DNA from: Candidatus Atabeyarchaeum deiterrae
Lineage (GTDB): Archaea > Asgardarchaeota > Atabeyarchaeia > Atabeyarchaeales > Atabeyarchaeaceae
Reading direction: 5' to 3'
DNA: 64,000 nt
NCBI GenBank assembly: GCA_037310415.1
Contig: CP147780.1
Span: forward strand, 832,001 to 896,000
Part shown: positions 1 to 64,000 of the stretch, one piece after another
How the letters are laid out: each line of letters starts with the position of its first letter
How positions within the stretch are numbered: the stretch's first letter is position 1
Translations under genes and position numbers: made by a program
Notes under the pieces: model-generated
What the model saw: the letters and a program-made list of their open reading frames with translations, nothing else
Database searches by the model: none
What the model was told of the DNA's origin: nothing

Positions 1-1
1 C

Positions 2-841
2 GCCCACCCAAGGCACATGAGCAGATACACCTCATTTGTGAGGGGGTTCTTTAGGGACAAGGGTGTGAAGGAGCGAAGTATTGTTGTGGTCGATTGTAGG
101 AGAACTGATACTGCTAAATTGGCGACTCACTTCATCCAAGTTGAACCCAACAGAGACTATGAGTTGCTCTCTGCTCTGAGAGCCGTAGTCAATGGTCACG
201 ATCTTTCGTCTGAGAAAGTCGCGGGCGTCCCCAGGGAACAGATAATCGAACTGGCTAACATGATGAAAAGCTCTGGATTTGGGATAATCTTCTTCGGTCA
301 AGGGCTGACCCAATCCGCCGGGAAACACAGGAACATCGACAATGCGATACAACTAACGACAGACCTAAACAAATTCACCAAGTTTTTGATCATGCCAATG
401 AGAGGTCACTATAACGTGACTGGTTTTGGCGTTGTTGCCTTATGGACGACAGGATACCCATTTGGTGTCGACTTTAGTAGAGGCTACCCAAGATATAATC
501 CGGGCGAAACAACAGCCAACGATGTCCTAATCAAAGAAGAAGTTGATGCGGCTTTAGTAGTAGCATCTGATCCAGTATCTCATTTTCCAAAGAAATCAAT
601 AGAGCACTTGGTGAAAATCCCGTTGATCGTAATAGAACCGCACCCTACGCCAACTACTGAACTCGCTGATGTGGTCATCCCTCCTGCGGTTTCAGGGGTG
701 GAGGTTGAAGGAACTGCGTACCGAATGGATAACGTACCAATACGACTAAGAAAAGTGGTAGATGCACCCGAAGGTCTCCTCCCAGACAGAGAAATCGTAC
801 GCAAGATACTTGAGAAAGTTCGAGAACTGAGAAAGAAGTAG
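2..841 (+). CDS. fwdB: Formylmethanofuran dehydrogenase subunit B (5' end outside window)
   Basis: Frame is open from the window edge (AHPRHMSRY). Motifs MRGHYNVTG, WTTGYPFGVDFSRGYPRYNPGET and GTAYRMDNVPI are present. Lies next to mtd and ftr. Confidence 0.93.
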   Translation, partial: AHPRHMSRYTSFVRGFFRDKGVKERSIVVVDCRRTDTAKLATHFIQVEPNRDYELLSALRAVVNGHDLSSEKVAGVPREQIIELANMMKSSGFGIIFFGQGLTQSAGKHRNIDNAIQLTTDLNKFTKFLIMPMRGHYNVTGFGVVALWTTGYPFGVDFSRGYPRYNPGETTANDVLIKEEVDAALVVASDPVSHFPKKSIEHLVKIPLIVIEPHPTPTTELADVVIPPAVSGVEVEGTAYRMDNVPIRLRKVVDAPEGLLPDREIVRKILEKVRELRKK

Positions 842-1115
842 GTATCGTCTGGGTAAGGGTCGTAATAGAGGTAACAGTTGGTTTGCCTCTACCCATCATT
901 TTCTCATATCCTCTTTTTCTAGACAGATCAGACTCCTATACCCTTCCTTGGCAAACCCTTTCCATGAGAAGCTGCTAGGCCGGGAACCACATTTCACGAC
1001 CGGGTTCTGGGAGTTCATGGCTACAATATGGCTATAGCTAGCGAACAAAATGGTTAATTATAAGCAATGATAAAGGATAAAGGAGAACGTGATCCTGGAG
1101 GAGGACTTGAATGAA

Positions 1116-1967
1116 ATGTCGACGCCGAGTGCCGAGGAAGTCATCAAGATAGGTGTTTTGAAACTTGGAAACATTGGTATATCTCCTCTACTTGACCTGA
1201 TAATGGATGAGCGAGCCGACAGAGGAGACATTGACATTAGAGTTGTCGGGAGCGGACCAAAACTTACTCCCGAGCAGTCCGAAGAAGCTGCTAGGAAGAT
1301 GATAGAACTCAATCCTAGACTTGTGATAGTTTCTAGCCCCAACGCAACTCTGCCGGGTCCAGCCAGAGCTAGAGAATTGTTGTTGGGAGCGAAGATACCG
1401 ACCATCTCATTGAGTGACGCGCCTGGGAAGAAAGCCACCAAGGAAATCGAGGAAAAGGGACAAGGATACATTATGCTTCTAGGAGATCCCTTGATCGGTG
1501 CTCGCAGAGAGTTTCTTGACTCTGTTGAAATGGCTCTGTTCAACGCTGATGCCATAAAAATACTATCCATAACTGGTGCCTTCAGGCTCATAATGAGGGC
1601 AGTTGACAGCGCAATTCAGCAGATCAAGGAGAGAAGGCCTCTTCAGTTGCCTAGGATAGTGGTTGACAGTAGGACCGCAGTCAACTCAGCTGAATTCAAG
1701 AACCCGTATGCACGTGCCCGTGCTATAGCTGCTTATGAGATGGCTGGCAAGGTTGCTGAACTTAACACTCAGGCATGCTTCATAATTAAGGAACCGCAGG
1801 AATATATTCAGATGGCTACTGCAGCTCATGAAATGATGAGACAAGCTGCTTTGCTGGCCGAAGCGGCAAGAGAGATGGAGAAATCTGGAGACAGCGTCTA
1901 TAGGCAACCGCACAAACGAGATGGCACCCTAGTCAGCAAGACTTCATTGATGGAGAAACCACAATAG
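1116..1967 (+). CDS. mtd: F420-dependent methylene-H4MPT dehydrogenase
   Basis: Motifs KLGNIG, DERADRGDI, SPNATLPGP and IGARREFLD.VEMALFNAD. ATG follows GGAGGAGG. Confidence 0.93.
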   Translation: MSTPSAEEVIKIGVLKLGNIGISPLLDLIMDERADRGDIDIRVVGSGPKLTPEQSEEAARKMIELNPRLVIVSSPNATLPGPARARELLLGAKIPTISLSDAPGKKATKEIEEKGQGYIMLLGDPLIGARREFLDSVEMALFNADAIKILSITGAFRLIMRAVDSAIQQIKERRPLQLPRIVVDSRTAVNSAEFKNPYARARAIAAYEMAGKVAELNTQACFIIKEPQEYIQMATAAHEMMRQAALLAEAAREMEKSGDSVYRQPHKRDGTLVSKTSLMEKPQ

Positions 1968-2127
1968 GATGCTTTTCTCCATTTCCGCTCCCATAGTTTT
2001 TTGTGAGTACTCGAATCTATACCGCGGTTGGCAAAGCTTGGAAATGAAACTCTCCAATCTCTAAATCTGAGATATTCGAGAGGAAATGCAGAAATCAAAT
2101 TCATTACAAGGAGTTGAGGTTAGTCGT

Positions 2128-3039
2128 ATGTCTTTCCTAAAATTAGGTAAAGTCGAGGTAGAAGACACCTTCGCTGAAGCTTTCGATATCTGGTTAAGTC
2201 GAATACTTATCACCGCTAAGAATGAGAAATGGGCTCTCGAAGGAGGTAGCTGCGCAGTAGGTTTCGCGACATCGATAATCTTCTGCCCAGCGGAAGCGGG
2301 GATAGAGAGAACGGTGAGTTCAAAGGAGACCCCTGATAGTCGCCCTGGAGTAATTGTCCAGATCTGTCATCCTAGTAAGAAGAAGCTCGAGGAGCAAGTG
2401 CTGGAAAGGGTGACACAATGCATGCTGACATGTCCAACGACCGCAGTGTTCAATGCTCTAGCTGGTGGCGAACTTGTCTTCGATACGGGCAAGAAAACCA
2501 AGTTCTTCGGAGATGGCTTTGAGAGCAAAGGCGAGCTAGCTGGAAGGGCTATTTGGCATGTCCCGGTTATGGAAGGCGATTTCGTCATAGAGGAAAACTT
2601 TGCGGCCAAGAAAGGGGTTGGTGGCGGAAACATGTTGATCCTCGGCAAGACACTAGATGCAGCTCTTGAGGCAGCTGAAGCGGCAACAAAGGCTATACAC
2701 AAAGTGGAAGGAGTCATAACACCCTTCCCAGGCGGGATCTGCCGATCAGGCTCCAAGATGGGATCGCTGAAGTACGCCAAGTTCCTAAAAGCGTCTACTA
2801 ATCACCCTTTCTGTCCGACTCTTCGAGGCAAGACACCTGACTTCAAACTGCCCGATGGTGTTCAGTCAGTCTACGAGATAGTGATGGACGGGCTATCCAT
2901 CGAGAGCATCAAGAACGCAACCATCGCTGGAGTCAAAGCAGCAGCGCAAATTGATAATGTAAAGCGAATAACAGCCGCAAACTACGGGGGAACATTGGGG
3001 CCTCACAAGATATACTTGAAGGATGCTTTGAGCCAATAG
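2128..3039 (+). CDS. ftr: Formylmethanofuran:H4MPT formyltransferase
   Basis: Motifs EDTFAEAF, GFATSII.CPAEAGIE, QC.LTCPTT, FFGDGF, GVGGGN, FPGGICRSGSK and NYGG.LG. Confidence 0.95.
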   Translation: MSFLKLGKVEVEDTFAEAFDIWLSRILITAKNEKWALEGGSCAVGFATSIIFCPAEAGIERTVSSKETPDSRPGVIVQICHPSKKKLEEQVLERVTQCMLTCPTTAVFNALAGGELVFDTGKKTKFFGDGFESKGELAGRAIWHVPVMEGDFVIEENFAAKKGVGGGNMLILGKTLDAALEAAEAATKAIHKVEGVITPFPGGICRSGSKMGSLKYAKFLKASTNHPFCPTLRGKTPDFKLPDGVQSVYEIVMDGLSIESIKNATIAGVKAAAQIDNVKRITAANYGGTLGPHKIYLKDALSQ

Positions 3040-3210
3040 AGGTTCTCCATACCTCGACCACCACTTTTTTTGGCACAGGGAAGGATGAGGTCGGGGACGA
3101 AGGCAATAATGCAGACAGAAAATCGGGAACGATAGAGGACTTGATGAGATAAGGACGAAGAAGGACTTTATGAACTGCATCGATAGCTCAAGGAAGAAGG
3201 AGGTGATAAA

Positions 3211-3585
3211 GTGGGAGTTAGGATTGTGGTTCCGACTGTAGATGAAAGTGGTCTGAGCGCTCAATTAGCAGGCCATTTCGGGAGGGCGCCTTATTTTGCC
3301 GTAATCGAGTTGGACGAGAGCAATGAGGTTTCAAACGTAAGAACCGTTAAGAATGTCGGCGAGCATTTTGGCGGAGGAGGACATGCTCATGAAGCGATTT
3401 TGCAGCAGAAACCAAGTGCCATCATAGTTCGTGGGATGGGTCCAAGAGGTCTAAGTAGTTTCCAAGACGCAGGAGTAGCAGTCCTGAGGGCCAACGCGAA
3501 CACGGTCAAAGAAGTGATTGACGCATACAAGGATGATAGGCTTCAGGAACTCACAGAGGGATGCCGTGAGGCGCAGCACAAGTGA
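3211..3585 (+). CDS. NifB/NifX-family (FeMo-cofactor-binding-like) protein
   Basis: Motifs HFGRAPYF and GMGPR. GGAGGTGA RBS before the GTG start. Confidence 0.85.
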   Translation: MGVRIVVPTVDESGLSAQLAGHFGRAPYFAVIELDESNEVSNVRTVKNVGEHFGGGGHAHEAILQQKPSAIIVRGMGPRGLSSFQDAGVAVLRANANTVKEVIDAYKDDRLQELTEGCREAQHK

Positions 3586-4019
3586 TTTAGTCTCGGTTTA
3601 CCGTTGAGACTGCCCTAGAAGAGATACGTCAGGCTGCGCGCCTTTGGTTTCAAATTGGTGGGTGGCATTAAGTTAAATCCGCAATCCCCCAAAGAGATTG
3701 AAGGAATTGGCAAAGTAGTTAGAAGATGTAGGAGAACTAGACTCAAATACTGCCAAGTACTGCAGTCTTGCAGTATTTCCTCCTGATTGCACTCCTGTAA
3801 GAGATGTTACTACGAAGGGGAGAGTTGGTACCATCTCTTCGATGGATCAAAGGCTTTCGTTCTCTCAGGGTTCTATTGCCTATTCTGTCGATTCTCATGT
3901 GACAAAAGTTTAAAATAAGGTAGGCTCAAGTGGTCTCTGATTCTACTACCAATTATCGTTGAAAAAAGAGATAGTACGACACTTTTCGTTATAAGGGTTT
4001 GAAGGAGGCTAATCATCGG

Positions 4020-6368
4020 ATGGCAAAAAACTCTGCAAGGCTGAAGGCGAATGAAATCCAATCTAGTTTTGGAGTCATAAAGGGCTTGGACCTCAGCATA
4101 GGCAAGATAGTCACTGAAGAGGAAGCCGAATGGGAACCAATGGGTCCAACCCCGTATCCTGCGGTTGAGACTTTGCGTTCATGGGATCACAAATTACTAG
4201 CTAGATACAGACCATTCTACACTCCGATCTGTGATATGTGTTGCCTCTGTACGATGGGCAAGTGTGACCTGACAGCAGGCAAGAAGGGGGCGTGCGGCAT
4301 AAACATAGGTACTCAGCAGGCTCGAATGTCACTGATGGCAGGGCTTCAAGGTTGCACCGCTCACCTTGCCCATGCTAGGCACTTAACGGAACATCTTATC
4401 AAGAAATTTGGTGCCTCTGCACCTATTTCACTTGGAACTGAAATAAACGTCGAAGCTCCTAACATGAGACTGATTCTGGGGACAAAGCCAAGGACACTCG
4501 AAGATCTCGAAGAGGGATTATCATACTGCGAGCGCGAGGTAACGCAGTTGCTGGCTGCTACTCACACTGGACAAGAAGGTAGCAGCTTGGACTATGAGTC
4601 GAAACTTCTCCATGCAGGCATGATAGATATGCTTGGCATGGAAATCGCAGACATAGCCCAAATCTCAGCTTATGGTTTCCCCAAAGGGGCACCCGATGCT
4701 CCATTAGTTGATTGTGGAATGGGTACCGTAGACGCAGCAAAACCTATGATTCTCTGTGTAGGACACAACGTTGCATCAGGTGTTGAGGTAGTTGACTACC
4801 TGCGTGCAAACAAATTGGATGAAAAAATCGAAGTCGGCGCAATTTGTTGCACGGCACATGATCTGACAAGGTACTACACAAGGGCGAGAGTTGTAGGTCC
4901 CCTTAACCAGCAATTGAGATTCATAAGGTCGGGCGTTGCAGACGTAATAATGACTGACGAGCAATGCGTAAGAACAGATATCCCTGAGGAAGCACAGGCT
5001 GTCAAGGCGCCTGTTATCGCCACCAATTCAAAGATATGCTATGGATTCCCAGATCGTACTAGCGATTCAGCTGATCAGATAGTTAAAGACGTAACTTCAG
5101 GGGCCCAGAATGGTGTGCTGATACTAGACCCGTACAAGGCTGCTGAAGTAGCTGTCAGAGTAGCCGTGAATATCGCACCCAAGAGAGCCAAGTTCAAAGT
5201 ATTGCCTGATTCAAACAAAATTGTTGAGATCGCCAAAGGTTGTACAGGTTGCCAGAGTTGCCGGAGAGCATGTCCGAATGATCTACATACCGACGAGGCT
5301 GTGCAGGCGGCCAAGAAGGGAGATGTCAGCAAACTGTCTGACTTGTACGAGTACTGTATTGGGTGTGGAAAGTGTGAGCAAGCCTGTAATAAGGACATAC
5401 CAGTGACAAGTCTGATCGCAGTGGCTGCAGAACGGAAGATCAAGGAAGAGAAGTTCAAGATGCGAAGCGGACGAGGTCCTGTACTCGACACAGAGATTCG
5501 AAACGTGGGCTCACCGATCGTGCTGGGAGAAATACCTGGCATAGTACTGTTTGCTGGGTGCTCCAATTATCCCAACCACTTGGATGTCGGTGTGATGGCG
5601 GCAGAGTTCTTAAAACGAGGCTTCATAGTTACAGCCACAGGCTGCTCTGCAATGGACATATCAAGATACAAGACGGAAGATGGAAAGTCGCTCTATGAGG
5701 AATATCCAGGTGACTTCGACAGAGGTTGCCTGTCGAACATTGGTTCATGCGTAGCGAACTCGCATGTCGCTGGAGCGGCCATAAAAGTCGCAAGTATCTT
5801 TGCAAGGAGACCACTAAGAGGGAATTATGAAGAGTTAGCTGACTACGTCTTGAATCGCGTAGGGGCAGTTGGAATCGTGTGGGGAACTTATAGTCAAAAA
5901 GCTGTTTCGATTGGAACGGGAGCCAACAGGCTTGGTGTTCCAGTAATACTAGGTCCTCACGGCAGTAAGTACAGACGGATGTACCTGGGACGCGCAGACA
6001 AAGACGAAGACTGGATGGTCTACGATGCAAGAACAGGCAACAAGACCTATGTGGGACCGGTTCCTGAGCACCTGCTATACGCTGCCGAGTCAAAGGAAGA
6101 GGCCATGGTAATGGGAATGAAGCTTTGTCTAAGGGCCAACGACACATTCAAAGGACGAAGCGTCAAGTTGTCCCACTATATAGACATGACAAGAAAATTC
6201 TTAGGCAAGGATTACCCAGACGACATTCACAAGTTCGTTCGAATCGAGTCAGACATCCCCCTAGTGTACAAGGAAGACTTGACGAAGATACTCAAGAGCA
6301 AAGGCTGGAAAGAATCAACGATACCAGACCCAACATTGCTTAAGCGACTCGTAAGAACACAGGGATAA
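4020..6368 (+). CDS. cdhA: CODH/ACS complex alpha subunit (CO dehydrogenase)
   Basis: Motifs CDMCCLCTMGKCDL, CVGHN, ICCTAHD, DEQC, two CxxCxxC ferredoxin motifs and GSCVANSH. Confidence 0.96.
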   Translation: MAKNSARLKANEIQSSFGVIKGLDLSIGKIVTEEEAEWEPMGPTPYPAVETLRSWDHKLLARYRPFYTPICDMCCLCTMGKCDLTAGKKGACGINIGTQQARMSLMAGLQGCTAHLAHARHLTEHLIKKFGASAPISLGTEINVEAPNMRLILGTKPRTLEDLEEGLSYCEREVTQLLAATHTGQEGSSLDYESKLLHAGMIDMLGMEIADIAQISAYGFPKGAPDAPLVDCGMGTVDAAKPMILCVGHNVASGVEVVDYLRANKLDEKIEVGAICCTAHDLTRYYTRARVVGPLNQQLRFIRSGVADVIMTDEQCVRTDIPEEAQAVKAPVIATNSKICYGFPDRTSDSADQIVKDVTSGAQNGVLILDPYKAAEVAVRVAVNIAPKRAKFKVLPDSNKIVEIAKGCTGCQSCRRACPNDLHTDEAVQAAKKGDVSKLSDLYEYCIGCGKCEQACNKDIPVTSLIAVAAERKIKEEKFKMRSGRGPVLDTEIRNVGSPIVLGEIPGIVLFAGCSNYPNHLDVGVMAAEFLKRGFIVTATGCSAMDISRYKTEDGKSLYEEYPGDFDRGCLSNIGSCVANSHVAGAAIKVASIFARRPLRGNYEELADYVLNRVGAVGIVWGTYSQKAVSIGTGANRLGVPVILGPHGSKYRRMYLGRADKDEDWMVYDARTGNKTYVGPVPEHLLYAAESKEEAMVMGMKLCLRANDTFKGRSVKLSHYIDMTRKFLGKDYPDDIHKFVRIESDIPLVYKEDLTKILKSKGWKESTIPDPTLLKRLVRTQG

Positions 6369-6395
6369 GTTTAGAGAGAAAGAGGTGAATGAGAG

Positions 6396-6932
6396 TTGTC
6401 CGTATTACCTTGGCAAACTGCAAATGTTCCAGGACCAAAGGTTGCAAGCAGCCTGAAAGGCGAGGTTGCAGGTAAACTCATGCAAAAAGCGAAGCGACCG
6501 CTTCTAATTGTAGGGATGGACTCAGTAAAAACAGAAGTCAATGGGAAGAAACTGATAGATTACGCCATACAACTGGGGAAAGCTGGAATCAGAATATGTG
6601 CAACTGCTCACATGTACAAGGAGTTCTCTGAACGAGGCTACAAAGTCGAGGCAGACATGCCAGTGATGAACATAACTGATAGATTGAAAGACCCTGAATG
6701 GAAAGGCATTGACGGGAAAGGAGGACACGATCTCGCAGTCTTCCTCGGAGTTCCCTATTACCTTGAGTCACAGATGCTCTCAACGCTGAAGCATTTTGCA
6801 CCCAGTCTAACTACAATCGCTCTTGATGCACAGTTTCAGCCCAATGCTAAGTGGTCATTTCCAAATCTCAAGGACAAAGACTTCGAAACAGAGTTAACAA
6901 ACATGATGACTGCTTTGAAAGAGAGAAGCTAG
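6396..6932 (+). CDS. cdhB: CODH/ACS complex epsilon subunit
   Basis: Motifs KAKRPLLIVG, LKDPEWKGIDGKG.HDL and QPNA.WSFPN. Follows cdhA. Confidence 0.93.
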   Translation: MSVLPWQTANVPGPKVASSLKGEVAGKLMQKAKRPLLIVGMDSVKTEVNGKKLIDYAIQLGKAGIRICATAHMYKEFSERGYKVEADMPVMNITDRLKDPEWKGIDGKGGHDLAVFLGVPYYLESQMLSTLKHFAPSLTTIALDAQFQPNAKWSFPNLKDKDFETELTNMMTALKERS

Positions 6933-7310
6933 GTCTCTTTCATCATGAGCCAGTCAATTCCTTCCTTTTTCTTTTCTTAGTTCTCGTATTCTGAGCATTC
7001 TAGGTCAGACTTTTCTCCTTGGGAATGCATTGACTTTCCAAAGCCTTTGTAAACACTATGTAGAAGAATGGTTTTCCGACCTTTCTTAAAAAGCTACGAA
7101 CAAGTTTTCAAATATAATCGGTCAGAGATAATTCGGTTTAGATAACGCTGTCAAGTGGATTGTGGAATTCATATATCCGAAAACCTGAACTACTATAAAC
7201 TTATAAGGATTGAGCAATTCTGTTTGAAATAGTCTTCCGATTGTTATGCTCACAATAAACAATAAATAAACTCATCCAAAGTCCGATTAGCTTACGGAGA
7301 GTGACGAGAA

Positions 7311-8726
7311 TTGAGTTCAAAAGGAATGTTTTCAGACATACCTGTCGACGTTGGAGTCGTATATGAAGGCGAACGTATTAGGTCCCAACAGATGCAAGTT
7401 GAACTTGGGGGGCCGAGTGAGGAAAAGAAATTCGAACTAGTGCAAGCACGGAAACCAGAGGAGATCGAAGACGGCAAGTTCATCGTCATTGGACCCGACA
7501 TCAAAGACATGAAAGAAGGCGCACATTATCCACTCGGCATTCTAGTAGAAGTGTCAGGGAAAGAAGTCGAGAGGGATCTCGAATCGGTCATTGAGCGAAG
7601 AATACACCAATATACGAACTACGTCCAAGGATTAATGCACCTAAACCAAAGATACGACATTTGGCTTAGGCTAAGCAAAGACTCATTTAAGAAAGGCTTC
7701 AACTCCTTCAAATTTCTCGGGAAAGTCCTACAGAAACTCTACAGAGCCGAGCTTCCGATAATAGAGAAAACTCAGGTTACGTTCATCACAGATCCAGAGA
7801 AAATCAAGGACTGGTATGAAAAGGCGCTGCAGATCTACGAAGCTCGAGACGCCAGGGCCCGGAAACTCAAGGAATCTGAAGTGAAGGAGTTCTACGGTTG
7901 CGTGCTATGCCAATCGTTTGCTCCCACCCATGTCTGCGTTATCACTCCAGAGAGAGTATCTCTTTGTGGTTCAATCAACTGGTTCGACGCTAGAGCCGCA
8001 GCACGAGTCGACCCCAAAGGTCCAAACTTCATGATTCCAAAAGGTGAACTCATTGATCCCGAGCACGGAGAATACTCTGGCGCAAACGAAGCTGCAAACA
8101 AGAAATCGCTGGGCGGCATTAAGAAAATCTGGCTGCACAGCATGTTCGGACATCCACACACATCATGTGGTTGTTTTGAGTCGATTGCCTTCTATATCCC
8201 CGAAGTTGATGGCGTGGGAATTGTTGACAGACACTACAAAGGTAACGCGGTTAACGGTCTACCGTTCTCTTCCATGGCTAACGAAACTGGTGGGGGAAAA
8301 CAGGTTGAGGGCTTTGTAGGCATCGCAATCGAGTACATGCGTTCACCAAGCTTCTTCAAAGCCGACGGAGGATGGAATAGAGTAGTTTGGCTACCTTCAG
8401 CCGTGAAGGATAGAGTCAAGGACGCTATACCAGGAGAACTAAAAGACAAGATTGCTACAGAGAAGGATGCTAACAGCATACAGGAACTAAAGAACTTCCT
8501 GAAGACAAAGAACCACCCAGTGGTCTCGAGATGGTCTGCTGAAGAAGCGGCAAAAGCACCTGCAGTTGCAGAAACTGCAGTAGCTCCGGAAGCAATGCAA
8601 CCAGCTATGATGGGTTCGACAATAACGCTTCCTGTAGGTGGCGGTGGGGCTTTTGGCGGTTACAGATTGACACTGAAAAACGTCAAGATCGTAGCTAAGA
8701 AGCTGATCCTGAAAAAAGCAAAGTGA
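7311..8726 (+). CDS. cdhC: Acetyl-CoA synthase beta subunit
   Basis: A-cluster motifs FYGCVLCQSFAPTHVC and PHTSCGCFE; ADGGWNRVVW. Confidence 0.96.
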   Translation: MSSKGMFSDIPVDVGVVYEGERIRSQQMQVELGGPSEEKKFELVQARKPEEIEDGKFIVIGPDIKDMKEGAHYPLGILVEVSGKEVERDLESVIERRIHQYTNYVQGLMHLNQRYDIWLRLSKDSFKKGFNSFKFLGKVLQKLYRAELPIIEKTQVTFITDPEKIKDWYEKALQIYEARDARARKLKESEVKEFYGCVLCQSFAPTHVCVITPERVSLCGSINWFDARAAARVDPKGPNFMIPKGELIDPEHGEYSGANEAANKKSLGGIKKIWLHSMFGHPHTSCGCFESIAFYIPEVDGVGIVDRHYKGNAVNGLPFSSMANETGGGKQVEGFVGIAIEYMRSPSFFKADGGWNRVVWLPSAVKDRVKDAIPGELKDKIATEKDANSIQELKNFLKTKNHPVVSRWSAEEAAKAPAVAETAVAPEAMQPAMMGSTITLPVGGGGAFGGYRLTLKNVKIVAKKLILKKAK

Positions 8727-8791
8727 ATCGATAAAAGGACAACATATACCCACAGCAAAAGAGAACTGAGAAAAGGAGGAGAACTGGGAAT

Positions 8792-9994
8792 ATGCCAAAA
8801 GAAGAGATCGAGAAATTGGGTGAAGCCCTGCTCAAAGCACTTCACGAAGCTAATGAGCTGACTCTGGAAGACGCTGAGATCAACGCTGAGGAGCTTATTG
8901 TCGATCTAGTTCCTTTTGTTGGAGCCGCTGTTGGATCAACTACACAACTCGCACCCTCTTTAGGTGTCGGGGCTCCCGCAGTGTTGAAATATCTTGAGGC
9001 ACCTTTCCAAGCACCAAAACTTGATTTCTCTGGGAAAATTAATGAAGTAAGGTATGGTGGTTCAAAGACCCGCAAGAAGGTTGTCATAGGCGGGGAAACT
9101 ACCCTGCCGTTCTACAGGTTCATGGCTCCTGCGCCGCATAGACCTGCTGTGACGTTCGACATCTTCGACATGCCACAACATCTTCCCAAACCGATTCGAG
9201 TGAACTTCGAAGAGGTGATGGAGGATGCAGGGGAATGGGCGAAACGCGCTGTTCAAAGGTTCGGAGCAGATGCCGTGACCATACACCTCGTAAGCACCGA
9301 CCCTTACATCAAGGATACCTCTGCTCAGGAAGCAGCTAAAACAGTAGAAAAAGTTCTACAAGCAGTAGATGTGCCAGTGCTGATTGGTGGGTCAGGTAAC
9401 AAGGAGAAGGATCCAGTGATCCTTGAGAAGGCGGCTGAAGTCGCTCAGGGAGAAAGAGTCTCACTTAACTCGGCCGCACTCGACCTGGACTACAAGAGGA
9501 TAGCTCGTGCTGCAAAGAAAAATGATCAAATCGTCCTATCTTGGACTCAGCTTGACATGAATAACCAGAAGAAGCTGAACACTCTGCTATTAGACGAGGG
9601 TTTGCCACAGGATCAGATTGTAATGGATCCGACTTGCGCCGCTCTTGGCTATGGTCTTGAGTACTCGTTCAGCATCTATGAACGTATCAGAATAGCAGCT
9701 CTTAAAGGAGACACGGTACTCGCGAACCCTATGAGTGCTGGAGCAACTAATGCTTGGGGTGCAAGAGAAGCTTGGATGAGTGAAAAGAAGGTTCCAGCTT
9801 GGGGTCCAAGCGAGCTGAGGGGTACGCTGTGGGAAGCGATAACCAGTCTGACCCTGTGCTTGGCAGGTTGCAACATATTCATGATGTTGCACCCAGGCAG
9901 TGTCAGAATGTTCAAGACAATGGTTGACAACCTCACAGCTGAGCCAAAGACCTTAGCTTCATCAATTGAAAACTGGATCGCAATGAGATCCTGA
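8792..9994 (+). CDS. cdhD: Corrinoid Fe-S protein small (delta) subunit
   Basis: Motifs IGGSGN.EKDP, MDPTCAALGYGLEY, NAWGAREAW and MMLHP. Confidence 0.95.
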   Translation: MPKEEIEKLGEALLKALHEANELTLEDAEINAEELIVDLVPFVGAAVGSTTQLAPSLGVGAPAVLKYLEAPFQAPKLDFSGKINEVRYGGSKTRKKVVIGGETTLPFYRFMAPAPHRPAVTFDIFDMPQHLPKPIRVNFEEVMEDAGEWAKRAVQRFGADAVTIHLVSTDPYIKDTSAQEAAKTVEKVLQAVDVPVLIGGSGNKEKDPVILEKAAEVAQGERVSLNSAALDLDYKRIARAAKKNDQIVLSWTQLDMNNQKKLNTLLLDEGLPQDQIVMDPTCAALGYGLEYSFSIYERIRIAALKGDTVLANPMSAGATNAWGAREAWMSEKKVPAWGPSELRGTLWEAITSLTLCLAGCNIFMMLHPGSVRMFKTMVDNLTAEPKTLASSIENWIAMRS

Positions 9995-10018
9995 AACACA
10001 GGAGGTTGCTATTAACAC

Positions 10019-11809
10019 ATGTCAAAAAGACCAAGCCCATTAGAACTCTACAAGTATCTCCCGCAGACCAACTGCAAGAAATGCGGTGAAGATAGTTGTA
10101 TGGCCTTTGCCATGAAACTTATCGATCGCTCTTCTGAGCTAAATCAATGCACTCCTCTCTATGTGCCGGAATTCAAGAAGAACGTGGAAACCCTTGAAAA
10201 ACTGACGACACCACCTGTTCGTGTTGTTAGAATTGGCGAAGGACCGCGAGCAATTAAGATAGGCGGAAAGGAAGTAGTTCACAGACACGAGTTGGCATAC
10301 ATAAACCCCACAGCCATCGCCATAGATGTTCACGATGAGATGCCCGAAGACCTAATTCTTCAAAGAGTCAAACAGACAAACGAGTTTAGCATCGTAAGGA
10401 TCGGAAAGGAATTGAAACTAGACCTCATTGCAGTGAGAAGTGTATCATCCGATCCCAAAAAGTTCGCTAAAGCAGTTGATGTAGTGGCAAAGACAGCCAA
10501 TCTACCCATGGTCCTATGCTCATTTGATCCCAAAGTCTTGAGAGCAGGTCTTGAGGCTGCCAAAGGCAAGAAACCACTGATATATGCTGCAACAAAAGAC
10601 AACTGGAAAGATGTAGGATCCTTGGCAGTTGAGTTCAATTGCCCAGTCACAGTCTTCGCGCCTGGGGACCTGTCGGGAGTCAAATCACTTGCCGTGACGC
10701 TTCAAAAGGGAGGCGCGCCTGGGATCGTACTGGATCCTGGAACAGTGTATGGCGAAGGCTCCCTCAGCCAAACTCTAGATAGATTCGTAATGCTGAGAAG
10801 AGCAGCAATCGAAGGTGGCGACGCAGACGTCGGCTGGCCATTAATAGGAGTTCCAGCGATAATATGGGCTGGCAAGAACGGAAACATCTCAAACGCCGAG
10901 TTCATTGAACTCGCATCAAAGGAGACACTTCTGGCAGCCAGTCTCATGATAAGGTACGCTGACATACTGATATGCCACACTCCTGATATGTGGGCTATGC
11001 TTCCAGCAATAGCTTTGAGACAGAACTTATACGCAGATCCAAGAATACACCCTGCTGTTGAGACTGGCGTAAAGACTGTCGGAACACCCAACGAGCTATC
11101 ACCGGTGTTCTTGACAACAAACTTCGCCCTAACATACTACACTGTCCGTTCAGACATCGAGCAAGCCAAGATGGATGCGTGGATGCTTGTTCTCGACACA
11201 GGAGGCATAGGTGTCGAGAGTTCATCGGCAGGTGGACAACTCAATGCTGGGGCTGTCGCTGAGCTGATCAAATCGTCTGGAATTGAGTCAAGAGTGAATC
11301 ACAGGGCACTCATAATACCTGGAATGGCGGCCAGATTCCAAGGTGAGATGGAGGACTCTACAAAATGGGACATACTTGTTGGACCAAGAGACTCATCGGC
11401 GATACCTGATTTCATAAGAGAGAAGTATACCATAAAGCCTGGGCTGAGATTCTCAGGGGATGCAAAGGCAGATTCGCCGGTAATTCTTACGACAAACTCG
11501 ATAAAGTCCTATTATAGCATCAAAGTCCCACTTGAGGGAAAGATGGATGCTTGGATACTGACGCTTGACACGGGCGGCAAAGACCTTGAACAAGCACTCA
11601 GCGAGAAGCTGGTTACCGGGCAAGCAGTCACAAAGCTGATGACTGACGCCGAACTTGAGAAGCAGACCAAAAACAAGAAGTTAGTGGTTCCTGCTCAGCT
11701 TGAAAGTCTCAAGAATGACATCAAGAAGTCAACTGGCTGGGAAGTAATTGTCGCACCAGCCGATCCATCGAAGTTAGTCGCGTTTTTGAAGAAACCGGCA
11801 GGCAAGTAG
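10019..11809 (+). CDS. cdhE: Corrinoid Fe-S protein large (gamma) subunit with an extra C-terminal domain
   Basis: N-terminal LPQTNCKKCG..SCMAFA..C cluster; TTNFALTYY and VGPRDS. About 124 aa of duplicated tail follows. Confidence 0.94.
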   Translation: MSKRPSPLELYKYLPQTNCKKCGEDSCMAFAMKLIDRSSELNQCTPLYVPEFKKNVETLEKLTTPPVRVVRIGEGPRAIKIGGKEVVHRHELAYINPTAIAIDVHDEMPEDLILQRVKQTNEFSIVRIGKELKLDLIAVRSVSSDPKKFAKAVDVVAKTANLPMVLCSFDPKVLRAGLEAAKGKKPLIYAATKDNWKDVGSLAVEFNCPVTVFAPGDLSGVKSLAVTLQKGGAPGIVLDPGTVYGEGSLSQTLDRFVMLRRAAIEGGDADVGWPLIGVPAIIWAGKNGNISNAEFIELASKETLLAASLMIRYADILICHTPDMWAMLPAIALRQNLYADPRIHPAVETGVKTVGTPNELSPVFLTTNFALTYYTVRSDIEQAKMDAWMLVLDTGGIGVESSSAGGQLNAGAVAELIKSSGIESRVNHRALIIPGMAARFQGEMEDSTKWDILVGPRDSSAIPDFIREKYTIKPGLRFSGDAKADSPVILTTNSIKSYYSIKVPLEGKMDAWILTLDTGGKDLEQALSEKLVTGQAVTKLMTDAELEKQTKNKKLVVPAQLESLKNDIKKSTGWEVIVAPADPSKLVAFLKKPAGK

Positions 11810-12071
11810 CGAAAAGAAGAGTAGCTACTTCAATACCTCTTTTTGGTATTCTGCGTTCAAACCCAGAGTCGTCGGATTATTTGTCGTGTTCTGTTGGTGC
11901 AATATCAAAAAGAGAAAGAGAAGGATTTCTCGAGAATACCTAAGCAATCCACTACGTGAAAATAGCAGGACCAAGAGTGATTCAAATATGGTCCAACCTA
12001 GACGGTACCTACCAAGTGTCCCTGGCGGACGTCTTTGCTTTTTGAGGCAATGCAATTGGGAACTAGGCACT

Positions 12072-12254
12072 TTACTGTGTTCTTGCCTTAATGCCTTGTT
12101 TCTGAGCCGTTACCTCAACTGTGATTTCTATAGGTTCCCTAACCGCTTCTGTTTCCTCTTCTTCAACCTGCTCGCTCTGAACCAGTGGGACACAAACGTT
12201 GCAAACCCCATTCAAACATTCATAGATTCTATAGTTGTGACAAGGGAGTTCCAC
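12072..12254 (-). CDS. Small hypothetical protein (4 Cys + His, acidic tail)
   Basis: 60 codons, GTG start after GGTGGGAG, upstream TATA-like TTTAAATA. Contains CH-x6-C-x4-CxxC. Confidence 0.45.
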   Translation of the reverse strand: MELPCHNYRIYECLNGVCNVCVPLVQSEQVEEEETEAVREPIEITVEVTAQKQGIKARTQ

Positions 12255-12705
12255 TAATTATCTCCCACCAAACACTATTTTACACTTGTAAACTAGTCAA
12301 AAATGCATATTTAAAGGTGATCACATTTCTCCGAATATGAAACGTTACATCGATATTTGTCGAACCAAGTTCGCAATGGCGAGGACAACCGATCGCATTG
12401 AGTGTAACTCGTCAGTAAGTGGAAAAGCATTCGACACTGCCCTTACGAGGGTAAGCAACTCATGCATGACGACGACAATTCCGTGCCAGTCAAAGAGCAT
12501 AAGGGAACGTTTGCCAAAACCGCAGGTGCAAATCTGTGATCGAAATGTCTCTTGTTCACTTGAAACCGAGAACTAGCAATCGACAATCAACCTAATGAGT
12601 GAAAAGAGAAATAAATCCATAACAACTACTCATCTAAATGAGGCAGAATCTTCAGATAACCCTCATTTATCTGGATAAGTATTGTGAGAAAGGGATGAAT
12701 GCATA

Positions 12706-14472
12706 ATGCTAGATAGGTCTTCGTCAGACAGAGACTACTGGAAGAAAAGATTAGAAGTGATTTCCCAGCGCAAGTCACGGTCCCCGTCATTATTTGATGA
12801 AAACGCTTTGAAGAGGATCGAGGAAAAACAGACCGAATGGGCGCAGAATACTCTGAAACCCTACACATCGAAGAACCCTGAGTCTAAAGACAAGTTTGAA
12901 AGTCTCTCAGGGATAGAGACTAAGAGAGTGTACACTCCTTGTGACGTCCCATACATGGACTACAATGAGGACATAGGCTTCCCAGGCGACTTTCCTTTTC
13001 TGAGGGGTGTCTACCCCACAATGTACCGCGGGAGAACCTGGACCATGAGAATGTTCTCCGGATACGGAACAGCCGAGGACACCAACAAGAGGTGGAAGTA
13101 CCTTCTCGAGCAAGGCGAAACCGGACTAAGCACAGCCTTTCACATGCCAACTATTTACGCGTACGATTCGGATAGTATAAGAGCATATGGAGAAGTTGGC
13201 AAATGTGGGGTCGCAATAGATTCATTGAAAGACATGGAGATACTGTTCAATGGAATCCCATTAGATAAAGTAAGCACATCGATGACAATCAATGCCCCAG
13301 CCGGCGTACTCACAGCAATGTATGCGGCAGTCGGCGAAAAGCAAGGAGTTCCAGAAGGGAAGCTGAGAGGAACTATACAAAATGATCTTCTCAAAGAGTA
13401 TATAGCTCAGAAGTCTTGGATATTCCCACCCGAAGAGTCATTGAGGATCATCCGAGACATAATGGTTTACTGCACCAAGCACATGCCACTCTGGAACTAT
13501 GTTAGCATAAGTGGGTATCACATCAGGGAAGCCGGGTCGACCGCAGTTCAAGAACTAGCCTTCACTCTGGCAGATGGCTTTGCCTATGTCGAATTGGGAC
13601 TGGAAGGCGGGTTGAATGTTGATGACTTTGCTCCAAGACTTTCATTTTTCTTTAATTCCCACAATGATTTCTTCGAAGAGATCGCCAAGTTCCGCGCTGC
13701 AAGGAGAATATGGGCAACCGTCATGAGAGAGAAATACGGCGCCACGGACCCAAGGTCAATGCTACTTAGGTTTCACACTCAGACGGCAGGTTGCTCGCTG
13801 ACATGGCAACAGCCGATGGTCAACATCGTTAGGGCAGCCTACCAGGCTTTGGCTGCAGTGCTCGGCGGGACACAGTCTCTACATACTGATTCATATGACG
13901 AAGCTTGGGCAGTCCCTTCAGAAGGGGCCGCATTGATCGCTCTAAGAACCCAACAGGTTCTGGCTGAAGAGACAGGTGTTACGAATACAATAGATCCGTT
14001 AGCTGGATCATACTACGTAGAATGGCTAACGAGTGAGATGGAAGAGCAATCTTACAAGTACTTTGACAAAATAGACTCCATGGGTGGAGTTCTGGAAGCG
14101 ATCAAAAATGGCTACCTACAGCGGGAAATCGCTGAAAGTTCCTATAAATATCAAAGGAAAATCGAACACGAGGAGATTCCAATAATAGGAGTCAACAAGT
14201 ACCGCATGAATGACGAAGCGCCAATTAACTATCTGAAAGTTGATCCTGTGGTTCAAGAGAAACAAATCCAGAGAGTTAAGGAACTACGCGAGGAACGAGA
14301 TGCCTCCAAATGGAACAAAGCTCTCGATGAGCTTAGAAAAGCCATGCAAGACAAGAACGCAAACCTAATGTACCCAATACTTAAGGCTGTGAAAGCTTAC
14401 GCGACCATAGGAGAAATCATTGGTGTCGGGAGAGAGGTTTTTGGTGAATGGAAGGAACCGACTCTCTTCTAA
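12706..14472 (+). CDS. B12-dependent acyl-CoA mutase large subunit (isobutyryl-CoA mutase-like)
   Basis: Motifs [35 protein letters not shown] and GGTQSLHT. Phe and Gln occupy the specificity positions. Confidence 0.9.
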
Positions 14473-14524
14473 ATCTCAGGATAGTGACTCGAAGCAAAAA
14501 GTATTGAAATGAGTTTGGCGGGAG

Positions 14525-14977
14525 ATGGATCCGAACATGTCGAAGCGTGAGAACAAGATTCGAGTTCTAATAGCTAAACCGGGGCTAGACGGACATGATA
14601 GAGGCGCATTGGTGCTCTGCAGAGCTTTTAGAGACGCGGGCGCTGAAGTAATCTACACAGGGTTGTTAGCGACTCCTGAACAAGTCGCCCAGACCGCAAT
14701 AGACGAGGATGTTGATGCAGTAATGCTGTCACTTCTGAATGGCGCTCATATGGTTGCATTTCCTCGAGTTGTTAACCTTCTGAAGCAGAAGGAGGCTGAG
14801 GATGTGCTTGTATTCGGAGGTGGAATAATACCTAAAGATGACAAGCCGCTACTTGAGAAAGATGGTATACTTGGGAATTGGGGTCCTGGAACCCCACTTG
14901 ACATAATTGTTGGCACTGTCTTCGAGAGGGTCAAGGAACGACGAAAGAGAACGAAGCTCAGTGGAAAGGGGCTATAA
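14525..14977 (+). CDS. Acyl-CoA mutase small cobalamin-binding subunit
   Basis: AKPGLDGHDRG (DxHxxG), S.L.GAH and GGGIIP. Confidence 0.92.
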   Translation: MDPNMSKRENKIRVLIAKPGLDGHDRGALVLCRAFRDAGAEVIYTGLLATPEQVAQTAIDEDVDAVMLSLLNGAHMVAFPRVVNLLKQKEAEDVLVFGGGIIPKDDKPLLEKDGILGNWGPGTPLDIIVGTVFERVKERRKRTKLSGKGL

Positions 14978-15074
14978 TAGCTTTGCTTCACACGGCGTTG
15001 ATTCGGTGAGCAGTATTCAGTCTACTCTTGTTTGGTCGTATTAGTATCTACAAAGTCAAAGCGGGTGTGAATCG

Positions 15075-16025
15075 TTGAGTGCGGATCTTGTGAAAAGGTT
15101 GCTAGATGGTGATCGCAGAGCCTTGGGCAAACTAATCACGCTTATTGACGATGGCGCACCCGAGGGCATAGAAGCGATAGTAAAACTATTCCCGAAGACA
15201 GGACATGCCCAAATAATCGGCATTACAGGCTCCCCAGGAGTTGGAAAGAGCTCATTAATAAATGCTTTAACAAGACAACTCAGAGACAGAGGAAAAACTG
15301 TTGGAATAATAGCCGTGGACCCGTCAAGCCCATTCAGTGGAGGCGCATTGCTGGGTGACAGGATCAGAATGCAAGACCACTTCACAGACGAAGGAGTCTT
15401 TATTCGCAGCTTGGCCTCAAGAGGCTCTCTTGGAGGCTTGTCGAAATCAGTCAATAACGTGATAAGGCTACTCGATGCTTTCGGTAGAGATATCATCATA
15501 GTGGAGACCGTTGGCGCAGGTCAAGTGGAGGTCGACATCGTCAAGGTAGCCCACACGGTCATAGTAGTAATGTCCCCGGGTTATGGAGATGTCATTCAGA
15601 TGCTCAAGGCGGGGATAATTGAAATAGGGGACATATTTGCCATCAACAAATCTGACCTTGAAGGCACTGACAGGACTGTAGAAGGACTGATGTCTGTCCT
15701 CGAACTCAGTCAGAAGGAGGGGTGGAGACCCCCAATAGTACAGACAGTCGCTGTCACAAACAAAGGCATAACTGAACTAGTTGACACAATAGAAAAACAC
15801 AGGAATTATCTCCAGAGAACCAATCTATTGATTTTGAGAGAAAGAAAAAGGATCGAGACTGAACTTATCAACTTGGTTAATGAACAGGTCTATGAGCGAA
15901 TTACTAAAGAAGACATGGGAGAAGGAGATAATCTAAAGACAATAGTGTCAAAAGTGCAATCAAAGCAAGTGGATCCATACACTGCAGCCAAAAGGATTAT
16001 TTCGGCTCTCAGCTCAGCTAAGTAA
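15075..16025 (+). CDS. meaB: MeaB/ArgK mutase-chaperone GTPase
   Basis: Motifs GSPGVGKS, AVDPSSPFSGGALLGDRIRM, ETVGAGQ and NKSD. Confidence 0.94.
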   Translation: MSADLVKRLLDGDRRALGKLITLIDDGAPEGIEAIVKLFPKTGHAQIIGITGSPGVGKSSLINALTRQLRDRGKTVGIIAVDPSSPFSGGALLGDRIRMQDHFTDEGVFIRSLASRGSLGGLSKSVNNVIRLLDAFGRDIIIVETVGAGQVEVDIVKVAHTVIVVMSPGYGDVIQMLKAGIIEIGDIFAINKSDLEGTDRTVEGLMSVLELSQKEGWRPPIVQTVAVTNKGITELVDTIEKHRNYLQRTNLLILRERKRIETELINLVNEQVYERITKEDMGEGDNLKTIVSKVQSKQVDPYTAAKRIISALSSAK

Positions 16026-16047
16026 TCTTTGGTTTTCTCAATTGCAT

Positions 16048-16767
16048 TTAGGGCACGCATCGGTCTAGAGTCTCTTTCTTGGAGACTTCGATTATTGATA
16101 ACTTTCGAGACGCCGGTAGGGACACATTGTAAACTGGAACATCATCAACTAATGCAAAAGGGATACCCTTGTGCGAGTGTGCACAGATGACAGCATCAAC
16201 CTTACTATTAGAGAAGATACTTTCGCATCGATTACAGCCGATATGTTGGTAGAACATCCTTCGTTCCCCTTTGAGGATCTTGTAAGTTGGTGGGTAGTGG
16301 GTGAGAAGGATCTTGAGGTCAGCTTGAAGAGTCGCAACAAGATTAGAAATCCTGTCAATCCTTTCGAGATAGGTTTTTCCTATGTTAGGAATGTTCTTCG
16401 CTTGCCACGGGGTGGGCACCTCCAACGATCCTTGCGAGCCTATGATACCCACTTTCACGTTGCGTACGTTTATGACAGTTGCCTCATCATCCAGAAACTT
16501 CACCTTTTCTTGCGCCATCCTTCTGACTTCATCCCTGATATCTGAGTACTCCTCGTTGCCAAAGCAGCCTATGATGGGGCAACGAACGTCGTTCTGGTGC
16601 ATAAGAGCTAGGACATCTTGGATGTTGATGAACTGCCCTTTCAGTATCAAGTCGCCTGCGAGAAAAAAGAGATCCAGTTTAGAGCAGTCAATCGCTCCAA
16701 AGGAGAGTCTGAATTCATCTAGAAACTTCGGCGCGTGAATATCCCCGACAGCCGCAATCCGAATCAA
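16048..16767 (-). CDS. Calcineurin-like metallophosphoesterase
   Basis: Motifs GDIH, AGD, GNEE, THYPP and AHSH. Confidence 0.85.
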   Translation of the reverse strand: MIRIAAVGDIHAPKFLDEFRLSFGAIDCSKLDLFFLAGDLILKGQFINIQDVLALMHQNDVRCPIIGCFGNEEYSDIRDEVRRMAQEKVKFLDDEATVINVRNVKVGIIGSQGSLEVPTPWQAKNIPNIGKTYLERIDRISNLVATLQADLKILLTHYPPTYKILKGERRMFYQHIGCNRCESIFSNSKVDAVICAHSHKGIPFALVDDVPVYNVSLPASRKLSIIEVSKKETLDRCVP

Positions 16768-16915
16768 AGACTCAAACGCTCTCCTGAACCTAATCCATTT
16801 GCACTGAAGTGAATGCGGAAAGGACTACTTAAGAAGTTAGACACTCGATTACATGATAGAAATCGAGTTCTGAATTGCAGAAGATAATTGGGAGAAGAAC
16901 CTACTTGAAGCAAAG

Positions 16916-17113
16916 GCGATCTCTTTAGCAAATAAAGTGCTCTCCGTGAATGAGCGCATCAACGAGATTGGAGGCAAAAAAACAAATGAAAGGGCAAAAT
17001 TAGAGGATTGAACACAGAGGACTGACACAGAAATCGATGAACATGTCTACAACATTTATTGCATGACAGAAGAGGAAAAGAAAACCATCGAGGAACCCGT
17101 GAGCAGCAGCTAG
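16916..17113 (+). pseudogene. C-terminal remnant of a type IIG-like restriction-modification/DNA methyltransferase
   Basis: Hand translation: ANKVLSVNERINEIGGKKTNERAKLED*TQRTDTEIDEHVYNIYCMTEEEKKTIEE. This matches the 'TD.EID.LVY.LYG.TEEE..IIE' tail of such enzymes. Internal TGA at 17009-17011, no start, no catalytic part. Confidence 0.65.
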
Positions 17114-17337
17114 CCGCCTGATACGCTTCCACTTGTTGCGTCAATTCTTTGCAGGTCGATGCGAAGCTCATGGATTAGCGCTGGAAGAAGTGCTGGAAAC
17201 ACCGTCAACCATATCAAGCATAAACACTGCAAATATCATAGAACTTGACATGGAACAAATTGCCTTATTCTGTTTACCTATCTGGAACGAAGAGATGCGC
17301 CCTGGACATCGATAATAAGGCCACTTTAACATACAAA

Positions 17338-17931
17338 ATGAAAGAGGACGTAACTGGTTTTCGTGAGGTGGCACCTACGAGGAGCATATTTGAGTTTGTG
17401 GAGCTTATCTGGGTCTTGAAGGATCTTGAGCGGTCAGGGTGGAAGTACCACAAGGTTTCGGGCATCATGGAGACCACTGCCTCGCATACATTCGGGGTAA
17501 TGGTGCTTACTTGGCTATTCGCTAGGAAAGAACATGCAGATGAGGATAGAGCTTTGAAGATGGCCTTGGTACACGACTTGGTCGAGAGTGTTATAGGTGA
17601 TTTGACGCCTCATGACGCTGAGGTTGTGAATAAGAGCGAACTTGAAGAAGAAGGAATGAGGGCGGTCGAGGCAAAGCTACCCGTCCAGTTGAGAAAGGAG
17701 ATTTTGAGCTTGACTGAAGAATTTCGCGCTGGAAAGAGCAGTGAGTCAGAAATAGTTAGAGTTTGCGACAAGCTCGACACGGTATTTCAAGCTTATTTCT
17801 ATAGAAAGGCAAAGCGTATCAGTGAAGCCAGCTTCAAAGAGTTCTTCAGCTATGCAGAAAAGGTATGTGACAAAGATTTTTCGAGAGAACTCCTCGATCA
17901 GATATGGCGCGCGGCAAGTGACAAGACTTGA
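17338..17931 (+). CDS. HD-domain phosphohydrolase (YfbR/HDDC2-like nucleotidase)
   Basis: Motifs LK.LERSGW, ETTASHTF, MALVHDLVE..IGDLTP and CDKLD. Confidence 0.85.
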   Translation: MKEDVTGFREVAPTRSIFEFVELIWVLKDLERSGWKYHKVSGIMETTASHTFGVMVLTWLFARKEHADEDRALKMALVHDLVESVIGDLTPHDAEVVNKSELEEEGMRAVEAKLPVQLRKEILSLTEEFRAGKSSESEIVRVCDKLDTVFQAYFYRKAKRISEASFKEFFSYAEKVCDKDFSRELLDQIWRAASDKT

Positions 17932-18148
17932 TCCTAGTACAGACAAACAGTTGCTATCATTTGGAACTCCAGAAGGAGTTAAGCAAGCAGTCAGAAAAAC
18001 CATAAATGAAGCAGCACCTTGTGGGTCATACTTTATGAGTTTAAGTGAGAGTCTTCATTATAGTTGCCAGCTGGAAAATATCCCTGCAAAGCTTAGTGCA
18101 GCAAGAAGACATGGCAGGTACCCCAATCTCACTAAGATAGTCGAATAG
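17927..18148 (+). pseudogene. C-terminal fragment of a URO-D / MtaA-CmuA methyltransferase family protein
   Basis: LLSFGTPEGVKQAVRKTINEAAPCGSYFMS...ENI...ARRHGRYP is a typical URO-D-family C-terminus. The N-terminal portion is absent. Confidence 0.7.
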
Positions 18149-18201
18149 AAAACACTGTAAAGAATAAAGTCAGGTTGAGAGTGAGTGCTTTCCCGGCCCG
18201 C

Positions 18202-18585
18202 TTATATGACACGCTGTATCATGTCTGCCGCTCTCCAGACATCGGCGTAGCTACTAGCCGGATCTCCGTTCGGCAGAACGTATGCTATGACTATTCCCTT
18301 ATCTCCCATCGTCGACATGACTATGTGCCCTTTGCCTGTGACATTTGTGGCTATTAGCCTCTCTTCTGTTGCTTGGAGGGTGGAGTATTTCACATTCTGA
18401 ATTGACACGGATGGGTCTTTTTTGCGCCAAGAATCAATTACCTGTGAGCCATTCAGTTGCCAGTTTTGGGTTGTGAACATTATTTTCCCATTTGAGTCTA
18501 GAACTGCGATTGCTCCTATTGTGTTGTTCGTTGCAACTAGGTTCTTAACCACATCTTCTATTCCTACAGACATAGTAGTTGACAC
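18202..18585 (-). CDS. Asgard-type profilin
   Basis: Motifs AIAVLDSNGKIMFTTQNW and SIQNVKYSTLQATEERLIATNVTGKGHIV resemble Asgard profilins. GTG start after GGTGA; alternative ATG at 18573. Confidence 0.85.
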   Translation of the reverse strand: MSTTMSVGIEDVVKNLVATNNTIGAIAVLDSNGKIMFTTQNWQLNGSQVIDSWRKKDPSVSIQNVKYSTLQATEERLIATNVTGKGHIVMSTMGDKGIVIAYVLPNGDPASSYADVWRAADMIQRVI

Positions 18586-18772
18586 GATTTTGTCACCACC
18601 TTGCTGATGGGCTTTTAGACCTCTAAACCTTTGCATTATCTTAATCTCAATATCATTTTGTATTGGCAAGACTATATGAAATGTTTGGAATTATCGACAG
18701 ACCTCTTATGAGAATTTGCGATCTTCTCAACATGTTTTCATTTGGCTAATACGTCTTCGCTATCTTCGCAAT

Positions 18773-20542
18773 TCATTCCTTCACAGTCTTCAGCTGCCTT
18801 TTATACATATCAACTATCTCCAGAGATGTTGTGGCATCTTCCGGGCTCTTGTCTTCCCGCCATTTCCCAGTGAACCTGGGAAACCTAATTGCGAGGCCAC
18901 TTCCTTTCTTTATCGAATCCCTGGCACAAGTGTGGATAGGACTTAAGGTGATCTCGTCACCGATTATCTCCATGACTTCGGCTGGAGTAAACCAGACATC
19001 AGCTTCAAGTATTGCGTCCACTCGACCATGCTTGTGGGGAATCCGATGCTTCTCCATTTTCTTGGGGATTTGCGCCAACGTTTCATCTGTGAAACCTGTC
19101 CCAACCTTGGTGACGGTCTTGAAAGCATCCAAATCTTCATCGTAAACGGCCACAAGAATAGCTCCGTATGTTCCTGCTCTCTTCCCCCTGCCTCTAAATG
19201 CCCCGACGATAGCAACGTCTATTGGTTCCACCATTCTAGATTGGTAAGATCGTTTGAGTTTGATCCAGTTCCAGCCTCGGGCGCCGGCTTGATAGGTGCT
19301 GTCGTTTGAAACAGATTTCATGACAAGTCCTTCGCATCCAGCCTCGATCGCCTTCTCGAAGAACTCTTCAACTGCGTTCACGTCATCGGTCACCAAGGCT
19401 TCGGCCACTTTCACCCTGTCACTTTGGTCGATGATTCTCTCCAATGTTTTTCTTCTTTCAGGATAAGGGTTCGTGGTAAGATCATTTCCGTTAACATAGA
19501 GTACGTCAAAGCTGTACAGACCAACCGGATACTTCTGGGTATACTCCTCGATCCCGTGCTTCCGGCGACGGTGCATCAGTTCTTGGAAGGGTTTGAACTC
19601 TCCGCTGTCTATGTCAAGGGCTACACACTCACCCTCTAAGATCGCTTCATTAGCTTTCACATTTTTCTTGACCAACTCACGTACGTCTGGGTATTGAGAG
19701 GTAATGTCTTCTAACCTTCTTGAGAACAGTTTAGTGTCTTCTCCCCTTTTGTGGGCTTGAATTCTCTCTCCGTCATATTTGTACTCGCATGAGGCTTTGC
19801 CGCCCAACTTGTCAAGTATCTCCTTTGCCGATGTGAGTCTTTGTGCGAGCATAGGTCTTATTGGATCGCCAACGCTGACATGGAACTTCTTGACAGCTTC
19901 AAGTCCTCCCTCGACAAGAGTCTTGGCAACTAACCCCATGTCAGAGCTAAGATTGTAAGCCCTTTCAATGTAAGTCCTATTGGTTTTGCTTTCAGCGAAA
20001 GCAATAGCAAGGGCATCCAGTAAGGTCATGTCAGCTATCCCGAGTCTAAGGGTGCCTGTTGCCATCTTAATGATATATTTGGCTTCTCCTGGAGTCGCAT
20101 CTGCGATTAATCCAGATAGAAGTCTAGTCCTTGCCTCCTGGGACTTGGCGCCTGAGGTCTTTGCTATTTGATCCAATGTGTCGTAGACTTTATTCACAGT
20201 CAACCCCTTAGATTGCTGAAGGGCTGCCTGATTCTTCTCTTTTGCCAGAATCTCAACGGTCAGTCCAAGGTCACCCGTTTCTCTTACACTCTCTTCGACA
20301 TGGTCCGTGGTTTTTCCGTAAGCGTGCACAATAGCTCTGATTGCCATCTTCTCAGCTATCCCGATCTCTATTGGGACGAACAACGGGTACAACCTTCCCA
20401 GAGTCAAGTAGGCTACTTTGTCGATCATGTCTTTTGGGGTCTGTTTTAGAAGTTGAACCAAGTGATCGGTTATCTCAAGCCGCTTGGTTGTGGCCTCAAT
20501 CTTGTCATATACCTCAACGATCTTCGAGTATGGCAGCATCAA
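18773..20542 (-). CDS. lig: ATP-dependent DNA ligase
   Basis: Motifs EYKYDGER, EGLVMK, WIKLK and IRFPRF. Confidence 0.97.
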   Translation of the reverse strand: MMLPYSKIVEVYDKIEATTKRLEITDHLVQLLKQTPKDMIDKVAYLTLGRLYPLFVPIEIGIAEKMAIRAIVHAYGKTTDHVEESVRETGDLGLTVEILAKEKNQAALQQSKGLTVNKVYDTLDQIAKTSGAKSQEARTRLLSGLIADATPGEAKYIIKMATGTLRLGIADMTLLDALAIAFAESKTNRTYIERAYNLSSDMGLVAKTLVEGGLEAVKKFHVSVGDPIRPMLAQRLTSAKEILDKLGGKASCEYKYDGERIQAHKRGEDTKLFSRRLEDITSQYPDVRELVKKNVKANEAILEGECVALDIDSGEFKPFQELMHRRRKHGIEEYTQKYPVGLYSFDVLYVNGNDLTTNPYPERRKTLERIIDQSDRVKVAEALVTDDVNAVEEFFEKAIEAGCEGLVMKSVSNDSTYQAGARGWNWIKLKRSYQSRMVEPIDVAIVGAFRGRGKRAGTYGAILVAVYDEDLDAFKTVTKVGTGFTDETLAQIPKKMEKHRIPHKHGRVDAILEADVWFTPAEVMEIIGDEITLSPIHTCARDSIKKGSGLAIRFPRFTGKWREDKSPEDATTSLEIVDMYKRQLKTVKE

Positions 20543-20670
20543 TTTCCAATCGCCTCAAGAACCCTGTTGGTGACAACTGCATCATTCTGAATCATCAAGT
20601 TTTCGGATGACTTCCATGTTGGTCTTGCTTTCGGCTCGGAATGAAAAGGTTGCTGGACGAAACGAATTTC

Positions 20671-20679
20671 TTATATAAA
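20671..20679. promoter_or_regulatory. TATA-box-like element in the divergent lig/psmB intergenic region
   Basis: TTATATAAA between two divergently transcribed genes. Confidence 0.4.
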
Positions 20680-20790
20680 CTTTGTATCATAAGGTAAAAC
20701 AGCATAGAAGAGTCATATCAGTTACCACGATTGAGTGAAACCTTTACGGAAGCAGAACAGTCTTTCGAAAAGGAGAGTGTTTGCTGACCC

Positions 20791-21366
20791 TTGACAACCA
20801 CTTTGGGTGTCGTCTTTGACAAGGGAGTGCTGCTCGCCTCCGAGAGCCGCGCAACCGAAGGATACTTCATCGCGAGTAAGGAAGCTCCGAAGATCTACAA
20901 GATAACTGATCAGATAGGTATGACGATCTCCGGCGGTGTGGCAGATTGCCAGCAAATGGTGAAAACAATACGGGCACTCACGAACCTCAGAAAAATCGAA
21001 AATGGACGCGAGGTTACCGTGAAATCAGTTGCTCAACTCACTTCCGTTTCCCTATTCCAGAGCCGGCTCGCTCCATATATCTCTGAATTGATAATCGGCG
21101 GAGTAGATGAAACTGGATATCACCTCTTCATACTCGATCCTCTTGGCTCACTTATCCCGGAGAAAGACTATACTGCGACGGGTTCGGGTTCGATTGTCGC
21201 GCTTGGGGTTCTTGAGAACGGATACAAGAAAGCGATGACCCTTAATGAAGGAGTGAAACTAGTAAGTACAGGCATTGCTGCCTCAAAAGCTAGAGACATT
21301 GCCTCAGGTGGCCCACTGCAGATCATCTCAATAACAAAGGAAGAAGGATACAAGAAAATCCAATAG
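20791..21366 (+). CDS. psmB: 20S proteasome beta subunit, no propeptide
   Basis: Motifs TTTLG, ASESRAT, KIYKI, SGGVAD, ATGSGS and RDIASGG. In-frame TGA two codons upstream of the TTG start. Confidence 0.92.
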   Translation: MTTTLGVVFDKGVLLASESRATEGYFIASKEAPKIYKITDQIGMTISGGVADCQQMVKTIRALTNLRKIENGREVTVKSVAQLTSVSLFQSRLAPYISELIIGGVDETGYHLFILDPLGSLIPEKDYTATGSGSIVALGVLENGYKKAMTLNEGVKLVSTGIAASKARDIASGGPLQIISITKEEGYKKIQ

Positions 21367-21421
21367 TGTGTCCACCTTACTTCACTCGTAAGCGTCAACT
21401 GGGTGAATTCGGCGAAACAGA

Positions 21422-21874
21422 TTGTGTATTTGTCTATCTTTCCCCTCTGGGGGAATGGGGGACCGGGAAACAGTGTCCGAAATCATAGGAATGGATTCAA
21501 CTAAAGGAAGACAAATTCGGGACTACATCGGAGCAGATTCTCTGAGGCAAGAGTTGTTCAAGGTTCTATCCGATGGACGGTGGCATTCAACCTTGGAGCT
21601 TTGGAGGCGGGTCAAGAAGTATGGACAGTACATAGGACTAGTGAGAATCGGGAAGATCCTATCCCAGTTTCAAGCTGTGTCTGGCGAGGACGTCTTGGAG
21701 AGAAGAGAAGGGTTGGATATAAGCGAATGGAGAATAACACCTCTCTTCAACTCACTCGTTAGTGAGATAATCCAGACTCTGCCTTTGTCTGGAGAGAAAA
21801 CCGCTAGCAAAGAGAGTGAGTCCGAGGAGACAGAGGAAGCGAATGAAGACAGGGAAAATGCTGATCATATGTGA
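21422..21874 (+). CDS. Hypothetical winged-helix protein with acidic tail (start uncertain)
   Basis: LFKVLSDGRWHSTLEL is a wHTH-like pattern. Confidence 0.55.
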   Translation: MCICLSFPSGGMGDRETVSEIIGMDSTKGRQIRDYIGADSLRQELFKVLSDGRWHSTLELWRRVKKYGQYIGLVRIGKILSQFQAVSGEDVLERREGLDISEWRITPLFNSLVSEIIQTLPLSGEKTASKESESEETEEANEDRENADHM

Positions 21875-22012
21875 ACTAGTATCTTAACGATTGTTCACCA
21901 GAGAAATCTCTGTTACTAATACTGTCACTTGTGACCTGGTCTTTCATAACAGAAGACATTCGATGAGAAAGGAAATCCCTGAAGCGTTAATAGAAAGAAA
22001 GGGATTCCTATT

Positions 22013-22615
22013 CTATTCGCGTCCAAGGTAACCCCTGATGAACTTGTTGAACCCAGAATTTCTTACAAAGGCTGCCATGAGCAGGCTGATCAGTATCATT
22101 TCGACCCACGCCTTCACAGCTATTGAAGCTACAAGAAGGGGAACCCAGAACGCAGCCCCTGCAATGAAGAATGGAACCATTATTAGGAAGAAGAACACGG
22201 TGAACATGAACTCAGGAACATATCCGACTAGTACTATTGGTATCACTAAGAGGTATGCTCTCTTCTTCTGTTGGAGCCTTGTCGCTCTTGCGAGAGCTCC
22301 CACCGTCAAACCAGTGAAGCTTTTTCCGAGCATCAACCCAAAAGGCCCGAGAAAGCCAAGGGTCCCCGTTACGAACCCATACATGATTCCAGGCATGAAT
22401 CCTGCGATAAGCCCAGTGAGCCACCCGAGTCGCCATCCGGCATATACAGCTACTACCACTATGGCTAAGTTCGACAAATCGACTGCGACTTGACCCGCAA
22501 TTGGCGATGGAAGTTGGGCTATGGTTATGGATATTAATGCTAGAACGTTTCCCAGTGCGCCCATTATTCCTACAAGTGCCAACGACTTGGATCTCGATGT
22601 CTTGCCATTAGTCAT
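22013..22615 (-). CDS. ECF transporter S-component-like membrane protein
   Basis: About 6 hydrophobic segments, N-terminal GIMGAL (AxxxA-like), AGWRLG. Confidence 0.7.
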   Translation of the reverse strand: MTNGKTSRSKSLALVGIMGALGNVLALISITIAQLPSPIAGQVAVDLSNLAIVVVAVYAGWRLGWLTGLIAGFMPGIMYGFVTGTLGFLGPFGLMLGKSFTGLTVGALARATRLQQKKRAYLLVIPIVLVGYVPEFMFTVFFFLIMVPFFIAGAAFWVPLLVASIAVKAWVEMILISLLMAAFVRNSGFNKFIRGYLGRE

Positions 22616-22788
22616 CTGATCAGCGCCTTCTCCAGCGTTCGATAGTAAAGTCAACGTAGTGCTGGGTAACTCTTCGAGTATATAAAACATTAGTAATTAC
22701 TCGATCATGAGTAGATATCAAACGGAATTTACAAACAGAAATATAATGCTGCGAATCTTCTCTGAAGATAGAAAAGTACGGGTGAAAA

Positions 22789-23736
22789 GTGATGCTTCGC
22801 GATCGCTTCGGCAGAACGGTATCGAACATAAGGATCTCGCTGACCCAGCGCTGCAACCTTGATTGTGTCTATTGTCACAAGGAGGGTCATGTCAACGAGC
22901 TGGATCGCGAAATCTTCCCCGCAGAGATTCAAAGAATCATGAATGTCGCTACTCATCTCGGGATCAATCGAGTAAAACTCACAGGAGGAGAACCTACTTT
23001 ACGCACAGATCTCGTTGAGGTCGTGAAACAGCTATCATCTGTTCCGGCTATCAAGGAAATATCAATGACCACTAATGGCACTAGGCTAGAAAATCTTGCG
23101 TCTCAATTAAGGGAGGCTGGCCTCAGCAGGGTTAACGTGACATTAGATTCCTTGAAGTCCAATACATATACTTGGATCACAGGTCACGATTCGCTCGGAT
23201 CGGTTCTGCGTGGAATAAGAGCAGCAGTCTCGGAAGGGTTAGCCCCGGTCAAGATGAATGTCGTCGTCCTCAAGTCGGTAAATGATTCAGAGATTCCAGA
23301 TCTCATCCACTTCTCCTCTGAGACTGGAGTTATTCTGCAACTAATCGAATTGATCTCGAGAGATGATGACAATGAATTCTACCGGAAATATCATTGTGAC
23401 CTGCAACCGATAGAGAATAGGTTGATGAGGATCTCAGCCAAGAAAGTCGATAGGATGATGAATAAAAGAAGGAAATACGTTTTCGCAAATGGATCGGAGA
23501 TTGAGATTGTCAGACCAATGCATAATAGTGAGTTCTGTTCGAATTGTCATCGTCTACGCTTAACAAGCGATGGTAAATTGAAGCCGTGCCTAATGCGAGA
23601 AGACAATTTGGTGGACGTGCTCACAGCGATGCGGCAAGGTGCTACAGACGCAGAGGTGGCTGCCTTGATGCGAGAGGCGGTTCGATTGAGGGAACCCTAC
23701 TACAGAGAGGCTAGTGAGGCACATTCCGTTCTTTGA
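22789..23736 (+). CDS. moaA: GTP 3',8-cyclase (molybdopterin biosynthesis radical SAM enzyme)
   Basis: Motifs DRFGR, CNLDCVYCH, TGGEP and FCSNCHRLRLTSDGKLKPCL. Confidence 0.92.
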   Translation: MMLRDRFGRTVSNIRISLTQRCNLDCVYCHKEGHVNELDREIFPAEIQRIMNVATHLGINRVKLTGGEPTLRTDLVEVVKQLSSVPAIKEISMTTNGTRLENLASQLREAGLSRVNVTLDSLKSNTYTWITGHDSLGSVLRGIRAAVSEGLAPVKMNVVVLKSVNDSEIPDLIHFSSETGVILQLIELISRDDDNEFYRKYHCDLQPIENRLMRISAKKVDRMMNKRRKYVFANGSEIEIVRPMHNSEFCSNCHRLRLTSDGKLKPCLMREDNLVDVLTAMRQGATDAEVAALMREAVRLREPYYREASEAHSVL

Positions 23737-23845
23737 TTAAAGATCGCTTCTCTTCATGAACCTGAAAAGTTTTAAAAGGATGCCGCAATACTTCATTCTA
23801 TACATTCATGAGAGCAGAAAAGAAAACTTTGGAGGTTAGCACATT

Positions 23846-24037
23846 ATGCCAAGAAGAGGTGGCGGTGCTTTCAGCAGTAGAAAGAAGAGTCTTTCATTGC
23901 TTTCGCGTGAAGAGGTTCTGCAGAAGTATAGGGTTATTGTGGTCACTTGTCCTGATAAACGCGGGGCATCTTGTATGATCACATATGGATCTTGCAAGGC
24001 ATCTGAGTGCCCGAAGGTATTCAGGGTTCCTTCCTAA
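23846..24037 (+). CDS. Small basic Cys-rich hypothetical protein
   Basis: 63 aa, GGAGG RBS, upstream TTTTAAAA. Contains C-x7-C-x6-C-x4-CP. Confidence 0.55.
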   Translation: MPRRGGGAFSSRKKSLSLLSREEVLQKYRVIVVTCPDKRGASCMITYGSCKASECPKVFRVPS

Positions 24038-24254
24038 CCACGGCTGTTTTTGGGATCAGACCCTCGGATCAGACCGTCGTTGAGTTTTGGAAACAATTCT
24101 CAACTCCACCTTTCTATGTTCTTCCAAGATTACTGATACTATTGGCCATCAAAAGACTAGGTATAAAAGCGAGTCTTTTCAGAACAAATTCATCTCAGAA
24201 AGGATTTACTTCAAGAATTCAAACTGGGAGGAAGAAATCGCGGGGTGCCCAAAA

Positions 24255-25031
24255 ATGCCTAGTGGACGTGTCTGGAAATATATTAACGAAGTCATAAGTC
24301 GAGACAATCTCATGCACCTGACTCTGATAGACCCTGATCCTCTGACGCAGAGCGCTGAAAAAGCGGGGAAGATTGCTAAAGTAGCTGTGGATGCAGGATC
24401 AGATGGGATAATGGTGGGAGGATCCACGGCATTCGGGATACTTGACGAGACCGTCAAGGAGATCAAATCAAAAGTGGACAAACCTGTGATATTGTTTCCT
24501 GGTAATGTTAATGGTTTAACGAAATATGCTGACGCCGTCTTCTTTATGAGTCTACTAAACTCGAGTAATCCCTACTGGATAATCGAGGCGCAGATGCTTT
24601 GCGCGCCAGCTGCAAGACTGTTCGGACTTGAAACGATATCCATGGCATACTTGGTCATTGAGCCAGGCGGATCAGCGGGATGGGTTGGAGAAGCTCATCT
24701 CATACCCAGGGATAAGCCTAAACTAGCCGCAGCATATGCCATGGCGGCTGAAACAATAGGATACAAACTAGTTTATCTAGAGGCGGGCAGCGGGGCTGGC
24801 ATGTCCGTCCCCGCAGAGATGGTTAGACTGGTCTCAAGTACAATTGGGATACCACTCGTTGTTGGGGGCGGCATAGTGACCCTGGAGCAAGCGGTCGACA
24901 TTGTGAAAGCAGGTGCCAAGATAATAGTTCAGGGTAACATCGTAGAGAAGACTGCACTCTCTGATGGAGGGAAGCTGATCAAGGCAACAATAGCAAAGTC
25001 AAAAGAAGCAGCAAGTGGCAAGAAAGTATAG
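24255..25031 (+). CDS. Geranylgeranylglyceryl phosphate synthase
   Basis: Motifs HLTLIDPD, IMVGGST, ILFPG, FFMSLLNS, YLEAGSGA and VGGGI. Confidence 0.93.
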   Translation: MPSGRVWKYINEVISRDNLMHLTLIDPDPLTQSAEKAGKIAKVAVDAGSDGIMVGGSTAFGILDETVKEIKSKVDKPVILFPGNVNGLTKYADAVFFMSLLNSSNPYWIIEAQMLCAPAARLFGLETISMAYLVIEPGGSAGWVGEAHLIPRDKPKLAAAYAMAAETIGYKLVYLEAGSGAGMSVPAEMVRLVSSTIGIPLVVGGGIVTLEQAVDIVKAGAKIIVQGNIVEKTALSDGGKLIKATIAKSKEAASGKKV

Positions 25032-25048
25032 AACGTAGTCTGGCACGC

Positions 25049-25837
25049 TTAGCTTATATACTCAGTTTCTGAACTTGGTCGCTTCTGGTTCTTGACCCCA
25101 TAGGCTTCAAACAACTTGTCAGCTGCAGCGGACAACTTCGTCGAATCTATTCTCATTCTGAAACACAATCTCAGAATATCAACAAGCGCTTTCGAAGCGC
25201 TTGGATCGGTGGGAAGCGCCTGACATGCCTCGGCCAACAAGATGCAGCCGGGGATGCCGTAGAGACGCTCACTCAAGCATGGAATGACACCATTCATTCC
25301 AACTATCGTTCCCTCATTTAGCTTCTTTGCGCCATTCTTCACAAGCAAATCAAGCAAGGACTTCGATGTTGAAGCAACATAAATCGAAGGATTCATAGTG
25401 ATTGTGGCGACAGGTGAAGCAGCAAGTGAGATGACTGCTCTCGCTCCAAGGTCTCTCAACTGTTCTGCAAGAAAATAGGAGAGGGTGTTTATTCCATCTC
25501 CGTTCGCAGGTTGCCCATCTCCAGTGACCAGAATGAAATCACGTTTCTCCTCCTTACACAGATAAGCAGCTGTTCTCAGGGCGCTCAGACGACCTTTGTC
25601 GTCAACTTTCACATGAGACGACAGGTCGTAGAAGTAAAACTCGTACATCAGCTTGGCTTTTGATTCCTCAATCATGTAGTCAACCGCGGTTTTTCCACAC
25701 ATTGCTACGCCGGGCATTCCCTGAATGCAAATTGGCTTCCTCAGAACTGAAGAATTGTGGGGAGCGGCTTCCTTTTCGACAGTTATCACCTTGTATCCTG
25801 TCGAATAATTGCTCTCTTTTGACATTCTATTCTTCAC
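25049..25837 (-). CDS. PAC2-family proteasome assembly chaperone-like protein
   Basis: Motifs QGMPGVAMCGK, ILVTGD.QP, GTIVGMNG and DPSASK; C-terminal YIS. Confidence 0.8.
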   Translation of the reverse strand: MKNRMSKESNYSTGYKVITVEKEAAPHNSSVLRKPICIQGMPGVAMCGKTAVDYMIEESKAKLMYEFYFYDLSSHVKVDDKGRLSALRTAAYLCKEEKRDFILVTGDGQPANGDGINTLSYFLAEQLRDLGARAVISLAASPVATITMNPSIYVASTSKSLLDLLVKNGAKKLNEGTIVGMNGVIPCLSERLYGIPGCILLAEACQALPTDPSASKALVDILRLCFRMRIDSTKLSAAADKLFEAYGVKNQKRPSSETEYIS

Positions 25838-25954
25838 TTCGCCACCTCAAGGTCACTGACATTAATATAGTAATGCTTTTCTCATTTTCGATCCATCATA
25901 CATGTCTATCTCATGCAGACAAATATATCGTCAACAAAGAGCGTGGGATAGCCG

Positions 25955-26557
25955 ATGACATCAAATGGGAGCTTCATAGCAATTGACGGCGTTGATGGTG
26001 CTGGCAACACTAGTCACTCACAATTGCTTGCAGAATGGGTAACCAAGTCTCTTGGGTTGAAAACACTGCTGACTAAGGAGCCAACAGAGAAGCCAATAGG
26101 TCTTTTAATAAGAGAATATCTAAGGAAACCAAGAACTCCGAGTACAACGGACGCTCTCCTGTTTGCTGCGGATAGGATCGAACACGTTGAAAACGTGATT
26201 AAGCCTGCATTGGCAAAAGGTTTGGTTGTCATATCCGATAGGTATGTTGAGTCTTCTATAGCCTACCAATCCGTTCAAGGCTTACCGATTGATTGGCTCA
26301 TCTCAATCAACAGGCACGCCATGAAGCCATCATTGAACATAATACTTGACATAGAGCCGGATAGGAGTCTAGCCAGAAAAAAGGAATTGGTTGAGAAGTT
26401 TGAGGTCGCTTCCTTCCTAAGGAAGGTGCGTGAAGTTTTCCTAAGCAGAGCAAAGAGCGAGGACTATCCTGTCGTTGATACTGGTGGATCTCTCCATGGA
26501 GCACAGAATACTATCAGGACAATCGTACAATCATTTCTCCGAAAGTCTGGACTTTAG
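25955..26557 (+). CDS. tmk: Thymidylate kinase
   Basis: Motifs TKEPT, LLFAADR.EH and ISDRY..SSIAYQ. Variant P-loop GVDGAGNT. Confidence 0.9.
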   Translation: MTSNGSFIAIDGVDGAGNTSHSQLLAEWVTKSLGLKTLLTKEPTEKPIGLLIREYLRKPRTPSTTDALLFAADRIEHVENVIKPALAKGLVVISDRYVESSIAYQSVQGLPIDWLISINRHAMKPSLNIILDIEPDRSLARKKELVEKFEVASFLRKVREVFLSRAKSEDYPVVDTGGSLHGAQNTIRTIVQSFLRKSGL

Positions 26558-26610
26558 GCACATTTCTCCAGCCACGTAGCTCTGCGCTCAAAAAGAGGGG
26601 TTGCGAGTAA

Positions 26611-27000
26611 TCACGGAGCTCTTACACTAGCCAGCAACAGAGAGACTTTCTGGGCAACTCCTTTCAACATAAGAAATATCATTCCGAGGTTGGAGTCCGC
26701 TTTTGTGAGCACACTGAGAAGTGCCTCTTCACCAGCGTGTTTCAGTATTATGTAGCCGCGATCGCCTTGAATTAGTATTTGTTCAAGCTTGCCTCGTGCC
26801 AATTCATTCGCGGCCCTTTCACTTACCCCCAGAATTGCTGCTGCCATTGCTGCGACAATTGAGTCATCTACGTCTTTCGGCATAGCTGTAACTATTGGAA
26901 GGCCTTGCATGCTGACTACAGCACTAGCCTCTATACCTGGAGTGCTAGCCTCCATAGATTTCAATAGTCTTCGGATCTCGTCGACCGTGTCAGCGGGCAA
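26611..27000 (-). CDS. Roadblock/LC7 (MglB-like) domain protein
   Basis: Motifs GIEASAVVS.QGLPI, VAAMAAAIL...ERA..EL.RG.LEQ and NLGMIF. Confidence 0.9.
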   Translation of the reverse strand: MPADTVDEIRRLLKSMEASTPGIEASAVVSMQGLPIVTAMPKDVDDSIVAAMAAAILGVSERAANELARGKLEQILIQGDRGYIILKHAGEEALLSVLTKADSNLGMIFLMLKGVAQKVSLLLASVRAP

Positions 27001-27314
27001 GCCTCTATCAACCTCAAGCAGCGTTTTCTTTCAATGGAGTTTTGATAAGGCGATTGAGAGTCTGTACTTGCTGTTAGTATAGGTGGCGCATATGCGTTAT
27101 TCTTTTTGTCGCACCCTTTGCAGATGATTGGTTCAGCCGAGGAAGAGATTAACCTCCCATTTAAGCATAAGCTTAACCCCCTTAAAATCCTAGCTGTTCT
27201 CAATCCCAATTTATAAATGTGATTCCGAAACCATATTAACTGTCCTTTAGGCTTGTATAGACGAAAATCATCTGCTAATAGTTGTGATTTGAAACTTGGA
27301 GGTTCAGCAAACCC

Positions 27315-28286
27315 TTGAGTAAAGTCAGTCGTCCCCCAGCAGAATCGAGCAAGGCGAAGAACAGTAAGGAGATTTCTGATGAGGCGCAGAAAAAAGAAGA
27401 AATCCTCGTTAAGTATAGGAAAGCAGGAGCAATCGCTAGGGATGTCCGCGAAGCAATCAGACCCTCAATCAAGGTCGGTTCACCCATACTCGAGATATGC
27501 GAGAAAGTCGAAGCGATGATCATCGAGAAGGGTGGTGGCTGGGCGTTTCCTTGTAACATATCAATGAACAATATCGCTGCGCATTACTCTCCTCCGCTAG
27601 GTGACAAAACGATCATTGGAGAAAAGGATGTTGTGAAAGTGGATTTCGGAGTACATGTGGATGGCTACATAGCTGACATAGCCTTCACTCTGAGCTTCGA
27701 TCCAGCCTATCAGAGACTCGTGGAAGCTGCAGAGCGAGGACTGAAAGCAGCAATAGACAACATAAAGGCTGGACAGGATAGTAGAAGAATTGGTGCGCTA
27801 ATCGAGGTTGCAATAAGAGAGATGGGGTACAGACCGATCAAGGATCTCTCAGGACATCTTGTTGAGCAATATGAATTGCATGGTCCAAAGACGATCCCAT
27901 GTGTTGGCTCAGGTGGAAGCTCGAAACTTGAAGAAGGTGAAGTATATGCTCTCGACATATTCGCCACGAACGGTTCAGGTGGCGTCCATGACACACCCTA
28001 CTGCTACATTTACATGCTAATGCCCACGAGGTCTCCGATAAGGTTCAGAGGCTCAAGACAGGTTTTATCGATAATAGGCGAGAAATACAAGACTCTCCCG
28101 TTCACAGAAAGGTGGCTCACAAAAGAAGTATCTGCACTTTCACTGAAACTGGCTCTCAAGGAGCTCACAAATGCGGGGATGCTCTTCGAATACCACGTTC
28201 TCTCTGAGAGAAAGGACAGCATGGTCGCTCAGGCAGAGGAAACGGTTCTAGTGAAGAAGGATGGTTCTGAGGTTCTAGGCTATTAG
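27315..28286 (+). CDS. map: Type II methionine aminopeptidase
   Basis: Motifs AFPCNIS.N..AAHYSP, DFGVHVDGYIAD, SGH and QAEETV. Confidence 0.88.
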   Translation: MSKVSRPPAESSKAKNSKEISDEAQKKEEILVKYRKAGAIARDVREAIRPSIKVGSPILEICEKVEAMIIEKGGGWAFPCNISMNNIAAHYSPPLGDKTIIGEKDVVKVDFGVHVDGYIADIAFTLSFDPAYQRLVEAAERGLKAAIDNIKAGQDSRRIGALIEVAIREMGYRPIKDLSGHLVEQYELHGPKTIPCVGSGGSSKLEEGEVYALDIFATNGSGGVHDTPYCYIYMLMPTRSPIRFRGSRQVLSIIGEKYKTLPFTERWLTKEVSALSLKLALKELTNAGMLFEYHVLSERKDSMVAQAEETVLVKKDGSEVLGY

Positions 28287-28403
28287 AAGAACCTCTGCAT
28301 CTCTTGATTTTCTACTCCCATGAAGATAAGATGGATTCGCTTGTAGCAAGGTTACGACATTCATGTTTCAAGGACAAGGAGGGGACAACGCTTAGCTTTT
28401 GAG

Positions 28404-29834
28404 TTGTCTGAGGACACTGTGTTCGAAGTCGTAGACTACGCATTGAAACGAGGCGCCAAGTACGTAGATGTAAGGGTTCAACTTGAAGAAAGCACTGGAT
28501 TTACCGCAAGTGAAGGGGTAGTGGATGAAGGTGGAACCGTCTCCCTGAGAGGTGTCGGGGTGCGGGTCATTGTCGACGGGGCATGGGGTTTCTCTTCAGT
28601 AGATAATGCATCGTCAGAAGCCAAGATGCGGGAAACTGTTGATAGGGCGATAAAACTTGCTGGGAAAAGCGCTCAAGGAATATTCTCCCCTGTCGAGTTG
28701 GCTCCAACGGAAGTGTATCATGTAAGAGCTGTGGACGAGAGCAGTGAGCTTGAAATATGCAAAGAATTCGCAATTGAGGATGTATTGGAACCTGCAAAAG
28801 AATGTGACCGTCGAATCAGATCGGCGGGCACCGAGATCCAAGCATCTTCTTTGTCATTCACAATTGGACGATTCATCGAGACTTTCGCAAGTAGCGATGG
28901 TTCACTCATTACGCAGGCATTCACAGGATATCTAGGCACGTTATACGTCATAGCATCAAACGAGGGGATATCAGAATACTATCCGCATGATTTCGGCGGT
29001 TTGGGTGACTACCGGACGTTCTTGAATCAAGATCTCCCTGCCATTTCTGAGAGGATTGCAGCGAAGACATGCCAGCTCGTCAGATCGAGAACTCTGAACC
29101 AAATACCGTCTTTTAAGACGGTCATAATGGATCCCGAATTTGTTGCTCTTTGGGTTCATGAGACTATAGGTCATCCATTAGAGGCTGACAGGGTGCTTGG
29201 AGGCAGGGGCGACCCGCAGAATGCACCATGGACATGCAATGCGTTGGGAAACAAGGTCGCCGACGAATGCTTCAGTGTGGTGGACGATCCAAGCATAAAG
29301 AACCCAGCATGCTTCGATTTCGACAGCGAAGGTGTAAGAGGAAGAAGGAAACCTCTGATCACTAAAGGAGTGATGAAGAACTGCATTCACAACAGGGAAA
29401 CAGCAGCCGCGTTTCATGTTGAACCAAATGGAGGCGCAAGGTCCCCCTCCTATCGTTTCACGCCCATGCCACGAATGAGCAATACCTATGTTGAACCTGG
29501 TGACTGGACTCTTGAAGAGACTATTGAAGATACCAAGGAAGGGATCTACGTAGTAGGAAGCATTGCGCCCTCAGTTGACGGCAGGGCGTACGGGTGGAAG
29601 ATCAGTGCAAAAGAGTCATATATTGTTGCTAAGGGAGAAATCGGAGAAATGCTCCGAGGCGTCATTGTTTCGGAAGTTACACCTGATTTCTTGATTTCCA
29701 TTGATGCCCTAACCAAAGACCTTGGGATTACAGTTACCCCAGACTGCGGAAAGGGAAGCCCGATTCAAATGTTGCCAGTGGGAAATGGTGGACCGACAAT
29801 TCGAGGTAAAGCCTATGTGGCAGGAGTTGAGTGA
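28404..29834 (+). CDS. tldD: TldD metalloprotease
   Basis: HETIGH (HExxxH), PRMSNT and CGKG motifs. Confidence 0.88.
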   Translation: MSEDTVFEVVDYALKRGAKYVDVRVQLEESTGFTASEGVVDEGGTVSLRGVGVRVIVDGAWGFSSVDNASSEAKMRETVDRAIKLAGKSAQGIFSPVELAPTEVYHVRAVDESSELEICKEFAIEDVLEPAKECDRRIRSAGTEIQASSLSFTIGRFIETFASSDGSLITQAFTGYLGTLYVIASNEGISEYYPHDFGGLGDYRTFLNQDLPAISERIAAKTCQLVRSRTLNQIPSFKTVIMDPEFVALWVHETIGHPLEADRVLGGRGDPQNAPWTCNALGNKVADECFSVVDDPSIKNPACFDFDSEGVRGRRKPLITKGVMKNCIHNRETAAAFHVEPNGGARSPSYRFTPMPRMSNTYVEPGDWTLEETIEDTKEGIYVVGSIAPSVDGRAYGWKISAKESYIVAKGEIGEMLRGVIVSEVTPDFLISIDALTKDLGITVTPDCGKGSPIQMLPVGNGGPTIRGKAYVAGVE

Positions 29835-31228
29835 GAGCATTGGAGATCTACAGGGCAGTGATTTCACTGGCAACACGTGAGGGCGCAGAAACAGAAATCT
29901 TCTTGTTAAAGCGGGATCTCAAGTCGATTCGCGCTTCTAAGAATGAAATTGTAGAAGCCCAGAATATAGTTGAGGAAGGCGCAGGTATCCGGGTAATAAA
30001 AGATGGCTCCATGGGATTCTCAGCAACGAACAATCTAGAGGATTCTTCTCTCGAGAAGGCATTTAGATCAGCTCTCAGGATGGCGAAAGTGTCAAGAAGA
30101 AATCCCAAATGGAGCGGATTGCCAAGAAAGATGGACAATATCGGTGAACAAATCCCTTTGCAGTCGTATGACGCTGAACTGGCATCAAAATCGCTTGAAG
30201 AGATAACTGAGCTTGTCCTGAGGATGTTGAAACAAATAGATGCAGGAAATCAAACCAACTACACTCTGACATGCGCCCTCATGGTCCTAACTGAAGAATT
30301 CTCAATACTGAATTCACATGGCTTTGAACACTTCAGTGAGCCGAGCACACTATTATTTTCGCGCACAATAACGGATGCCAGCGAAGGAGCGAAGTATTCC
30401 ACGGCGACGAAGCAGTTCTGCTCGCACAAATTGTCTGAATTCATTCCAGAGAAAGAAGTTTTCGAGACTTCTAGGTCGGCGACTGACAGACTTAGCTTAC
30501 CGCAAAAGCGAATCCCGAAGAGTAGTTGCGACATAATCCTATCACCCGAATCTGTGGGAGCATTCGCGGCTTATCTCCTAACCCCAATGATCATAGGAAG
30601 ATCAGTCGAACAAGGGGTCTCATGCTTCACCAACATGCTAAACACAAAAGTTTCAGCGGACTCCTTCTCCTTGAGGGACGATGGCCACCTCAAAGGTGGG
30701 ATTGGTAGCGCCACCATTGATGATGAGGGAACGCCAACCCGCGAAACGAAAATAGTCGAAAGAGGCACTCTCAGAGGTTTCTTATATGACACACTGTCGG
30801 CATGTTGGAGTGATACATCATCAACCGGAAACGCTAGGAGAGCATCAGACGCACTCGGAAGAACCTACTTAGCACCTCCAGAACCAACTCCTACCAATCT
30901 GGTAGTAGAGAGTGGTGACTTTTCACCCGAAGAGCTAGTTGAAGAAACCAAGCATGGTGTCCTAATCGACTCGATTAACTACACTTTCCACTTAGTTCCT
31001 GAGCGAGGGTACTTCAACATGACAAGCAATTTTCCATCATTGATTATCGAAAACGGAGAAATTGAAGCCTGCACTCAGAACATATCGATCTCTGACGAAC
31101 TCTGCAAGACTCTAATGAAAATAGGAGGAATCGGAAAAAACGTTGGGCAGTTCGCTTTTTTAGGTTCTATCATGACGTCGGTTCCCCACTTGAAAATAAA
31201 CAATATGCCCATATCATATGCGAGCTAG
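29831..31228 (+). CDS. pmbA: TldE/PmbA partner subunit
   Basis: Motifs DDEGTP, G.L.GFLYD and STGNA.R; no HExxxH. Overlaps the tldD stop. Confidence 0.85.
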   Translation: MRALEIYRAVISLATREGAETEIFLLKRDLKSIRASKNEIVEAQNIVEEGAGIRVIKDGSMGFSATNNLEDSSLEKAFRSALRMAKVSRRNPKWSGLPRKMDNIGEQIPLQSYDAELASKSLEEITELVLRMLKQIDAGNQTNYTLTCALMVLTEEFSILNSHGFEHFSEPSTLLFSRTITDASEGAKYSTATKQFCSHKLSEFIPEKEVFETSRSATDRLSLPQKRIPKSSCDIILSPESVGAFAAYLLTPMIIGRSVEQGVSCFTNMLNTKVSADSFSLRDDGHLKGGIGSATIDDEGTPTRETKIVERGTLRGFLYDTLSACWSDTSSTGNARRASDALGRTYLAPPEPTPTNLVVESGDFSPEELVEETKHGVLIDSINYTFHLVPERGYFNMTSNFPSLIIENGEIEACTQNISISDELCKTLMKIGGIGKNVGQFAFLGSIMTSVPHLKINNMPISYAS

Positions 31229-31288
31229 ACTAAGCACTGAACTCGCTTGGAATCTTATCCATGAAGGTTGATATCAACTTATCCTTTG

Positions 31289-31612
31289 TGTGAAGATCGT
31301 AAAGGTTTCTGGTATATTTCACATGGTTCACATGAAAGACCACTATTCAGCGGACTAAGTAGACATGAGGGAAGACAACTCTCCGATGAATCAATGCTTG
31401 TTGTCTTCGATTACTTCCCGTTTTCCACGTTCTGACGGACTCAATTCACACAAGGATTTGAACGATGCGATGTAATTAATCCTTATAAGGCGAATTTTCT
31501 CTCTTTCCGCACAGATAAAATAATAGATTCCGTCCCTCGTTCACAACGGTCACAGAGATTCAATTTTAATTAAGTTCTACGCGTTGTGAAATCTGACTTA
31601 CACCTATGTGAA
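31289..31612. promoter_or_regulatory. Cluster of TTCACA/TGTGAA motifs, TATA-like box and inverted repeat upstream of metV
   Basis: Seven exact copies at 31289, 31318, 31327, 31445, 31540, 31585 and 31607. CCTTATAAGG at 31481. 9-bp inverted repeat at 31540-31548 / 31582-31590. Confidence 0.5.
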
Positions 31613-31636
31613 TAATTCGGAGGTAGAGTTCGAACC

Positions 31637-32299
31637 ATGATAATAACGGAACAGAAAAAACTTGAGGAACTATTGGACAAACTAGCTCCATACAAGAACG
31701 TCCTCGTGGTTGGATGCGGACACTGTGCGACTGTTTGCCAAACTGGCGGAGAAGATCAAGTAAAAGAAATAGTCGGGAAACTCAAAGAAGCCAAGGGCTC
31801 AAGTGGAATGGTGGTCACAGCTGCCCTAGTTGAGGAACCATGCGACGTTAGAATTCTGAAGCGAGACAGCAAGAAATTCAAGAAGGAGTTTGAGAACGCA
31901 GACGCAATTCTTACAATGTGCTGCGGCGTAGGCACTCAGACAATCGCAGGCGCGATGAACAAAGTGGTTGTCCCAGCGCTAAACACACTATTTTTAGGAG
32001 AAGTTGAACGAATAGGCAAATTTGAAGAAATGTGCCGTGCATGTGGAAACTGCATCCTAGAGGAGACTGGTGGCATCTGCCCAATAACACGATGTGCAAA
32101 GGGCCTGCTGAACGGTCCATGCGGCGGCATGAGCAAAGGCAAGTGCGAGGTAAAGAACTACACCAAGGACTGCGGATGGGTCCTGATCTATAATAAACTC
32201 AAAGAACAGGGAAGACTCGACAAATTCAGACAATACAGAGAACCGCGTGATTACTCACTGTCAAGCTACCCAAGGAGCGTCGATACAAGGGCTGCTTAG
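31637..32299 (+). CDS. metV: MetV (MTHFR Fe-S/Zn partner subunit)
   Basis: Motifs GCGHCATVCQTGG, CCGVG and CRACGNC.L..TGGICPITRCAKGLLNGPCGG. Confidence 0.9.
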   Translation: MIITEQKKLEELLDKLAPYKNVLVVGCGHCATVCQTGGEDQVKEIVGKLKEAKGSSGMVVTAALVEEPCDVRILKRDSKKFKKEFENADAILTMCCGVGTQTIAGAMNKVVVPALNTLFLGEVERIGKFEEMCRACGNCILEETGGICPITRCAKGLLNGPCGGMSKGKCEVKNYTKDCGWVLIYNKLKEQGRLDKFRQYREPRDYSLSSYPRSVDTRAA

Positions 32300-32340
32300 A
32301 ACAAAGGGTAGCAAAATATAGAAGAGGTGTGTGATTCATA

Positions 32341-33264
32341 GTGCAAGCATATAGTAATCTTATGAAAGGTATCGTCGAGGGCAGGTTTGTGTACACCGGT
32401 GAGTTAGAACCAGAGAAAACGACAGACATAGCCCAAGTAATAAACGATGCAAAAGAATTGACGGGCTACGCCATAGCCTGCAATGTTACCGACAACCCGA
32501 AGTCATGTGGGTACGTAAGCAGCCTTGTAGCGTCTTACCTTGTTCAGCGTGATGCTGGCATGGAAACCGTTTATCAGCTCACCTGCCGAGACAGAAATAG
32601 ACTGGCATTAATATCAGATCTCCTAGGAGCGGGCGCGCTTGGCATAAAGAACGTCTTAGCTCTGACCGGGGACCATACGATGGTAGGAGATAATCCAGCC
32701 TCAAAACCCGTATTCGACCTTGACTCAGCGCAATTAACGTCCCTAATAAAAATGATGGATCAAAAAGAAGTGGATCTTGCTGGGAACAAGATTGAGCATC
32801 CTCCTAAGCTCAACGTCGGCGTTGCTGCGAATCCGAATGCAGACCCTCTCGAACCAGAACTTCTGAAACTCGAGAGAAAGGCAAAGGCTGGGGCAGATTT
32901 CGTGCAGACACAAGTAGTCTTCGATGTGGAAAAAGCCAAACAATTCGTAAACGAAGCGTCAAAATACAATGTTCCGCTTCTAATCGGGATCTTCCCTTTG
33001 AAGAGCTTTGCAATGGCGGACTTCTTCAACAAGAACGTTCCAGGATGCTCAGTACCAAACGACCTTCTTGATAGACTGAAGCAACTTAAGGACGGCATCC
33101 AAGACAAAGAGGAGAGGAAACGGAAGACGGACGAGTTGAACGTAGACTACTTCACCAGCTTCATCAAAGAGCTGAAAAAGACAAGAGGCTGCAAAGGGAT
33201 TCACGTAATGGCAGTGGGCTATGCCAGTGTGACCAAACAATTAATAGACAGAGTAGGACATTAA
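32341..33264 (+). CDS. metF: Methylene-tetrahydrofolate/-pterin reductase MetF (intact motifs)
   Basis: Motifs NVTDN, QLTCRDRNR, LTGDH, KPVFDLDS and AGADFVQTQ. Confidence 0.92.
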   Translation: MQAYSNLMKGIVEGRFVYTGELEPEKTTDIAQVINDAKELTGYAIACNVTDNPKSCGYVSSLVASYLVQRDAGMETVYQLTCRDRNRLALISDLLGAGALGIKNVLALTGDHTMVGDNPASKPVFDLDSAQLTSLIKMMDQKEVDLAGNKIEHPPKLNVGVAANPNADPLEPELLKLERKAKAGADFVQTQVVFDVEKAKQFVNEASKYNVPLLIGIFPLKSFAMADFFNKNVPGCSVPNDLLDRLKQLKDGIQDKEERKRKTDELNVDYFTSFIKELKKTRGCKGIHVMAVGYASVTKQLIDRVGH

Positions 33265-33311
33265 GTCCTATGTTATTCATTTTTTTAAACTCTGAAGAAC
33301 TGGCGTATTAA

Positions 33312-33851
33312 ATGAGAATCTGTGTTCCTCTCAACTCAACAACTAGCAACCTTAGAAAGTGGGTTGCCAAGGTCTTTCACAAGAATACACTAGCATTCTA
33401 CTCAGTAGGACCAAAGTTCGACGAAGTCTTGGCCGATGTTAAAGACAAAGCCGATACACACTTTCCAAACCTCACGAACCTAAAGAACCTTCAAGTAAAA
33501 CTTAGATGTCTCAGTCTTGCAGAGGTTGACATAAGCGAGGCCTTCATCGTCGACTATTTGGTCAAGTGCTCGCCTGACCGTGCGGGTGGGACTAAGTTCC
33601 CCCCGGAATTGACTTTGCCCCTTCAGATGACTTTATGTCCGGTGGTCGACCTTTACGATGAGGAACCATGGCTCTCAGACTGTAGAGCTATGTTGGCAAA
33701 GGAAGAGGCTTGCTACATCGCTAACGGCGGTCTATTAGGACCATACTCTACGGCAAAACTCAAAGAGGATGACAATGGAGAACTAGTTTGGAACGTTTCA
33801 TCAAGAACTGAGGGAAAGGAGCAATTGACGATAAGGTCCACCATTGACTAG
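33312..33851 (+). CDS. Hypothetical protein
   Basis: 179-aa ORF co-oriented between two metF paralogues; no recognisable motif. Confidence 0.55.
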   Translation: MRICVPLNSTTSNLRKWVAKVFHKNTLAFYSVGPKFDEVLADVKDKADTHFPNLTNLKNLQVKLRCLSLAEVDISEAFIVDYLVKCSPDRAGGTKFPPELTLPLQMTLCPVVDLYDEEPWLSDCRAMLAKEEACYIANGGLLGPYSTAKLKEDDNGELVWNVSSRTEGKEQLTIRSTID

Positions 33852-33885
33852 CACTGCTATCAGAACGCCAAGTCAGCAATAAAAG

Positions 33886-34743
33886 GTGGTTCAAACGAAA
33901 TTCACAAGACGTCTGCGCAATGAGGAATTCACCACTTCAGCAGAACTCACATTCTCCAGAGGAATCGATAGAATGGCCTTCATGGATGAGGCCAGAAAGT
34001 TATCGCAATCTGTTGACGCAATCGTAATCTCAGATTATTCCTTTGGACTTCCGACAATGAATCCTATAGTGCCTGCGCTATGGTTGAATGAAGAGAACAT
34101 CGAATCTGTAATGGGATTCTACATAGAACACAGAAATCCGGAAGCGATTTACTCGGATGTGCTAGCGGCCGTAGAAAGCAACCTAACTAATGTGATAGTC
34201 TCTTCATATGAGAGCCCTAAAGATTACGCAACTTGCTTAGAATTAGCTGACGGGATAAAGGTCACTCTTGAGAAACAATCAAAGGCCAAGAAGAGTGAAC
34301 CGCACAAACTCATAAACCTCGGACTGACTTCCGGCTACATGATCGAAAGACCCGAAGACAGCGTGACCCTTGCAAGGAGATATGGGGCGGACTTTGTTTG
34401 CCCCCCCGAAACATACGATATCTCGGGCATTGTTGAACCGCTGGTAAAAAGAGCAAGATCCATTGGAATCCATACAATACTAAAGACTACTCTATATGCG
34501 TCAGTCAAAACGGTTAAGTTTGCCCGAAAATTCATTCCTGAGATGTTCATTCCACCCGAATTTGTGGAGGCAGTTGAAGGTTCATCTAATCCTCTGGAAG
34601 TGGGTCTGGAATTCGTAAGAGACTTCCTTGAGACTGCTAAGAGCCTTAAGGCATGTGGAGTGTGCTTGACTTTGCCGCAGAAATTTGAAGTTTACGAACG
34701 CATACCAGAAATAGTAGGCAAGAAATCCCCGGAAGTAGACTAA
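33886..34743 (+). CDS. Highly divergent MetF-like TIM-barrel protein
   Basis: SAEL, VDAIVISD, HRN..AIYSD.LAA, GADFV and IPEM.IP align by eye to MetF. The GD and TQ motifs are lost. Confidence 0.7.
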   Translation: MVQTKFTRRLRNEEFTTSAELTFSRGIDRMAFMDEARKLSQSVDAIVISDYSFGLPTMNPIVPALWLNEENIESVMGFYIEHRNPEAIYSDVLAAVESNLTNVIVSSYESPKDYATCLELADGIKVTLEKQSKAKKSEPHKLINLGLTSGYMIERPEDSVTLARRYGADFVCPPETYDISGIVEPLVKRARSIGIHTILKTTLYASVKTVKFARKFIPEMFIPPEFVEAVEGSSNPLEVGLEFVRDFLETAKSLKACGVCLTLPQKFEVYERIPEIVGKKSPEVD

Positions 34744-34744
34744 T

Positions 34745-35275
34745 CTACTGCTGTTGCACTTCTTCATGCTCTGGTTCCTCCACCTTCTTCGTGATTGGTA
34801 GGGGGACCACTGGTGTTCCTTCGACCTTGAGAGGCCGAAGAGCTATGCAGCTGTTTATGGATAAGATGCCCTTAACTAATCTCAGGCTTTCAATGAACCT
34901 GGTGAGCTCACTTAAGTTTCCTGTTTCTACCTTCAACCATATCCCACATTTTCCACTCATCCAGTAAGCTTCAGAGACGAGTGGAGATTCCACAAGCATC
35001 TCTATGATGTCACTCTCATGCCTCGAAGATGTGCTGACAGTTATGTACGCTATGATGGATTTCCCCGTTTTCTCTGGGTTTAGCGCTATCGTGAATCGTT
35101 CGATCACCTTATCTCTAATAAGTTTCTCAACACGTTTGCGAACTGCGGACTCTGAGAGACCAACATTGCCGGCGATATCTCCATAGGGTGCTCGGCCGTC
35201 CCTGAGCAGGCAATCCAGAATCTTCCTATCTTTCTTGTCTATGCCGTACATATAGCTCAATGTCTCCACCTCCAA
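34745..35275 (-). CDS. Lrp/AsnC family transcriptional regulator
   Basis: Motifs ID..DRKIL..L..DGR and VGLSESAVRKRVEKL. Confidence 0.9.
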   Translation of the reverse strand: MEVETLSYMYGIDKKDRKILDCLLRDGRAPYGDIAGNVGLSESAVRKRVEKLIRDKVIERFTIALNPEKTGKSIIAYITVSTSSRHESDIIEMLVESPLVSEAYWMSGKCGIWLKVETGNLSELTRFIESLRLVKGILSINSCIALRPLKVEGTPVVPLPITKKVEEPEHEEVQQQ

Positions 35276-35582
35276 GGACTACTTTTTACTGTTTCACCGC
35301 ATTATAAAAACCTTTTCACTGTTCATTAATCTCTCTTCGACTGATACCGCATCCCAGAAATAGGAGATATCCTCTTTTAGTCGACAAGAAGACTGGTTCC
35401 CGCGTCTCGAAGTGCATTTTAGTGCGGTGGACGCCCCAAATAGTCTCGATTTTGCTGAAGTGACGCTCGTTTCCACAGTTTTCGGTTATTTTCTGCTGTG
35501 GATTCATCAATTATCAACCACTTTGTCGGCGTTTTCATTACTTCTTCATCACAGCAACTAGTTATTTCCGTTCATCCAATGA

Positions 35583-35957
35583 GTGGATCAATATCATAAC
35601 CAAATATTCGGAGGAGATGTGGACTTGCCTCAAAGACACCTTAAGGAAATTGCCTTGGTTGCTCTCGCAAAGGAGCTTCCAGCCGTAGCAAGATCAATAA
35701 GCACTGAAAAAAGGGAAATGATAAGTGAGGATTCAATAGACCTAATTTTGAAGTCTCAGAGCAATCCGCTACCGCAGGGTTTAGCGTGGTCAATAATACG
35801 CTTGATGGGCTACGAGAAACAGACCACTGACGCCGGTATGGAGAAACTGCTTGAGGCTGGCATGATGGTGGAGCCTGAGCAGACTATAGAGCTTCTCGAT
35901 AAGCATGGCGAGAGAGAAGCAGCTAATGCCCTGAGGAGAATCATTTCAAATAGATGA
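35583..35957 (+). CDS. Small all-helical hypothetical protein
   Basis: ORF immediately upstream of mer. GGAGGAG RBS near 35610 suggests the true start is about 35620-35630. Confidence 0.6.
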   Translation: MDQYHNQIFGGDVDLPQRHLKEIALVALAKELPAVARSISTEKREMISEDSIDLILKSQSNPLPQGLAWSIIRLMGYEKQTTDAGMEKLLEAGMMVEPEQTIELLDKHGEREAANALRRIISNR

Positions 35958-35984
35958 ATTTCGTGGAGAAGAAATCAGGAAGGT

Positions 35985-36983
35985 TTGATGGCTATGAAGT
36001 TTGGCGTGGAACTTGTTCCCAACAACCCGATAGACGAGGTTCTGAAGTGGGCCTCAGTGGCTGAGCAGAAGAAGTTCGACTACATCTGGGTAACGGATCA
36101 CTTCAACAATCGAAACACGTACGTTACACTAACTTCGATTGCTCTAAAGACAACGTCGGTGAGAATAGGACCAGGTGTAACTAACCCGTATCTTATCAAC
36201 CCAGCTTGGACTGCTTCTGCCATGGCCAGCCTTAGTGAAGTATCTAAGGGGAGGGCTGTTCTTGGGATTGGGGCGGGAGACCGAACCACTTTGGGATACC
36301 TCGGATTAGAACAGAAGAGCCCTGTTGCTGCCTTAGCTGAATGCGTAAGCATCATAAGAGGGTTGCTGAAAGGGGATGAGGTCAAGCTCCCAGGTAAGGT
36401 GTTCAATGTCTCGGGCGCCCGATTGAGCTATCAACCGGACTTCGTTCCAATCTACTTGGGTGTGCAGGGACCAAAGATGCTTCACCTTGCAGCGCAGATA
36501 AGCGATGGTGTCTTAGTGAATGCGTCTGATCCAGCGGAAATCTCATTGGCTGTGAGGGAAGTGAGAAGCGGGCTCGATGAAGCTAGTAGACCCTCTTCGG
36601 ACTTTGACATAGCTGCTTACACAAGCTTCTCCGTTGATACGGATCCCGCTATAGCGATGAAACTCGCTAGACCAGTAGTAGCGTTTATAGCTGCGGCCTC
36701 TCCCGATTCTGTACTCGAACGCCATGGGATCTCTCCTGAGTTGATTCAAACCATCAGAACGGCTCTCGGAAAGGGACAATTCAAAGAGGCGTTCAAGGCA
36801 GTTAATGACGAACTACTTGAAGTCTTTTCAATAACTGGAACACCATCCCAGGTCACTGAGAAAATATCTGCAATACTCAAGGAAGGAGTCTCTCAGCTGG
36901 TTATAGGCTCACCGATCGGGGTAGACAAGGTCAAGACACTGGAGTCGGTAGGCTCAGAAATAATTCCTCATTTTCTCCAGTGA
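35985..36983 (+). CDS. mer: F420-dependent methylene-H4MPT reductase
   Basis: Motifs MKFGVELVPN, WVTDHFNNRN, GPGVTNPY, GIGAGD, QGPKML, DGVLVNAS and GSPIG. Confidence 0.9.
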   Translation: MMAMKFGVELVPNNPIDEVLKWASVAEQKKFDYIWVTDHFNNRNTYVTLTSIALKTTSVRIGPGVTNPYLINPAWTASAMASLSEVSKGRAVLGIGAGDRTTLGYLGLEQKSPVAALAECVSIIRGLLKGDEVKLPGKVFNVSGARLSYQPDFVPIYLGVQGPKMLHLAAQISDGVLVNASDPAEISLAVREVRSGLDEASRPSSDFDIAAYTSFSVDTDPAIAMKLARPVVAFIAAASPDSVLERHGISPELIQTIRTALGKGQFKEAFKAVNDELLEVFSITGTPSQVTEKISAILKEGVSQLVIGSPIGVDKVKTLESVGSEIIPHFLQ

Positions 36984-37126
36984 GTGTTCAAAGAACCTGA
37001 CAAGAGCACCCAACTGGAATCCCTTCCTTTATTGTTCTCTTGTTCTTGGTCTTCTTTAAGTCAGCTTAGAGTCTAAATGAGAATATAGGATTCGGAAAAG
37101 AAGCGGCAGGACTCTAGTTTCTCGCA

Positions 37127-38035
37127 TTACTGGGATCGCGCGCTTAGGACATCAAGCTTAGTAGATACGATGTTGCAGCCGGAGACCCCTTTAACTGCTT
37201 TTAACTCCTTGACAAGCATGCTTACCAGATTCCGATTGATCTCAGAGATCTCCTTGCTTCTCGTTTCTGTATTCACGCTCTTCTTTTCTGCCTCTTTAAT
37301 TCTTTCGACGAGGTCTTCTGGCGGTTTAGAACTCGGATAGAGTTTATTAATCCAGTTGGAAGTCTCAACCGAGTCAATAGGATAAAGAGTAACAATCAAG
37401 GGAATGCCTATCTTACATGCCAAGTCTGCAGTCATTTTCGCTTTTTCACTATCATAGACTGGCAATGTGATGAGGTATGAAGCACCAGCATGTTTTTCCT
37501 TCTGGATCATCGATTCTGCCATCTCAGGTCGCGAGTGATCGAATCCAACAACTGCACCGATATCAAAACTCGCCGGCTTTATGACTTCTCCTGTGAAAGC
37601 CTTTCCAACACTCATCTGCTTAATCATCGTTATCAATTGAACAGTATCAACATCGAAAACAGGTTTCGCCTTGGTGTACGTACTTGTTGTCGTGTGAGCC
37701 CCAGCTGCGACGACGATGTCAGTCAATCCAAGTTGACCTGCAGTTAGTATATCCGAGAAGAGCCCCAGCCTGTTCCTGTCTCTGCTGTCCAAGCAGTATA
37801 TGGACTGGATCTTCAGTTTTTCCTTGATCAAGTAACTAGGAACTAGTGTGTTAAGGTAGAGCGAAGCCTTCGGGTCTCGGCCTACGATCACGGCATCGAC
37901 CAAGTTCTGTATTTTCTTCGCTTTTTCCAGTAACTTCTCAATCGAAGTCTGGCTGTCAACCTCAAGTTCCGCCATTGTAACGAACTTGCTCTCTTTGAGC
38001 TTGCCAACGACGCCACTACTCGAGCTCCTTGGCAT
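37127..38035 (-). CDS. Divergent MetF paralogue
   Basis: SRDRNRLGL.SD.L.A and KPVFDVDT are retained; GDH has become GAH and QTQ has become ITL. Confidence 0.8.
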   Translation of the reverse strand: MPRSSSSGVVGKLKESKFVTMAELEVDSQTSIEKLLEKAKKIQNLVDAVIVGRDPKASLYLNTLVPSYLIKEKLKIQSIYCLDSRDRNRLGLFSDILTAGQLGLTDIVVAAGAHTTTSTYTKAKPVFDVDTVQLITMIKQMSVGKAFTGEVIKPASFDIGAVVGFDHSRPEMAESMIQKEKHAGASYLITLPVYDSEKAKMTADLACKIGIPLIVTLYPIDSVETSNWINKLYPSSKPPEDLVERIKEAEKKSVNTETRSKEISEINRNLVSMLVKELKAVKGVSGCNIVSTKLDVLSARSQ

Positions 38036-38071
38036 TAGAACTGCAACCTCCAACAATCATCCCTATATTCT

Positions 38072-38719
38072 CTAATCTGTCCACACCACTTCCCCAAGAG
38101 TAGCTCTCAGGGATCCATCTCTTTCAGGTTGATACTTCTTCAGGTCTTCAAGTCTTCCAAGTTGTTTCATCCTATCGCATATCTGAACCCAGACACAGTC
38201 GTTCTTCCATCCTCCAACCTCGCATTTCCCATCGGAAACCATCTCGCACGGTCCGTTTAGAAGTTCCTTCGGGCATCTAGATATGGCGCATATACCTCCT
38301 GTATCAAACAAGGTACATGATCCACACATTCTACATCTCTCATAGAATCGACCGAGTCTCTCAACCATTCCCAAGAACTTGGTATCAAGTGCCGGAACAA
38401 CTGTCTTCCTGGTCAGATCAGCGATAGACTGCACTCCTACGCCACAAGTCATTGCCAATATGGCATCTGCTTCTTCGATCTGTTTCTGCACGGTCCTGAG
38501 ATCCCTTTTTGATATCCTTAAGTCGCAGGGGGACTCGACGGCGACTGTTGCCAGAATTTGCTTCTTGTCTTTGAGTCTTTCTACCATTTCCTTGATTTCT
38601 TCTTCGCCGCCAGTTTGACACAACGCCGAGCATGTGTTGCATCCCACTATCACAATCTTGTCATAACCTTCAAGCATCTTCACGATGTCTTCGAGCGATT
38701 TCTGCTCGGTAATTATCAA
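38072..38719 (-). CDS. metV: MetV paralogue
   Basis: MIITEQK start as in the 31637 copy; CNTCSALCQTGG and CRMCGSC..TGGICAISRCPK.LLNGPC. Confidence 0.88.
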   Translation of the reverse strand: MIITEQKSLEDIVKMLEGYDKIVIVGCNTCSALCQTGGEEEIKEMVERLKDKKQILATVAVESPCDLRISKRDLRTVQKQIEEADAILAMTCGVGVQSIADLTRKTVVPALDTKFLGMVERLGRFYERCRMCGSCTLFDTGGICAISRCPKELLNGPCEMVSDGKCEVGGWKNDCVWVQICDRMKQLGRLEDLKKYQPERDGSLRATLGEVVWTD

Positions 38720-38774
38720 ACTTAATCACCTCAACATCATTTCCTGATCTAAACCCTGATCTTGATCTTTTCCC

Positions 38775-39401
38775 TTACTTTGCAACCTCACTCATGCCAA
38801 TTTCAAGCCCTTTCATAAGTTGCGGAGTGTTATCTCCTCCTTCTTCCTCTAATAGCTCCTTAACTTCATTAACCTCTATAGGCAGCTTGCTTGTCCCTAG
38901 CGCAGCGCCCAGCATTACGATATTTGACATTGCAAAATCGCCGAACTCTCTCTTGGCTATCTCATTGGCTTTTACCCCTCTCACGTCCGGAGAAAAGGCC
39001 TTCATGATCTTGATAACTTCATCAAAAGGCGCTCCCTTCCAATTCTCAGACACTGCTTGAGGTGGGAGAATCTCATATTGGTTAACCAGTACGCATGTCT
39101 TCTCAGATGCAAACTTTGCGTTTCTAAGTGCCTCGTTAGTCTCCATGGCGATCAACATGTCTGCTCCAGCTTGTGGAACCAAGGGAGCGATTACGCTTGT
39201 TCTCTCATTTCGTTGTTCGCCAGCTTCATACATAACGTATCTTATGGAGTTGTCTACGGATCCTTCACGTTGCGAAGCCCCACGTGTCTCAGTTCCGACA
39301 ACGATCCACCCCTTCCTCTGTCCTATCTTCTTCAAGATATTCCCGGTTGTCATTATTCCTTGCCCGCCGACTCCTACTATTAGGATGCTGTATTTCCTCA
39401 A
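38775..39401 (-). CDS. iorB: Indolepyruvate:ferredoxin oxidoreductase beta subunit
   Basis: Motifs GVGGQG, ETRGASQREGSV and NIVMLGA. Confidence 0.88.
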   Translation of the reverse strand: MRKYSILIVGVGGQGIMTTGNILKKIGQRKGWIVVGTETRGASQREGSVDNSIRYVMYEAGEQRNERTSVIAPLVPQAGADMLIAMETNEALRNAKFASEKTCVLVNQYEILPPQAVSENWKGAPFDEVIKIMKAFSPDVRGVKANEIAKREFGDFAMSNIVMLGAALGTSKLPIEVNEVKELLEEEGGDNTPQLMKGLEIGMSEVAK

Positions 39402-39424
39402 TCATGGTTCCTCCCGATGAATCG

Positions 39425-41374
39425 TCACTCAATGTGCGGGTTGACTGTTGTCTTTGTTATTGCCATTCCACTCCTACAGATCTCCTTGCAAGCGCCACAA
39501 AGGGTGCACCTTGCGTCTTCTATATATGCGAATTCCTTCCCATTTTCCTCTTTTCTTATTAGGGCTGGGCAAGCGAAGCGCCTATAACACTCCTCGCAGT
39601 TCTGGCAACGATCGGATTCTATAGCGTAGTATGAGTATTTCCCTTTCTCCCGTTCAGCTTCTATAATAGGTTCCATTCTTCTTTTTGCAGGCAACGCGCA
39701 CTCACGTTGCGAGATGAGCACCCTCACACCCTTTTCTTCCAATCCTTCGGTGATTACTTGAATTGCATGACGGATACTGTATGGATCAAACACCTTCACA
39801 TACTTCACTCCACAAGCCTTAACTATATCTCTCAAGTTCACCGCGGGCTCAGCTTCCTCACGTAAGCTGTCAACACCAGTAGCAGGAGTAGGCTGCCCAC
39901 CAGTCATTCCAACCCACTTGTTATCCATTATAACAACAAGAACGTTTGCATTGTTATACACGGCACTTATCAACCCGGGAATTCCTGCATGTAGGAAGGT
40001 GCTGTCGCCGATCAAACCGACCATAGTGTCTTTGACTTTGAAACTCATCCCCGCAGCTATGTTGAAGCCCGCACCCATGGCTACAACCCAGTCCTGCATA
40101 GAGTATGGAGGAAGAGCGAGGGTAGCGTAACAGCCAATGTCTCCTCCAAAGATCACCTGACCTTTGCCTTTGCTTTCTATATAATGCTGTGCCGCTTTCT
40201 TCAACGCATATGCTGTAGCTCTGTGTGGACATCCTGGGCACAGGCTCGGATTCCTCTGTAAAGCTTTCGCCACGGCTTTGCTATACTTGGTCTGGATGCC
40301 TGCGTAGTCCACAGGTTCCTTCACACCAGTTGCCTTGCTAATGCCTCTTATCACAAGGTCGGTGTTTAGCTCGCCAACTGCAGGGAACAAATCTTTGCCG
40401 CGTACTTCTCTGAGCATCTTCTTGTCGAATAGTATTCTCTTCACTTCTGCTTCCATGAAGCCTTCTAACTCTTCAACCACAATTATCTTCTCAAGACCTT
40501 GGGCAAACTTCTCTATCAATTCAGGGTTGATGGGATAAGCGATGCCAAGCTTAAGGATGGGAAAATCATGAATTCCCAGCGAGTCCAGTGCCTCCATTGT
40601 GTAATTGAACGAACTGCCGGCTGTTATGACGCCCGTCTTCGCCTGACCTGATATAACCCTATTGAGCTCAGGCATATCGCCAGCAGCTTTCTCGGCTCTT
40701 TGAATTCGGCTTAGCAATCTTCCTTTGTTGCCCACAGCCACAAGGGTGGCGGATACATACTTACCAGGTGCCTTCTTGAATTGACCTTCTGCCTTAGCAG
40801 GATTAAGTTTTCCTAGAGCTACCTCCCCAATTCCATGGAGTGTTCTTGGAACCGCATATAACATTACAGGCAAGTCAAACTTCTCTGAGAGCTCGAAAGC
40901 CTTCAAAGTGAAGTCCTTGCACTCTTGTGAGTTTGACGGTTCAAGACAAATAGTGTGAGCATGCAATGCATAGTACCTATTGTCTTGTTCATTGGTCGAA
41001 CTTATGCAGCCTGGATCTCCTCCATTGACCAGCACGAGGCTACCAGGTTGAACTCCTATGTAGCACAATGTGAAGAATGGATCTGCTGCGACGTTCATGC
41101 CAACATGCTTCATCGCACACAGCGATCTCACGCCAGACCAGGCGCCACCAACTGCATTCTCGAGTGCTACGGCCTCGTTTACGGAGTATTGAAAATGCAG
41201 CCCCGGTACGTCTTTCGCGACTTCACATATAGTGTCTCCAACTTCCGAGGCGGGCGTGCCAGGATAAGTTGTGACCATACTGACGCCCGCTTCTAAAGCT
41301 CCACGGGCTATGGCCTCGGCGCCAAGCATTAACAGTTTTTCGCCTGTTTTGTCCGAGAGTATCTCTTTGGTAAT
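39425..41374 (-). CDS. iorA: Indolepyruvate:ferredoxin oxidoreductase alpha subunit (probable ATT start)
   Basis: Motifs EAIARGA, YPGTPASE, MKHVG.NVAAD, NEQDNR, LCPGCPHR, GDIGCY and GDSTF.H; C-terminal ferredoxin domain. Confidence 0.92.
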   Translation of the reverse strand: MTKEILSDKTGEKLLMLGAEAIARGALEAGVSMVTTYPGTPASEVGDTICEVAKDVPGLHFQYSVNEAVALENAVGGAWSGVRSLCAMKHVGMNVAADPFFTLCYIGVQPGSLVLVNGGDPGCISSTNEQDNRYYALHAHTICLEPSNSQECKDFTLKAFELSEKFDLPVMLYAVPRTLHGIGEVALGKLNPAKAEGQFKKAPGKYVSATLVAVGNKGRLLSRIQRAEKAAGDMPELNRVISGQAKTGVITAGSSFNYTMEALDSLGIHDFPILKLGIAYPINPELIEKFAQGLEKIIVVEELEGFMEAEVKRILFDKKMLREVRGKDLFPAVGELNTDLVIRGISKATGVKEPVDYAGIQTKYSKAVAKALQRNPSLCPGCPHRATAYALKKAAQHYIESKGKGQVIFGGDIGCYATLALPPYSMQDWVVAMGAGFNIAAGMSFKVKDTMVGLIGDSTFLHAGIPGLISAVYNNANVLVVIMDNKWVGMTGGQPTPATGVDSLREEAEPAVNLRDIVKACGVKYVKVFDPYSIRHAIQVITEGLEEKGVRVLISQRECALPAKRRMEPIIEAEREKGKYSYYAIESDRCQNCEECYRRFACPALIRKEENGKEFAYIEDARCTLCGACKEICRSGMAITKTTVNPHIE

Positions 41375-41774
41375 TGGCGATCGCCTCCAACTAGCCACTA
41401 AAGTGGAATATCGACTCATATCGTACCGAGTAAATAAAATGACCCGAATCAACAAGGGTGACCAGTTCTGTCTGTTTTTTAGATGAATGAAAAGCATCTT
41501 ATAATGTTATCTAATGTCCAGTTTGCACAGAGAGATAAGCACATCCGACATATTTATTTGGTGAAGCAAAAACTCCTATCTATTCTAGGTCATCAGGGTG
41601 TTATGTCATGAAAGAGACGGATGGCACTTTGGGATCTGGGGACAATCAATCGGTTCCTTGCTCGATCCACGAACATGTAACTTTGGTTGTGTCGGAGGGC
41701 GACTAAGAATGGTGCATTCTCTAAGCAGTGACTCCCACACTTCACGGAGTGAATTGTGCGCAGGCGGGTTTAGC

Positions 41775-43178
41775 CTGATTGAGAAGTTCTTTTCACCAAG
41801 AAGCATAGCCGTTGTCGGTGCGTCAAACAACCCAAACAGGTTTGGCTACAACGTGATGACGAATCTCATCGAAGCAGGCTTTGACGGGGATGTTTTTCCC
41901 GTGAGTCTGAAAGAAAGCATAGTATTTGACAGGGTAGCATACAAGAGCATACTAGACGTACCTGGAGCTGTAGATCTGGCTATCATGATCATACCAGCAA
42001 CCACAGTTCCCAGCGCTGTTGAGGAGTGCGGCAAAAAGGGAATCAAGGCAATTAGCATACTTTCTGGCGGTTTCAGTGAGGTCGGAAGAGAGGGAACTGA
42101 ACTCGAAGAGGAAGTCACGAATACTGCTAAACGATGCGGAATAAGAGTAGTCGGTCCCAACTGCGTCGGAACAATGAACACCCGCAAGAATCTAAACGCC
42201 TCCTTTGTAATGCGATCCATCAAAGGAAACATGGGACTCATCACTCAAAGTGGTGCACTTGGTGCATCATGTGCATATGTATCTAAGAGAGAAATGCTCG
42301 GCTTCAGCAAATTTGTCAACTTAGGCAATGCTTCTGACGTATCCGTCCCCGAAATCATACGATACTATACGCAGGATCCTGAAACCCGCGTGATCGGAAT
42401 ATACTTGGAAGGAGTAAAAGACGGTCGAAAATTCTTGGACGCTATCGGCGAAGCCACACCCATAAAGCCAATAGTGATTGTTAAAGCGGGCCGAACCGAA
42501 CAAGGTGCAAGAGCAGCATCGTCGCACACGGGATCACTTGCAGGATCAGACAAGATCTACAAAGCAATATTCAAGCAAAAAGGAGTAACGAGAGTCGGCT
42601 CATTATTCGAGTTAATCGACGTGGCCAAAGCTTTTACCAAACAACCCCTACCAAAAGGAAAACGCGTAGGAATAATAACCAACGCAGGCGGCGCGGGGGT
42701 ACTCGCTACAGATGCGTCCTCAGATTACGGCTTAACCATCTCATCATTAACACAGGAAACTGTAAAGTCCCTTAGAGCATTCCTGCCAGACGTTGCCATC
42801 CTCAACAATCCGGTCGACATCATTGCAAGCGCCAACAAAGATTGCTACCGCAAAACTACGGAAACTGTGGCTTCTGACGTGAATACTGATGCGTTGATTG
42901 TCAACTGTGTTGTTCCAACTTTCTTGGGCATGAAGCCTAGTGAGCATGCTGAAGGTGTTGTGGAAGCTTATAATAATTCAGTCAAAAGGCAGGGCAAGCT
43001 CCTCGTTTGTTGCTGGATGGCAGGGGAGCTAGCTGACCCCGGAAGAGAGATCCTTGAAAACGTAGGTATACCGGCGTACTCCTCTCCAGAAAGAGCAGCC
43101 CTAGCGGTCTCATGCTTGGCGAATTACAATGAATTCGCAACTAGGATCAAGAAACAGAGGAAAGAAAGAGATGGTTAG
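41775..43178 (+). CDS. acdA: ADP-forming acyl/acetyl-CoA synthetase alpha subunit (probable CTG start)
   Basis: Motifs FSPRSIAVVGAS, GPNCVG, TQSGA, ASSHTGSLAG (phospho-His), TNAGG.G and NPVD. Confidence 0.88.
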   Translation: MIEKFFSPRSIAVVGASNNPNRFGYNVMTNLIEAGFDGDVFPVSLKESIVFDRVAYKSILDVPGAVDLAIMIIPATTVPSAVEECGKKGIKAISILSGGFSEVGREGTELEEEVTNTAKRCGIRVVGPNCVGTMNTRKNLNASFVMRSIKGNMGLITQSGALGASCAYVSKREMLGFSKFVNLGNASDVSVPEIIRYYTQDPETRVIGIYLEGVKDGRKFLDAIGEATPIKPIVIVKAGRTEQGARAASSHTGSLAGSDKIYKAIFKQKGVTRVGSLFELIDVAKAFTKQPLPKGKRVGIITNAGGAGVLATDASSDYGLTISSLTQETVKSLRAFLPDVAILNNPVDIIASANKDCYRKTTETVASDVNTDALIVNCVVPTFLGMKPSEHAEGVVEAYNNSVKRQGKLLVCCWMAGELADPGREILENVGIPAYSSPERAALAVSCLANYNEFATRIKKQRKERDG

Positions 43179-44208
43179 AGATCATTTGCCAGTCTTCAGA
43201 GAAGGAGATTTTCTCGAAACCCGCGACAACTTGATTTTCGACGTAAAAGGACTTCTTCACCCGCATGATAGAGTAATCGCTTTTCTCAGGTACTACCCCT
43301 CCGAAGACGGCGAAAGGATAAGAGAAGGGGTAAGATATCGAAAGGTATACTCTCTAGATGAAAGATTCAGTGTTCTCAAAGACAAGTTTCCTTCATACGT
43401 TTACTTCGACAAGGTCTATGACTCAATAATGCAAGGCGTACCAGTGAACGATGTAGCACGCCTGTACCAACCAACTGAGAAACTGACAGAGATGTCAAGC
43501 AACCGCGCAACTCTAGACAAATTCGAAAGAGACTCATTGGAGTTCTGTGAAATCCTTTCTGGCTGTGCTTCTGTCAACATCAATAGACTGGGTTTGAGCG
43601 GCTCAATTCTAGTAGGTCTACACAACTTAAAATCAGACATTGACATAATTGTCTACGGTTCTGAGAGCTGTCTCGCAGTATATGGAGCGTTGAATAATCT
43701 TTACAGTAATGCAGACTCCTCAATAAGACCTTACAACGACGCAGAACTGAAAAAATTGTTCAGCTTCAGGTCAGCTGATACTGTTACTAGGTGGGAATCC
43801 TTCCTAAGAACTGAGAGAAGAAAGCGGCTTCAAGGAAAATTCAAAAACTACGAGTACTTCCTGCGGTTCATCAAAGACTGGAAGGAATTGAAGCTGAACT
43901 ATGGAGATCTAACCTACAGATCTCTCGGAAAGGTAACCATCAAAGCCGAAGTCGCCGACGATAGTGAAGCGCTCTTCACCCCATGTATCTACAAGATCAA
44001 GAATGCTGAAATAGTCGAGGAACAAGAAGCGAGAGAACTCATCATAGACGAAATTGCCTCTTTTCGAGGAAGATTTTGTGAAGTTGCTCGGAATGAAGAG
44101 CCCATAAGTGCTAGAGGAAAACTGGAACTTGTTATCGACAAGTCTGGCAACACTCATCATCGCGTTATCGTTGGCGGAGAGAAAGATGATTTTCTGACGC
44201 TATCATAG
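43171..44208 (+). CDS. Uncharacterised Pol-beta-superfamily nucleotidyltransferase (COG1665-like)
   Basis: GLSGSILVGLH...SDIDIIVYG (GS..DxD). Overlaps the acdA stop. Confidence 0.78.
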   Translation: MVRDHLPVFREGDFLETRDNLIFDVKGLLHPHDRVIAFLRYYPSEDGERIREGVRYRKVYSLDERFSVLKDKFPSYVYFDKVYDSIMQGVPVNDVARLYQPTEKLTEMSSNRATLDKFERDSLEFCEILSGCASVNINRLGLSGSILVGLHNLKSDIDIIVYGSESCLAVYGALNNLYSNADSSIRPYNDAELKKLFSFRSADTVTRWESFLRTERRKRLQGKFKNYEYFLRFIKDWKELKLNYGDLTYRSLGKVTIKAEVADDSEALFTPCIYKIKNAEIVEEQEARELIIDEIASFRGRFCEVARNEEPISARGKLELVIDKSGNTHHRVIVGGEKDDFLTLS

Positions 44209-44252
44209 TCAGGGTGAGAGACCTGACAATTCGAAAAGGAATGTGAAACCCA

Positions 44253-45329
44253 TTGAGAAAACCCAAAGATCGCGATTTCATAAGGACGACAGAAGACCTC
44301 TTATTTTGTGTTGTCGGTTGCCTCCATCCGCATGACAGATTGTTATCTTACCTCAAGTATATCCCAAGTGACAGCGGGATTTGGGCTTCAGGAGATCTGC
44401 ATTTTAAGAGAATGATACCATACTATTCTGCCAAGTCCGTTATCGACACTCACTCGTTTCTCAAGGAAGAATACCCCAAGTACCTGTTCTACAGCCGGGT
44501 GAACGACATAACTTTTCCAGCGGTTCCTCGCTCTGAGATCAAGGAATACTATGAGCCAGAAGTCAGGTTGAAAGAGTTAGTGGGAAGAAAAGGTGAACTT
44601 GATGAACTTCAGCGTAAGGCAGTGGAATTGGCTGAGTATCTCTCTAGTAGAAGTGGGGTTCCTCTTGATAGATTTGGGGTCACTGGCTCCATCCTGCTGG
44701 GGATTCACAATGTGTCAATCTCTGACGTTGACCTCACGATCTATGGACACGAGAATGCATTGCTTGTGAAACAGGCTCTAATTAGAGAATTCGAGAACAC
44801 TGAAAACCCATCAAGGTTAAGGCAACTCAACGAAAGTGAAGCAGAGGACTGGTGCACAAGGAAAACCAGACAATTCTCAATCGATTATGGATTTGCGGCG
44901 GCGATTTTGAGGAAGAAGTGGAATTTCGGATTCTATGAGGAAAAGTTCTTCTCTATTCATCCAATCAAACTTGACTCTGAGATAACTGAAATATACGGTG
45001 AAAAAGAATTTACGAGCAAAGGCACAGTGGAGATTATTGCAGACGTTGCTGATAGCACGGAGGCGCTATTCAACCCTGCGTCCTATAAAGTGAATGAAGT
45101 TCGGATACTAGAAGGGTTGAAGGTTAACGACATAGAAGAAGTAGTTTCCTTCGAAGGCTTCTTTTCTGACCTTGCTTCAAACAATGAATCGATCAGGGTG
45201 AAAGGGAATCTTGAAACTGTCACAGGCGTCAGAAGTGGGAAGAAGTACCACAGAGTAGTTGTCGGTTCGAAGAACGTCTCTTCCCCTGAGTATATAATCC
45301 CCATATCCCAACTAAAAGAAGAGATATAG
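44253..45329 (+). CDS. Second nucleotidyltransferase paralogue (COG1665-like)
   Basis: GVTGSILLGIH...SDVDLTIYG; collinear with the upstream paralogue. Confidence 0.78.
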   Translation: MRKPKDRDFIRTTEDLLFCVVGCLHPHDRLLSYLKYIPSDSGIWASGDLHFKRMIPYYSAKSVIDTHSFLKEEYPKYLFYSRVNDITFPAVPRSEIKEYYEPEVRLKELVGRKGELDELQRKAVELAEYLSSRSGVPLDRFGVTGSILLGIHNVSISDVDLTIYGHENALLVKQALIREFENTENPSRLRQLNESEAEDWCTRKTRQFSIDYGFAAAILRKKWNFGFYEEKFFSIHPIKLDSEITEIYGEKEFTSKGTVEIIADVADSTEALFNPASYKVNEVRILEGLKVNDIEEVVSFEGFFSDLASNNESIRVKGNLETVTGVRSGKKYHRVVVGSKNVSSPEYIIPISQLKEEI

Positions 45330-45338
45330 AATACATAA

Positions 45339-45378
45339 ATCACAGGATAAACTGGTTAATCCAGTCTATCTTGCTCAT
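45339..45378 (-). promoter_or_regulatory. Candidate eukaryote-like SECIS element 2
   Basis: mRNA reads AUGAG-CAAGAUAGACUGG-AUUAA-CCAGUUUAUCCUG-UGAU: RUGAN/NGAN core and a 13-position helix with one mismatch. Confidence 0.55.
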
Positions 45379-45412
45379 CCGCAAAGGGGTTCAAATGACC
45401 TTTGCAAAGGTT

Positions 45413-45458
45413 GTCCCCACCGGCCACCTTTTTTGAGGCTTTGCGCCGGCTGGTTCAT
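45413..45458 (-). promoter_or_regulatory. Candidate eukaryote-like SECIS element 1 (form 2), overlapping the vhuU stop codon
   Basis: mRNA reads AUGAA-CCAGCCGGC-GCAAA-GCCU-CAAAAA-AGGU-G-GCCGGUGG-GGAC: core quartet, GC-rich helix, AAA bulge and ministem. Confidence 0.7.
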
Positions 45459-45604
45459 CCGCTTCCAATCTGAACCTCTTTCTTGAGTATCTCCTTGTTG
45501 TTTTCGTCTAAGACAAGGAGATGTGCTGCACACGAAAGTCAACAGTCGTAGCAGCGGACGACCATCTCCAACAGGTTAAGCACTTTCTCATCTACATCGG
45601 GCAT
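45455..45604 (-). CDS. vhuU: Selenocysteine-containing C-terminal peptide of a split [NiFeSe] hydrogenase large subunit
   Basis: Hand translation [49 protein letters not shown]. TGA at 45539-45541 occupies the first ligand position of the UxxC motif. GAGGT RBS; the upstream MvhA lacks this motif. Confidence 0.92.
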
Positions 45605-45632
45605 GTTTTTCTACCTCTTGTTTCTAGACAAA

Positions 45633-47000
45633 TTAGATTTTGATCATCGGCTTTGGTAACTTCAGCGTCTCATACACTTTGTCTTCAATTACCTGCTTGG
45701 CAATAATCTTCAGCGACTTCTCTATCGCCCCGACATTGTTATTAGTGGCAACTATGAGGTTTGCCTTGGTTATGATTCCTTCCTTGTTCGTCCAGTAGTT
45801 GTGGACTAGTAGTCCTCTTGGTGCTTCCACAACGCCAGCGCCGACCCCTTCCCGTGGCTCAACTGTTTCAAGTTTGTAGTCTTTGCTCACGATATCGGGA
45901 TCTTCAAGCAACTTCTTGGCTTTTCCTATGGCGTCGAGTAGCTCAATGACTCTCGCCCAGTGATAAGCAAATGTAGCATGGCACGGCCTTCCGACCTTGT
46001 CTCTGAACTGTTTCAGAGCTTCGTTTCCTCGGGGTGTTGCCATTCGGTCCGCTACATTTATTCTTGCCAATGGCCCGCCTCTCCACAATCCATTTGGGTA
46101 GCCAGCTGGTTTGTAGAATACATGTGTTGCGTAGCAGTGTGGAACAACCTGTTCCCCGACGACATCCATGTATTTCTGGGTCGGAGTGTCTGACTCGATC
46201 TTGCCTAATGGAGACACCACTCTGATGTTACCGTCATAGAAGTTGTGTTCCCCATTCTGGGTCAGTCCGACATAGTATGTCTCGAACACTCCAATTTTGG
46301 TTATGACATCCCAATAGTCTTCAACGATCTTCAACAAGAGTCCAGCAGTGAACTCACCAAGCTCCATGGCTCTATCCATTCTCTTGAGCCACTCATCTCT
46401 CTTCCCCTCAGTGAGTCCCTTGGTCATTCCTCCAGGAATTGCTGTGACTGGGTGAACAGACTTCCCTCCGATTTCCGCGCAAAGTTCTTGGCCGTGTTTC
46501 ATAAGTTCAATGGCCTTCTTGCCCGCGTCTGGCATTTTGTTGATTACAGTCACAACATTACGAACCTCTGGTGGCGCGAAGGGTCCCAAGAGAAAATCTG
46601 GGGCTGCAAGCACGTAGAGGTGGAGTGCGTGACTGCTAATCTGCTTTGCTAGCAAGAGCAGTTCTCTTAGCTTCTTCGCCGGTTCCGGCGGGTTAATATC
46701 CCAGGCGGCTTCAACCGCTTTCACAGATGCTAGGTGGTGTGGCTCAGGACAAATACCACAGATGCGAGGTGCTATTATACGCGCATCTTCAGCAAGCCTC
46801 CCTTCGAGGAACTTCTCGAAGAACCGAGCAGAAGTCACGTTGAATTGAACGTCAGAGACCTTACCTTTAGTAAGCTTGATTGTGATCGAACCATGCCCTT
46901 CCAGTCGAGTAACAGGATCGATCTTGATGATCTCGCTTTCTTTTTCGGCCTTCGTTGAGCTAACTTTCTCAGCTTTGATTGGGCTCGCTTTGCTTTTCAT
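45633..47000 (-). CDS. mvhA: Group 3c hydrogenase large subunit lacking its C-terminal motif
   Basis: Motifs DPVTRLEGHG, RICGIC and EAPRGLLVHNY; no DPCxxC at the C-terminus. Confidence 0.93.
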   Translation of the reverse strand: MKSKASPIKAEKVSSTKAEKESEIIKIDPVTRLEGHGSITIKLTKGKVSDVQFNVTSARFFEKFLEGRLAEDARIIAPRICGICPEPHHLASVKAVEAAWDINPPEPAKKLRELLLLAKQISSHALHLYVLAAPDFLLGPFAPPEVRNVVTVINKMPDAGKKAIELMKHGQELCAEIGGKSVHPVTAIPGGMTKGLTEGKRDEWLKRMDRAMELGEFTAGLLLKIVEDYWDVITKIGVFETYYVGLTQNGEHNFYDGNIRVVSPLGKIESDTPTQKYMDVVGEQVVPHCYATHVFYKPAGYPNGLWRGGPLARINVADRMATPRGNEALKQFRDKVGRPCHATFAYHWARVIELLDAIGKAKKLLEDPDIVSKDYKLETVEPREGVGAGVVEAPRGLLVHNYWTNKEGIITKANLIVATNNNVGAIEKSLKIIAKQVIEDKVYETLKLPKPMIKI

Positions 47001-47908
47001 TTCTTCTTTACACTCCTAAGCTTAGATAGAGATGATGAGGCATACGTGAACTTGTACAGTTGTCCAGCAGGATCTTTGAATGAATCGAGCATTTTCTGTG
47101 GTTCCATATCTGCTATACCCCCAAAGGTTCCGATGAGTCTTGACCCTTGGTCAACCACGCCATCGGGAGGACCGCTGCATCCCTTGCACGGATGGTTAGC
47201 GGTTGGGCATTGAGCTCCACAGCCAGCCCTTGTTCCAGGACCCATGCAGATATAACCTTGATTCAAAAGGCATTTCTCCATGTCAGGTCTGCCTTCAAAA
47301 TCTCGTTTGAACTCCTTTACATTCTTCTCCTCTTTCTTCCTCTCACATTCGTCGCATATAGTCTTAATCGAGTGTTCAAGGGGCTTTCCAGTGAGGACAC
47401 ACAAGGCAGCATTCGCGATTTCCTCAGAGGTCGGTGGACAACCGGGGAGGCAAACGTCAACTTTGACTAATTGGTCGTTTCGCGGCACAAAATTGGTTAT
47501 CGGCGGCACGTTCTCAGAAGGAATCGTGTCTCTGTTTGAGAGTGTTTCAGCCTTCAAGTATTTCCTTTCTAGAAGTTCTCTCTTGGGGTAAAGATTAGCT
47601 ATGCTCGGTACTCCTCCAAAGCAAGAACATGAGCCCAATGCCACCAGAGCCTTAGCCTTTTCTCTGCATAATTTGAGAAGATGAACATCTTCTTCAGTTC
47701 GACACAGACCCTCAATGAACGCAGCGTCAATCGAACCTTTTGGCATTTTCTCAAGATGATCAAGTTTGAAATCTACAGCCGCAACCCAGTATTGGATGTC
47801 GATGAGGGGCAAGATGTCAAGCAATTTCTCGTGAAGGTCTAGGAGTGACTGATGACAGCCCCAGCAACTTGACAGTTGCATGAAGACAACTTTCTTCTTG
47901 TCGGCCAT
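46997..47908 (-). CDS. mvhG: Group 3c hydrogenase small subunit
   Basis: Motifs SCWGC, GSCSCFGG, PGCPP, ICDEC and CMGP.TRAGC.A.CP...PC.GC.G. Confidence 0.93.
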   Translation of the reverse strand: MADKKKVVFMQLSSCWGCHQSLLDLHEKLLDILPLIDIQYWVAAVDFKLDHLEKMPKGSIDAAFIEGLCRTEEDVHLLKLCREKAKALVALGSCSCFGGVPSIANLYPKRELLERKYLKAETLSNRDTIPSENVPPITNFVPRNDQLVKVDVCLPGCPPTSEEIANAALCVLTGKPLEHSIKTICDECERKKEEKNVKEFKRDFEGRPDMEKCLLNQGYICMGPGTRAGCGAQCPTANHPCKGCSGPPDGVVDQGSRLIGTFGGIADMEPQKMLDSFKDPAGQLYKFTYASSSLSKLRSVKKK

Positions 47909-47910
47909 GT

Positions 47911-48396
47911 TTACTTCACTTCCACGCTATAAAGTTCCTTCTCGTCAAGGCCTTGTTTTCCTTTGCTATCCTTGAGAGGGTTCGGACCGATCTTTTTCAG
48001 AACCTTCACGTAATCCTTGATGACTTCTGCAAGCTTACTTCCCTCACTTGCTGATATCCATTCAAGACGAATACGCTGCGGCTCTAATCCCGCTTGCTCG
48101 ACGAGCTTCCTGAGAAGATGTATTCGCCGTTCTGTCTTGTAATTACCGTTGACATAGTGACAGTCGCCAGGGTGACAACCTGAGACAAGGACTCCGTCAG
48201 CACCCAACTCCAACCCTTTCATCACATACTCTGGGGCAAGGCGACTCGTACACATAACTCTGACAAGTCGCAGGTTAGGTGGGTATTGAATTCTGCTGGT
48301 TCCCGCCATATCGGCACCTGCATAAGTGCACCAGTTGCAGACAAGTCCAAGAATGTATGGCTCAAATTCGTCATTCTTCTCGTTGCTGTGACTCAT
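47911..48396 (-). CDS. mvhD: Hydrogenase [2Fe-2S] subunit D
   Basis: Motifs CNWCTYAGAD, VMCT, GCHPGDCHY and WISASEG. Confidence 0.94.
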   Translation of the reverse strand: MSHSNEKNDEFEPYILGLVCNWCTYAGADMAGTSRIQYPPNLRLVRVMCTSRLAPEYVMKGLELGADGVLVSGCHPGDCHYVNGNYKTERRIHLLRKLVEQAGLEPQRIRLEWISASEGSKLAEVIKDYVKVLKKIGPNPLKDSKGKQGLDEKELYSVEVK

Positions 48397-48420
48397 GAGA
48401 CAATTCCTCCCCTATTTGCT

Positions 48421-50370
48421 CTACCTCTCTGCCAGTAATGCTTCAATTTGGGCAAGGATCTGTGAATCTTTGAAGTGGTTCTGGGTTATCGAGCCACTCG
48501 GGCATGTAGCGACACAGCACCCGCATCCCTTGCACAACACATTGTTTATCTTCGCTTTTCCATCTTCAATTGATATTGCACCAAAGGGACACATTGCTAT
48601 GCATGACAAGCAGCCGCTGCACTTGTCAGTGTTGACGATGCTGTAGAATGGCTCTACCTCAACTTTACCTTTAGACATAAGTGATGCGGCACTTGATGCG
48701 GCTCCTTTTGCCTGCGCGACTGCATCAGGAATGTCTTTCGGTCCCTGTACAACTCCAGCTATAAAGACTCCATCAGTAAGAGTGTCAACTGGTCTGAGCT
48801 TCGGGTGAGCCTCAAGATAGAAACCATCGGTGCTACGTGATATCTTAAGTAGGTGTTGGACTTCCTCCACATCATTTCTTGGCACGAGACCCACACTGAG
48901 GACAACAAGGTCAGCTTCAACTTCAACTGGTCTTCCAAGCTCAGTGCTCTCTGCACGAACAAATAGGTTCTTAGTCTTGGGATCCTCCAAGACCTCAGCT
49001 GCTCTGCCTCGAATATAGTTGACGCCGTACTCCCTTTGAGCGCGCTCATAGAATTCTTCATAGCCTTTGCCGAACGCACGGACATCCATGTAGAGCACAT
49101 AGGTGGCTGTATCTGGATGATGTTCCTTAAGTTGTCTAGCATGTTTCATTGCGTACATGCAGCAAACGCGAGAACAGTACGCATTCTTTCTCACGTTTCT
49201 CGATCCGACGCATTGGATGAAAACTACTCGCTTAGGTACTTTCAAGTCGGAGGGTCTGACAACTTCGCCTCCTGTGGCTCCAAATGCACTAAGCATTCGT
49301 TCTACTTGCATACCGGTCACGACATTGTCAAATGTTCCGTATCCGTATTCTCCCGTAGGATCATAAGGGTCGTAGCCAGTCGCAGCTATGACTGTTCCAA
49401 CCTCAACCTCTTCTTCGGTTGGCTGCTGGTTGAAGTCAATAGCTTCGGGTTCGCACGCCTTAACGCAGAGTTTGCATTTCACACATTTATCCATGTCAAT
49501 AGTGTACTTGTTGGGTACGGCTTGAGGAAAAGCCATGTAGATAGCCTTCCTAGGCTTAAGTCCTAATTCAAATTCGTTGGGAACGTAAACGGGGCACACC
49601 TCTTCGCATTTGCCGCATCCATTACACTTGGATTCAATGACATATCTTGGCTTTTTCTCTATCTTCGCTTTGAAGTTTCCAACATACCCCTCTATGCTTT
49701 TGACTTCTGAATAGGCATGGAGTTTTATGTTTGGATGACGACCTACTTCAGTCATCTTAGGGGTGAGAATGCATGCTGAGCAGTCCATGGTTGGGAAAGT
49801 CTTATCGAGTTGGATCATTCGTCCGCCGATCGTGGTGTTCTTCTCAACTAGGTGAACTTCAAAACCCGCCTCTGCGAGATCCAAGGCAGCCGAGATCCCC
49901 GCTATTCCTCCGCCTATTATCAAGGAACTTCTCTTCACAGGGACTTCGATTACTTGTAGCGGTTCTATCTTTGAGGCTTTGGCTACAGCAGACCGTATGA
50001 GATCCTTTGCTATTTGAAGAGCTTTCTCAGGCTCGTGCATATGGCACCAAGTGTCGTGCTCCCTGATATTGGCTTGTTCAAATAGATAGGGATTAATGCC
50101 TGCACCTTTGATAGCATTTCTAAACGTCGGCTCATGCATCAGTGGGCTGCACGCTGCCACTACTACTCTATTCAGTTTCTGCTCCTTGACGTCATTTTTT
50201 ATCATTTCCTGACCAGGATCGCTACACATGAACCTGTAATCCTTAGCTAGCACAACATTGGGCAATTTCGAAGCATAATCTGCGAGCCCTTTGACGTCAA
50301 CAACGCCAGCGATATTCGTGCCACAGTGGCAAACATAAACTCCTATTCGAAGCTCTGATTCATCTGCCAT
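48421..50370 (-). CDS. hdrA: Heterodisulfide reductase flavoprotein subunit A
   Basis: Motifs CHCGTNI, GGGIAG, DKTFPTMDCSACI, QCVGSR, CSRVCCMYA and PKDIPD; ferredoxin motifs. Confidence 0.96.
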   Translation of the reverse strand: MADESELRIGVYVCHCGTNIAGVVDVKGLADYASKLPNVVLAKDYRFMCSDPGQEMIKNDVKEQKLNRVVVAACSPLMHEPTFRNAIKGAGINPYLFEQANIREHDTWCHMHEPEKALQIAKDLIRSAVAKASKIEPLQVIEVPVKRSSLIIGGGIAGISAALDLAEAGFEVHLVEKNTTIGGRMIQLDKTFPTMDCSACILTPKMTEVGRHPNIKLHAYSEVKSIEGYVGNFKAKIEKKPRYVIESKCNGCGKCEEVCPVYVPNEFELGLKPRKAIYMAFPQAVPNKYTIDMDKCVKCKLCVKACEPEAIDFNQQPTEEEVEVGTVIAATGYDPYDPTGEYGYGTFDNVVTGMQVERMLSAFGATGGEVVRPSDLKVPKRVVFIQCVGSRNVRKNAYCSRVCCMYAMKHARQLKEHHPDTATYVLYMDVRAFGKGYEEFYERAQREYGVNYIRGRAAEVLEDPKTKNLFVRAESTELGRPVEVEADLVVLSVGLVPRNDVEEVQHLLKISRSTDGFYLEAHPKLRPVDTLTDGVFIAGVVQGPKDIPDAVAQAKGAASSAASLMSKGKVEVEPFYSIVNTDKCSGCLSCIAMCPFGAISIEDGKAKINNVLCKGCGCCVATCPSGSITQNHFKDSQILAQIEALLAER

Positions 50371-50622
50371 ACGTACTTACCTTCCAGACTTGTTGTAGTA
50401 AACAAATGAGCCGAGTGATATGATAACGTGTTCATGTTAACCGATATTAATCATTTATATATTTTCGTGCTTAACTTTGATGTTCAAGCAATCCATACAA
50501 TCAGCAGTTCTCGATTCTATCGTTCTGCAGCGTTATCCCTTGTTGTCTGTCTTTGATTGTCGCATAAATAGGTTTTGAAACAGACAACTAGTTTTACGTT
50601 TCATACAGACGAGAGAAACTTA

Positions 50623-51519
50623 TCACTCGTTGGGAAGTAGCAAGAACATTTTGTCAATTAGGTTCTTGGTCTTCACTTTATGTGTTCCCAGTCCTAGCTC
50701 GTCGGAATTCATCCCAAATGCTATTCCAAGCAATTCGGGTAGATATACAACAGGTAGGTTGGAATCTACCTTCTTAGAGCCGCGTAGTTCAATTTGACCG
50801 GTATCGTACTGTAAGAAGCAAGTTGGACAAATAGTGAGCAGGCAATCAGCACCGGAGCGTTTCGCTTTTTCAATTTTCTCGTAAGTGAGATCCAACGACT
50901 CATCTTTATTCATGCTTCTGACCGCTGCCCCGCAGCACAACATTTTTCTCATGTATGGTATGCTACGTGCACCAGTAGCTTCTACTAGATCGTCGAGGAT
51001 GTGTGGTTCTTCCGGGTCGTCAACTTTGAGAATCGAACTCGGTCTCAGAACATGGCAGCCGTAGTGTGTGGCAACGTTTATACCAGTTAGGCTAGTAACA
51101 ACGTTCTCCCTTATCTTCCTGACACCAACTTCCTTGTACAAGACTTCAATCAGGTGCTTGACATCGATACTTCCTTTGAAGCTTCTACCTATCTTCCCGA
51201 GTACGGCATTTACTCTTTCTTTCAGTTTTCCATTATTTTTCAAAGTCTCATTCGCGGTCTTGAGCGTTTCAAAGCAACCATTACATAAAGTGAGTATATT
51301 GCGACCCATATCCTCGGCTATCGATAAGTTTCTCGCTGCCAGGGATAACCATGTGGCATAATCAAGGGACTGGATTGCCTCAGGATCAGGGCAGCAGCTA
51401 GCTTCTTTCATGTCTATTAGCTTAACATCTAGCGCTTCCAGTACTCTTCTCGCTGCAGCCTCTAGATTTGGCAACCGGAGAGGAATCATGCAACCAAGGA
51501 ATAGCGCATATTCTGTCAT
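50623..51519 (-). CDS. hdrB: Heterodisulfide reductase subunit B
   Basis: Motifs FLGC, SCCP, CNGC, HYGCH..RP, CCG and CPTC..QYD. Confidence 0.93.
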   Translation of the reverse strand: MTEYALFLGCMIPLRLPNLEAAARRVLEALDVKLIDMKEASCCPDPEAIQSLDYATWLSLAARNLSIAEDMGRNILTLCNGCFETLKTANETLKNNGKLKERVNAVLGKIGRSFKGSIDVKHLIEVLYKEVGVRKIRENVVTSLTGINVATHYGCHVLRPSSILKVDDPEEPHILDDLVEATGARSIPYMRKMLCCGAAVRSMNKDESLDLTYEKIEKAKRSGADCLLTICPTCFLQYDTGQIELRGSKKVDSNLPVVYLPELLGIAFGMNSDELGLGTHKVKTKNLIDKMFLLLPNE

Positions 51520-52055
51520 CCCTCTGCTCCCCCATTTTCACATTCAGCTACCAGTTTGTCTAATCCCATCGCCTTGATGATCTTTCGTACTTCCTCTACG
51601 TTAGCGGTGGGGGCAGGGGAGAGACCAAGCGACTCCCTTCTCTTGGTTATTGCTGGCATCAGTGGAATTGACCAACCAGTAGAATATATCTGATTCAGCT
51701 CAGCTTTGATGTGCTCTTTAACGTCTCCATTTTGGGTTGCCTTATTCCGTAAGGCTAGTATTACATGTGACGGTTTGACTTGTTGAGGGCATCGTTCCAC
51801 ACAGGCGTGGCAGAGTAGGCATAACCATATGCTGGACGGTGAAATCTTGTCTTCTTTTTTCAGTAGAAATCTTTGCACGATCTTCCTAGGATTGAAGTCA
51901 GCATTTCTCTTGGCTATGGGACACCCACCTGTGCAGATGCCGCACTGATAACAAGGTTTCACCATGTGCTGGGCTTCCGCTTCTAGAGTATCATCTGTAA
52001 CGTCGAAAGGCTTGCTGGGTTTGGGGGTATCAGCGCTTGCTTCTTGTTGTTGCGT
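51516..52055 (-). CDS. hdrC: Heterodisulfide reductase subunit C (probable ACG start; first ATG at 51965)
   Basis: Motifs CYQCGICTGGCP and WLCLLCHACVERCP. Confidence 0.9.
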   Translation of the reverse strand, partial: TQQQEASADTPKPSKPFDVTDDTLEAEAQHMVKPCYQCGICTGGCPIAKRNADFNPRKIVQRFLLKKEDKISPSSIWLCLLCHACVERCPQQVKPSHVILALRNKATQNGDVKEHIKAELNQIYSTGWSIPLMPAITKRRESLGLSPAPTANVEEVRKIIKAMGLDKLVAECENGGAEG

Positions 52056-52091
52056 ATATCTCTGCCTCCGTTCGCTGCGGCGCGCGTTAGC

Positions 52092-52862
52092 TCAATTTAG
52101 CAGTGGCTCTTCTAATAGTATCTTTCTAACTGCTTGAAATGCTTTTGAGTTTTCAGGTAGCTCAAGCAATGAACGTCCTTCCATATTGTATTTTGCCACC
52201 AACTCATCGCTAGGTACAATTCCACCGTAGTCAGCTCCTATCTCTTCAGCTTTTTTTCTAATCATGTCCCCAAGTTCCTCTGGCAGACGATTACCCAGAA
52301 GAACCATTCTCTCAATCTTATTTCCCTCAATCTTCTCGGTAAACTTCTTTATCCTTGCGGCGGTTTCTAGACCCATACGTGATGAATCAGTAAGAACATA
52401 CATCAGATCAACGCTACGAGAAGTCCTCCTTGTTATGTGTTCAAGTCCAGCTGGGAGATCCATGATTACCAAGCGGTAGTTCTTTGCAAGTGTATCAACT
52501 ATATTGGCCAGCATAACATTGGGCATGCAGAAGCATCCCTCTTTCTCCACTGCTCCCATCACAAGGAGATCAAACTGTTCTCCTTCGTGAAGTAAGCCGA
52601 ATATTTTTGTCTCAAGGAATGCGTCCTTGTTGAAGTCTTTGGGTAGACTATCAATCTTATCCTTCATATCATGGACAGCCATAGCTACCGTTCCCTTAAC
52701 GTCGACATTGAGAACTTCACGCATATTGGCATCAGGATCGGCATCAACAACCAGGATTCTGTCCAATCCATTAGACAGGAATGATTTCAATACTAGGGCC
52801 ATAAATGATGTTTTGCCCACGCCGCCTTTGCCGGATGAAGCAATAGTAATGCCATCTTTCAA
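52092..52862 (-). CDS. cooC: CooC/AcsF-type nickel-insertion ATPase
   Basis: Motifs GKGGVGKT, VDADPD.N, EGCFC and D..AGLEH..R. Confidence 0.88.
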   Translation of the reverse strand: MKDGITIASSGKGGVGKTSFMALVLKSFLSNGLDRILVVDADPDANMREVLNVDVKGTVAMAVHDMKDKIDSLPKDFNKDAFLETKIFGLLHEGEQFDLLVMGAVEKEGCFCMPNVMLANIVDTLAKNYRLVIMDLPAGLEHITRRTSRSVDLMYVLTDSSRMGLETAARIKKFTEKIEGNKIERMVLLGNRLPEELGDMIRKKAEEIGADYGGIVPSDELVAKYNMEGRSLLELPENSKAFQAVRKILLEEPLLN

Positions 52863-53210
52863 TCAACTCACCAGTCAAATGACCGTCTTTAGGCATGATT
52901 AGTCGATGAAATGACTTAGCGAGATGGATTCTTTTAAACATAATCCTTACTCGAAGAGCGCATACACCTCAGCATATTGCCATGTCATTATCATCAAGAG
53001 TTCGTCGACTGGATTAGAGTCTGGCAAGTAACTTTGTTAACTACCACGGCTCAATACTAATTCCATTTGCCTGCACGAAGCACCATTCGTTTTTTTGAAT
53101 AGGTCTGCTACAACATAAAGACTCATTAATGAATCCTTAATCTTATAACATCTGAGAGTCAAAACTCAGTAGCTCCTTGTTATAACGGCAAAGCTAGAGA
53201 TGTTGACAAG

Positions 53211-54512
53211 GTGAATCGTTTCTTGAAAGCAGTAATAATGGCTGCTGGCGAAGGCGTTAGATTACAACCGCTGAGTCTTACCAGACCCAAAGTGATGTTG
53301 CCTGTTGCAGGTAAGCCAATCCTGCAGATTATCGTTGAGTCGCTAAAAGAATCTGGAATTGACGACATCTGTATGATAGTTGGTTATCTTCAGGAGAAGA
53401 TAAGTGCCTTTTTTGGCAATGGTTCTCAACTTGGAGTTAGAATTGAATATATTGAGCAGAAGAAAGCTCGTGGCACCGCAGATGCAGTGTCTTTGACGGA
53501 GGATTTCGTTGATGGTGAAGACTTCTTGCTGTCTAACGGAGACGTTCTCATCAAGTGTAATGAGTATGGAAAGCTACTTGAGCGTCACAAGAAAGAATCC
53601 GCTGATGTTACAATGGCTGTATTTCAGGTGAATGATCCGACGCAGTTCGGAATAGCTGAGGTTACAGGCGACGGCGAAGTCACGAGGATCATTGAAAAAC
53701 CAGCTCCAGATCAAACAACGAGCAGTCTGGCAAATTGTGGTGTCTATGTCCTCTCGAGCAGAATGTTCGACGCGATAAGGAAGACAGAAAAATCGACGAG
53801 AGGAGAATACGAGATAACAGAGTCAATACAGTACCTTATAGATCAAAGAAGTGGAAGAGTAACTGCACACAGAATCAGTGATTGGTGGTTGCACATAGGC
53901 AAACCATGGGATCTGCTAGAAGCAAATGAGTTACTGGTCAAAGAGCAGAGCGGTGAATACCATCTTGAGGGAAAAACCGAGAACTTCGTGACCATAAAAC
54001 CACCAGTAGGGCTTGGCAAAGACTCCATTCTCCGGGCAGGAACATACATAGAGGGACCTGTAATCATAGGACAGAATTGCGACATCGGACCCAACGTCTT
54101 CATTCGACCTTTTACATCAATAGGAAACAAGTGTCGCATAGGAAACGCATGCGAAATAAAAAACAGCATAATCATGAATAACAGTCGGATCCCCCACCTG
54201 TCGTATGTTGGAGACAGCATAATTGGCGAGAACGTGAATTTGGGGGCGGGCACGATAACTGCAAATCTCCGACTCGATGAAAAGCCTGTATTCGTAACAG
54301 TGAAAGGCCAACGCGTCAACAGCGAAAGAAAAAAGTTGGGCGCCTTAATAGGAGATAACGTCAAAACTGGCATAGGAGTGACAATAATGCCTGGTGTTAC
54401 AGTAGGACCTGACAGTGCAATAGGTGCAAATACCATAGTGGATTTCGATGTTCCAAGAGGTACCTTCGCATACACGAAAAAGGAAGTAGTAAACAGAAAC
54501 TGGGAAACCTGA
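53211..54512 (+). CDS. glmU: Archaeal GlmU-like bifunctional sugar-1-phosphate nucleotidyl/acetyltransferase
   Basis: Motifs AAGEG.RL.PL...RPK, RGEYEIT and HLSYVGDS; hexapeptide repeats. Confidence 0.88.
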   Translation: MNRFLKAVIMAAGEGVRLQPLSLTRPKVMLPVAGKPILQIIVESLKESGIDDICMIVGYLQEKISAFFGNGSQLGVRIEYIEQKKARGTADAVSLTEDFVDGEDFLLSNGDVLIKCNEYGKLLERHKKESADVTMAVFQVNDPTQFGIAEVTGDGEVTRIIEKPAPDQTTSSLANCGVYVLSSRMFDAIRKTEKSTRGEYEITESIQYLIDQRSGRVTAHRISDWWLHIGKPWDLLEANELLVKEQSGEYHLEGKTENFVTIKPPVGLGKDSILRAGTYIEGPVIIGQNCDIGPNVFIRPFTSIGNKCRIGNACEIKNSIIMNNSRIPHLSYVGDSIIGENVNLGAGTITANLRLDEKPVFVTVKGQRVNSERKKLGALIGDNVKTGIGVTIMPGVTVGPDSAIGANTIVDFDVPRGTFAYTKKEVVNRNWET

Positions 54513-54521
54513 GAAAGTGAC

Positions 54522-54966
54522 TCAGATGTAGTCATCAAGCTTGACATTTTCTTCTCCCGGGATTCTTATTCTCTCGAAGTTCTGTTTGGGTTTAGACAGC
54601 GGTATCGTCGCGTCGATTCCTACCTTGGTCGTTGACAAGGTTATCTGGTCAGCTGATGGGTCTAAGCTCGAGCCTCTTGCTACCGAGAATACTATTAGTC
54701 CCTTGTCACCTTGGAGTCTTGTTGCCATGGCATACTCGACATCCGAAGGATCATCCACATTAATGTCATCATCAACAGCTGTGGCTGTCTTTAGGGATGG
54801 ATGAGCTGCAAAAGCAGCTATTATGGCGTTTTTCCCATCGCCTTCGGTCCAGCTTGCTTAGTAGTGCGGCTGCCTCGAACTTGGGTGAAACTTACCTCTT
54901 GATTCGGACTAAATCACTTTCATCAATTGTCTCAAGGAAGCCCCTCAGACTCGAATTGCTCGTCAT
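54522..54966 (-). pseudogene. UbiD-family decarboxylase (anhydromevalonate-phosphate decarboxylase-like) with internal deletion
   Basis: N-terminus MTSNSSLRGFLET...IKR*VSPKFEAAA is joined out of frame to C-terminal EGDGKNAIIAAFAAHPSLK...DVEYAMATR...GSSLDPS...KVGIDAT. Confidence 0.85.
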
Positions 54967-55085
54967 TTAACATCAACTGCCATCTAACCCGTTGATAGAT
55001 TAATCATATCACACAATCCAATATTATTGTTGGAGCCAATAACCTTCTTCGAACATGGTTATTTAGTGACTCCTATGTATAATAA

Positions 55086-56297
55086 TTGACGGGGACGAGA
55101 GACCTTTTGCATTTGACGACAATCGAGGAGAAGATGCTTAGAGGGGAGTTCGGACGTGCAGTCGAGAAGTCAATGCAACTTCTCATAGTTTTGGGCGAAG
55201 CCTTCGGAGCCGAGGCGCTAATTCCAGTTGACAGTGTTCAGATCTCAGGGGTATCTTATCAGAACATTGGTGACGCTGGACTGGAGTACCTTGAAGACCT
55301 AGCTAGAATCGGAGGCAAAGTCTCTGTCAACTCCACTCTTAACCCTGCAGGCATAGATATCTTGAATTGGAAGGAAATGAAGGTCCCAGGGGATTTCGCT
55401 GAGAAGCAAACTAAGATTCTCGAAGCATATGAGTCGATAGGAGCAACTCCAAGTTGCACATGCACGCCTTACATTGCCGGTAACCTTCCAAGATGTGGTC
55501 AGCATATAGCTTGGGCCGAATCGTCTGCTGTTGTATTCGCCAACTCAGTAGTGGGAGCGTACACGAATAGAGAAGGAGGGCCTTCAGCTCTCGCATCAGC
55601 TATAACTGGAAGAACTCCCTTCTTCGGGTATCACTTAGAGGATGAACGCCAGCCAACCCATTTAATCAGTATTGAAACCCAGCTTGACACGACCACTGAT
55701 TACAGTAAGTTGGGATACTATGTGGGGAAACGGATAGGTCGAGGCGTCCCACTCCTTAGGAATCTACATAGTTCTGACTGGGATAATTTGAAAGCCCTCT
55801 CGGCAGGTCTAGCTACCTCAGGCGGAATAGCCATGTTCCTGCCATTCCAACCAAACAGGCATAGTAAAATGGAGAAGCACCTAGAAAAGATTGCGGTTGA
55901 CAGCAAGGAACTAGATTCATCGGTTGGTATGTTTTCAAAGGACGATAGTGAGGCAGAGCTAGTTTGCGTAGGGTGCCCACACTTCAGCCCAATGGAACTG
56001 AATAATCTTAGTAAAGCGATCGAAGGAAGGAAAGTAAAGGATGGAATCGACTTTTGGGTATGCACGTCCGGTTACGTTGCACGGGAAGTAATCAGCCATG
56101 ACATTGTAAAGCAACTTTCAAGAGCTGGTGTCAGAATCGTTTCAGACACGTGCTTCGTGGCTTCTCCTTTGAAAGAAATGGGTTACAGAAACATTGTAAC
56201 AAATTCATGCAAAGGAGCCCACTACTTGTCTTCGTCGTTCAACGTTGGACTCAGAACCCTGAGTGAAATCGTAAGAACCTTCACAGACACCTGCTGA
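55086..56297 (+). CDS. Aconitase X catalytic subunit (phosphomevalonate dehydratase large subunit-like)
   Basis: Motifs QISGVSY.NIGDAG, TLNPAG, CTCTPY, AWAESSA, NREGGPS, GCPH, DTC and TNS.K. Confidence 0.85.
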   Translation: MTGTRDLLHLTTIEEKMLRGEFGRAVEKSMQLLIVLGEAFGAEALIPVDSVQISGVSYQNIGDAGLEYLEDLARIGGKVSVNSTLNPAGIDILNWKEMKVPGDFAEKQTKILEAYESIGATPSCTCTPYIAGNLPRCGQHIAWAESSAVVFANSVVGAYTNREGGPSALASAITGRTPFFGYHLEDERQPTHLISIETQLDTTTDYSKLGYYVGKRIGRGVPLLRNLHSSDWDNLKALSAGLATSGGIAMFLPFQPNRHSKMEKHLEKIAVDSKELDSSVGMFSKDDSEAELVCVGCPHFSPMELNNLSKAIEGRKVKDGIDFWVCTSGYVAREVISHDIVKQLSRAGVRIVSDTCFVASPLKEMGYRNIVTNSCKGAHYLSSSFNVGLRTLSEIVRTFTDTC

Positions 56298-56726
56298 CTG
56301 TGCTGTTCAGTTCTCCTATGAATTCTCACCAATCCCTTATCACCTACGACTTCAACGTAGTCCCCCGTCCTTATTGCCTGAGTAGGATCCTTGTTAAGTC
56401 TATCCACTAACGGAATCTCTGCAATGACAGCTCCGACCGTTATTATGGTCTCTGCTTCTCTGTTGACTATAGCTACGGGCGCAGTCTTCATCTTCGCCAT
56501 AGGGTAGATGATATAAGAGCCAACGGTCGACCCCTTGCCGTGACGGAACACCAAGACTCTTCCAGCTATGTTTACGCCTTCGAGTTCATGCCCCTTCTCT
56601 ATTATGATTCCTGACTTTGAGTCAACTCCACCCAAGAAAGAGATGGGCTCTCTAGTCACCACGGCGAATCCCTTCCCCGTTTGCCTTGACCAGCCCTCGC
56701 CCCTTCAATGTGACAATGCCACTCAT
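56222..56726 (-). pseudogene. Aconitase X swivel (small) subunit with a +1 frameshift near 56671
   Basis: ATG 56726 gives MSGIVTLKGRGLVK, which is out of frame with VTREPISFLGGVD...GKGSTVGSY. May still be expressed from GTG 56662. Confidence 0.7.
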
Positions 56727-56916
56727 GGACTCAGCCCTCTCAACTCGCAGACTTAATAGCCACACTAAGATGCTTTTATAAGTACATATACAACTTCTAT
56801 TCATTCACGAATAGTAATATCAACCATGTCAGATGGAATGCCTTCCAACCACTCAGCGAATCACTTCCTAATCCTTAGGCCTGGACGCATAGGATGGGCG
56901 GGAGAAGTCTTCTCTT

Positions 56917-57597
56917 TTGGAACGAAAAATGATCAAACTTGAAGACGTCTCGAAAATCTACCTTTTCGGCAAGAGAAAGATAGTAGCTTTGAGCAACATC
57001 GACCTAGAGGTCGAAGAAGCAGAATTCCTTGCAATCAAAGGACCATCCGGAGCTGGCAAAAGCACTCTTCTCAATATCATCGCTGGGCTAGATACCCCAA
57101 CAACTGGAAAAGTGAAAGTCCTAGACGAGGAGATGGAAACCGCTAGTGAAGACTTCCTTTCAGCATTCCGTTCCGCTAATTTGGGATTCGTTTTTCAAAA
57201 CTACAACCTGATTTCAACGTTCACAGCCATCGAGAACGTGGAGTTTCCTCTCGAGATAAGTGGGAAGAGTTTCGAGCAGTCTGCGAGAGTAGCTAAAACC
57301 CTTCTGCGGCGCATGGGCTTGGAGCATAGAGCTCTGCATCTTCCAGCGCAACTTAGCGGTGGAGAACAGCAACGGCTGGCTTTTGCCAGAGCAATAGCCA
57401 ACGACCCTCCGATTTTGCTTGCCGATGAACCAACTGGAAATCTGGATGAGGCATCAGAGCAGAAAATCGTTGATATTCTTGCTGGACTCAAGCGACATGG
57501 TAAGACGATCATTGCATCAACACATGATGAGAATATTCTGAGATTAGCCGACCGAATTGTCTGTCTCAAGGATGGGAGGATCAGTAATGCCCGTTAG
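56917..57597 (+). CDS. ABC transporter ATPase (LolD/MacB-like)
   Basis: Motifs GPSGAGKST, LSGGEQQR, ADEPTGNLD and THD. Confidence 0.93.
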   Translation: MERKMIKLEDVSKIYLFGKRKIVALSNIDLEVEEAEFLAIKGPSGAGKSTLLNIIAGLDTPTTGKVKVLDEEMETASEDFLSAFRSANLGFVFQNYNLISTFTAIENVEFPLEISGKSFEQSARVAKTLLRRMGLEHRALHLPAQLSGGEQQRLAFARAIANDPPILLADEPTGNLDEASEQKIVDILAGLKRHGKTIIASTHDENILRLADRIVCLKDGRISNAR

Positions 57598-59473
57598 CTC
57601 TCTGCAAGATCTTTGGCGGTCAAAGAACCGCTACTCCTCCAGCATAGCTGCAGCCACGACATCTTTTGCTACTGCCACCTTCACAATCATGTTGGGCACC
57701 TCTATAGGCGTACGCATTGACCTGACCTCCCTTTCCAAGGCATCCGTCGGATTTAGAGGCATATTCTCATCATTCATCCTCATAACCATAGTCTTCTCTT
57801 TCATACTTTCCTTGATAACTTTCACAAACCTGACGGCAACCATGATGAACAATCGATCAAAAGACATTGCCATTCTCAAGGCGTCAGGTGGAAGCATTCA
57901 CAAAATCTATTCCCACTTCATAACCCAGGTTATTGAATTATCACTTATTGTCGGCGGCCTTAGCATATTCATTGGCGTGTTGATATATAGTTTCGTCTAC
58001 TTCATCCTGAACTACTTGCTTGGACTCAGCCTGCAGTTCTCAATACCATCTTTCCAGCTACTCGCTACACTTTTGATACTAATCGTGTCTTGCATCATCT
58101 TTAGCCACAGATATGTTGCTAGAGCTGCAAGAGTCCGAGTAGCTGAGACGTTATCACCTCAGATCCGCAACATCGAAATTCTGAGCACCGAAGGATGGTT
58201 TGAGAGAAGAATCAGTAAGCCTGGGTCGCCAGCTAGAATAGCTTTTAGGAACGTCAAAAGAACAAAACCCTTCGCTCTGAGATTAGCCGCATGCATTTTT
58301 CTTTCAATGATCATAACAACGTCAATAACGGTAGGCGGAGTTGTAGGAGACCAAACTACTGTCAGTTACGTTCGCCGTGCCATCAGTGAAGACTTCATCT
58401 TTGTCGGACACCAAGAAATGTGGGTCCAGTATTCGAGCTTGGTTGGTTTCCAAACATCACCAGCATACAACCCCAACTTCAACTATACGAGAATTGAGTA
58501 CGAGATGAACGCATCAACCATAGCCAATATAGCATTATTGCCTGGTGTGACTGGAGTTGATCCACGTCTCATTTGCGAAACAACCCTCCGCGAACTGAAA
58601 GTTCCAGTGATAACTGGAGAGAATCAATACCAGATGGTTGGCGATGACAGGAGCGCAAAAGTCCTAGTGAGTGGTGTTGAACCAGACAAAGTAATCAGTG
58701 ATTGGCTTATTTCGGGCAGATTCATCAATTCAAGTGATTACCCAAATGTCCCAAGAGCATTCTCAAGAATAGCGATTGGAGACTCACTGGAGACAATCTT
58801 CGAAGACACCACTATTGAGAAGGCCAGCATCCTCGGAAAAGAATTCACCATTGCAGGTTCAGTGCTAGACCCGATAAACTCGGGTTGGACCGTGTATATG
58901 CTGCACAGTGCTCTCGCCAACACAACGCCGACATTTCAAGCATATAATGGATACAACATGGCACTAGTGAGGTGTAATCCTAATAGTTATGCTAGCACGC
59001 TTTCAATCATCCAGAATAACCTTACAAAGTATGGCCTCTCAGCCTTTCCAATGAGACCAGTCGTGCTCGACTTGATCGACTACGTGCATTCAACGTGGCT
59101 GACAGCCCTCGTGCCTGCTATACTCCTAATCTTAACACTGATTCTAAGCGTAATAAGCTACATCAACCTCACTTTTGAGACGGAGAAACGAGACTTCGGC
59201 GTGATGCGAGGAATTGGTGCTACACCGAGACACATTAGGAAGACAATAATGACGCAAGGCATAGTCGTGTCAGCATGGCCCGGCGTCGCTGGGATCCTCA
59301 CAGGTCTAATAATCTCGCTGTGGTTCTTGGTTCCAGCGGCAACGGCGTCCCTCTTGTCAATCATATTGTCAATAGCTCTGCTGTTAGCGCTACTATTCTC
59401 AGCTAGCGTGCTCGCCTCATCAATTATCTCAAGACGTACGTCCCGAAAACCAACTATGGAGATCATTAGATGA
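57587..59473 (+). CDS. FtsX/MacB-like ABC permease
   Basis: Two FtsX-type motifs (RSKDIAILKA.G and RDFGVMRGIGA), multiple TM segments, large extracytoplasmic domain with NxS/T sequons. Confidence 0.8.
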   Translation: MPVSSLQDLWRSKNRYSSSIAAATTSFATATFTIMLGTSIGVRIDLTSLSKASVGFRGIFSSFILITIVFSFILSLITFTNLTATMMNNRSKDIAILKASGGSIHKIYSHFITQVIELSLIVGGLSIFIGVLIYSFVYFILNYLLGLSLQFSIPSFQLLATLLILIVSCIIFSHRYVARAARVRVAETLSPQIRNIEILSTEGWFERRISKPGSPARIAFRNVKRTKPFALRLAACIFLSMIITTSITVGGVVGDQTTVSYVRRAISEDFIFVGHQEMWVQYSSLVGFQTSPAYNPNFNYTRIEYEMNASTIANIALLPGVTGVDPRLICETTLRELKVPVITGENQYQMVGDDRSAKVLVSGVEPDKVISDWLISGRFINSSDYPNVPRAFSRIAIGDSLETIFEDTTIEKASILGKEFTIAGSVLDPINSGWTVYMLHSALANTTPTFQAYNGYNMALVRCNPNSYASTLSIIQNNLTKYGLSAFPMRPVVLDLIDYVHSTWLTALVPAILLILTLILSVISYINLTFETEKRDFGVMRGIGATPRHIRKTIMTQGIVVSAWPGVAGILTGLIISLWFLVPAATASLLSIILSIALLLALLFSASVLASSIISRRTSRKPTMEIIR

Positions 59474-59507
59474 AACCTAGTAGATATTACGTTGGGTGTG
59501 ACCAGAA

Positions 59508-60875
59508 ATGGTGAAGTTGACCACTTACGGTGGAGTCTTTGAGATAGGTGGAAACAAGATACTCCTCCAAGATAGAGGTACAAGAGTCTTCCTGGACTTT
59601 GGTGTGAGCTTTTCTTCCGAAGCCAAGTACTTCAATGGTGGCATAGCTGCGCGCGGCGTGAATGGGGTAGGAGACTACCTAGAGTTCGACTTGCTACCAA
59701 GACTGGAGGGACTATACGCTGAAGAACAAATCAAGCCAACAACGATCCCCTACAAATCCCCAGAATATCAAGGCATACTCATCTCCCACGCACACATAGA
59801 TCACGTTGGCCATACGGATTTCTTGGATGAATCCATTCCAATCTACTGTGGTGAAACATGCAAGAGAATCCTCAGCGCTCTCGAGGAATCGAGTGCCTAC
59901 AAGTACAACTTGGCATCAACAAGATGTTTCAGAACGGGTGACAAGATACGAATAGACGACATTGAGATCGAGCCAATTCACGTCGACCATTCAATTCCCG
60001 GTGCTTACGGATTCATAATTCATACTTCGGAAGGGTGCGTCGTTTACACTGGTGACCTGAGAGTTCACGGAACGGCTGCCCACATGACTGAAGACTTCAT
60101 ATCGAAAGCAGAAGGAGAACGCCCACTAGTCTTGCTGTGCGAGGGAACAAGAGTTGAGCAAAAGGAACAACACAAACTGCATAGTGAATTGGAAGTGCGG
60201 AACAATGCAAGCGAGGTAGTAGCTAACTCCTCAAAACTGATAGCGACGTCATTCTATGGTAGAGACATCGACAGATTAAACACCTTCTACTCTATCGCCG
60301 TAGCCAACCATCGCAAGTTTGCAATACCACTGAAAACGGCGCTTCTACTAAGCAAACTTAAAGGAGACATTCACCTCAAGATCCCTGATGTTGGACACGA
60401 TGATAACGTACTCATCTATAAGAAGAGAAAGAAATCTGGAACATATGATAAGAAAGACTACTTCAACTGGGAGAGACAATTCCTTGACACAGCGGTCGAC
60501 CACAAATGGATCCATGAGAACCAATCAAAAATAATCCTCGCCATCGAACCCCGAGACTTCACAGAACTGATAGACATCAGACCAGAGGCAGGTGGACACT
60601 TCATCTACTCCATGAGCGAGGCTTACACAGAAGTAGAAGCGGTAAATGATGAGGTCCAAAAGAACTGGCTCAATCACTTCAAGATAGAATTCCATCAAAT
60701 CCACGCTTCAGGACATGCTCCACCCGAGGAAATAGGCATGATAATCAAACGCATAAAACCAAAGACGGTAATTCCGATTCACACAGAACACCCAGAGAAA
60801 TTCCAGGAGCTAATACCCAAGGACTCTTCAAGAATCGTGATCTTGAGGATATCAGAGAGCTATAATATGCCGTGA
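59508..60875 (+). CDS. MBL/beta-CASP hydrolase (RNase J-like)
   Basis: Motifs EIGGN, SHAHIDH, VDHSIPG, YTGD, HASGH and PIHTE. Confidence 0.82.
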   Translation: MVKLTTYGGVFEIGGNKILLQDRGTRVFLDFGVSFSSEAKYFNGGIAARGVNGVGDYLEFDLLPRLEGLYAEEQIKPTTIPYKSPEYQGILISHAHIDHVGHTDFLDESIPIYCGETCKRILSALEESSAYKYNLASTRCFRTGDKIRIDDIEIEPIHVDHSIPGAYGFIIHTSEGCVVYTGDLRVHGTAAHMTEDFISKAEGERPLVLLCEGTRVEQKEQHKLHSELEVRNNASEVVANSSKLIATSFYGRDIDRLNTFYSIAVANHRKFAIPLKTALLLSKLKGDIHLKIPDVGHDDNVLIYKKRKKSGTYDKKDYFNWERQFLDTAVDHKWIHENQSKIILAIEPRDFTELIDIRPEAGGHFIYSMSEAYTEVEAVNDEVQKNWLNHFKIEFHQIHASGHAPPEEIGMIIKRIKPKTVIPIHTEHPEKFQELIPKDSSRIVILRISESYNMP

Positions 60876-61134
60876 CCCTTCAGCCTTTTAAAGAAGCAAC
60901 TACAATGGATTCTCTTCTAGGATGTGAAGTTTGTCACGTTGCGCGTCCCTTTCTCGACCTAATCTAGAAACCAGTTGGAGAGACAATTGGAGATACTCGA
61001 AACGCCCGAGTCAGGGGGCTATTCATATAACCTGGCAACAAATCTCGTCAGTGTTAGATTGTTTTAAATACCTTGACAATTTAACCTTTCATCGATTCTA
61101 GTCAAAATCAAAGTCTTGGAGGATTAATTTCAAC

Positions 61135-62358
61135 ATGAAGCTGAACCGTAGTGTTGCTGTGGTAGGCGCGGGCATGACGAAGTTCGGGCGTCACGCTGAC
61201 CTATCTTCCAGAGAACTCTTTGTTGAAGCGTTCAACAAAACGATTGCCTCAGTTGATCGCAATCTTGAACAAAAGATGATCCAAGCGCTGTTCGTCGGAA
61301 ACTTCACAAGTGATCTGTTTGAACATCAAGGCCACACTGCACCACTGATGGCGGACTGGGCCGGTCTCTGTCCAATTCCAGCAACAAGAGTCGAAGGCGC
61401 ATGCGCATCAGGCGGCCTAGCTTTCCGGATGGGAGTACTCGCGATAGCATCTGGACTCTACGACGTCGTTTGTGTAGGCGGATACGAGAAGATGACCGGA
61501 CTTTCGACACCGGCAGCAACCGACGCGCTAGCTTGTGCTAGTGACACATCCTATGAAGGGATCCCAGGCGCAACCTTCCCAGGGCTATATGCCATGATGG
61601 CTGTCGCACATATGAAAAAGTACGGAAGCACGTGGGATATGCTTGCTAAGATCAGCCTCAAGAACCACCGAAACGGTTCGATAAACCCATTAGCGCAGTT
61701 CAACAAATCAATCGAAGACATTGCAAAAGGTAAAGGCTTCACAGATGTGATGAAATTCCTAAATGACATCAAGTCTAACCCTGTTGTAGCTTGGCCCTTA
61801 AGATTGTTTGATTGTAGCCCAATATCGGACGGAGCTGCCGCAGCGATCTTGGTTGCAGCGGACAAAGCAAAGACGTTCACAGACGCACCAGTCTATATTA
61901 TCGGAACGGGTCAAGGTTCAGCCTCAATGGGAATACACGACCGCGAAAACTTCACAACACTACCTTCAGCTATTGAAGCAAGCAAACAAGCATACAGGAT
62001 GGCGGGGGTAACACCAAAAGACATCCAGATAGCTGAAGTTCATGACTGCTTCACTATTGCAGAACTGATCGCTACGGAAGACCTCGGATTCTTCTTAAGG
62101 GGAGAAGGTGGAAAGGCAGCTGCCGAAGGGAGAACTGCAAGAGAGGGCGACAAACCGATTAACACGTCAGGCGGACTCAAATGCAAAGGTCACCCAGTCG
62201 GTGCTTCAGGCGTTGCTCAAATGGTCGAACAATTCGAACAACTCCGAGGAACAGCTGGCGGACGACAAGTGCCTGATGTAGAACTGAGCCTAACGCACAA
62301 TGTTGGAGGAAGTGGGGCCACAGCTGTCGTTCATATTCTTTCAAGAAACAAGCCTTAA
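61135..62358 (+). CDS. Archaeal (SCP2-type) thiolase
   Basis: Motifs EGACASG, DCSPISDGAAA, EVHDCFT, GHPVGA.G and HNVGG.G. Confidence 0.92.
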   Translation: MKLNRSVAVVGAGMTKFGRHADLSSRELFVEAFNKTIASVDRNLEQKMIQALFVGNFTSDLFEHQGHTAPLMADWAGLCPIPATRVEGACASGGLAFRMGVLAIASGLYDVVCVGGYEKMTGLSTPAATDALACASDTSYEGIPGATFPGLYAMMAVAHMKKYGSTWDMLAKISLKNHRNGSINPLAQFNKSIEDIAKGKGFTDVMKFLNDIKSNPVVAWPLRLFDCSPISDGAAAAILVAADKAKTFTDAPVYIIGTGQGSASMGIHDRENFTTLPSAIEASKQAYRMAGVTPKDIQIAEVHDCFTIAELIATEDLGFFLRGEGGKAAAEGRTAREGDKPINTSGGLKCKGHPVGASGVAQMVEQFEQLRGTAGGRQVPDVELSLTHNVGGSGATAVVHILSRNKP

Positions 62359-62385
62359 TAACAAGAGAATGGAGGTCTTAGAGCG

Positions 62386-62784
62386 TTGATAGAAACACAA
62401 CCGAGTTTCTCAGTTCAATCATTTTACGATTTCCTCAGCAAGCGGAAACTCATGGGCGTGAAATGTTTGAAATGCAGCACGGTCTTCACACCGCCAAGAC
62501 CAACTTGCACTCACTGCAGTTCAACGAGACTCCGGTGGACAGAACTAAGTGGAAAAGGAAAACTTGCGACCTTCACCGTGATCCATGTGGGACCAGCCGA
62601 GCTGGCTAGTGAGACACCATACATAGTTGGAGTAGTGCAGCTTGACGAAGGACCAAAAGTGTCATGCAGAGTCATAGGATTAGCTACAGACAAGCCTGAA
62701 TCAATAAGAATTGGATCACCGATGCTCGTCGACTTCATAATAAAGGGTGAAAAGGTTGTCCTAGCTTTTCGCCCAGCAATCTGA
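62386..62784 (+). CDS. DUF35 Zn-ribbon/OB-fold thiolase partner
   Basis: CLKC...PPR..CTHC plus OB-fold pattern; follows the thiolase. Confidence 0.9.
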   Translation: MIETQPSFSVQSFYDFLSKRKLMGVKCLKCSTVFTPPRPTCTHCSSTRLRWTELSGKGKLATFTVIHVGPAELASETPYIVGVVQLDEGPKVSCRVIGLATDKPESIRIGSPMLVDFIIKGEKVVLAFRPAI

Positions 62785-62856
62785 AAGCAGGCAAGCTATC
62801 GACGGAAAGCTAGCTAGGAGAATAGAGAACAAAAGGAGTCACTATGGCCTGTTTCC

Positions 62857-63990
62857 CTAGCCCAACTCACCGCGAGAGACTATTAATCTCTGAATTTCTG
62901 ACGTTCCTTCGGCGATTTCAGCCATCTTTGCATCACGCATGTGTCTCTCAACTTCATACTCTTTGCTGTACCCGTACCCACCGTGGATCTGGACGGCCTT
63001 AGTCGTTGTTCTTAGTGCCATCTCCGCTGCAAAGATCTTAGCCATTGCAGCTTCCGCGGTGAACTTTTCACCTTTATCCATGAGCCATGCTACCCTATAG
63101 GTGAGTAGACGCGAAGCATCGATCTCGGTTGCCATGTCAGCTATCATGAATTGTATTGCTTCTTGTTTTGCTATCGGCTGTCCGAATTGAACCCGCTCCT
63201 TGGAGTATTTCTTAGCTTTGTCAAATGCTGCTCTTGCTATACCTGTAGCCATCGCTGCAACGCCAACTCTTCCCGCCTCGAAAGCCATCATGGCGACCTT
63301 GAATCCATCTTGGCTCAACAGGTTCTCTTTGGATACTTCGCAATCTCTGAATATCAGCTCACCCGTTGAGCACCCGCGGACTCCCATCTTATCTTCAATC
63401 TTCCCAAATGAGAATCCTGGCGTGTCCTTCTCAACGATAAACGCCTGTATCCCTTTGTGTTTCTTTTCTGGATCAATTGTTGCAAAAACTAGGTAGATAT
63501 CAGCTTCGCTGGCGTTAGTTATGAATGTCTTAGTCCCATTGAGCACATACTTTCCGCCACGTAGTGCCACCTTGGTCTGAATTGCAGCTGCATCAGAACC
63601 AGCCGCGGGCTCCGTGTAACCTATCGCGCCGATCTTCTCACCTTTGGCAAGTGGAGTCAGATATTTTTTTTTCTGATCGCTGTTTCCGAAAATGTAGATT
63701 GGATTCGCGGCGGCCAGAGCGTGCACAGACACTATGAACCCTGTTGAGGCACAGGCATATGACAGTTCCTCGACTGCCAAGATCATACTAAGGTAATCCG
63801 CTCCAGCTCCACCGAACTCAGTGGGAAAGGGGACTCCCATTAGACCTTTGTCAGCGATCTTCCTGGTGTTCTCACGTGGAAATGCGCCGGTTGAATCAAT
63901 CTCCGCGGCATTTGGATATATCTCCTTCTGAGCAAACTCCCGAACCATTTCCCTCATCATCTTCTGCTCCTCAGTAAGGCCGAAATCCAT
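62857..63990 (-). CDS. Acyl-CoA dehydrogenase (short/branched-chain type)
   Basis: Motifs TEPAAGSD, NGTKTFITN, ERVQFG, QIHGGYGY and EGTSEIQR. Confidence 0.94.
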   Translation of the reverse strand: MDFGLTEEQKMMREMVREFAQKEIYPNAAEIDSTGAFPRENTRKIADKGLMGVPFPTEFGGAGADYLSMILAVEELSYACASTGFIVSVHALAAANPIYIFGNSDQKKKYLTPLAKGEKIGAIGYTEPAAGSDAAAIQTKVALRGGKYVLNGTKTFITNASEADIYLVFATIDPEKKHKGIQAFIVEKDTPGFSFGKIEDKMGVRGCSTGELIFRDCEVSKENLLSQDGFKVAMMAFEAGRVGVAAMATGIARAAFDKAKKYSKERVQFGQPIAKQEAIQFMIADMATEIDASRLLTYRVAWLMDKGEKFTAEAAMAKIFAAEMALRTTTKAVQIHGGYGYSKEYEVERHMRDAKMAEIAEGTSEIQRLIVSRGELG

Positions 63991-64000
63991 TCTACACTCA

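Follow-up and report, generated by a model that had tools for sequence, protein, structure and literature searches.

The 64-kb window, by which we mean the whole stretch of DNA analysed, is part of a closed 2.76-Mb Atabeyarchaeia genome. Nine genes lie within 7 kb of one another (Table 1); the gene order is MetV1-MetF1-hyp179-MetF3, Lrp, hyp124-Mer and then a convergent IorA-IorB-MetV2-MetF2 series. The inventory of these nine genes, given with their positions in an earlier note on the same DNA, was borne out by profile searches, BLASTP and hhalign. Some starts may need adjustment: hyp124 is likely a protein of 110 aa starting near 35625, and MetF2 probably starts at Met8, whose ATG, near 38035, follows a Shine-Dalgarno-like GGAGGT. 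The TTG start of MetV2 is preceded by a Shine-Dalgarno-like GAGGTGA.

Table 1. Genes of the locus, with positions in the window and family assignments
Gene	Position	Strand	Assignment
MetV1	31637..32299	+	PF12225, 121.6 bits; Fe-S small subunit, archaeal/acetogen-type MetVF
MetF1	32341..33264	+	PF02219, 136.9 bits; canonical MTHFR-type catalytic subunit
hyp179	33312..33851	+	No family match; Asgard-specific protein
MetF3	33886..34743	+	Very diverged MTHFR-fold barrel; no Pfam/NCBIfam match
Lrp/AsnC-family regulator	34745..35275	-	PF13404 + PF01037
hyp124	35583..35957	+	Small Asgard-specific protein; no Pfam match
Mer	35985..36983	+	F420-dependent methylene-H4MPT reductase; NF002619 + TIGR03555
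MetF2	37127..38056	-	PF02219, 36.6 bits; Atabeyarchaeia-specific diverged MetF paralogue
MetV2	38072..38719	-	PF12225, 104.9 bits; intact Fe-S partner of MetF2
IorB + IorA	38775..41497	-	Indolepyruvate:ferredoxin oxidoreductase; TIGR03334, POR_N, TPP_enzyme_C, Fer4

Published annotation tables for Atabeyarchaeia list one metF and zero metV per genome. A PF02219 profile search of the whole genome found MetF1 and MetF2 only, the latter with 36.6 bits against a gathering cut-off of 24 bits; MetF3 was not recovered and is therefore invisible to routine annotation.

The MetV1-MetF1 pair and Mer

All 12 invariant MetV Cys (12/12) are present in MetV1, which is 80-85% identical to its orthologues in other Atabeyarchaeia genomes. 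MetF1 has undamaged Glu, GD and TQ motifs (motif table) and keeps 43 of the 50 positions conserved in canonical MetFs, and the tree places the protein in the Asgard/archaeal-type MetF clade. A MetVF clade of ANME-1, Bathyarchaeia and Asgard archaea has been described, and MetFs of this archaeal type have been proposed to use H4MPT (PMC9012536). Judged by sequence, MetV1-MetF1 is a plain archaeal-type MetVF, a predicted F420-independent Fe-S/flavin methylene-pterin reductase.

Mer scores above the cut-offs of two NCBIfam equivalogs (NF002619, 421.8 bits against 276; TIGR03555, 409.7 bits against 348.7), and the coexistence of Mer and MetVF that the earlier note had described is confirmed. The F420-related genes of the genome include CofD, three CofE-family and two FrhB-family members. 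A search of the closed genome for FO synthase gave no match to CofG and 20.9 bits against 374.1 for CofH.

The diverged paralogues MetF2 and MetF3

Despite having no Pfam match, MetF3 is a true MTHFR homologue by profile comparison and structural modelling. BLASTP relates it to MetF2 (E 2e-13) and MetF1 (E 2e-4), and hhalign aligns it with canonical MetF over 266 columns at 99.8% probability (E 6e-29). The (beta-alpha)8 MTHFR fold was checked by model for MetF3 alone among the three MetFs: the AF2 model (pLDDT 89) has only MTHFRs as its top Foldseek matches in the PDB (TM 0.64-0.73) and as its best matches in the Atlas (TM 0.79-0.84). Neither the motif table nor hhalign finds GD or TQ motifs in MetF3. 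The general-acid Glu is present in the Atabeyarchaeia proteins and replaced in those of Frey/Jordarchaeia and the Loki type, and is therefore not a feature of the family; none of the four positions of the catalytic tetrad is. MetF3 keeps 11-20 of the 50 canonical positions. As regards a bound flavin (FMN or FAD), the diverged paralogues retain only general scaffold glycines. The family also has invariant residues of its own (D50, R83, E175, Y177 and K215). In the model, the first four stand directly after beta-strands, on the catalytic face of the barrel, and such invariant polar residues suggest a ligand site. Among 400 Asgard genomes, full-length MetF3 occurs in 3/3 Atabeyarchaeia, 4-5 of 6 Frey/Jordarchaeia and 5/5 members of one Loki-type genus, and in no other lineage; wherever found, it lies near MetVF. 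The MetF3 family is older than MetF2.

MetF2 and MetV2 are confined to Atabeyarchaeia. Among 1.84 billion representatives, MetF2 forms a single orthologous cluster (66% identity), with the next match at 34%. MetF2 is 33% identical to MetF1, and MetV2 is 51% identical to MetV1. In MetF2, GA and TL stand in place of GD and TQ, and across its orthologues the Asp position is A, I or T and the Gln position L or T. The earlier description of MetF1 as intact, and of MetF2 and MetF3 as having lost the folate-binding Asp and Gln, is thus upheld by the motif table. MetF2 keeps 27-30 of the 50 canonical positions. It also retains the general-acid Glu (E. coli Glu28) and RDRN, so that some residual or altered reaction with a pterin is conceivable. 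By the Asp and Gln, MetF2 and MetF3 are MTHFR homologues and are not predicted to be functional members of the family. All 12 invariant Cys are present in MetV2, which is 85-87% identical between Atabeyarchaeia genera. A tree in which MetF2 was constrained to the archaeal-type MetF clade had a likelihood 10 lnL units above that of the free search (p-AU 0.74), and a position as sister to Atabeyarchaeia MetF1 was not rejected (p 0.45).

The gaps along IorA, IorB, MetV2 and MetF2 are 23, 55 and 15 bp, and G001, G002 and strain contig L029 share this gene order. Spacing and synteny suggest that MetV2-MetF2 continue the IorA-IorB operon and would be co-transcribed with it. The link to IorAB is seen only inside Atabeyarchaeia, so it may reflect inheritance within the lineage without functional meaning.

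Both MetF2 and MetF3 are kept by purifying selection, with a dN/dS of about 0.14 or less, and their reading frames are intact in every genome. Comparison with one strain contig (99.3% identical; substitution counts are small) gave 13 synonymous and 6 non-synonymous changes for MetF3 (pN/pS 0.14), 3 and 0 for MetF2, and 4 and 1 for hyp179 (pN/pS 0.07). Between genera, dS is saturated in MetF2 and MetF3 while dN is 0.15-0.25, and hence omega is about 0.13 or less; the dN of MetF1 is 0.05-0.08, the degenerate copies evolving two to three times faster.

Synteny across Asgard genomes

No Pfam or PDB match was found for hyp179, its model is poor (pLDDT 42) and it is not MetV-like (hhalign probability against MetV, 0.1). 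Its orthologues, in Atabeyarchaeia, Frey/Jordarchaeia and families f8 and f26, always adjoin MetF3, MetV-MetF or an HdrA2-MvhD fusion. The hyp124 family is present in 137/400 Asgard genomes; in at least 20 genomes of the Loki family, its gene and MetF share a contig and are 2-12 kb apart. These are two Asgard-specific families tied to MetVF and Mer and, elsewhere, to an HdrA-HdrA-MvhD fusion. An Lrp gene stands alongside MetVF in every Asgard locus examined.

The order in Frey/Jordarchaeia is Lrp, Lrp, hyp179-MetF3, hyp124-Mer, MetV-MetF; that of the Loki type (L028) is HdrA2-MvhD, HdrC, HdrB, MetV, MetF, Lrp, SAM methyltransferase, MetF3-like. G009 has Lrp, hyp179-like, MetV, MetF, Mer, and G149 has hyp179-like, HdrA2-MvhD, MetV, MetF. 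Further MetF-like proteins without the Asp or Gln adjoin MetV or HdrA genes, and the pattern recurs. With the arrangement HdrA-HdrA-MvhD(-HdrC-HdrB)-MetV-MetF in Loki-type and f26 loci, an association of MetVF with Hdr/MvhD is real in Asgard archaea. In this genome, none of the HdrA loci (0/4) adjoins MetVF; the window holds a Vhu/Mvh-HdrA operon and HdrBC 7-13 kb downstream.

Discussion

With somewhat better than even confidence, we read this region as a conserved Asgard one-carbon/redox neighbourhood with neofunctionalised MTHFR-fold paralogues, and not as one enlarged reductase. Its working core would be MetV1-MetF1, Mer as the F420-dependent route and the Lrp regulator, with hyp179 and hyp124 as accessory proteins. 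Two MTHFR-fold paralogues would have been added to this core, would have lost the residues for pterin binding and activation, and would then have been kept by purifying selection. This combination of residue loss and selection makes it most likely that MetF2 and MetF3 are neofunctionalised, being neither decaying genes nor extra methylene-pterin reductases, and that they probably do a different job from methylene-pterin reduction. MetV2-MetF2 may have derived from an archaeal-type MetVF, within or before Atabeyarchaeia, and could form an Fe-S/flavoprotein module that cooperates with 2-oxoacid oxidation and whose acceptor or substrate is not a methylene-pterin bound in the canonical way. MetF3 may bind a ligand or act as an accessory protein in connection with MetVF/Mer.

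It is also conceivable that one or both of MetF2 and MetF3 are pseudo-enzymes without catalysis of their own, subunits that act as scaffold or regulator in a hetero-oligomer with an active MetF. MTHFRs are oligomers, and the loss of pterin-binding residues, the purifying selection on both paralogues and the constant proximity of MetF3 to MetVF would all suit such a role. However, MetF2 has an intact MetV2 of its own, which a mere scaffold would not need, and the putative ligand site formed by D50, R83, E175 and Y177 in the MetF3 model points away from a dead subunit; hence, we consider this explanation unlikely.

Less probable again is the central proposal of the earlier note: a single enlarged machine for methylene-pterin reduction, fed with electrons from several sources, that is built from the three MetFs, two MetVs, Mer and Hdr/MvhD and includes the degenerate MetFs as subunits. 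It draws on the packing of all genes within 7 kb, on the recurrence of MetF3, hyp179 and hyp124 alongside MetVF and Mer in different Asgard lineages, on the Loki-type and f26 loci, where MetVF comes directly after an HdrA-HdrA-MvhD fusion accompanied by HdrCB, a layout like that of the Moorella complex, and on the Vhu/Mvh-HdrA and HdrBC genes downstream. We found no support for a joint complex, or for more than one electron input to a single reaction, however: MetV2-MetF2 lie on the opposite strand, apparently operonic with IorAB and not with mer, and are absent outside Atabeyarchaeia; the neighbour of MetF3 is the non-MetV protein hyp179; a single MetVF suffices in Frey/Jordarchaeia, G009 and the Loki type; and MetVF in this genome has no Hdr gene next to it. 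To our knowledge, every Mer characterised so far is soluble and works on its own, which also speaks against its being part of such a machine.

Slightly more doubtful still is the possibility that the degenerate copies continue to reduce methylene-pterin with a different carrier or binding mode. H4F and H4MPT have the same pterin ring, and this shared head group argues against the idea. At the positions in question, MTHFR, Mfr and Mer alike have a carboxylate and a Gln, and the equivalent positions matter in Mer too; in E. coli MTHFR, Asp120Asn leaves 0.3% of kcat with Km up >40-fold, and Gln183Ala or Gln183Glu raises Km >250-fold (PMC11094777). Mutation of the equivalent carboxylate in Mfr leaves 30% of kcat (PMC11094777), which favours residual activity, as do the general-acid Glu, RDRN and MetV partner kept by MetF2. 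Nevertheless, MetF1, of the type proposed for H4MPT, keeps both Asp and Gln; the variable Asp position of the MetF2 orthologues is not a new conserved ligand; and the Glu varies within the MetF3 family. As the pterin head is shared and the known reductases retain the carboxylate and the Gln, use of another pterin is unlikely and neofunctionalisation is the better reading. Thus, of the earlier suggestion that the paralogues are pseudo-enzymes or use another pterin, the residue loss on which it was built stands and the second option is unlikely. Finally, decaying duplicates, or pseudogenes in the making, would fit the faster evolution of both copies but are highly improbable given the intact frames, the low omega and the retention of MetF3 in three classes of Asgard archaea and of MetF2 in two genera, so that the genome-specific, neutrally evolving copies that would have counted against the earlier note's reading are not what is found.

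The electron donor and partners of MetVF are not established in Asgard lineages, ANME-1 or Bathyarchaeia (PMC9012536). MetF3, hyp179 and hyp124 are conserved, unannotated families whose genes accompany those of MetVF, Mer and Hdr-MvhD in Asgard genomes, and are concrete candidates for the missing partners. A more specific two-part proposal, which is no better than tentative as a whole, is that these three proteins are accessory subunits of an Asgard Hdr/MvhD-linked MetVF in methylene-H4MPT reduction and, separately, that MetV2-MetF2 is a new Fe-S/flavin enzyme that acts at a C-N bond in a compound derived from an amino acid and feeds IorAB. If the accessory-subunit part is true, MetVF would there serve the still unexplained methylene-H4MPT reduction in archaea of the Asgard, ANME-1 and Bathyarchaeia type. 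The predicted operon with IorAB suggests that the MTHFR scaffold may have been reused outside C1 metabolism. MetF and MetV are undercounted by routine annotation and, with one metF and zero metV in published tables, reconstructions of the Asgard methyl branch may be incomplete.

Comparison with known systems

MetV1-MetF1 resembles the archaeal/acetogen-type MetVF (type III MTHFR), of which the MetFV of Clostridium ljungdahlii and Moorella are examples, in its adjacent MetV, intact Glu, Asp and Gln, and clade. MetV2-MetF2 share with this type the two-gene architecture, the MetV Cys and the MetF Glu, but differ in the missing pterin-binding Asp and Gln, in the lower number of conserved MetF positions and in the predicted operon with IorAB; MetF3 differs in having no MetV partner and, as a family, in the loss of all four catalytic positions. 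Mer is a known F420-dependent enzyme, which here adjoins an F420-independent alternative in a genome whose search for FO synthase yielded no CofG match and only a weak CofH score. Cthe_2304 of Clostridium thermocellum, an uncharacterised protein whose crystal structure (PDB 3IJD) contains two 5-methyl-THF, is like MetF3 in having the MTHFR fold and no assigned reductase activity (Foldseek against the MetF3 model, E 4.5e-7, TM 0.63), but is bacterial, 11% identical in sequence and set in another gene context.

Neither a degenerate MetF subunit nor hyp179 or hyp124 is known from the HdrABC-MvhD-MetFV complex of Moorella thermoacetica (Mock et al. 2014, cited in PMC9012536). Clustering of metVF with hdrA/mvhD/hdrBC in the Moorella manner is absent here and present in L028 and G149; the Loki-type and f26 Asgard loci that bring this gene set together also carry MetF3-like or hyp179-like genes.

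Locus and F420 supply

The window comes from bases 832001-896000 of a closed genome of 2.76 Mb (G000, contig C1). An ORF listing and family scans confirmed the gene inventory and order reported in the earlier note: a canonical MetV1-MetF1 pair, the diverged copies MetF3 and MetF2-MetV2, and the Asgard-specific proteins hyp179 and hyp124 around the F420-dependent reductase Mer (see the table). After the acyl-CoA synthetase gene come two tandem ORFs of ~358 aa without a Pfam match, the first of which overlaps the end of that gene. Just upstream of the window lies a second HdrA-MvhD locus, whose HdrA and MvhD matches contain in-frame TGA codons, probably for selenocysteine.

Coordinates and orientation of the features discussed (IorAB, indolepyruvate:ferredoxin oxidoreductase; L015, L028 and L040, loci of other Asgard archaea)
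Feature	Coordinates	Strand or position
MetV1, MetF1, hyp179, MetF3		plus
Lrp		minus
hyp124	window 35583-35957	plus
Mer		plus
MetF2, MetV2, IorB, IorA		minus
ADP-forming acyl-CoA synthetase		divergent, next after IorA
Tandem ORFs	window 43129-45329	after acyl-CoA synthetase
Vhu/Mvh-HdrA operon and HdrBC		7-13 kb further on
Second HdrA-MvhD locus	G000 C1:827009-829347	upstream of window
CofD	G000 C1:926778-927590
CofE-family (3)	G000 C1:523174, 627289, 1820859
FrhB-family (2)	G000 C1:186786, 826127
MetV-MetF, Freyarchaeia-1	L015:12371-13957
HdrA-HdrA-MvhD fusion cluster, Promethearchaeia ABR01	L028:62-6679
HdrA-HdrA-MvhD fusion cluster, genome G149	L040:7629-12687
Mer homologue, genome G149	L040:2619-4259

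Besides Mer, the closed genome carries CofD, three CofE-family genes and two FrhB-family genes. It contains no match to CofG, and its best CofH-like match reached 20.9 bits, below the cut-off of 374.1, so that FO synthase was not found. F420 would therefore have to be obtained through FO salvage or by an unknown route; this may be the reason that the F420-independent MetVF sits beside Mer.

The paper describing the Atabeyarchaeia lineage states of MTHFR only that it is expressed in Atabeyarchaeia-2 and Freyarchaeia (PMC11291895). Its KEGG-based supplementary table gives each of the two Atabeyarchaeia genomes one metF and no metV (for this genome, metF as gene 909 and mer as gene 914) and Freyarchaeia no metF; the supplements hold no rows for the paralogue genes. 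Contrary to this table, MetV-MetF is clearly present in Freyarchaeia-1, and MetV is present in all three genomes. Full-text searches of a limited literature set found no paper describing MetF paralogues in Asgard archaea; hence, the extra MetV, MetF2, MetF3, hyp179 and hyp124 are undescribed within the literature searched.

Degenerate copies are conserved and under selection

The interpretation given in the earlier note is right in part. The degenerate copies of MetF are real, old and selected. The earlier note would have abandoned its interpretation had they been specific to one genome and evolving neutrally, and neither is the case. The whole arrangement recurs in two other Atabeyarchaeia genomes, with identities of 74-75% for MetF3, 64-73% for MetF2, 63-68% for hyp179 and 85-87% for MetV2. 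When named genome records were searched with the MetF3 alignment, Atabeyarchaeia-1 (CP147779) and the MAG LC30 emerged as the closest relatives, which places the organism in the Atabeyarchaeia, a lineage of Asgard archaea; Freyarchaeia-1 (CP147778), Jordarchaeia MAGs and some Promethearchaeia (Loki-type) MAGs were more distant. Against a metagenome contig with 99.3% DNA identity, used for strain-level comparison, MetF3 showed 13 synonymous and 6 non-synonymous changes (pN/pS 0.14), MetF2 showed 3 and 0, and hyp179 showed 4 and 1. Between genera, synonymous sites are saturated and dN is 0.15-0.25, implying an omega of ~0.13 or less, in the same range as that of IorB. The paralogues evolve 2-3 times faster than MetF1 but are nevertheless clearly under constraint, and the possibility that they are pseudogenes is rejected because of dN/dS and conservation.

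Family membership and catalytic residues

MetF1 and MetF2 score above the threshold of the Pfam MTHFR family and are the only proteins found by a whole-genome scan with PF02219. Despite matching no Pfam or NCBIfam model, MetF3 is a true homologue of MetF: it matches MetF2 by BLASTP (E 2e-13), and a profile of 18 MetF3 orthologues aligns with the canonical MetF profile over 266 columns (99.8% probability, E 6e-29, 18% identity). The top PDB matches of its AF2 model (pLDDT 89) were all MTHFR structures (TM 0.64-0.73), and the model resembled MTHFR clusters of the ESM Atlas (TM 0.79-0.84). Sequence searches of the PDB with MetF2 and with the MetF3 profile gave no match.

In alignments to solved MTHFRs, LTGD of MetF1 falls on LRGD and TQ on ITQ, and the catalytic Glu, Asp and Gln are all present. 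The Asp and Gln are important: Asp120Asn of the E. coli enzyme leaves 0.3% of kcat, Gln183 mutants have a Km raised >250-fold, and Mer and Mfr, which are unrelated to MTHFR, rely on residues at the same positions (PMC11094777). MetF2 has retained the Glu and an RDRN motif, with the Asp replaced by A (by I or T in orthologues) and the Gln by L (by T or L in orthologues). MetF3 lacks both Asp and Gln, and its Glu is kept in Atabeyarchaeia and replaced in Frey/Jordarchaeia and Loki-type orthologues. At 50 positions, at least 75% of canonical MetFs agree; MetF1 shares 43 of these, MetF2 27-30 and MetF3 11-20. Such losses are not unique to the Atabeyarchaeia lineage, as MetF-like proteins that lack Asp, Gln or both make up about 20 of 148 representatives, including one behind MetV in another Asgard MAG and one beside a double HdrA.

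The earlier note had suggested that the degenerate copies might use another pterin. H4F and H4MPT, however, have an identical pterin head. MetF1 belongs to the archaeal type for which use of H4MPT has been proposed (PMC9012536), and it has both residues, so that their loss is not explained by a switch of pterin. The earlier note had also envisaged an expanded methylene-pterin reduction module; the evidence instead favours two separate neofunctionalised MTHFR-fold proteins over both a changed pterin and one expanded reductase.

Origin and context of MetF2 and MetF3

When 1.84 billion representatives were searched exhaustively with HMMER, MetF2 gave one orthologous cluster (66% identity), with the next match at 34%, indicating that the MetF2/MetV2 pair is specific to Atabeyarchaeia. 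MetF2 is unplaced in a free tree, where it has a long stem (1.33), and constrained tree tests were the informative ones. Placement inside the archaeal-type MetF clade improved the lnL by 10 units over the free search (p-AU 0.74), and a sister relationship to Atabeyarchaeia MetF1 was not rejected (p 0.45); MetF2 is accordingly a diverged duplicate of archaeal MetF. MetV2 keeps every invariant MetV Cys. IorA, IorB, MetV2 and MetF2 are separated by 23, 55 and 15 bp, both MetV2 and the probable Met8 start of MetF2 have a Shine-Dalgarno-like site in front of them, and G001, G002 and the strain contig share this gene order.

In a set of 400 Asgard genomes, full-length MetF3 is restricted to Atabeyarchaeia, Frey/Jordarchaeia and one Loki-type genus, in each case near MetVF. 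The Frey/Jordarchaeia have a single MetVF, in the order Lrp, Lrp, hyp179-MetF3, hyp124-Mer, MetV-MetF. The Loki-type genus has an HdrA-HdrA-MvhD fusion, HdrC, HdrB, MetV, MetF, Lrp, a SAM methyltransferase and a MetF3-like gene, with a hyp124-like gene nearby; the methyltransferase is a 178-aa gene that was considered and rejected as hyp179. Relatives of hyp179 also occur without MetF3, in G009 (Lrp, hyp179-like, MetV, MetF, Mer) and G149 (hyp179-like, HdrA2-MvhD fusion, MetV, MetF, Lrp). Neither a 285-aa ORF after Mer in G009 nor a 204-aa ORF after the hyp179-like gene of G150 is MetF3-like. The small, Asgard-specific hyp124 family (loci L015, L021-L028 and L032-L037) is present in 137 of the 400 genomes, and at least 20 Loki-family genomes have it on one contig with MetF, 2-12 kb away. 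MetF3, hyp179 and hyp124, all without annotation, thus mark a conserved Asgard neighbourhood of MetVF, Mer and Hdr.

No family was found for hyp179 in Pfam or by PDB profile search, and neither these nor an Atlas feature search (scores 0.82-0.84) gave anything usable for hyp179 or hyp124. A degenerate MetV was rejected for hyp179 (hhalign probability 0.1), and the automatic JGI label "HicB-like" on some orthologues could not be confirmed. The AF2 model of hyp179 is poor (pLDDT 42), and complex prediction with MetF3 (scores 0.00, 0.52 and 0.00) is evidence neither of binding nor of its absence.

A distinct set of residues is invariant in MetF3 (D50, R83, E175, Y177, K215 and F216), and D50, R83, E175 and Y177 lie directly after beta-strands in the model. 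The catalytic face of a TIM barrel is just after its beta-strands. The location of these four residues therefore suggests that MetF3 has retained a ligand site.

Hdr-linked MetVF clusters in Asgard archaea

The link of MetVF to Hdr/MvhD, mentioned in the earlier note for some acetogens, also exists in Asgard loci (L028 and L040). This genome has four HdrA loci, none of them next to MetVF. Both loci encode an HdrA-HdrA-MvhD fusion of 1148-1153 aa, followed directly by MetV and MetF in L040. In both, MetV-MetF has an Lrp gene next to it, downstream in L028 and convergent in L040; a MetF3-like gene lies near the former cluster and a hyp179-like gene near the latter. The Mer homologue of G149 has 546 aa, with an N-terminal extension of ~210 residues that contains an internal repeat and has no significant similarity to hyp124.

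The main value of these observations lies in a set of candidate partners for the MetVF system of archaea, which is poorly understood. In L028, the fusion is followed by HdrC, HdrB, MetV and MetF, which is a Moorella-type Hdr-MetVF cluster in Asgard archaea.

Follow-up and report, generated by a model that had tools for sequence, protein, structure and literature searches.

The 3' end of the vhuU gene of Candidatus Atabeyarchaeum deiterrae raises the question of how many SECIS elements its mRNA carries, and of how two UGA codons of one short reading frame are told apart, the first specifying Sec and the second ending translation. An earlier note on this DNA had placed two tandem eukaryote-like SECIS elements at this site, the first (element 1) built on the vhuU stop codon and the second (element 2) lying beyond a spacer. 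Positions given here are those of the window, i.e., the whole analysed stretch of 64,000 nt. Within it, vhuU is the last gene of an operon with the order hdrA-vhuD-vhuG-vhuA-vhuU, and an ORF on the opposite strand runs towards its end:

50370-48421, minus strand: hdrA (Pfam operon context, ORF list)
48396-47911, minus strand: vhuD (Pfam operon context, ORF list)
47908-46997, minus strand: vhuG (Pfam operon context, ORF list)
47000-45633, minus strand: vhuA (Pfam operon context, ORF list)
45604-45455, minus strand: vhuU, 49 codons, [NiFeSe] hydrogenase small selenopeptide (translation, Pfam operon context)
44253-45329, plus strand: convergent ORF, its end overlapped by the U-rich tail of element 2 (ORF list)

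The in-frame Sec UGA of vhuU (45541-45539, minus strand) lies at the Ni-ligand position, in the DCU motif of the translation, and a DCU-x2-C-x2-H motif is common to 72 Asgard vhuU orthologues, whose loci provide an orthologue set of 67 unique 3' regions. Inspection of the window ORFs and of the upstream locus identifies this UGA as the single Sec codon of the whole hdrA-vhuD-vhuG-vhuA-vhuU operon. At 47911-50370, the operon's own hdrA and vhuD encode Cys in place of Sec, in uninterrupted ORFs of 649 and 161 aa; a paralogous hdrA-vhuD pair, each gene of which contains two UGA codons, is found 3-5 kb before the window start (G000 829353-826988), and a selD with one Sec UGA 3 kb past the window end (G000 899256-900278). 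The host genome is closed (2.76 Mb) and encodes SepSecS, PSTK and the Sec-containing selD, while a tRNA-Sec was not located in it with the RF01852 model, ARAGORN, Rfam scans of 202-214 kb or a motif scan. The sole RF01852 match (L001 1501-1609; G000:C1:549981-550088) was rejected as an ordinary tRNA with a long intron, scoring 54 bits on the general tRNA model and having the anticodon loop CUUACAA. The VhuA of the closest relative bears the name SRVP18_Atabeyarchaeia-1, and another relative is the Asgard isolate LC30; VhuU, HdrA, Prx-like and SPS selenoproteins with eukaryote-like SECIS have already been listed for the Atabeyarchaeia lineage (PMC11291895). Two adjacent plus-strand ORFs of 359 and 358 aa (43129-45329), neither with a Pfam match, converge on vhuU, and a similar ORF pair (353 and 351 aa) follows vhuU in the relative L281.

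Element 1 (45413-45462, minus strand) is opened by the tetranucleotide that holds the vhuU stop, and its parts are the following:

45455-45458, minus strand: AUGA, 5' half of the kink-turn core, its UGA being the vhuU stop (sequence, orthologue counts)
45416-45454, minus strand: P2, SECIS upper stem with AAA, ministem and apical loop, type II (folds, covariance model R1)
45413-45415, minus strand: GAC, of which GA (45415-45414) is the 3' half of the core (orthologue counts, alignment)

The octamer GCGGAUGA occurs twice on the minus strand (45462-45455 and 45382-45375), as had been noticed, and its first copy supplies the AUGA of element 1. Asgard SECIS elements are recognised by an upper stem that is preceded by AUGA (in rare cases GUGA or UUGA) and followed by GA/AA, and element 1 has AUGA and GA in these places. 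Nearly all vhuU 3' regions share this layout, with GGAUGA at the CDS end and, after it, a stem, AAA, and GA/AA with a C: GG precedes AUGA in 60/67 vhuU elements, C follows GA/AA in 57/67, and AAA stands 9-13 nt past the UGA in all 67 vhuU SECIS elements. The G preceding GAUGA can pair with the C following GA, and this G-C pair is present in 40/40 aligned sequences. The AAA bulge and the ministem that had been described for element 1 are both seen in the folds of P2, which comprise a 9-nt stem, unpaired AAA at 45442-45440, a ministem of 45439-45436 with 45429-45426 and an apical loop at 45435-45430.

A covariance model (R1) built from 53 type I vhuU SECIS of other Asgard lineages, and from none of the Atabeyarchaeia family, matches 45462-45413 including the stem (16.5 bits, E 8e-4 in 501 nt), as a model that is weak on type II elements (11-17 bits) and missed that of the family member L003. 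Across the 53 type I orthologues, 9/9 stem pairs of element 1 change on both sides, with 85% of cells paired, and the covariation score and percentage of pairing of P2 are reached by 0/500 shuffles; within the family, a C-G pair of this genome is U-A in L003. The core UGA is invariant in both orthologue alignments (A2, A3). In addition, the region of 161 nt folds better than shuffled sequences (z = -3.67), with 1/200 shuffles folding as well. The covariance model match and the covariation across orthologues thus bear out the proposal of a eukaryote-like SECIS whose AUGA contains the vhuU stop, including on the covariation check that had been suggested for it. No Rfam SECIS family matched 45250-45650 at E up to 10 and none reached its gathering score across the whole window, in keeping with the failure of SECISearch3 on Asgard elements reported in Huang 2024 (PMC11227280). 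We conclude that element 1 is, by its sequence, a genuine Asgard eukaryote-like SECIS of the type II form, and Sec insertion is predicted.

The terminating UGA of vhuU (45457-45455) lies within the first AUGA of element 1. Among 69 Asgard genes, the vhuU stop is UGA in 65, and in 59 the tetranucleotide is AUGA with the core overlapping the stop. This overlap is frequent, not obligatory, because a few vhuU genes end in UAA or UAG upstream of AUGA; in L008, L125, L142 and L087 the CDS ends in this way, with the AUGA core 2-25 nt downstream. The last vhuU codon, usually GGA (Gly), provides the GGA of GGAUGA (45455-45460), so that the same bases encode the C-terminal residue and belong to the kink-turn loop; the exceptions to a final GGA are Gln, Asp or Glu codons (CAA, CAG, GAU, GAA), then UGA. 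One further locus, L014 (G010:C49), has downstream of vhuA a Loki-type vhuU with an in-frame TAA a few codons past the Sec motif (...VVDE*GTEIY...), which may be a pseudogene or an assembly error. A pattern scan of metagenomes for family-level vhuU ends (GTTCARATYGGA-N5-ATGA) returned 120 chance matches, none beside a vhuU motif. Reading through the stop UGA does stay open, as had been stated, for 32 more codons to the UAA at 45358-45356, but this frame is not conserved: its length in orthologues ranges from 0 to 81 codons (median 14), and the peptides are unrelated.

Between the two proposed elements, the earlier note had described a spacer holding a 14-nt palindrome. The palindrome is present at 45411-45398 as described; the word spacer does not hold, this being a conserved arm of the SECIS (P3), closed off by a helix (P1) that engages the end of the coding sequence:

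45398-45411, minus strand: P3, accessory hairpin ACCUU-UGCA-AAGGU, identical with the 14-nt palindrome (orthologue 3' regions)
45468-45481, minus strand: P1 5' strand (AAAGAGGUUCAGAU), inside the last vhuU codons (MFE fold, family consensus fold, covariation)
45383-45396, minus strand: P1 3' strand (AUUUGAACCCCUUU), closing a three-way junction (folds, family comparison)

A hairpin corresponding to P3 starts 0-2 nt after the 3' GA(C) in 66/67 vhuU 3' regions. Its stem has 4-7 bp, usually with CCC/GGG near the loop, its outer pairs vary (C-G, G-C, A-U, G-U, U-A), and its loop has GC in 65/66. Of 25 parsed hdrA-vhuD SECIS from the whole phylum, 24 are likewise followed by the hairpin, whose loop has GC in 21/24. 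The three-armed architecture recurs after the Sec-vhuD, selD and prxL genes of this genome, whose SECIS elements were located via their genes, a search of the genome with model R1 having yielded no match beyond its initial filter.

P1 has a median of 8 contiguous pairs and at least 6 in all 66 parsed sequences. At this locus 45481-45468 pairs with 45396-45383 both in the local MFE fold and in the consensus fold of five Atabeyarchaeia-family sequences (this genome, L003, L004, L280 and L281; VhuA identity 82-86%), and a homologous 3' strand, ...CUCUUUG, is kept in 5/5 family members; the fold constrained to the three-way junction lies 2.9 kcal/mol above the unconstrained MFE fold. P1 covaries: in 27/28 Loki-type sequences the partners in the 3' UTR complement the synonymous third base of the last Val codon and that of the last Gly codon, the pairs being U-A or A-U at one site and U-A or C-G at the other. 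A P1+P2+P3 model made from Loki-type sequences only finds full-length matches in Helarchaeota- and Thorarchaeota-labelled contigs. In a model-fitted alignment of 42 sequences, the fit of which favours the model's structure, both partners change in 7/8 P1 pairs, and pairing extends to 92% of cells; sliding the P1 partners in this alignment cuts pairing to 26-44%, and the values for the structure as a whole (P1, P2, P3 plus the G-C stem) are not reached by any shuffle. In the sequences compared here, P1 and P2 are thus conserved and covarying, and P3 is conserved. In the main texts of Mariotti 2016, Huang 2024 and a 2026 review, we found no accessory arm or three-way junction mentioned.

The second hairpin lies outside this junction, between P1 and the convergent gene:

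45339-45382, minus strand: element 2, lineage-specific hairpin with the second GCGGAUGA (45382-45375) (fold, terminator-like descriptor)
45314-45339, minus strand: U-rich tail after element 2, UUUAU ... UUCUUUU (read from sequence)

Element 2 folds as AUGA (45378-45375), a 14-bp stem with one A.C mismatch, the 5-nt loop AUUAA and then UGAU (-15.2 kcal/mol). The stem consists of a perfect 10-bp part, 45370-45361 with 45355-45346 around the loop 45360-45356, and of four outer pairs, with GA at 45341-45340. A hairpin with AUGA and GA is thus found where it had been placed, and it has the AUGA...GA flanks around a stem by which SECIS are recognised; the comparisons below nevertheless do not support it as a SECIS. 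P1, P2 and P3 align in the five family loci, and the stretch from P1 to the convergent gene, roughly 25 to 100 nt, is unalignable and is filled by unrelated hairpins in L003 and L004. Element 2 is absent from the four closest family orthologues, and no counterpart was seen among the 67 unique 3' regions that the 72 vhuU loci provide; the conservation of an AUGA/GA core that had been put forward as a check accordingly fails for it. In L281 (L281:2865-3300), a second GGAUGA is found in the otherwise unrelated spacer after P1 (in ...UUUGGAUGAAGCGGAUGC...), which may be a sign that parts of the SECIS 5' half are copied repeatedly.

With a descriptor defined after the fact (AUGA, a stem of at least 12 bp with at most 1 mismatch, GA/AA), 20 matches were found on both strands of the 2.76 Mb, i.e., about 5e-4 expected per 130 nt, and requiring at least 14 bp leaves 3 matches genome-wide. 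Given how rare stems flanked in this way are in the genome, and given the exact repetition of the 8-mer GCGGAUGA, coincidence by itself probably does not account for the flanks of element 2; selection on them is not detectable among the sequences compared. Two other identities were considered and rejected. A plus-strand signal for the convergent gene finds no GA motifs on that strand and an ORF without in-frame UGA, and a box C/D or H/ACA sRNA is at odds with a perfect hairpin that has no guide regions, GGAUGA instead of RUGAUGA, and no CUGA or ACA box. Together with its tail, element 2 fits a terminator-like descriptor (10 pairs, 5-nt loop, 5 T in the next 8 bases), the consensus being of bacterial type and the host an archaeon. 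Archaeal termination is generally driven by U-tracts and a hairpin is not required, so that we infer, rather than observe, a 'terminator hairpin'. Element 2 is most likely the 3'-terminal hairpin of the operon transcript, ahead of a U-rich tract.

Three other explanations of the region have to be weighed against this. If the two hairpins were functional tandem SECIS, element 2 would either be a reserve SECIS for the Sec UGA or cause recoding of the terminal UGA, lengthening the protein by 32 residues, a reading favoured by its AUGA on the 5' side and UGAU on the 3' side of a stable hairpin, by the genome-wide rarity of AUGA-flanked hairpins of this kind, and by its agreement, if the top two pairs are opened, with the permissive definition of type I in Huang 2024 (upper stem of 7-15 bp, loop of 8-20 nt). 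That definition, however, is satisfied 4376 times genome-wide, which amounts to an expectation of about 0.10 in 130 nt, and the hallmarks that the vhuU SECIS share are missing: neither the folds nor the sequence of element 2 contain an unpaired AAA anywhere, a feature invariant in 67/67 vhuU SECIS; its stem runs for 14 bp as opposed to 9-10 bp before the AAA in real elements; and no lower helix surrounds it, its 5' flank being taken by the P1 3' strand of element 1 and its 3' flank being U-rich, without a P3-type hairpin. Model R1 gives element 2 8.1 bits by aligning only the linear GCGGAUGA..GAC and deleting the stem, and thus fails to match its structure. Adding its absence from the four family orthologues, a readthrough frame conserved in neither length nor sequence, and an operon with only one Sec codon to be served, we regard tandem SECIS as very improbable.

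Element 2 could instead be a kink-turn or another protein-binding hairpin with a non-Sec role (e.g. in L7Ae binding or mRNA stability), possibly what remains of a recent, partial duplication of the 5' half of the SECIS. The exact GCGGAUGA repeat and the rarity of AUGA-stem-GA hairpins speak for this, and the second GGAUGA in the L281 spacer hints at repeated partial copies. A kink-turn requires a canonical helix beyond its bulge as well, and no such helix can form at element 2, where UUUAUG follows GA and the 5' flank belongs to P1; moreover, the hairpin is not conserved, and the GC of the GCGGAUGA repeat is the conserved end of the P1 3' strand, so that only GGAUGA is new sequence. This, too, is very improbable. 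The last explanation concerns the alternative stem that had been pointed out between GCAAAGG (45405-45399) and CCUUUGC (45387-45381), which might compete with P1 and P3 and switch the SECIS on or off. The stem is present in the sequence and is used in the unconstrained folds of the 161-nt and 173-nt regions, and the energy gap to the three-way-junction fold is small, at the 2.9 kcal/mol already given. It is nonetheless absent as such from 3/4 family relatives, its length being 7 bp here, 7 bp including wobbles in L281, and no more than 4-5 bp in the other three relatives (L280, L003 and L004), whereas P1 and P3 are conserved and P1 covaries; the complementarity itself is automatic, because the 3' half of P3 and the 5' strand of P1 both resemble CAAAGG. 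A conformational switch therefore appears to us very improbable.

Taken together, these observations suggest with good probability that the vhuU mRNA has one functional SECIS, a three-armed element at 45481-45383 with a self-melting core, and not two, element 2 being a terminal hairpin outside the junction. In this element P1 would be formed by the last vhuU codons paired with the 3' UTR, P2 would be the published eukaryote-like hairpin, and P3 would sit immediately behind the 3' GA. The junction would still be intact, and able to recruit the Sec-specific elongation factor with Sec-tRNA, when the ribosome is decoding the Sec UGA some 58 nt upstream of P1; once the A site arrives at the second UGA, P1 and the core would be unwound, and this UGA, as part of the unwound core, would therefore be read as stop. 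That a ribosome at the second UGA must already have melted element 1 had been proposed for this locus and is borne out, the idea being in print in Mariotti 2016 and Huang 2024: the AUGA of VhuU.1 doubles as the UGA stop and proximity precludes recoding (Mariotti 2016, PMC4989117), and UGA stops often overlap AUGA (Huang 2024, PMC11227280). The notion of a minimal distance is thus that of Mariotti 2016, to which P1 would add a further part that must melt.

The element compares with several known structures. It resembles the lokiSECIS of VhuU, VhuD and PrxL (PMC4989117) in its AUGA, 9-bp stem, A-rich apical start, 3' GA/AA and position at the CDS end, but the Loki apical loop has 11 nt where the apical region of element 1 is a ministem, and the published model stops at the 3' GA/AA, with neither a P1 reaching into the CDS nor a P3. 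Among the Asgard eSECIS-like types I and II (PMC11227280), element 1 fits the definition of type II, i.e., a GA_[G/A]A core, an upper stem of 7-15 bp, an adenine-containing bulge of 4-12 nt, and a 2-8 bp ministem with a 2-6 nt loop. The same work (Huang 2024, PMC11227280) reported, for the vhuU gene family, the lower stem [U/C]GG_C[C/U][A/G]; there, however, the stretch from the core to the lower stem is an internal loop, and here it is a conserved hairpin. That survey found most Sec use in the Loki/Hel, Thor and Sif/Borr clades, while the present locus is from Atabeyarchaeia. Selenoproteins of the same lineage were described in the Atabeyarchaeia/Freyarchaeia study (Valentin-Alvarado 2024, PMC11291895), the main text of which does not describe the structure of the vhuU SECIS and the supplementary text of which does not contain the words 'SECIS' or 'VhuU'.

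With eukaryotic type II SECIS (Rfam SECIS_1, RF00031), element 1 shares the AUGA/GA quartet, an unpaired AAR after about one helical turn, the ministem with apical loop and the placement in the 3' UTR; it differs in having no Rfam match, a shorter upper stem, an overlap with the CDS, and a third arm inserted into the 3' strand, at the point where the core would otherwise run on to the lower helix. The arrangement is also reminiscent of k-junctions (Wang 2014, PMC4005666), three-way junctions on kink-turn elements in which a non-canonical helix led by G.A/A.G pairs (here P2) meets two helices, although the topology here is inferred from sequence alone. The mRNAs of vertebrate SelP and Metridium MsrB do have two SECIS in one 3' UTR, as the earlier note proposed for vhuU, but they contain many Sec codons (PMC4989117), as opposed to one here, next to an element 2 that has no SECIS hallmarks.

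A broader proposal, which we advance tentatively and consider nearly as apt to hold as to fail, is that the functional Asgard SECIS would be a k-junction-like three-way RNA, made of a covarying P1 able to reach into the CDS, the AUGA/GA arm P2, and the sequence-conserved third arm P3 (typically CCC-YGCNN-GGG), set 0-2 nt beyond the 3' GA. P3 might then be a platform for an archaeal SECIS-binding factor or for the Sec elongation factor, lost or replaced on the way to the eukaryotic SECIS bound by SBP2; no SBP2 is known in Asgard archaea (PMC4989117).

The finding is mostly a rediscovery, that of a known Asgard SECIS in a new lineage, joined to the over-reading of a neighbouring hairpin: Asgard SECIS whose AUGA is the stop have been known since 2016, and an Atabeyarchaeia VhuU selenoprotein was reported in 2024. 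Recognising element 2 as a lookalike averts a false claim of tandem SECIS. The part worth following is the three-way junction with its conserved P3, common to the vhuU, hdrA-vhuD, selD and prxL SECIS. Search models for Asgard SECIS end at the 3' GA and treat the rest as an internal loop, and the addition of P1 and P3 should sharpen the prediction of SECIS and selenoproteins. The three-armed structure would also provide a defined RNA with which to look for the archaeal SECIS-binding protein that is still missing, a matter that bears on the origin of the eukaryotic Sec system.
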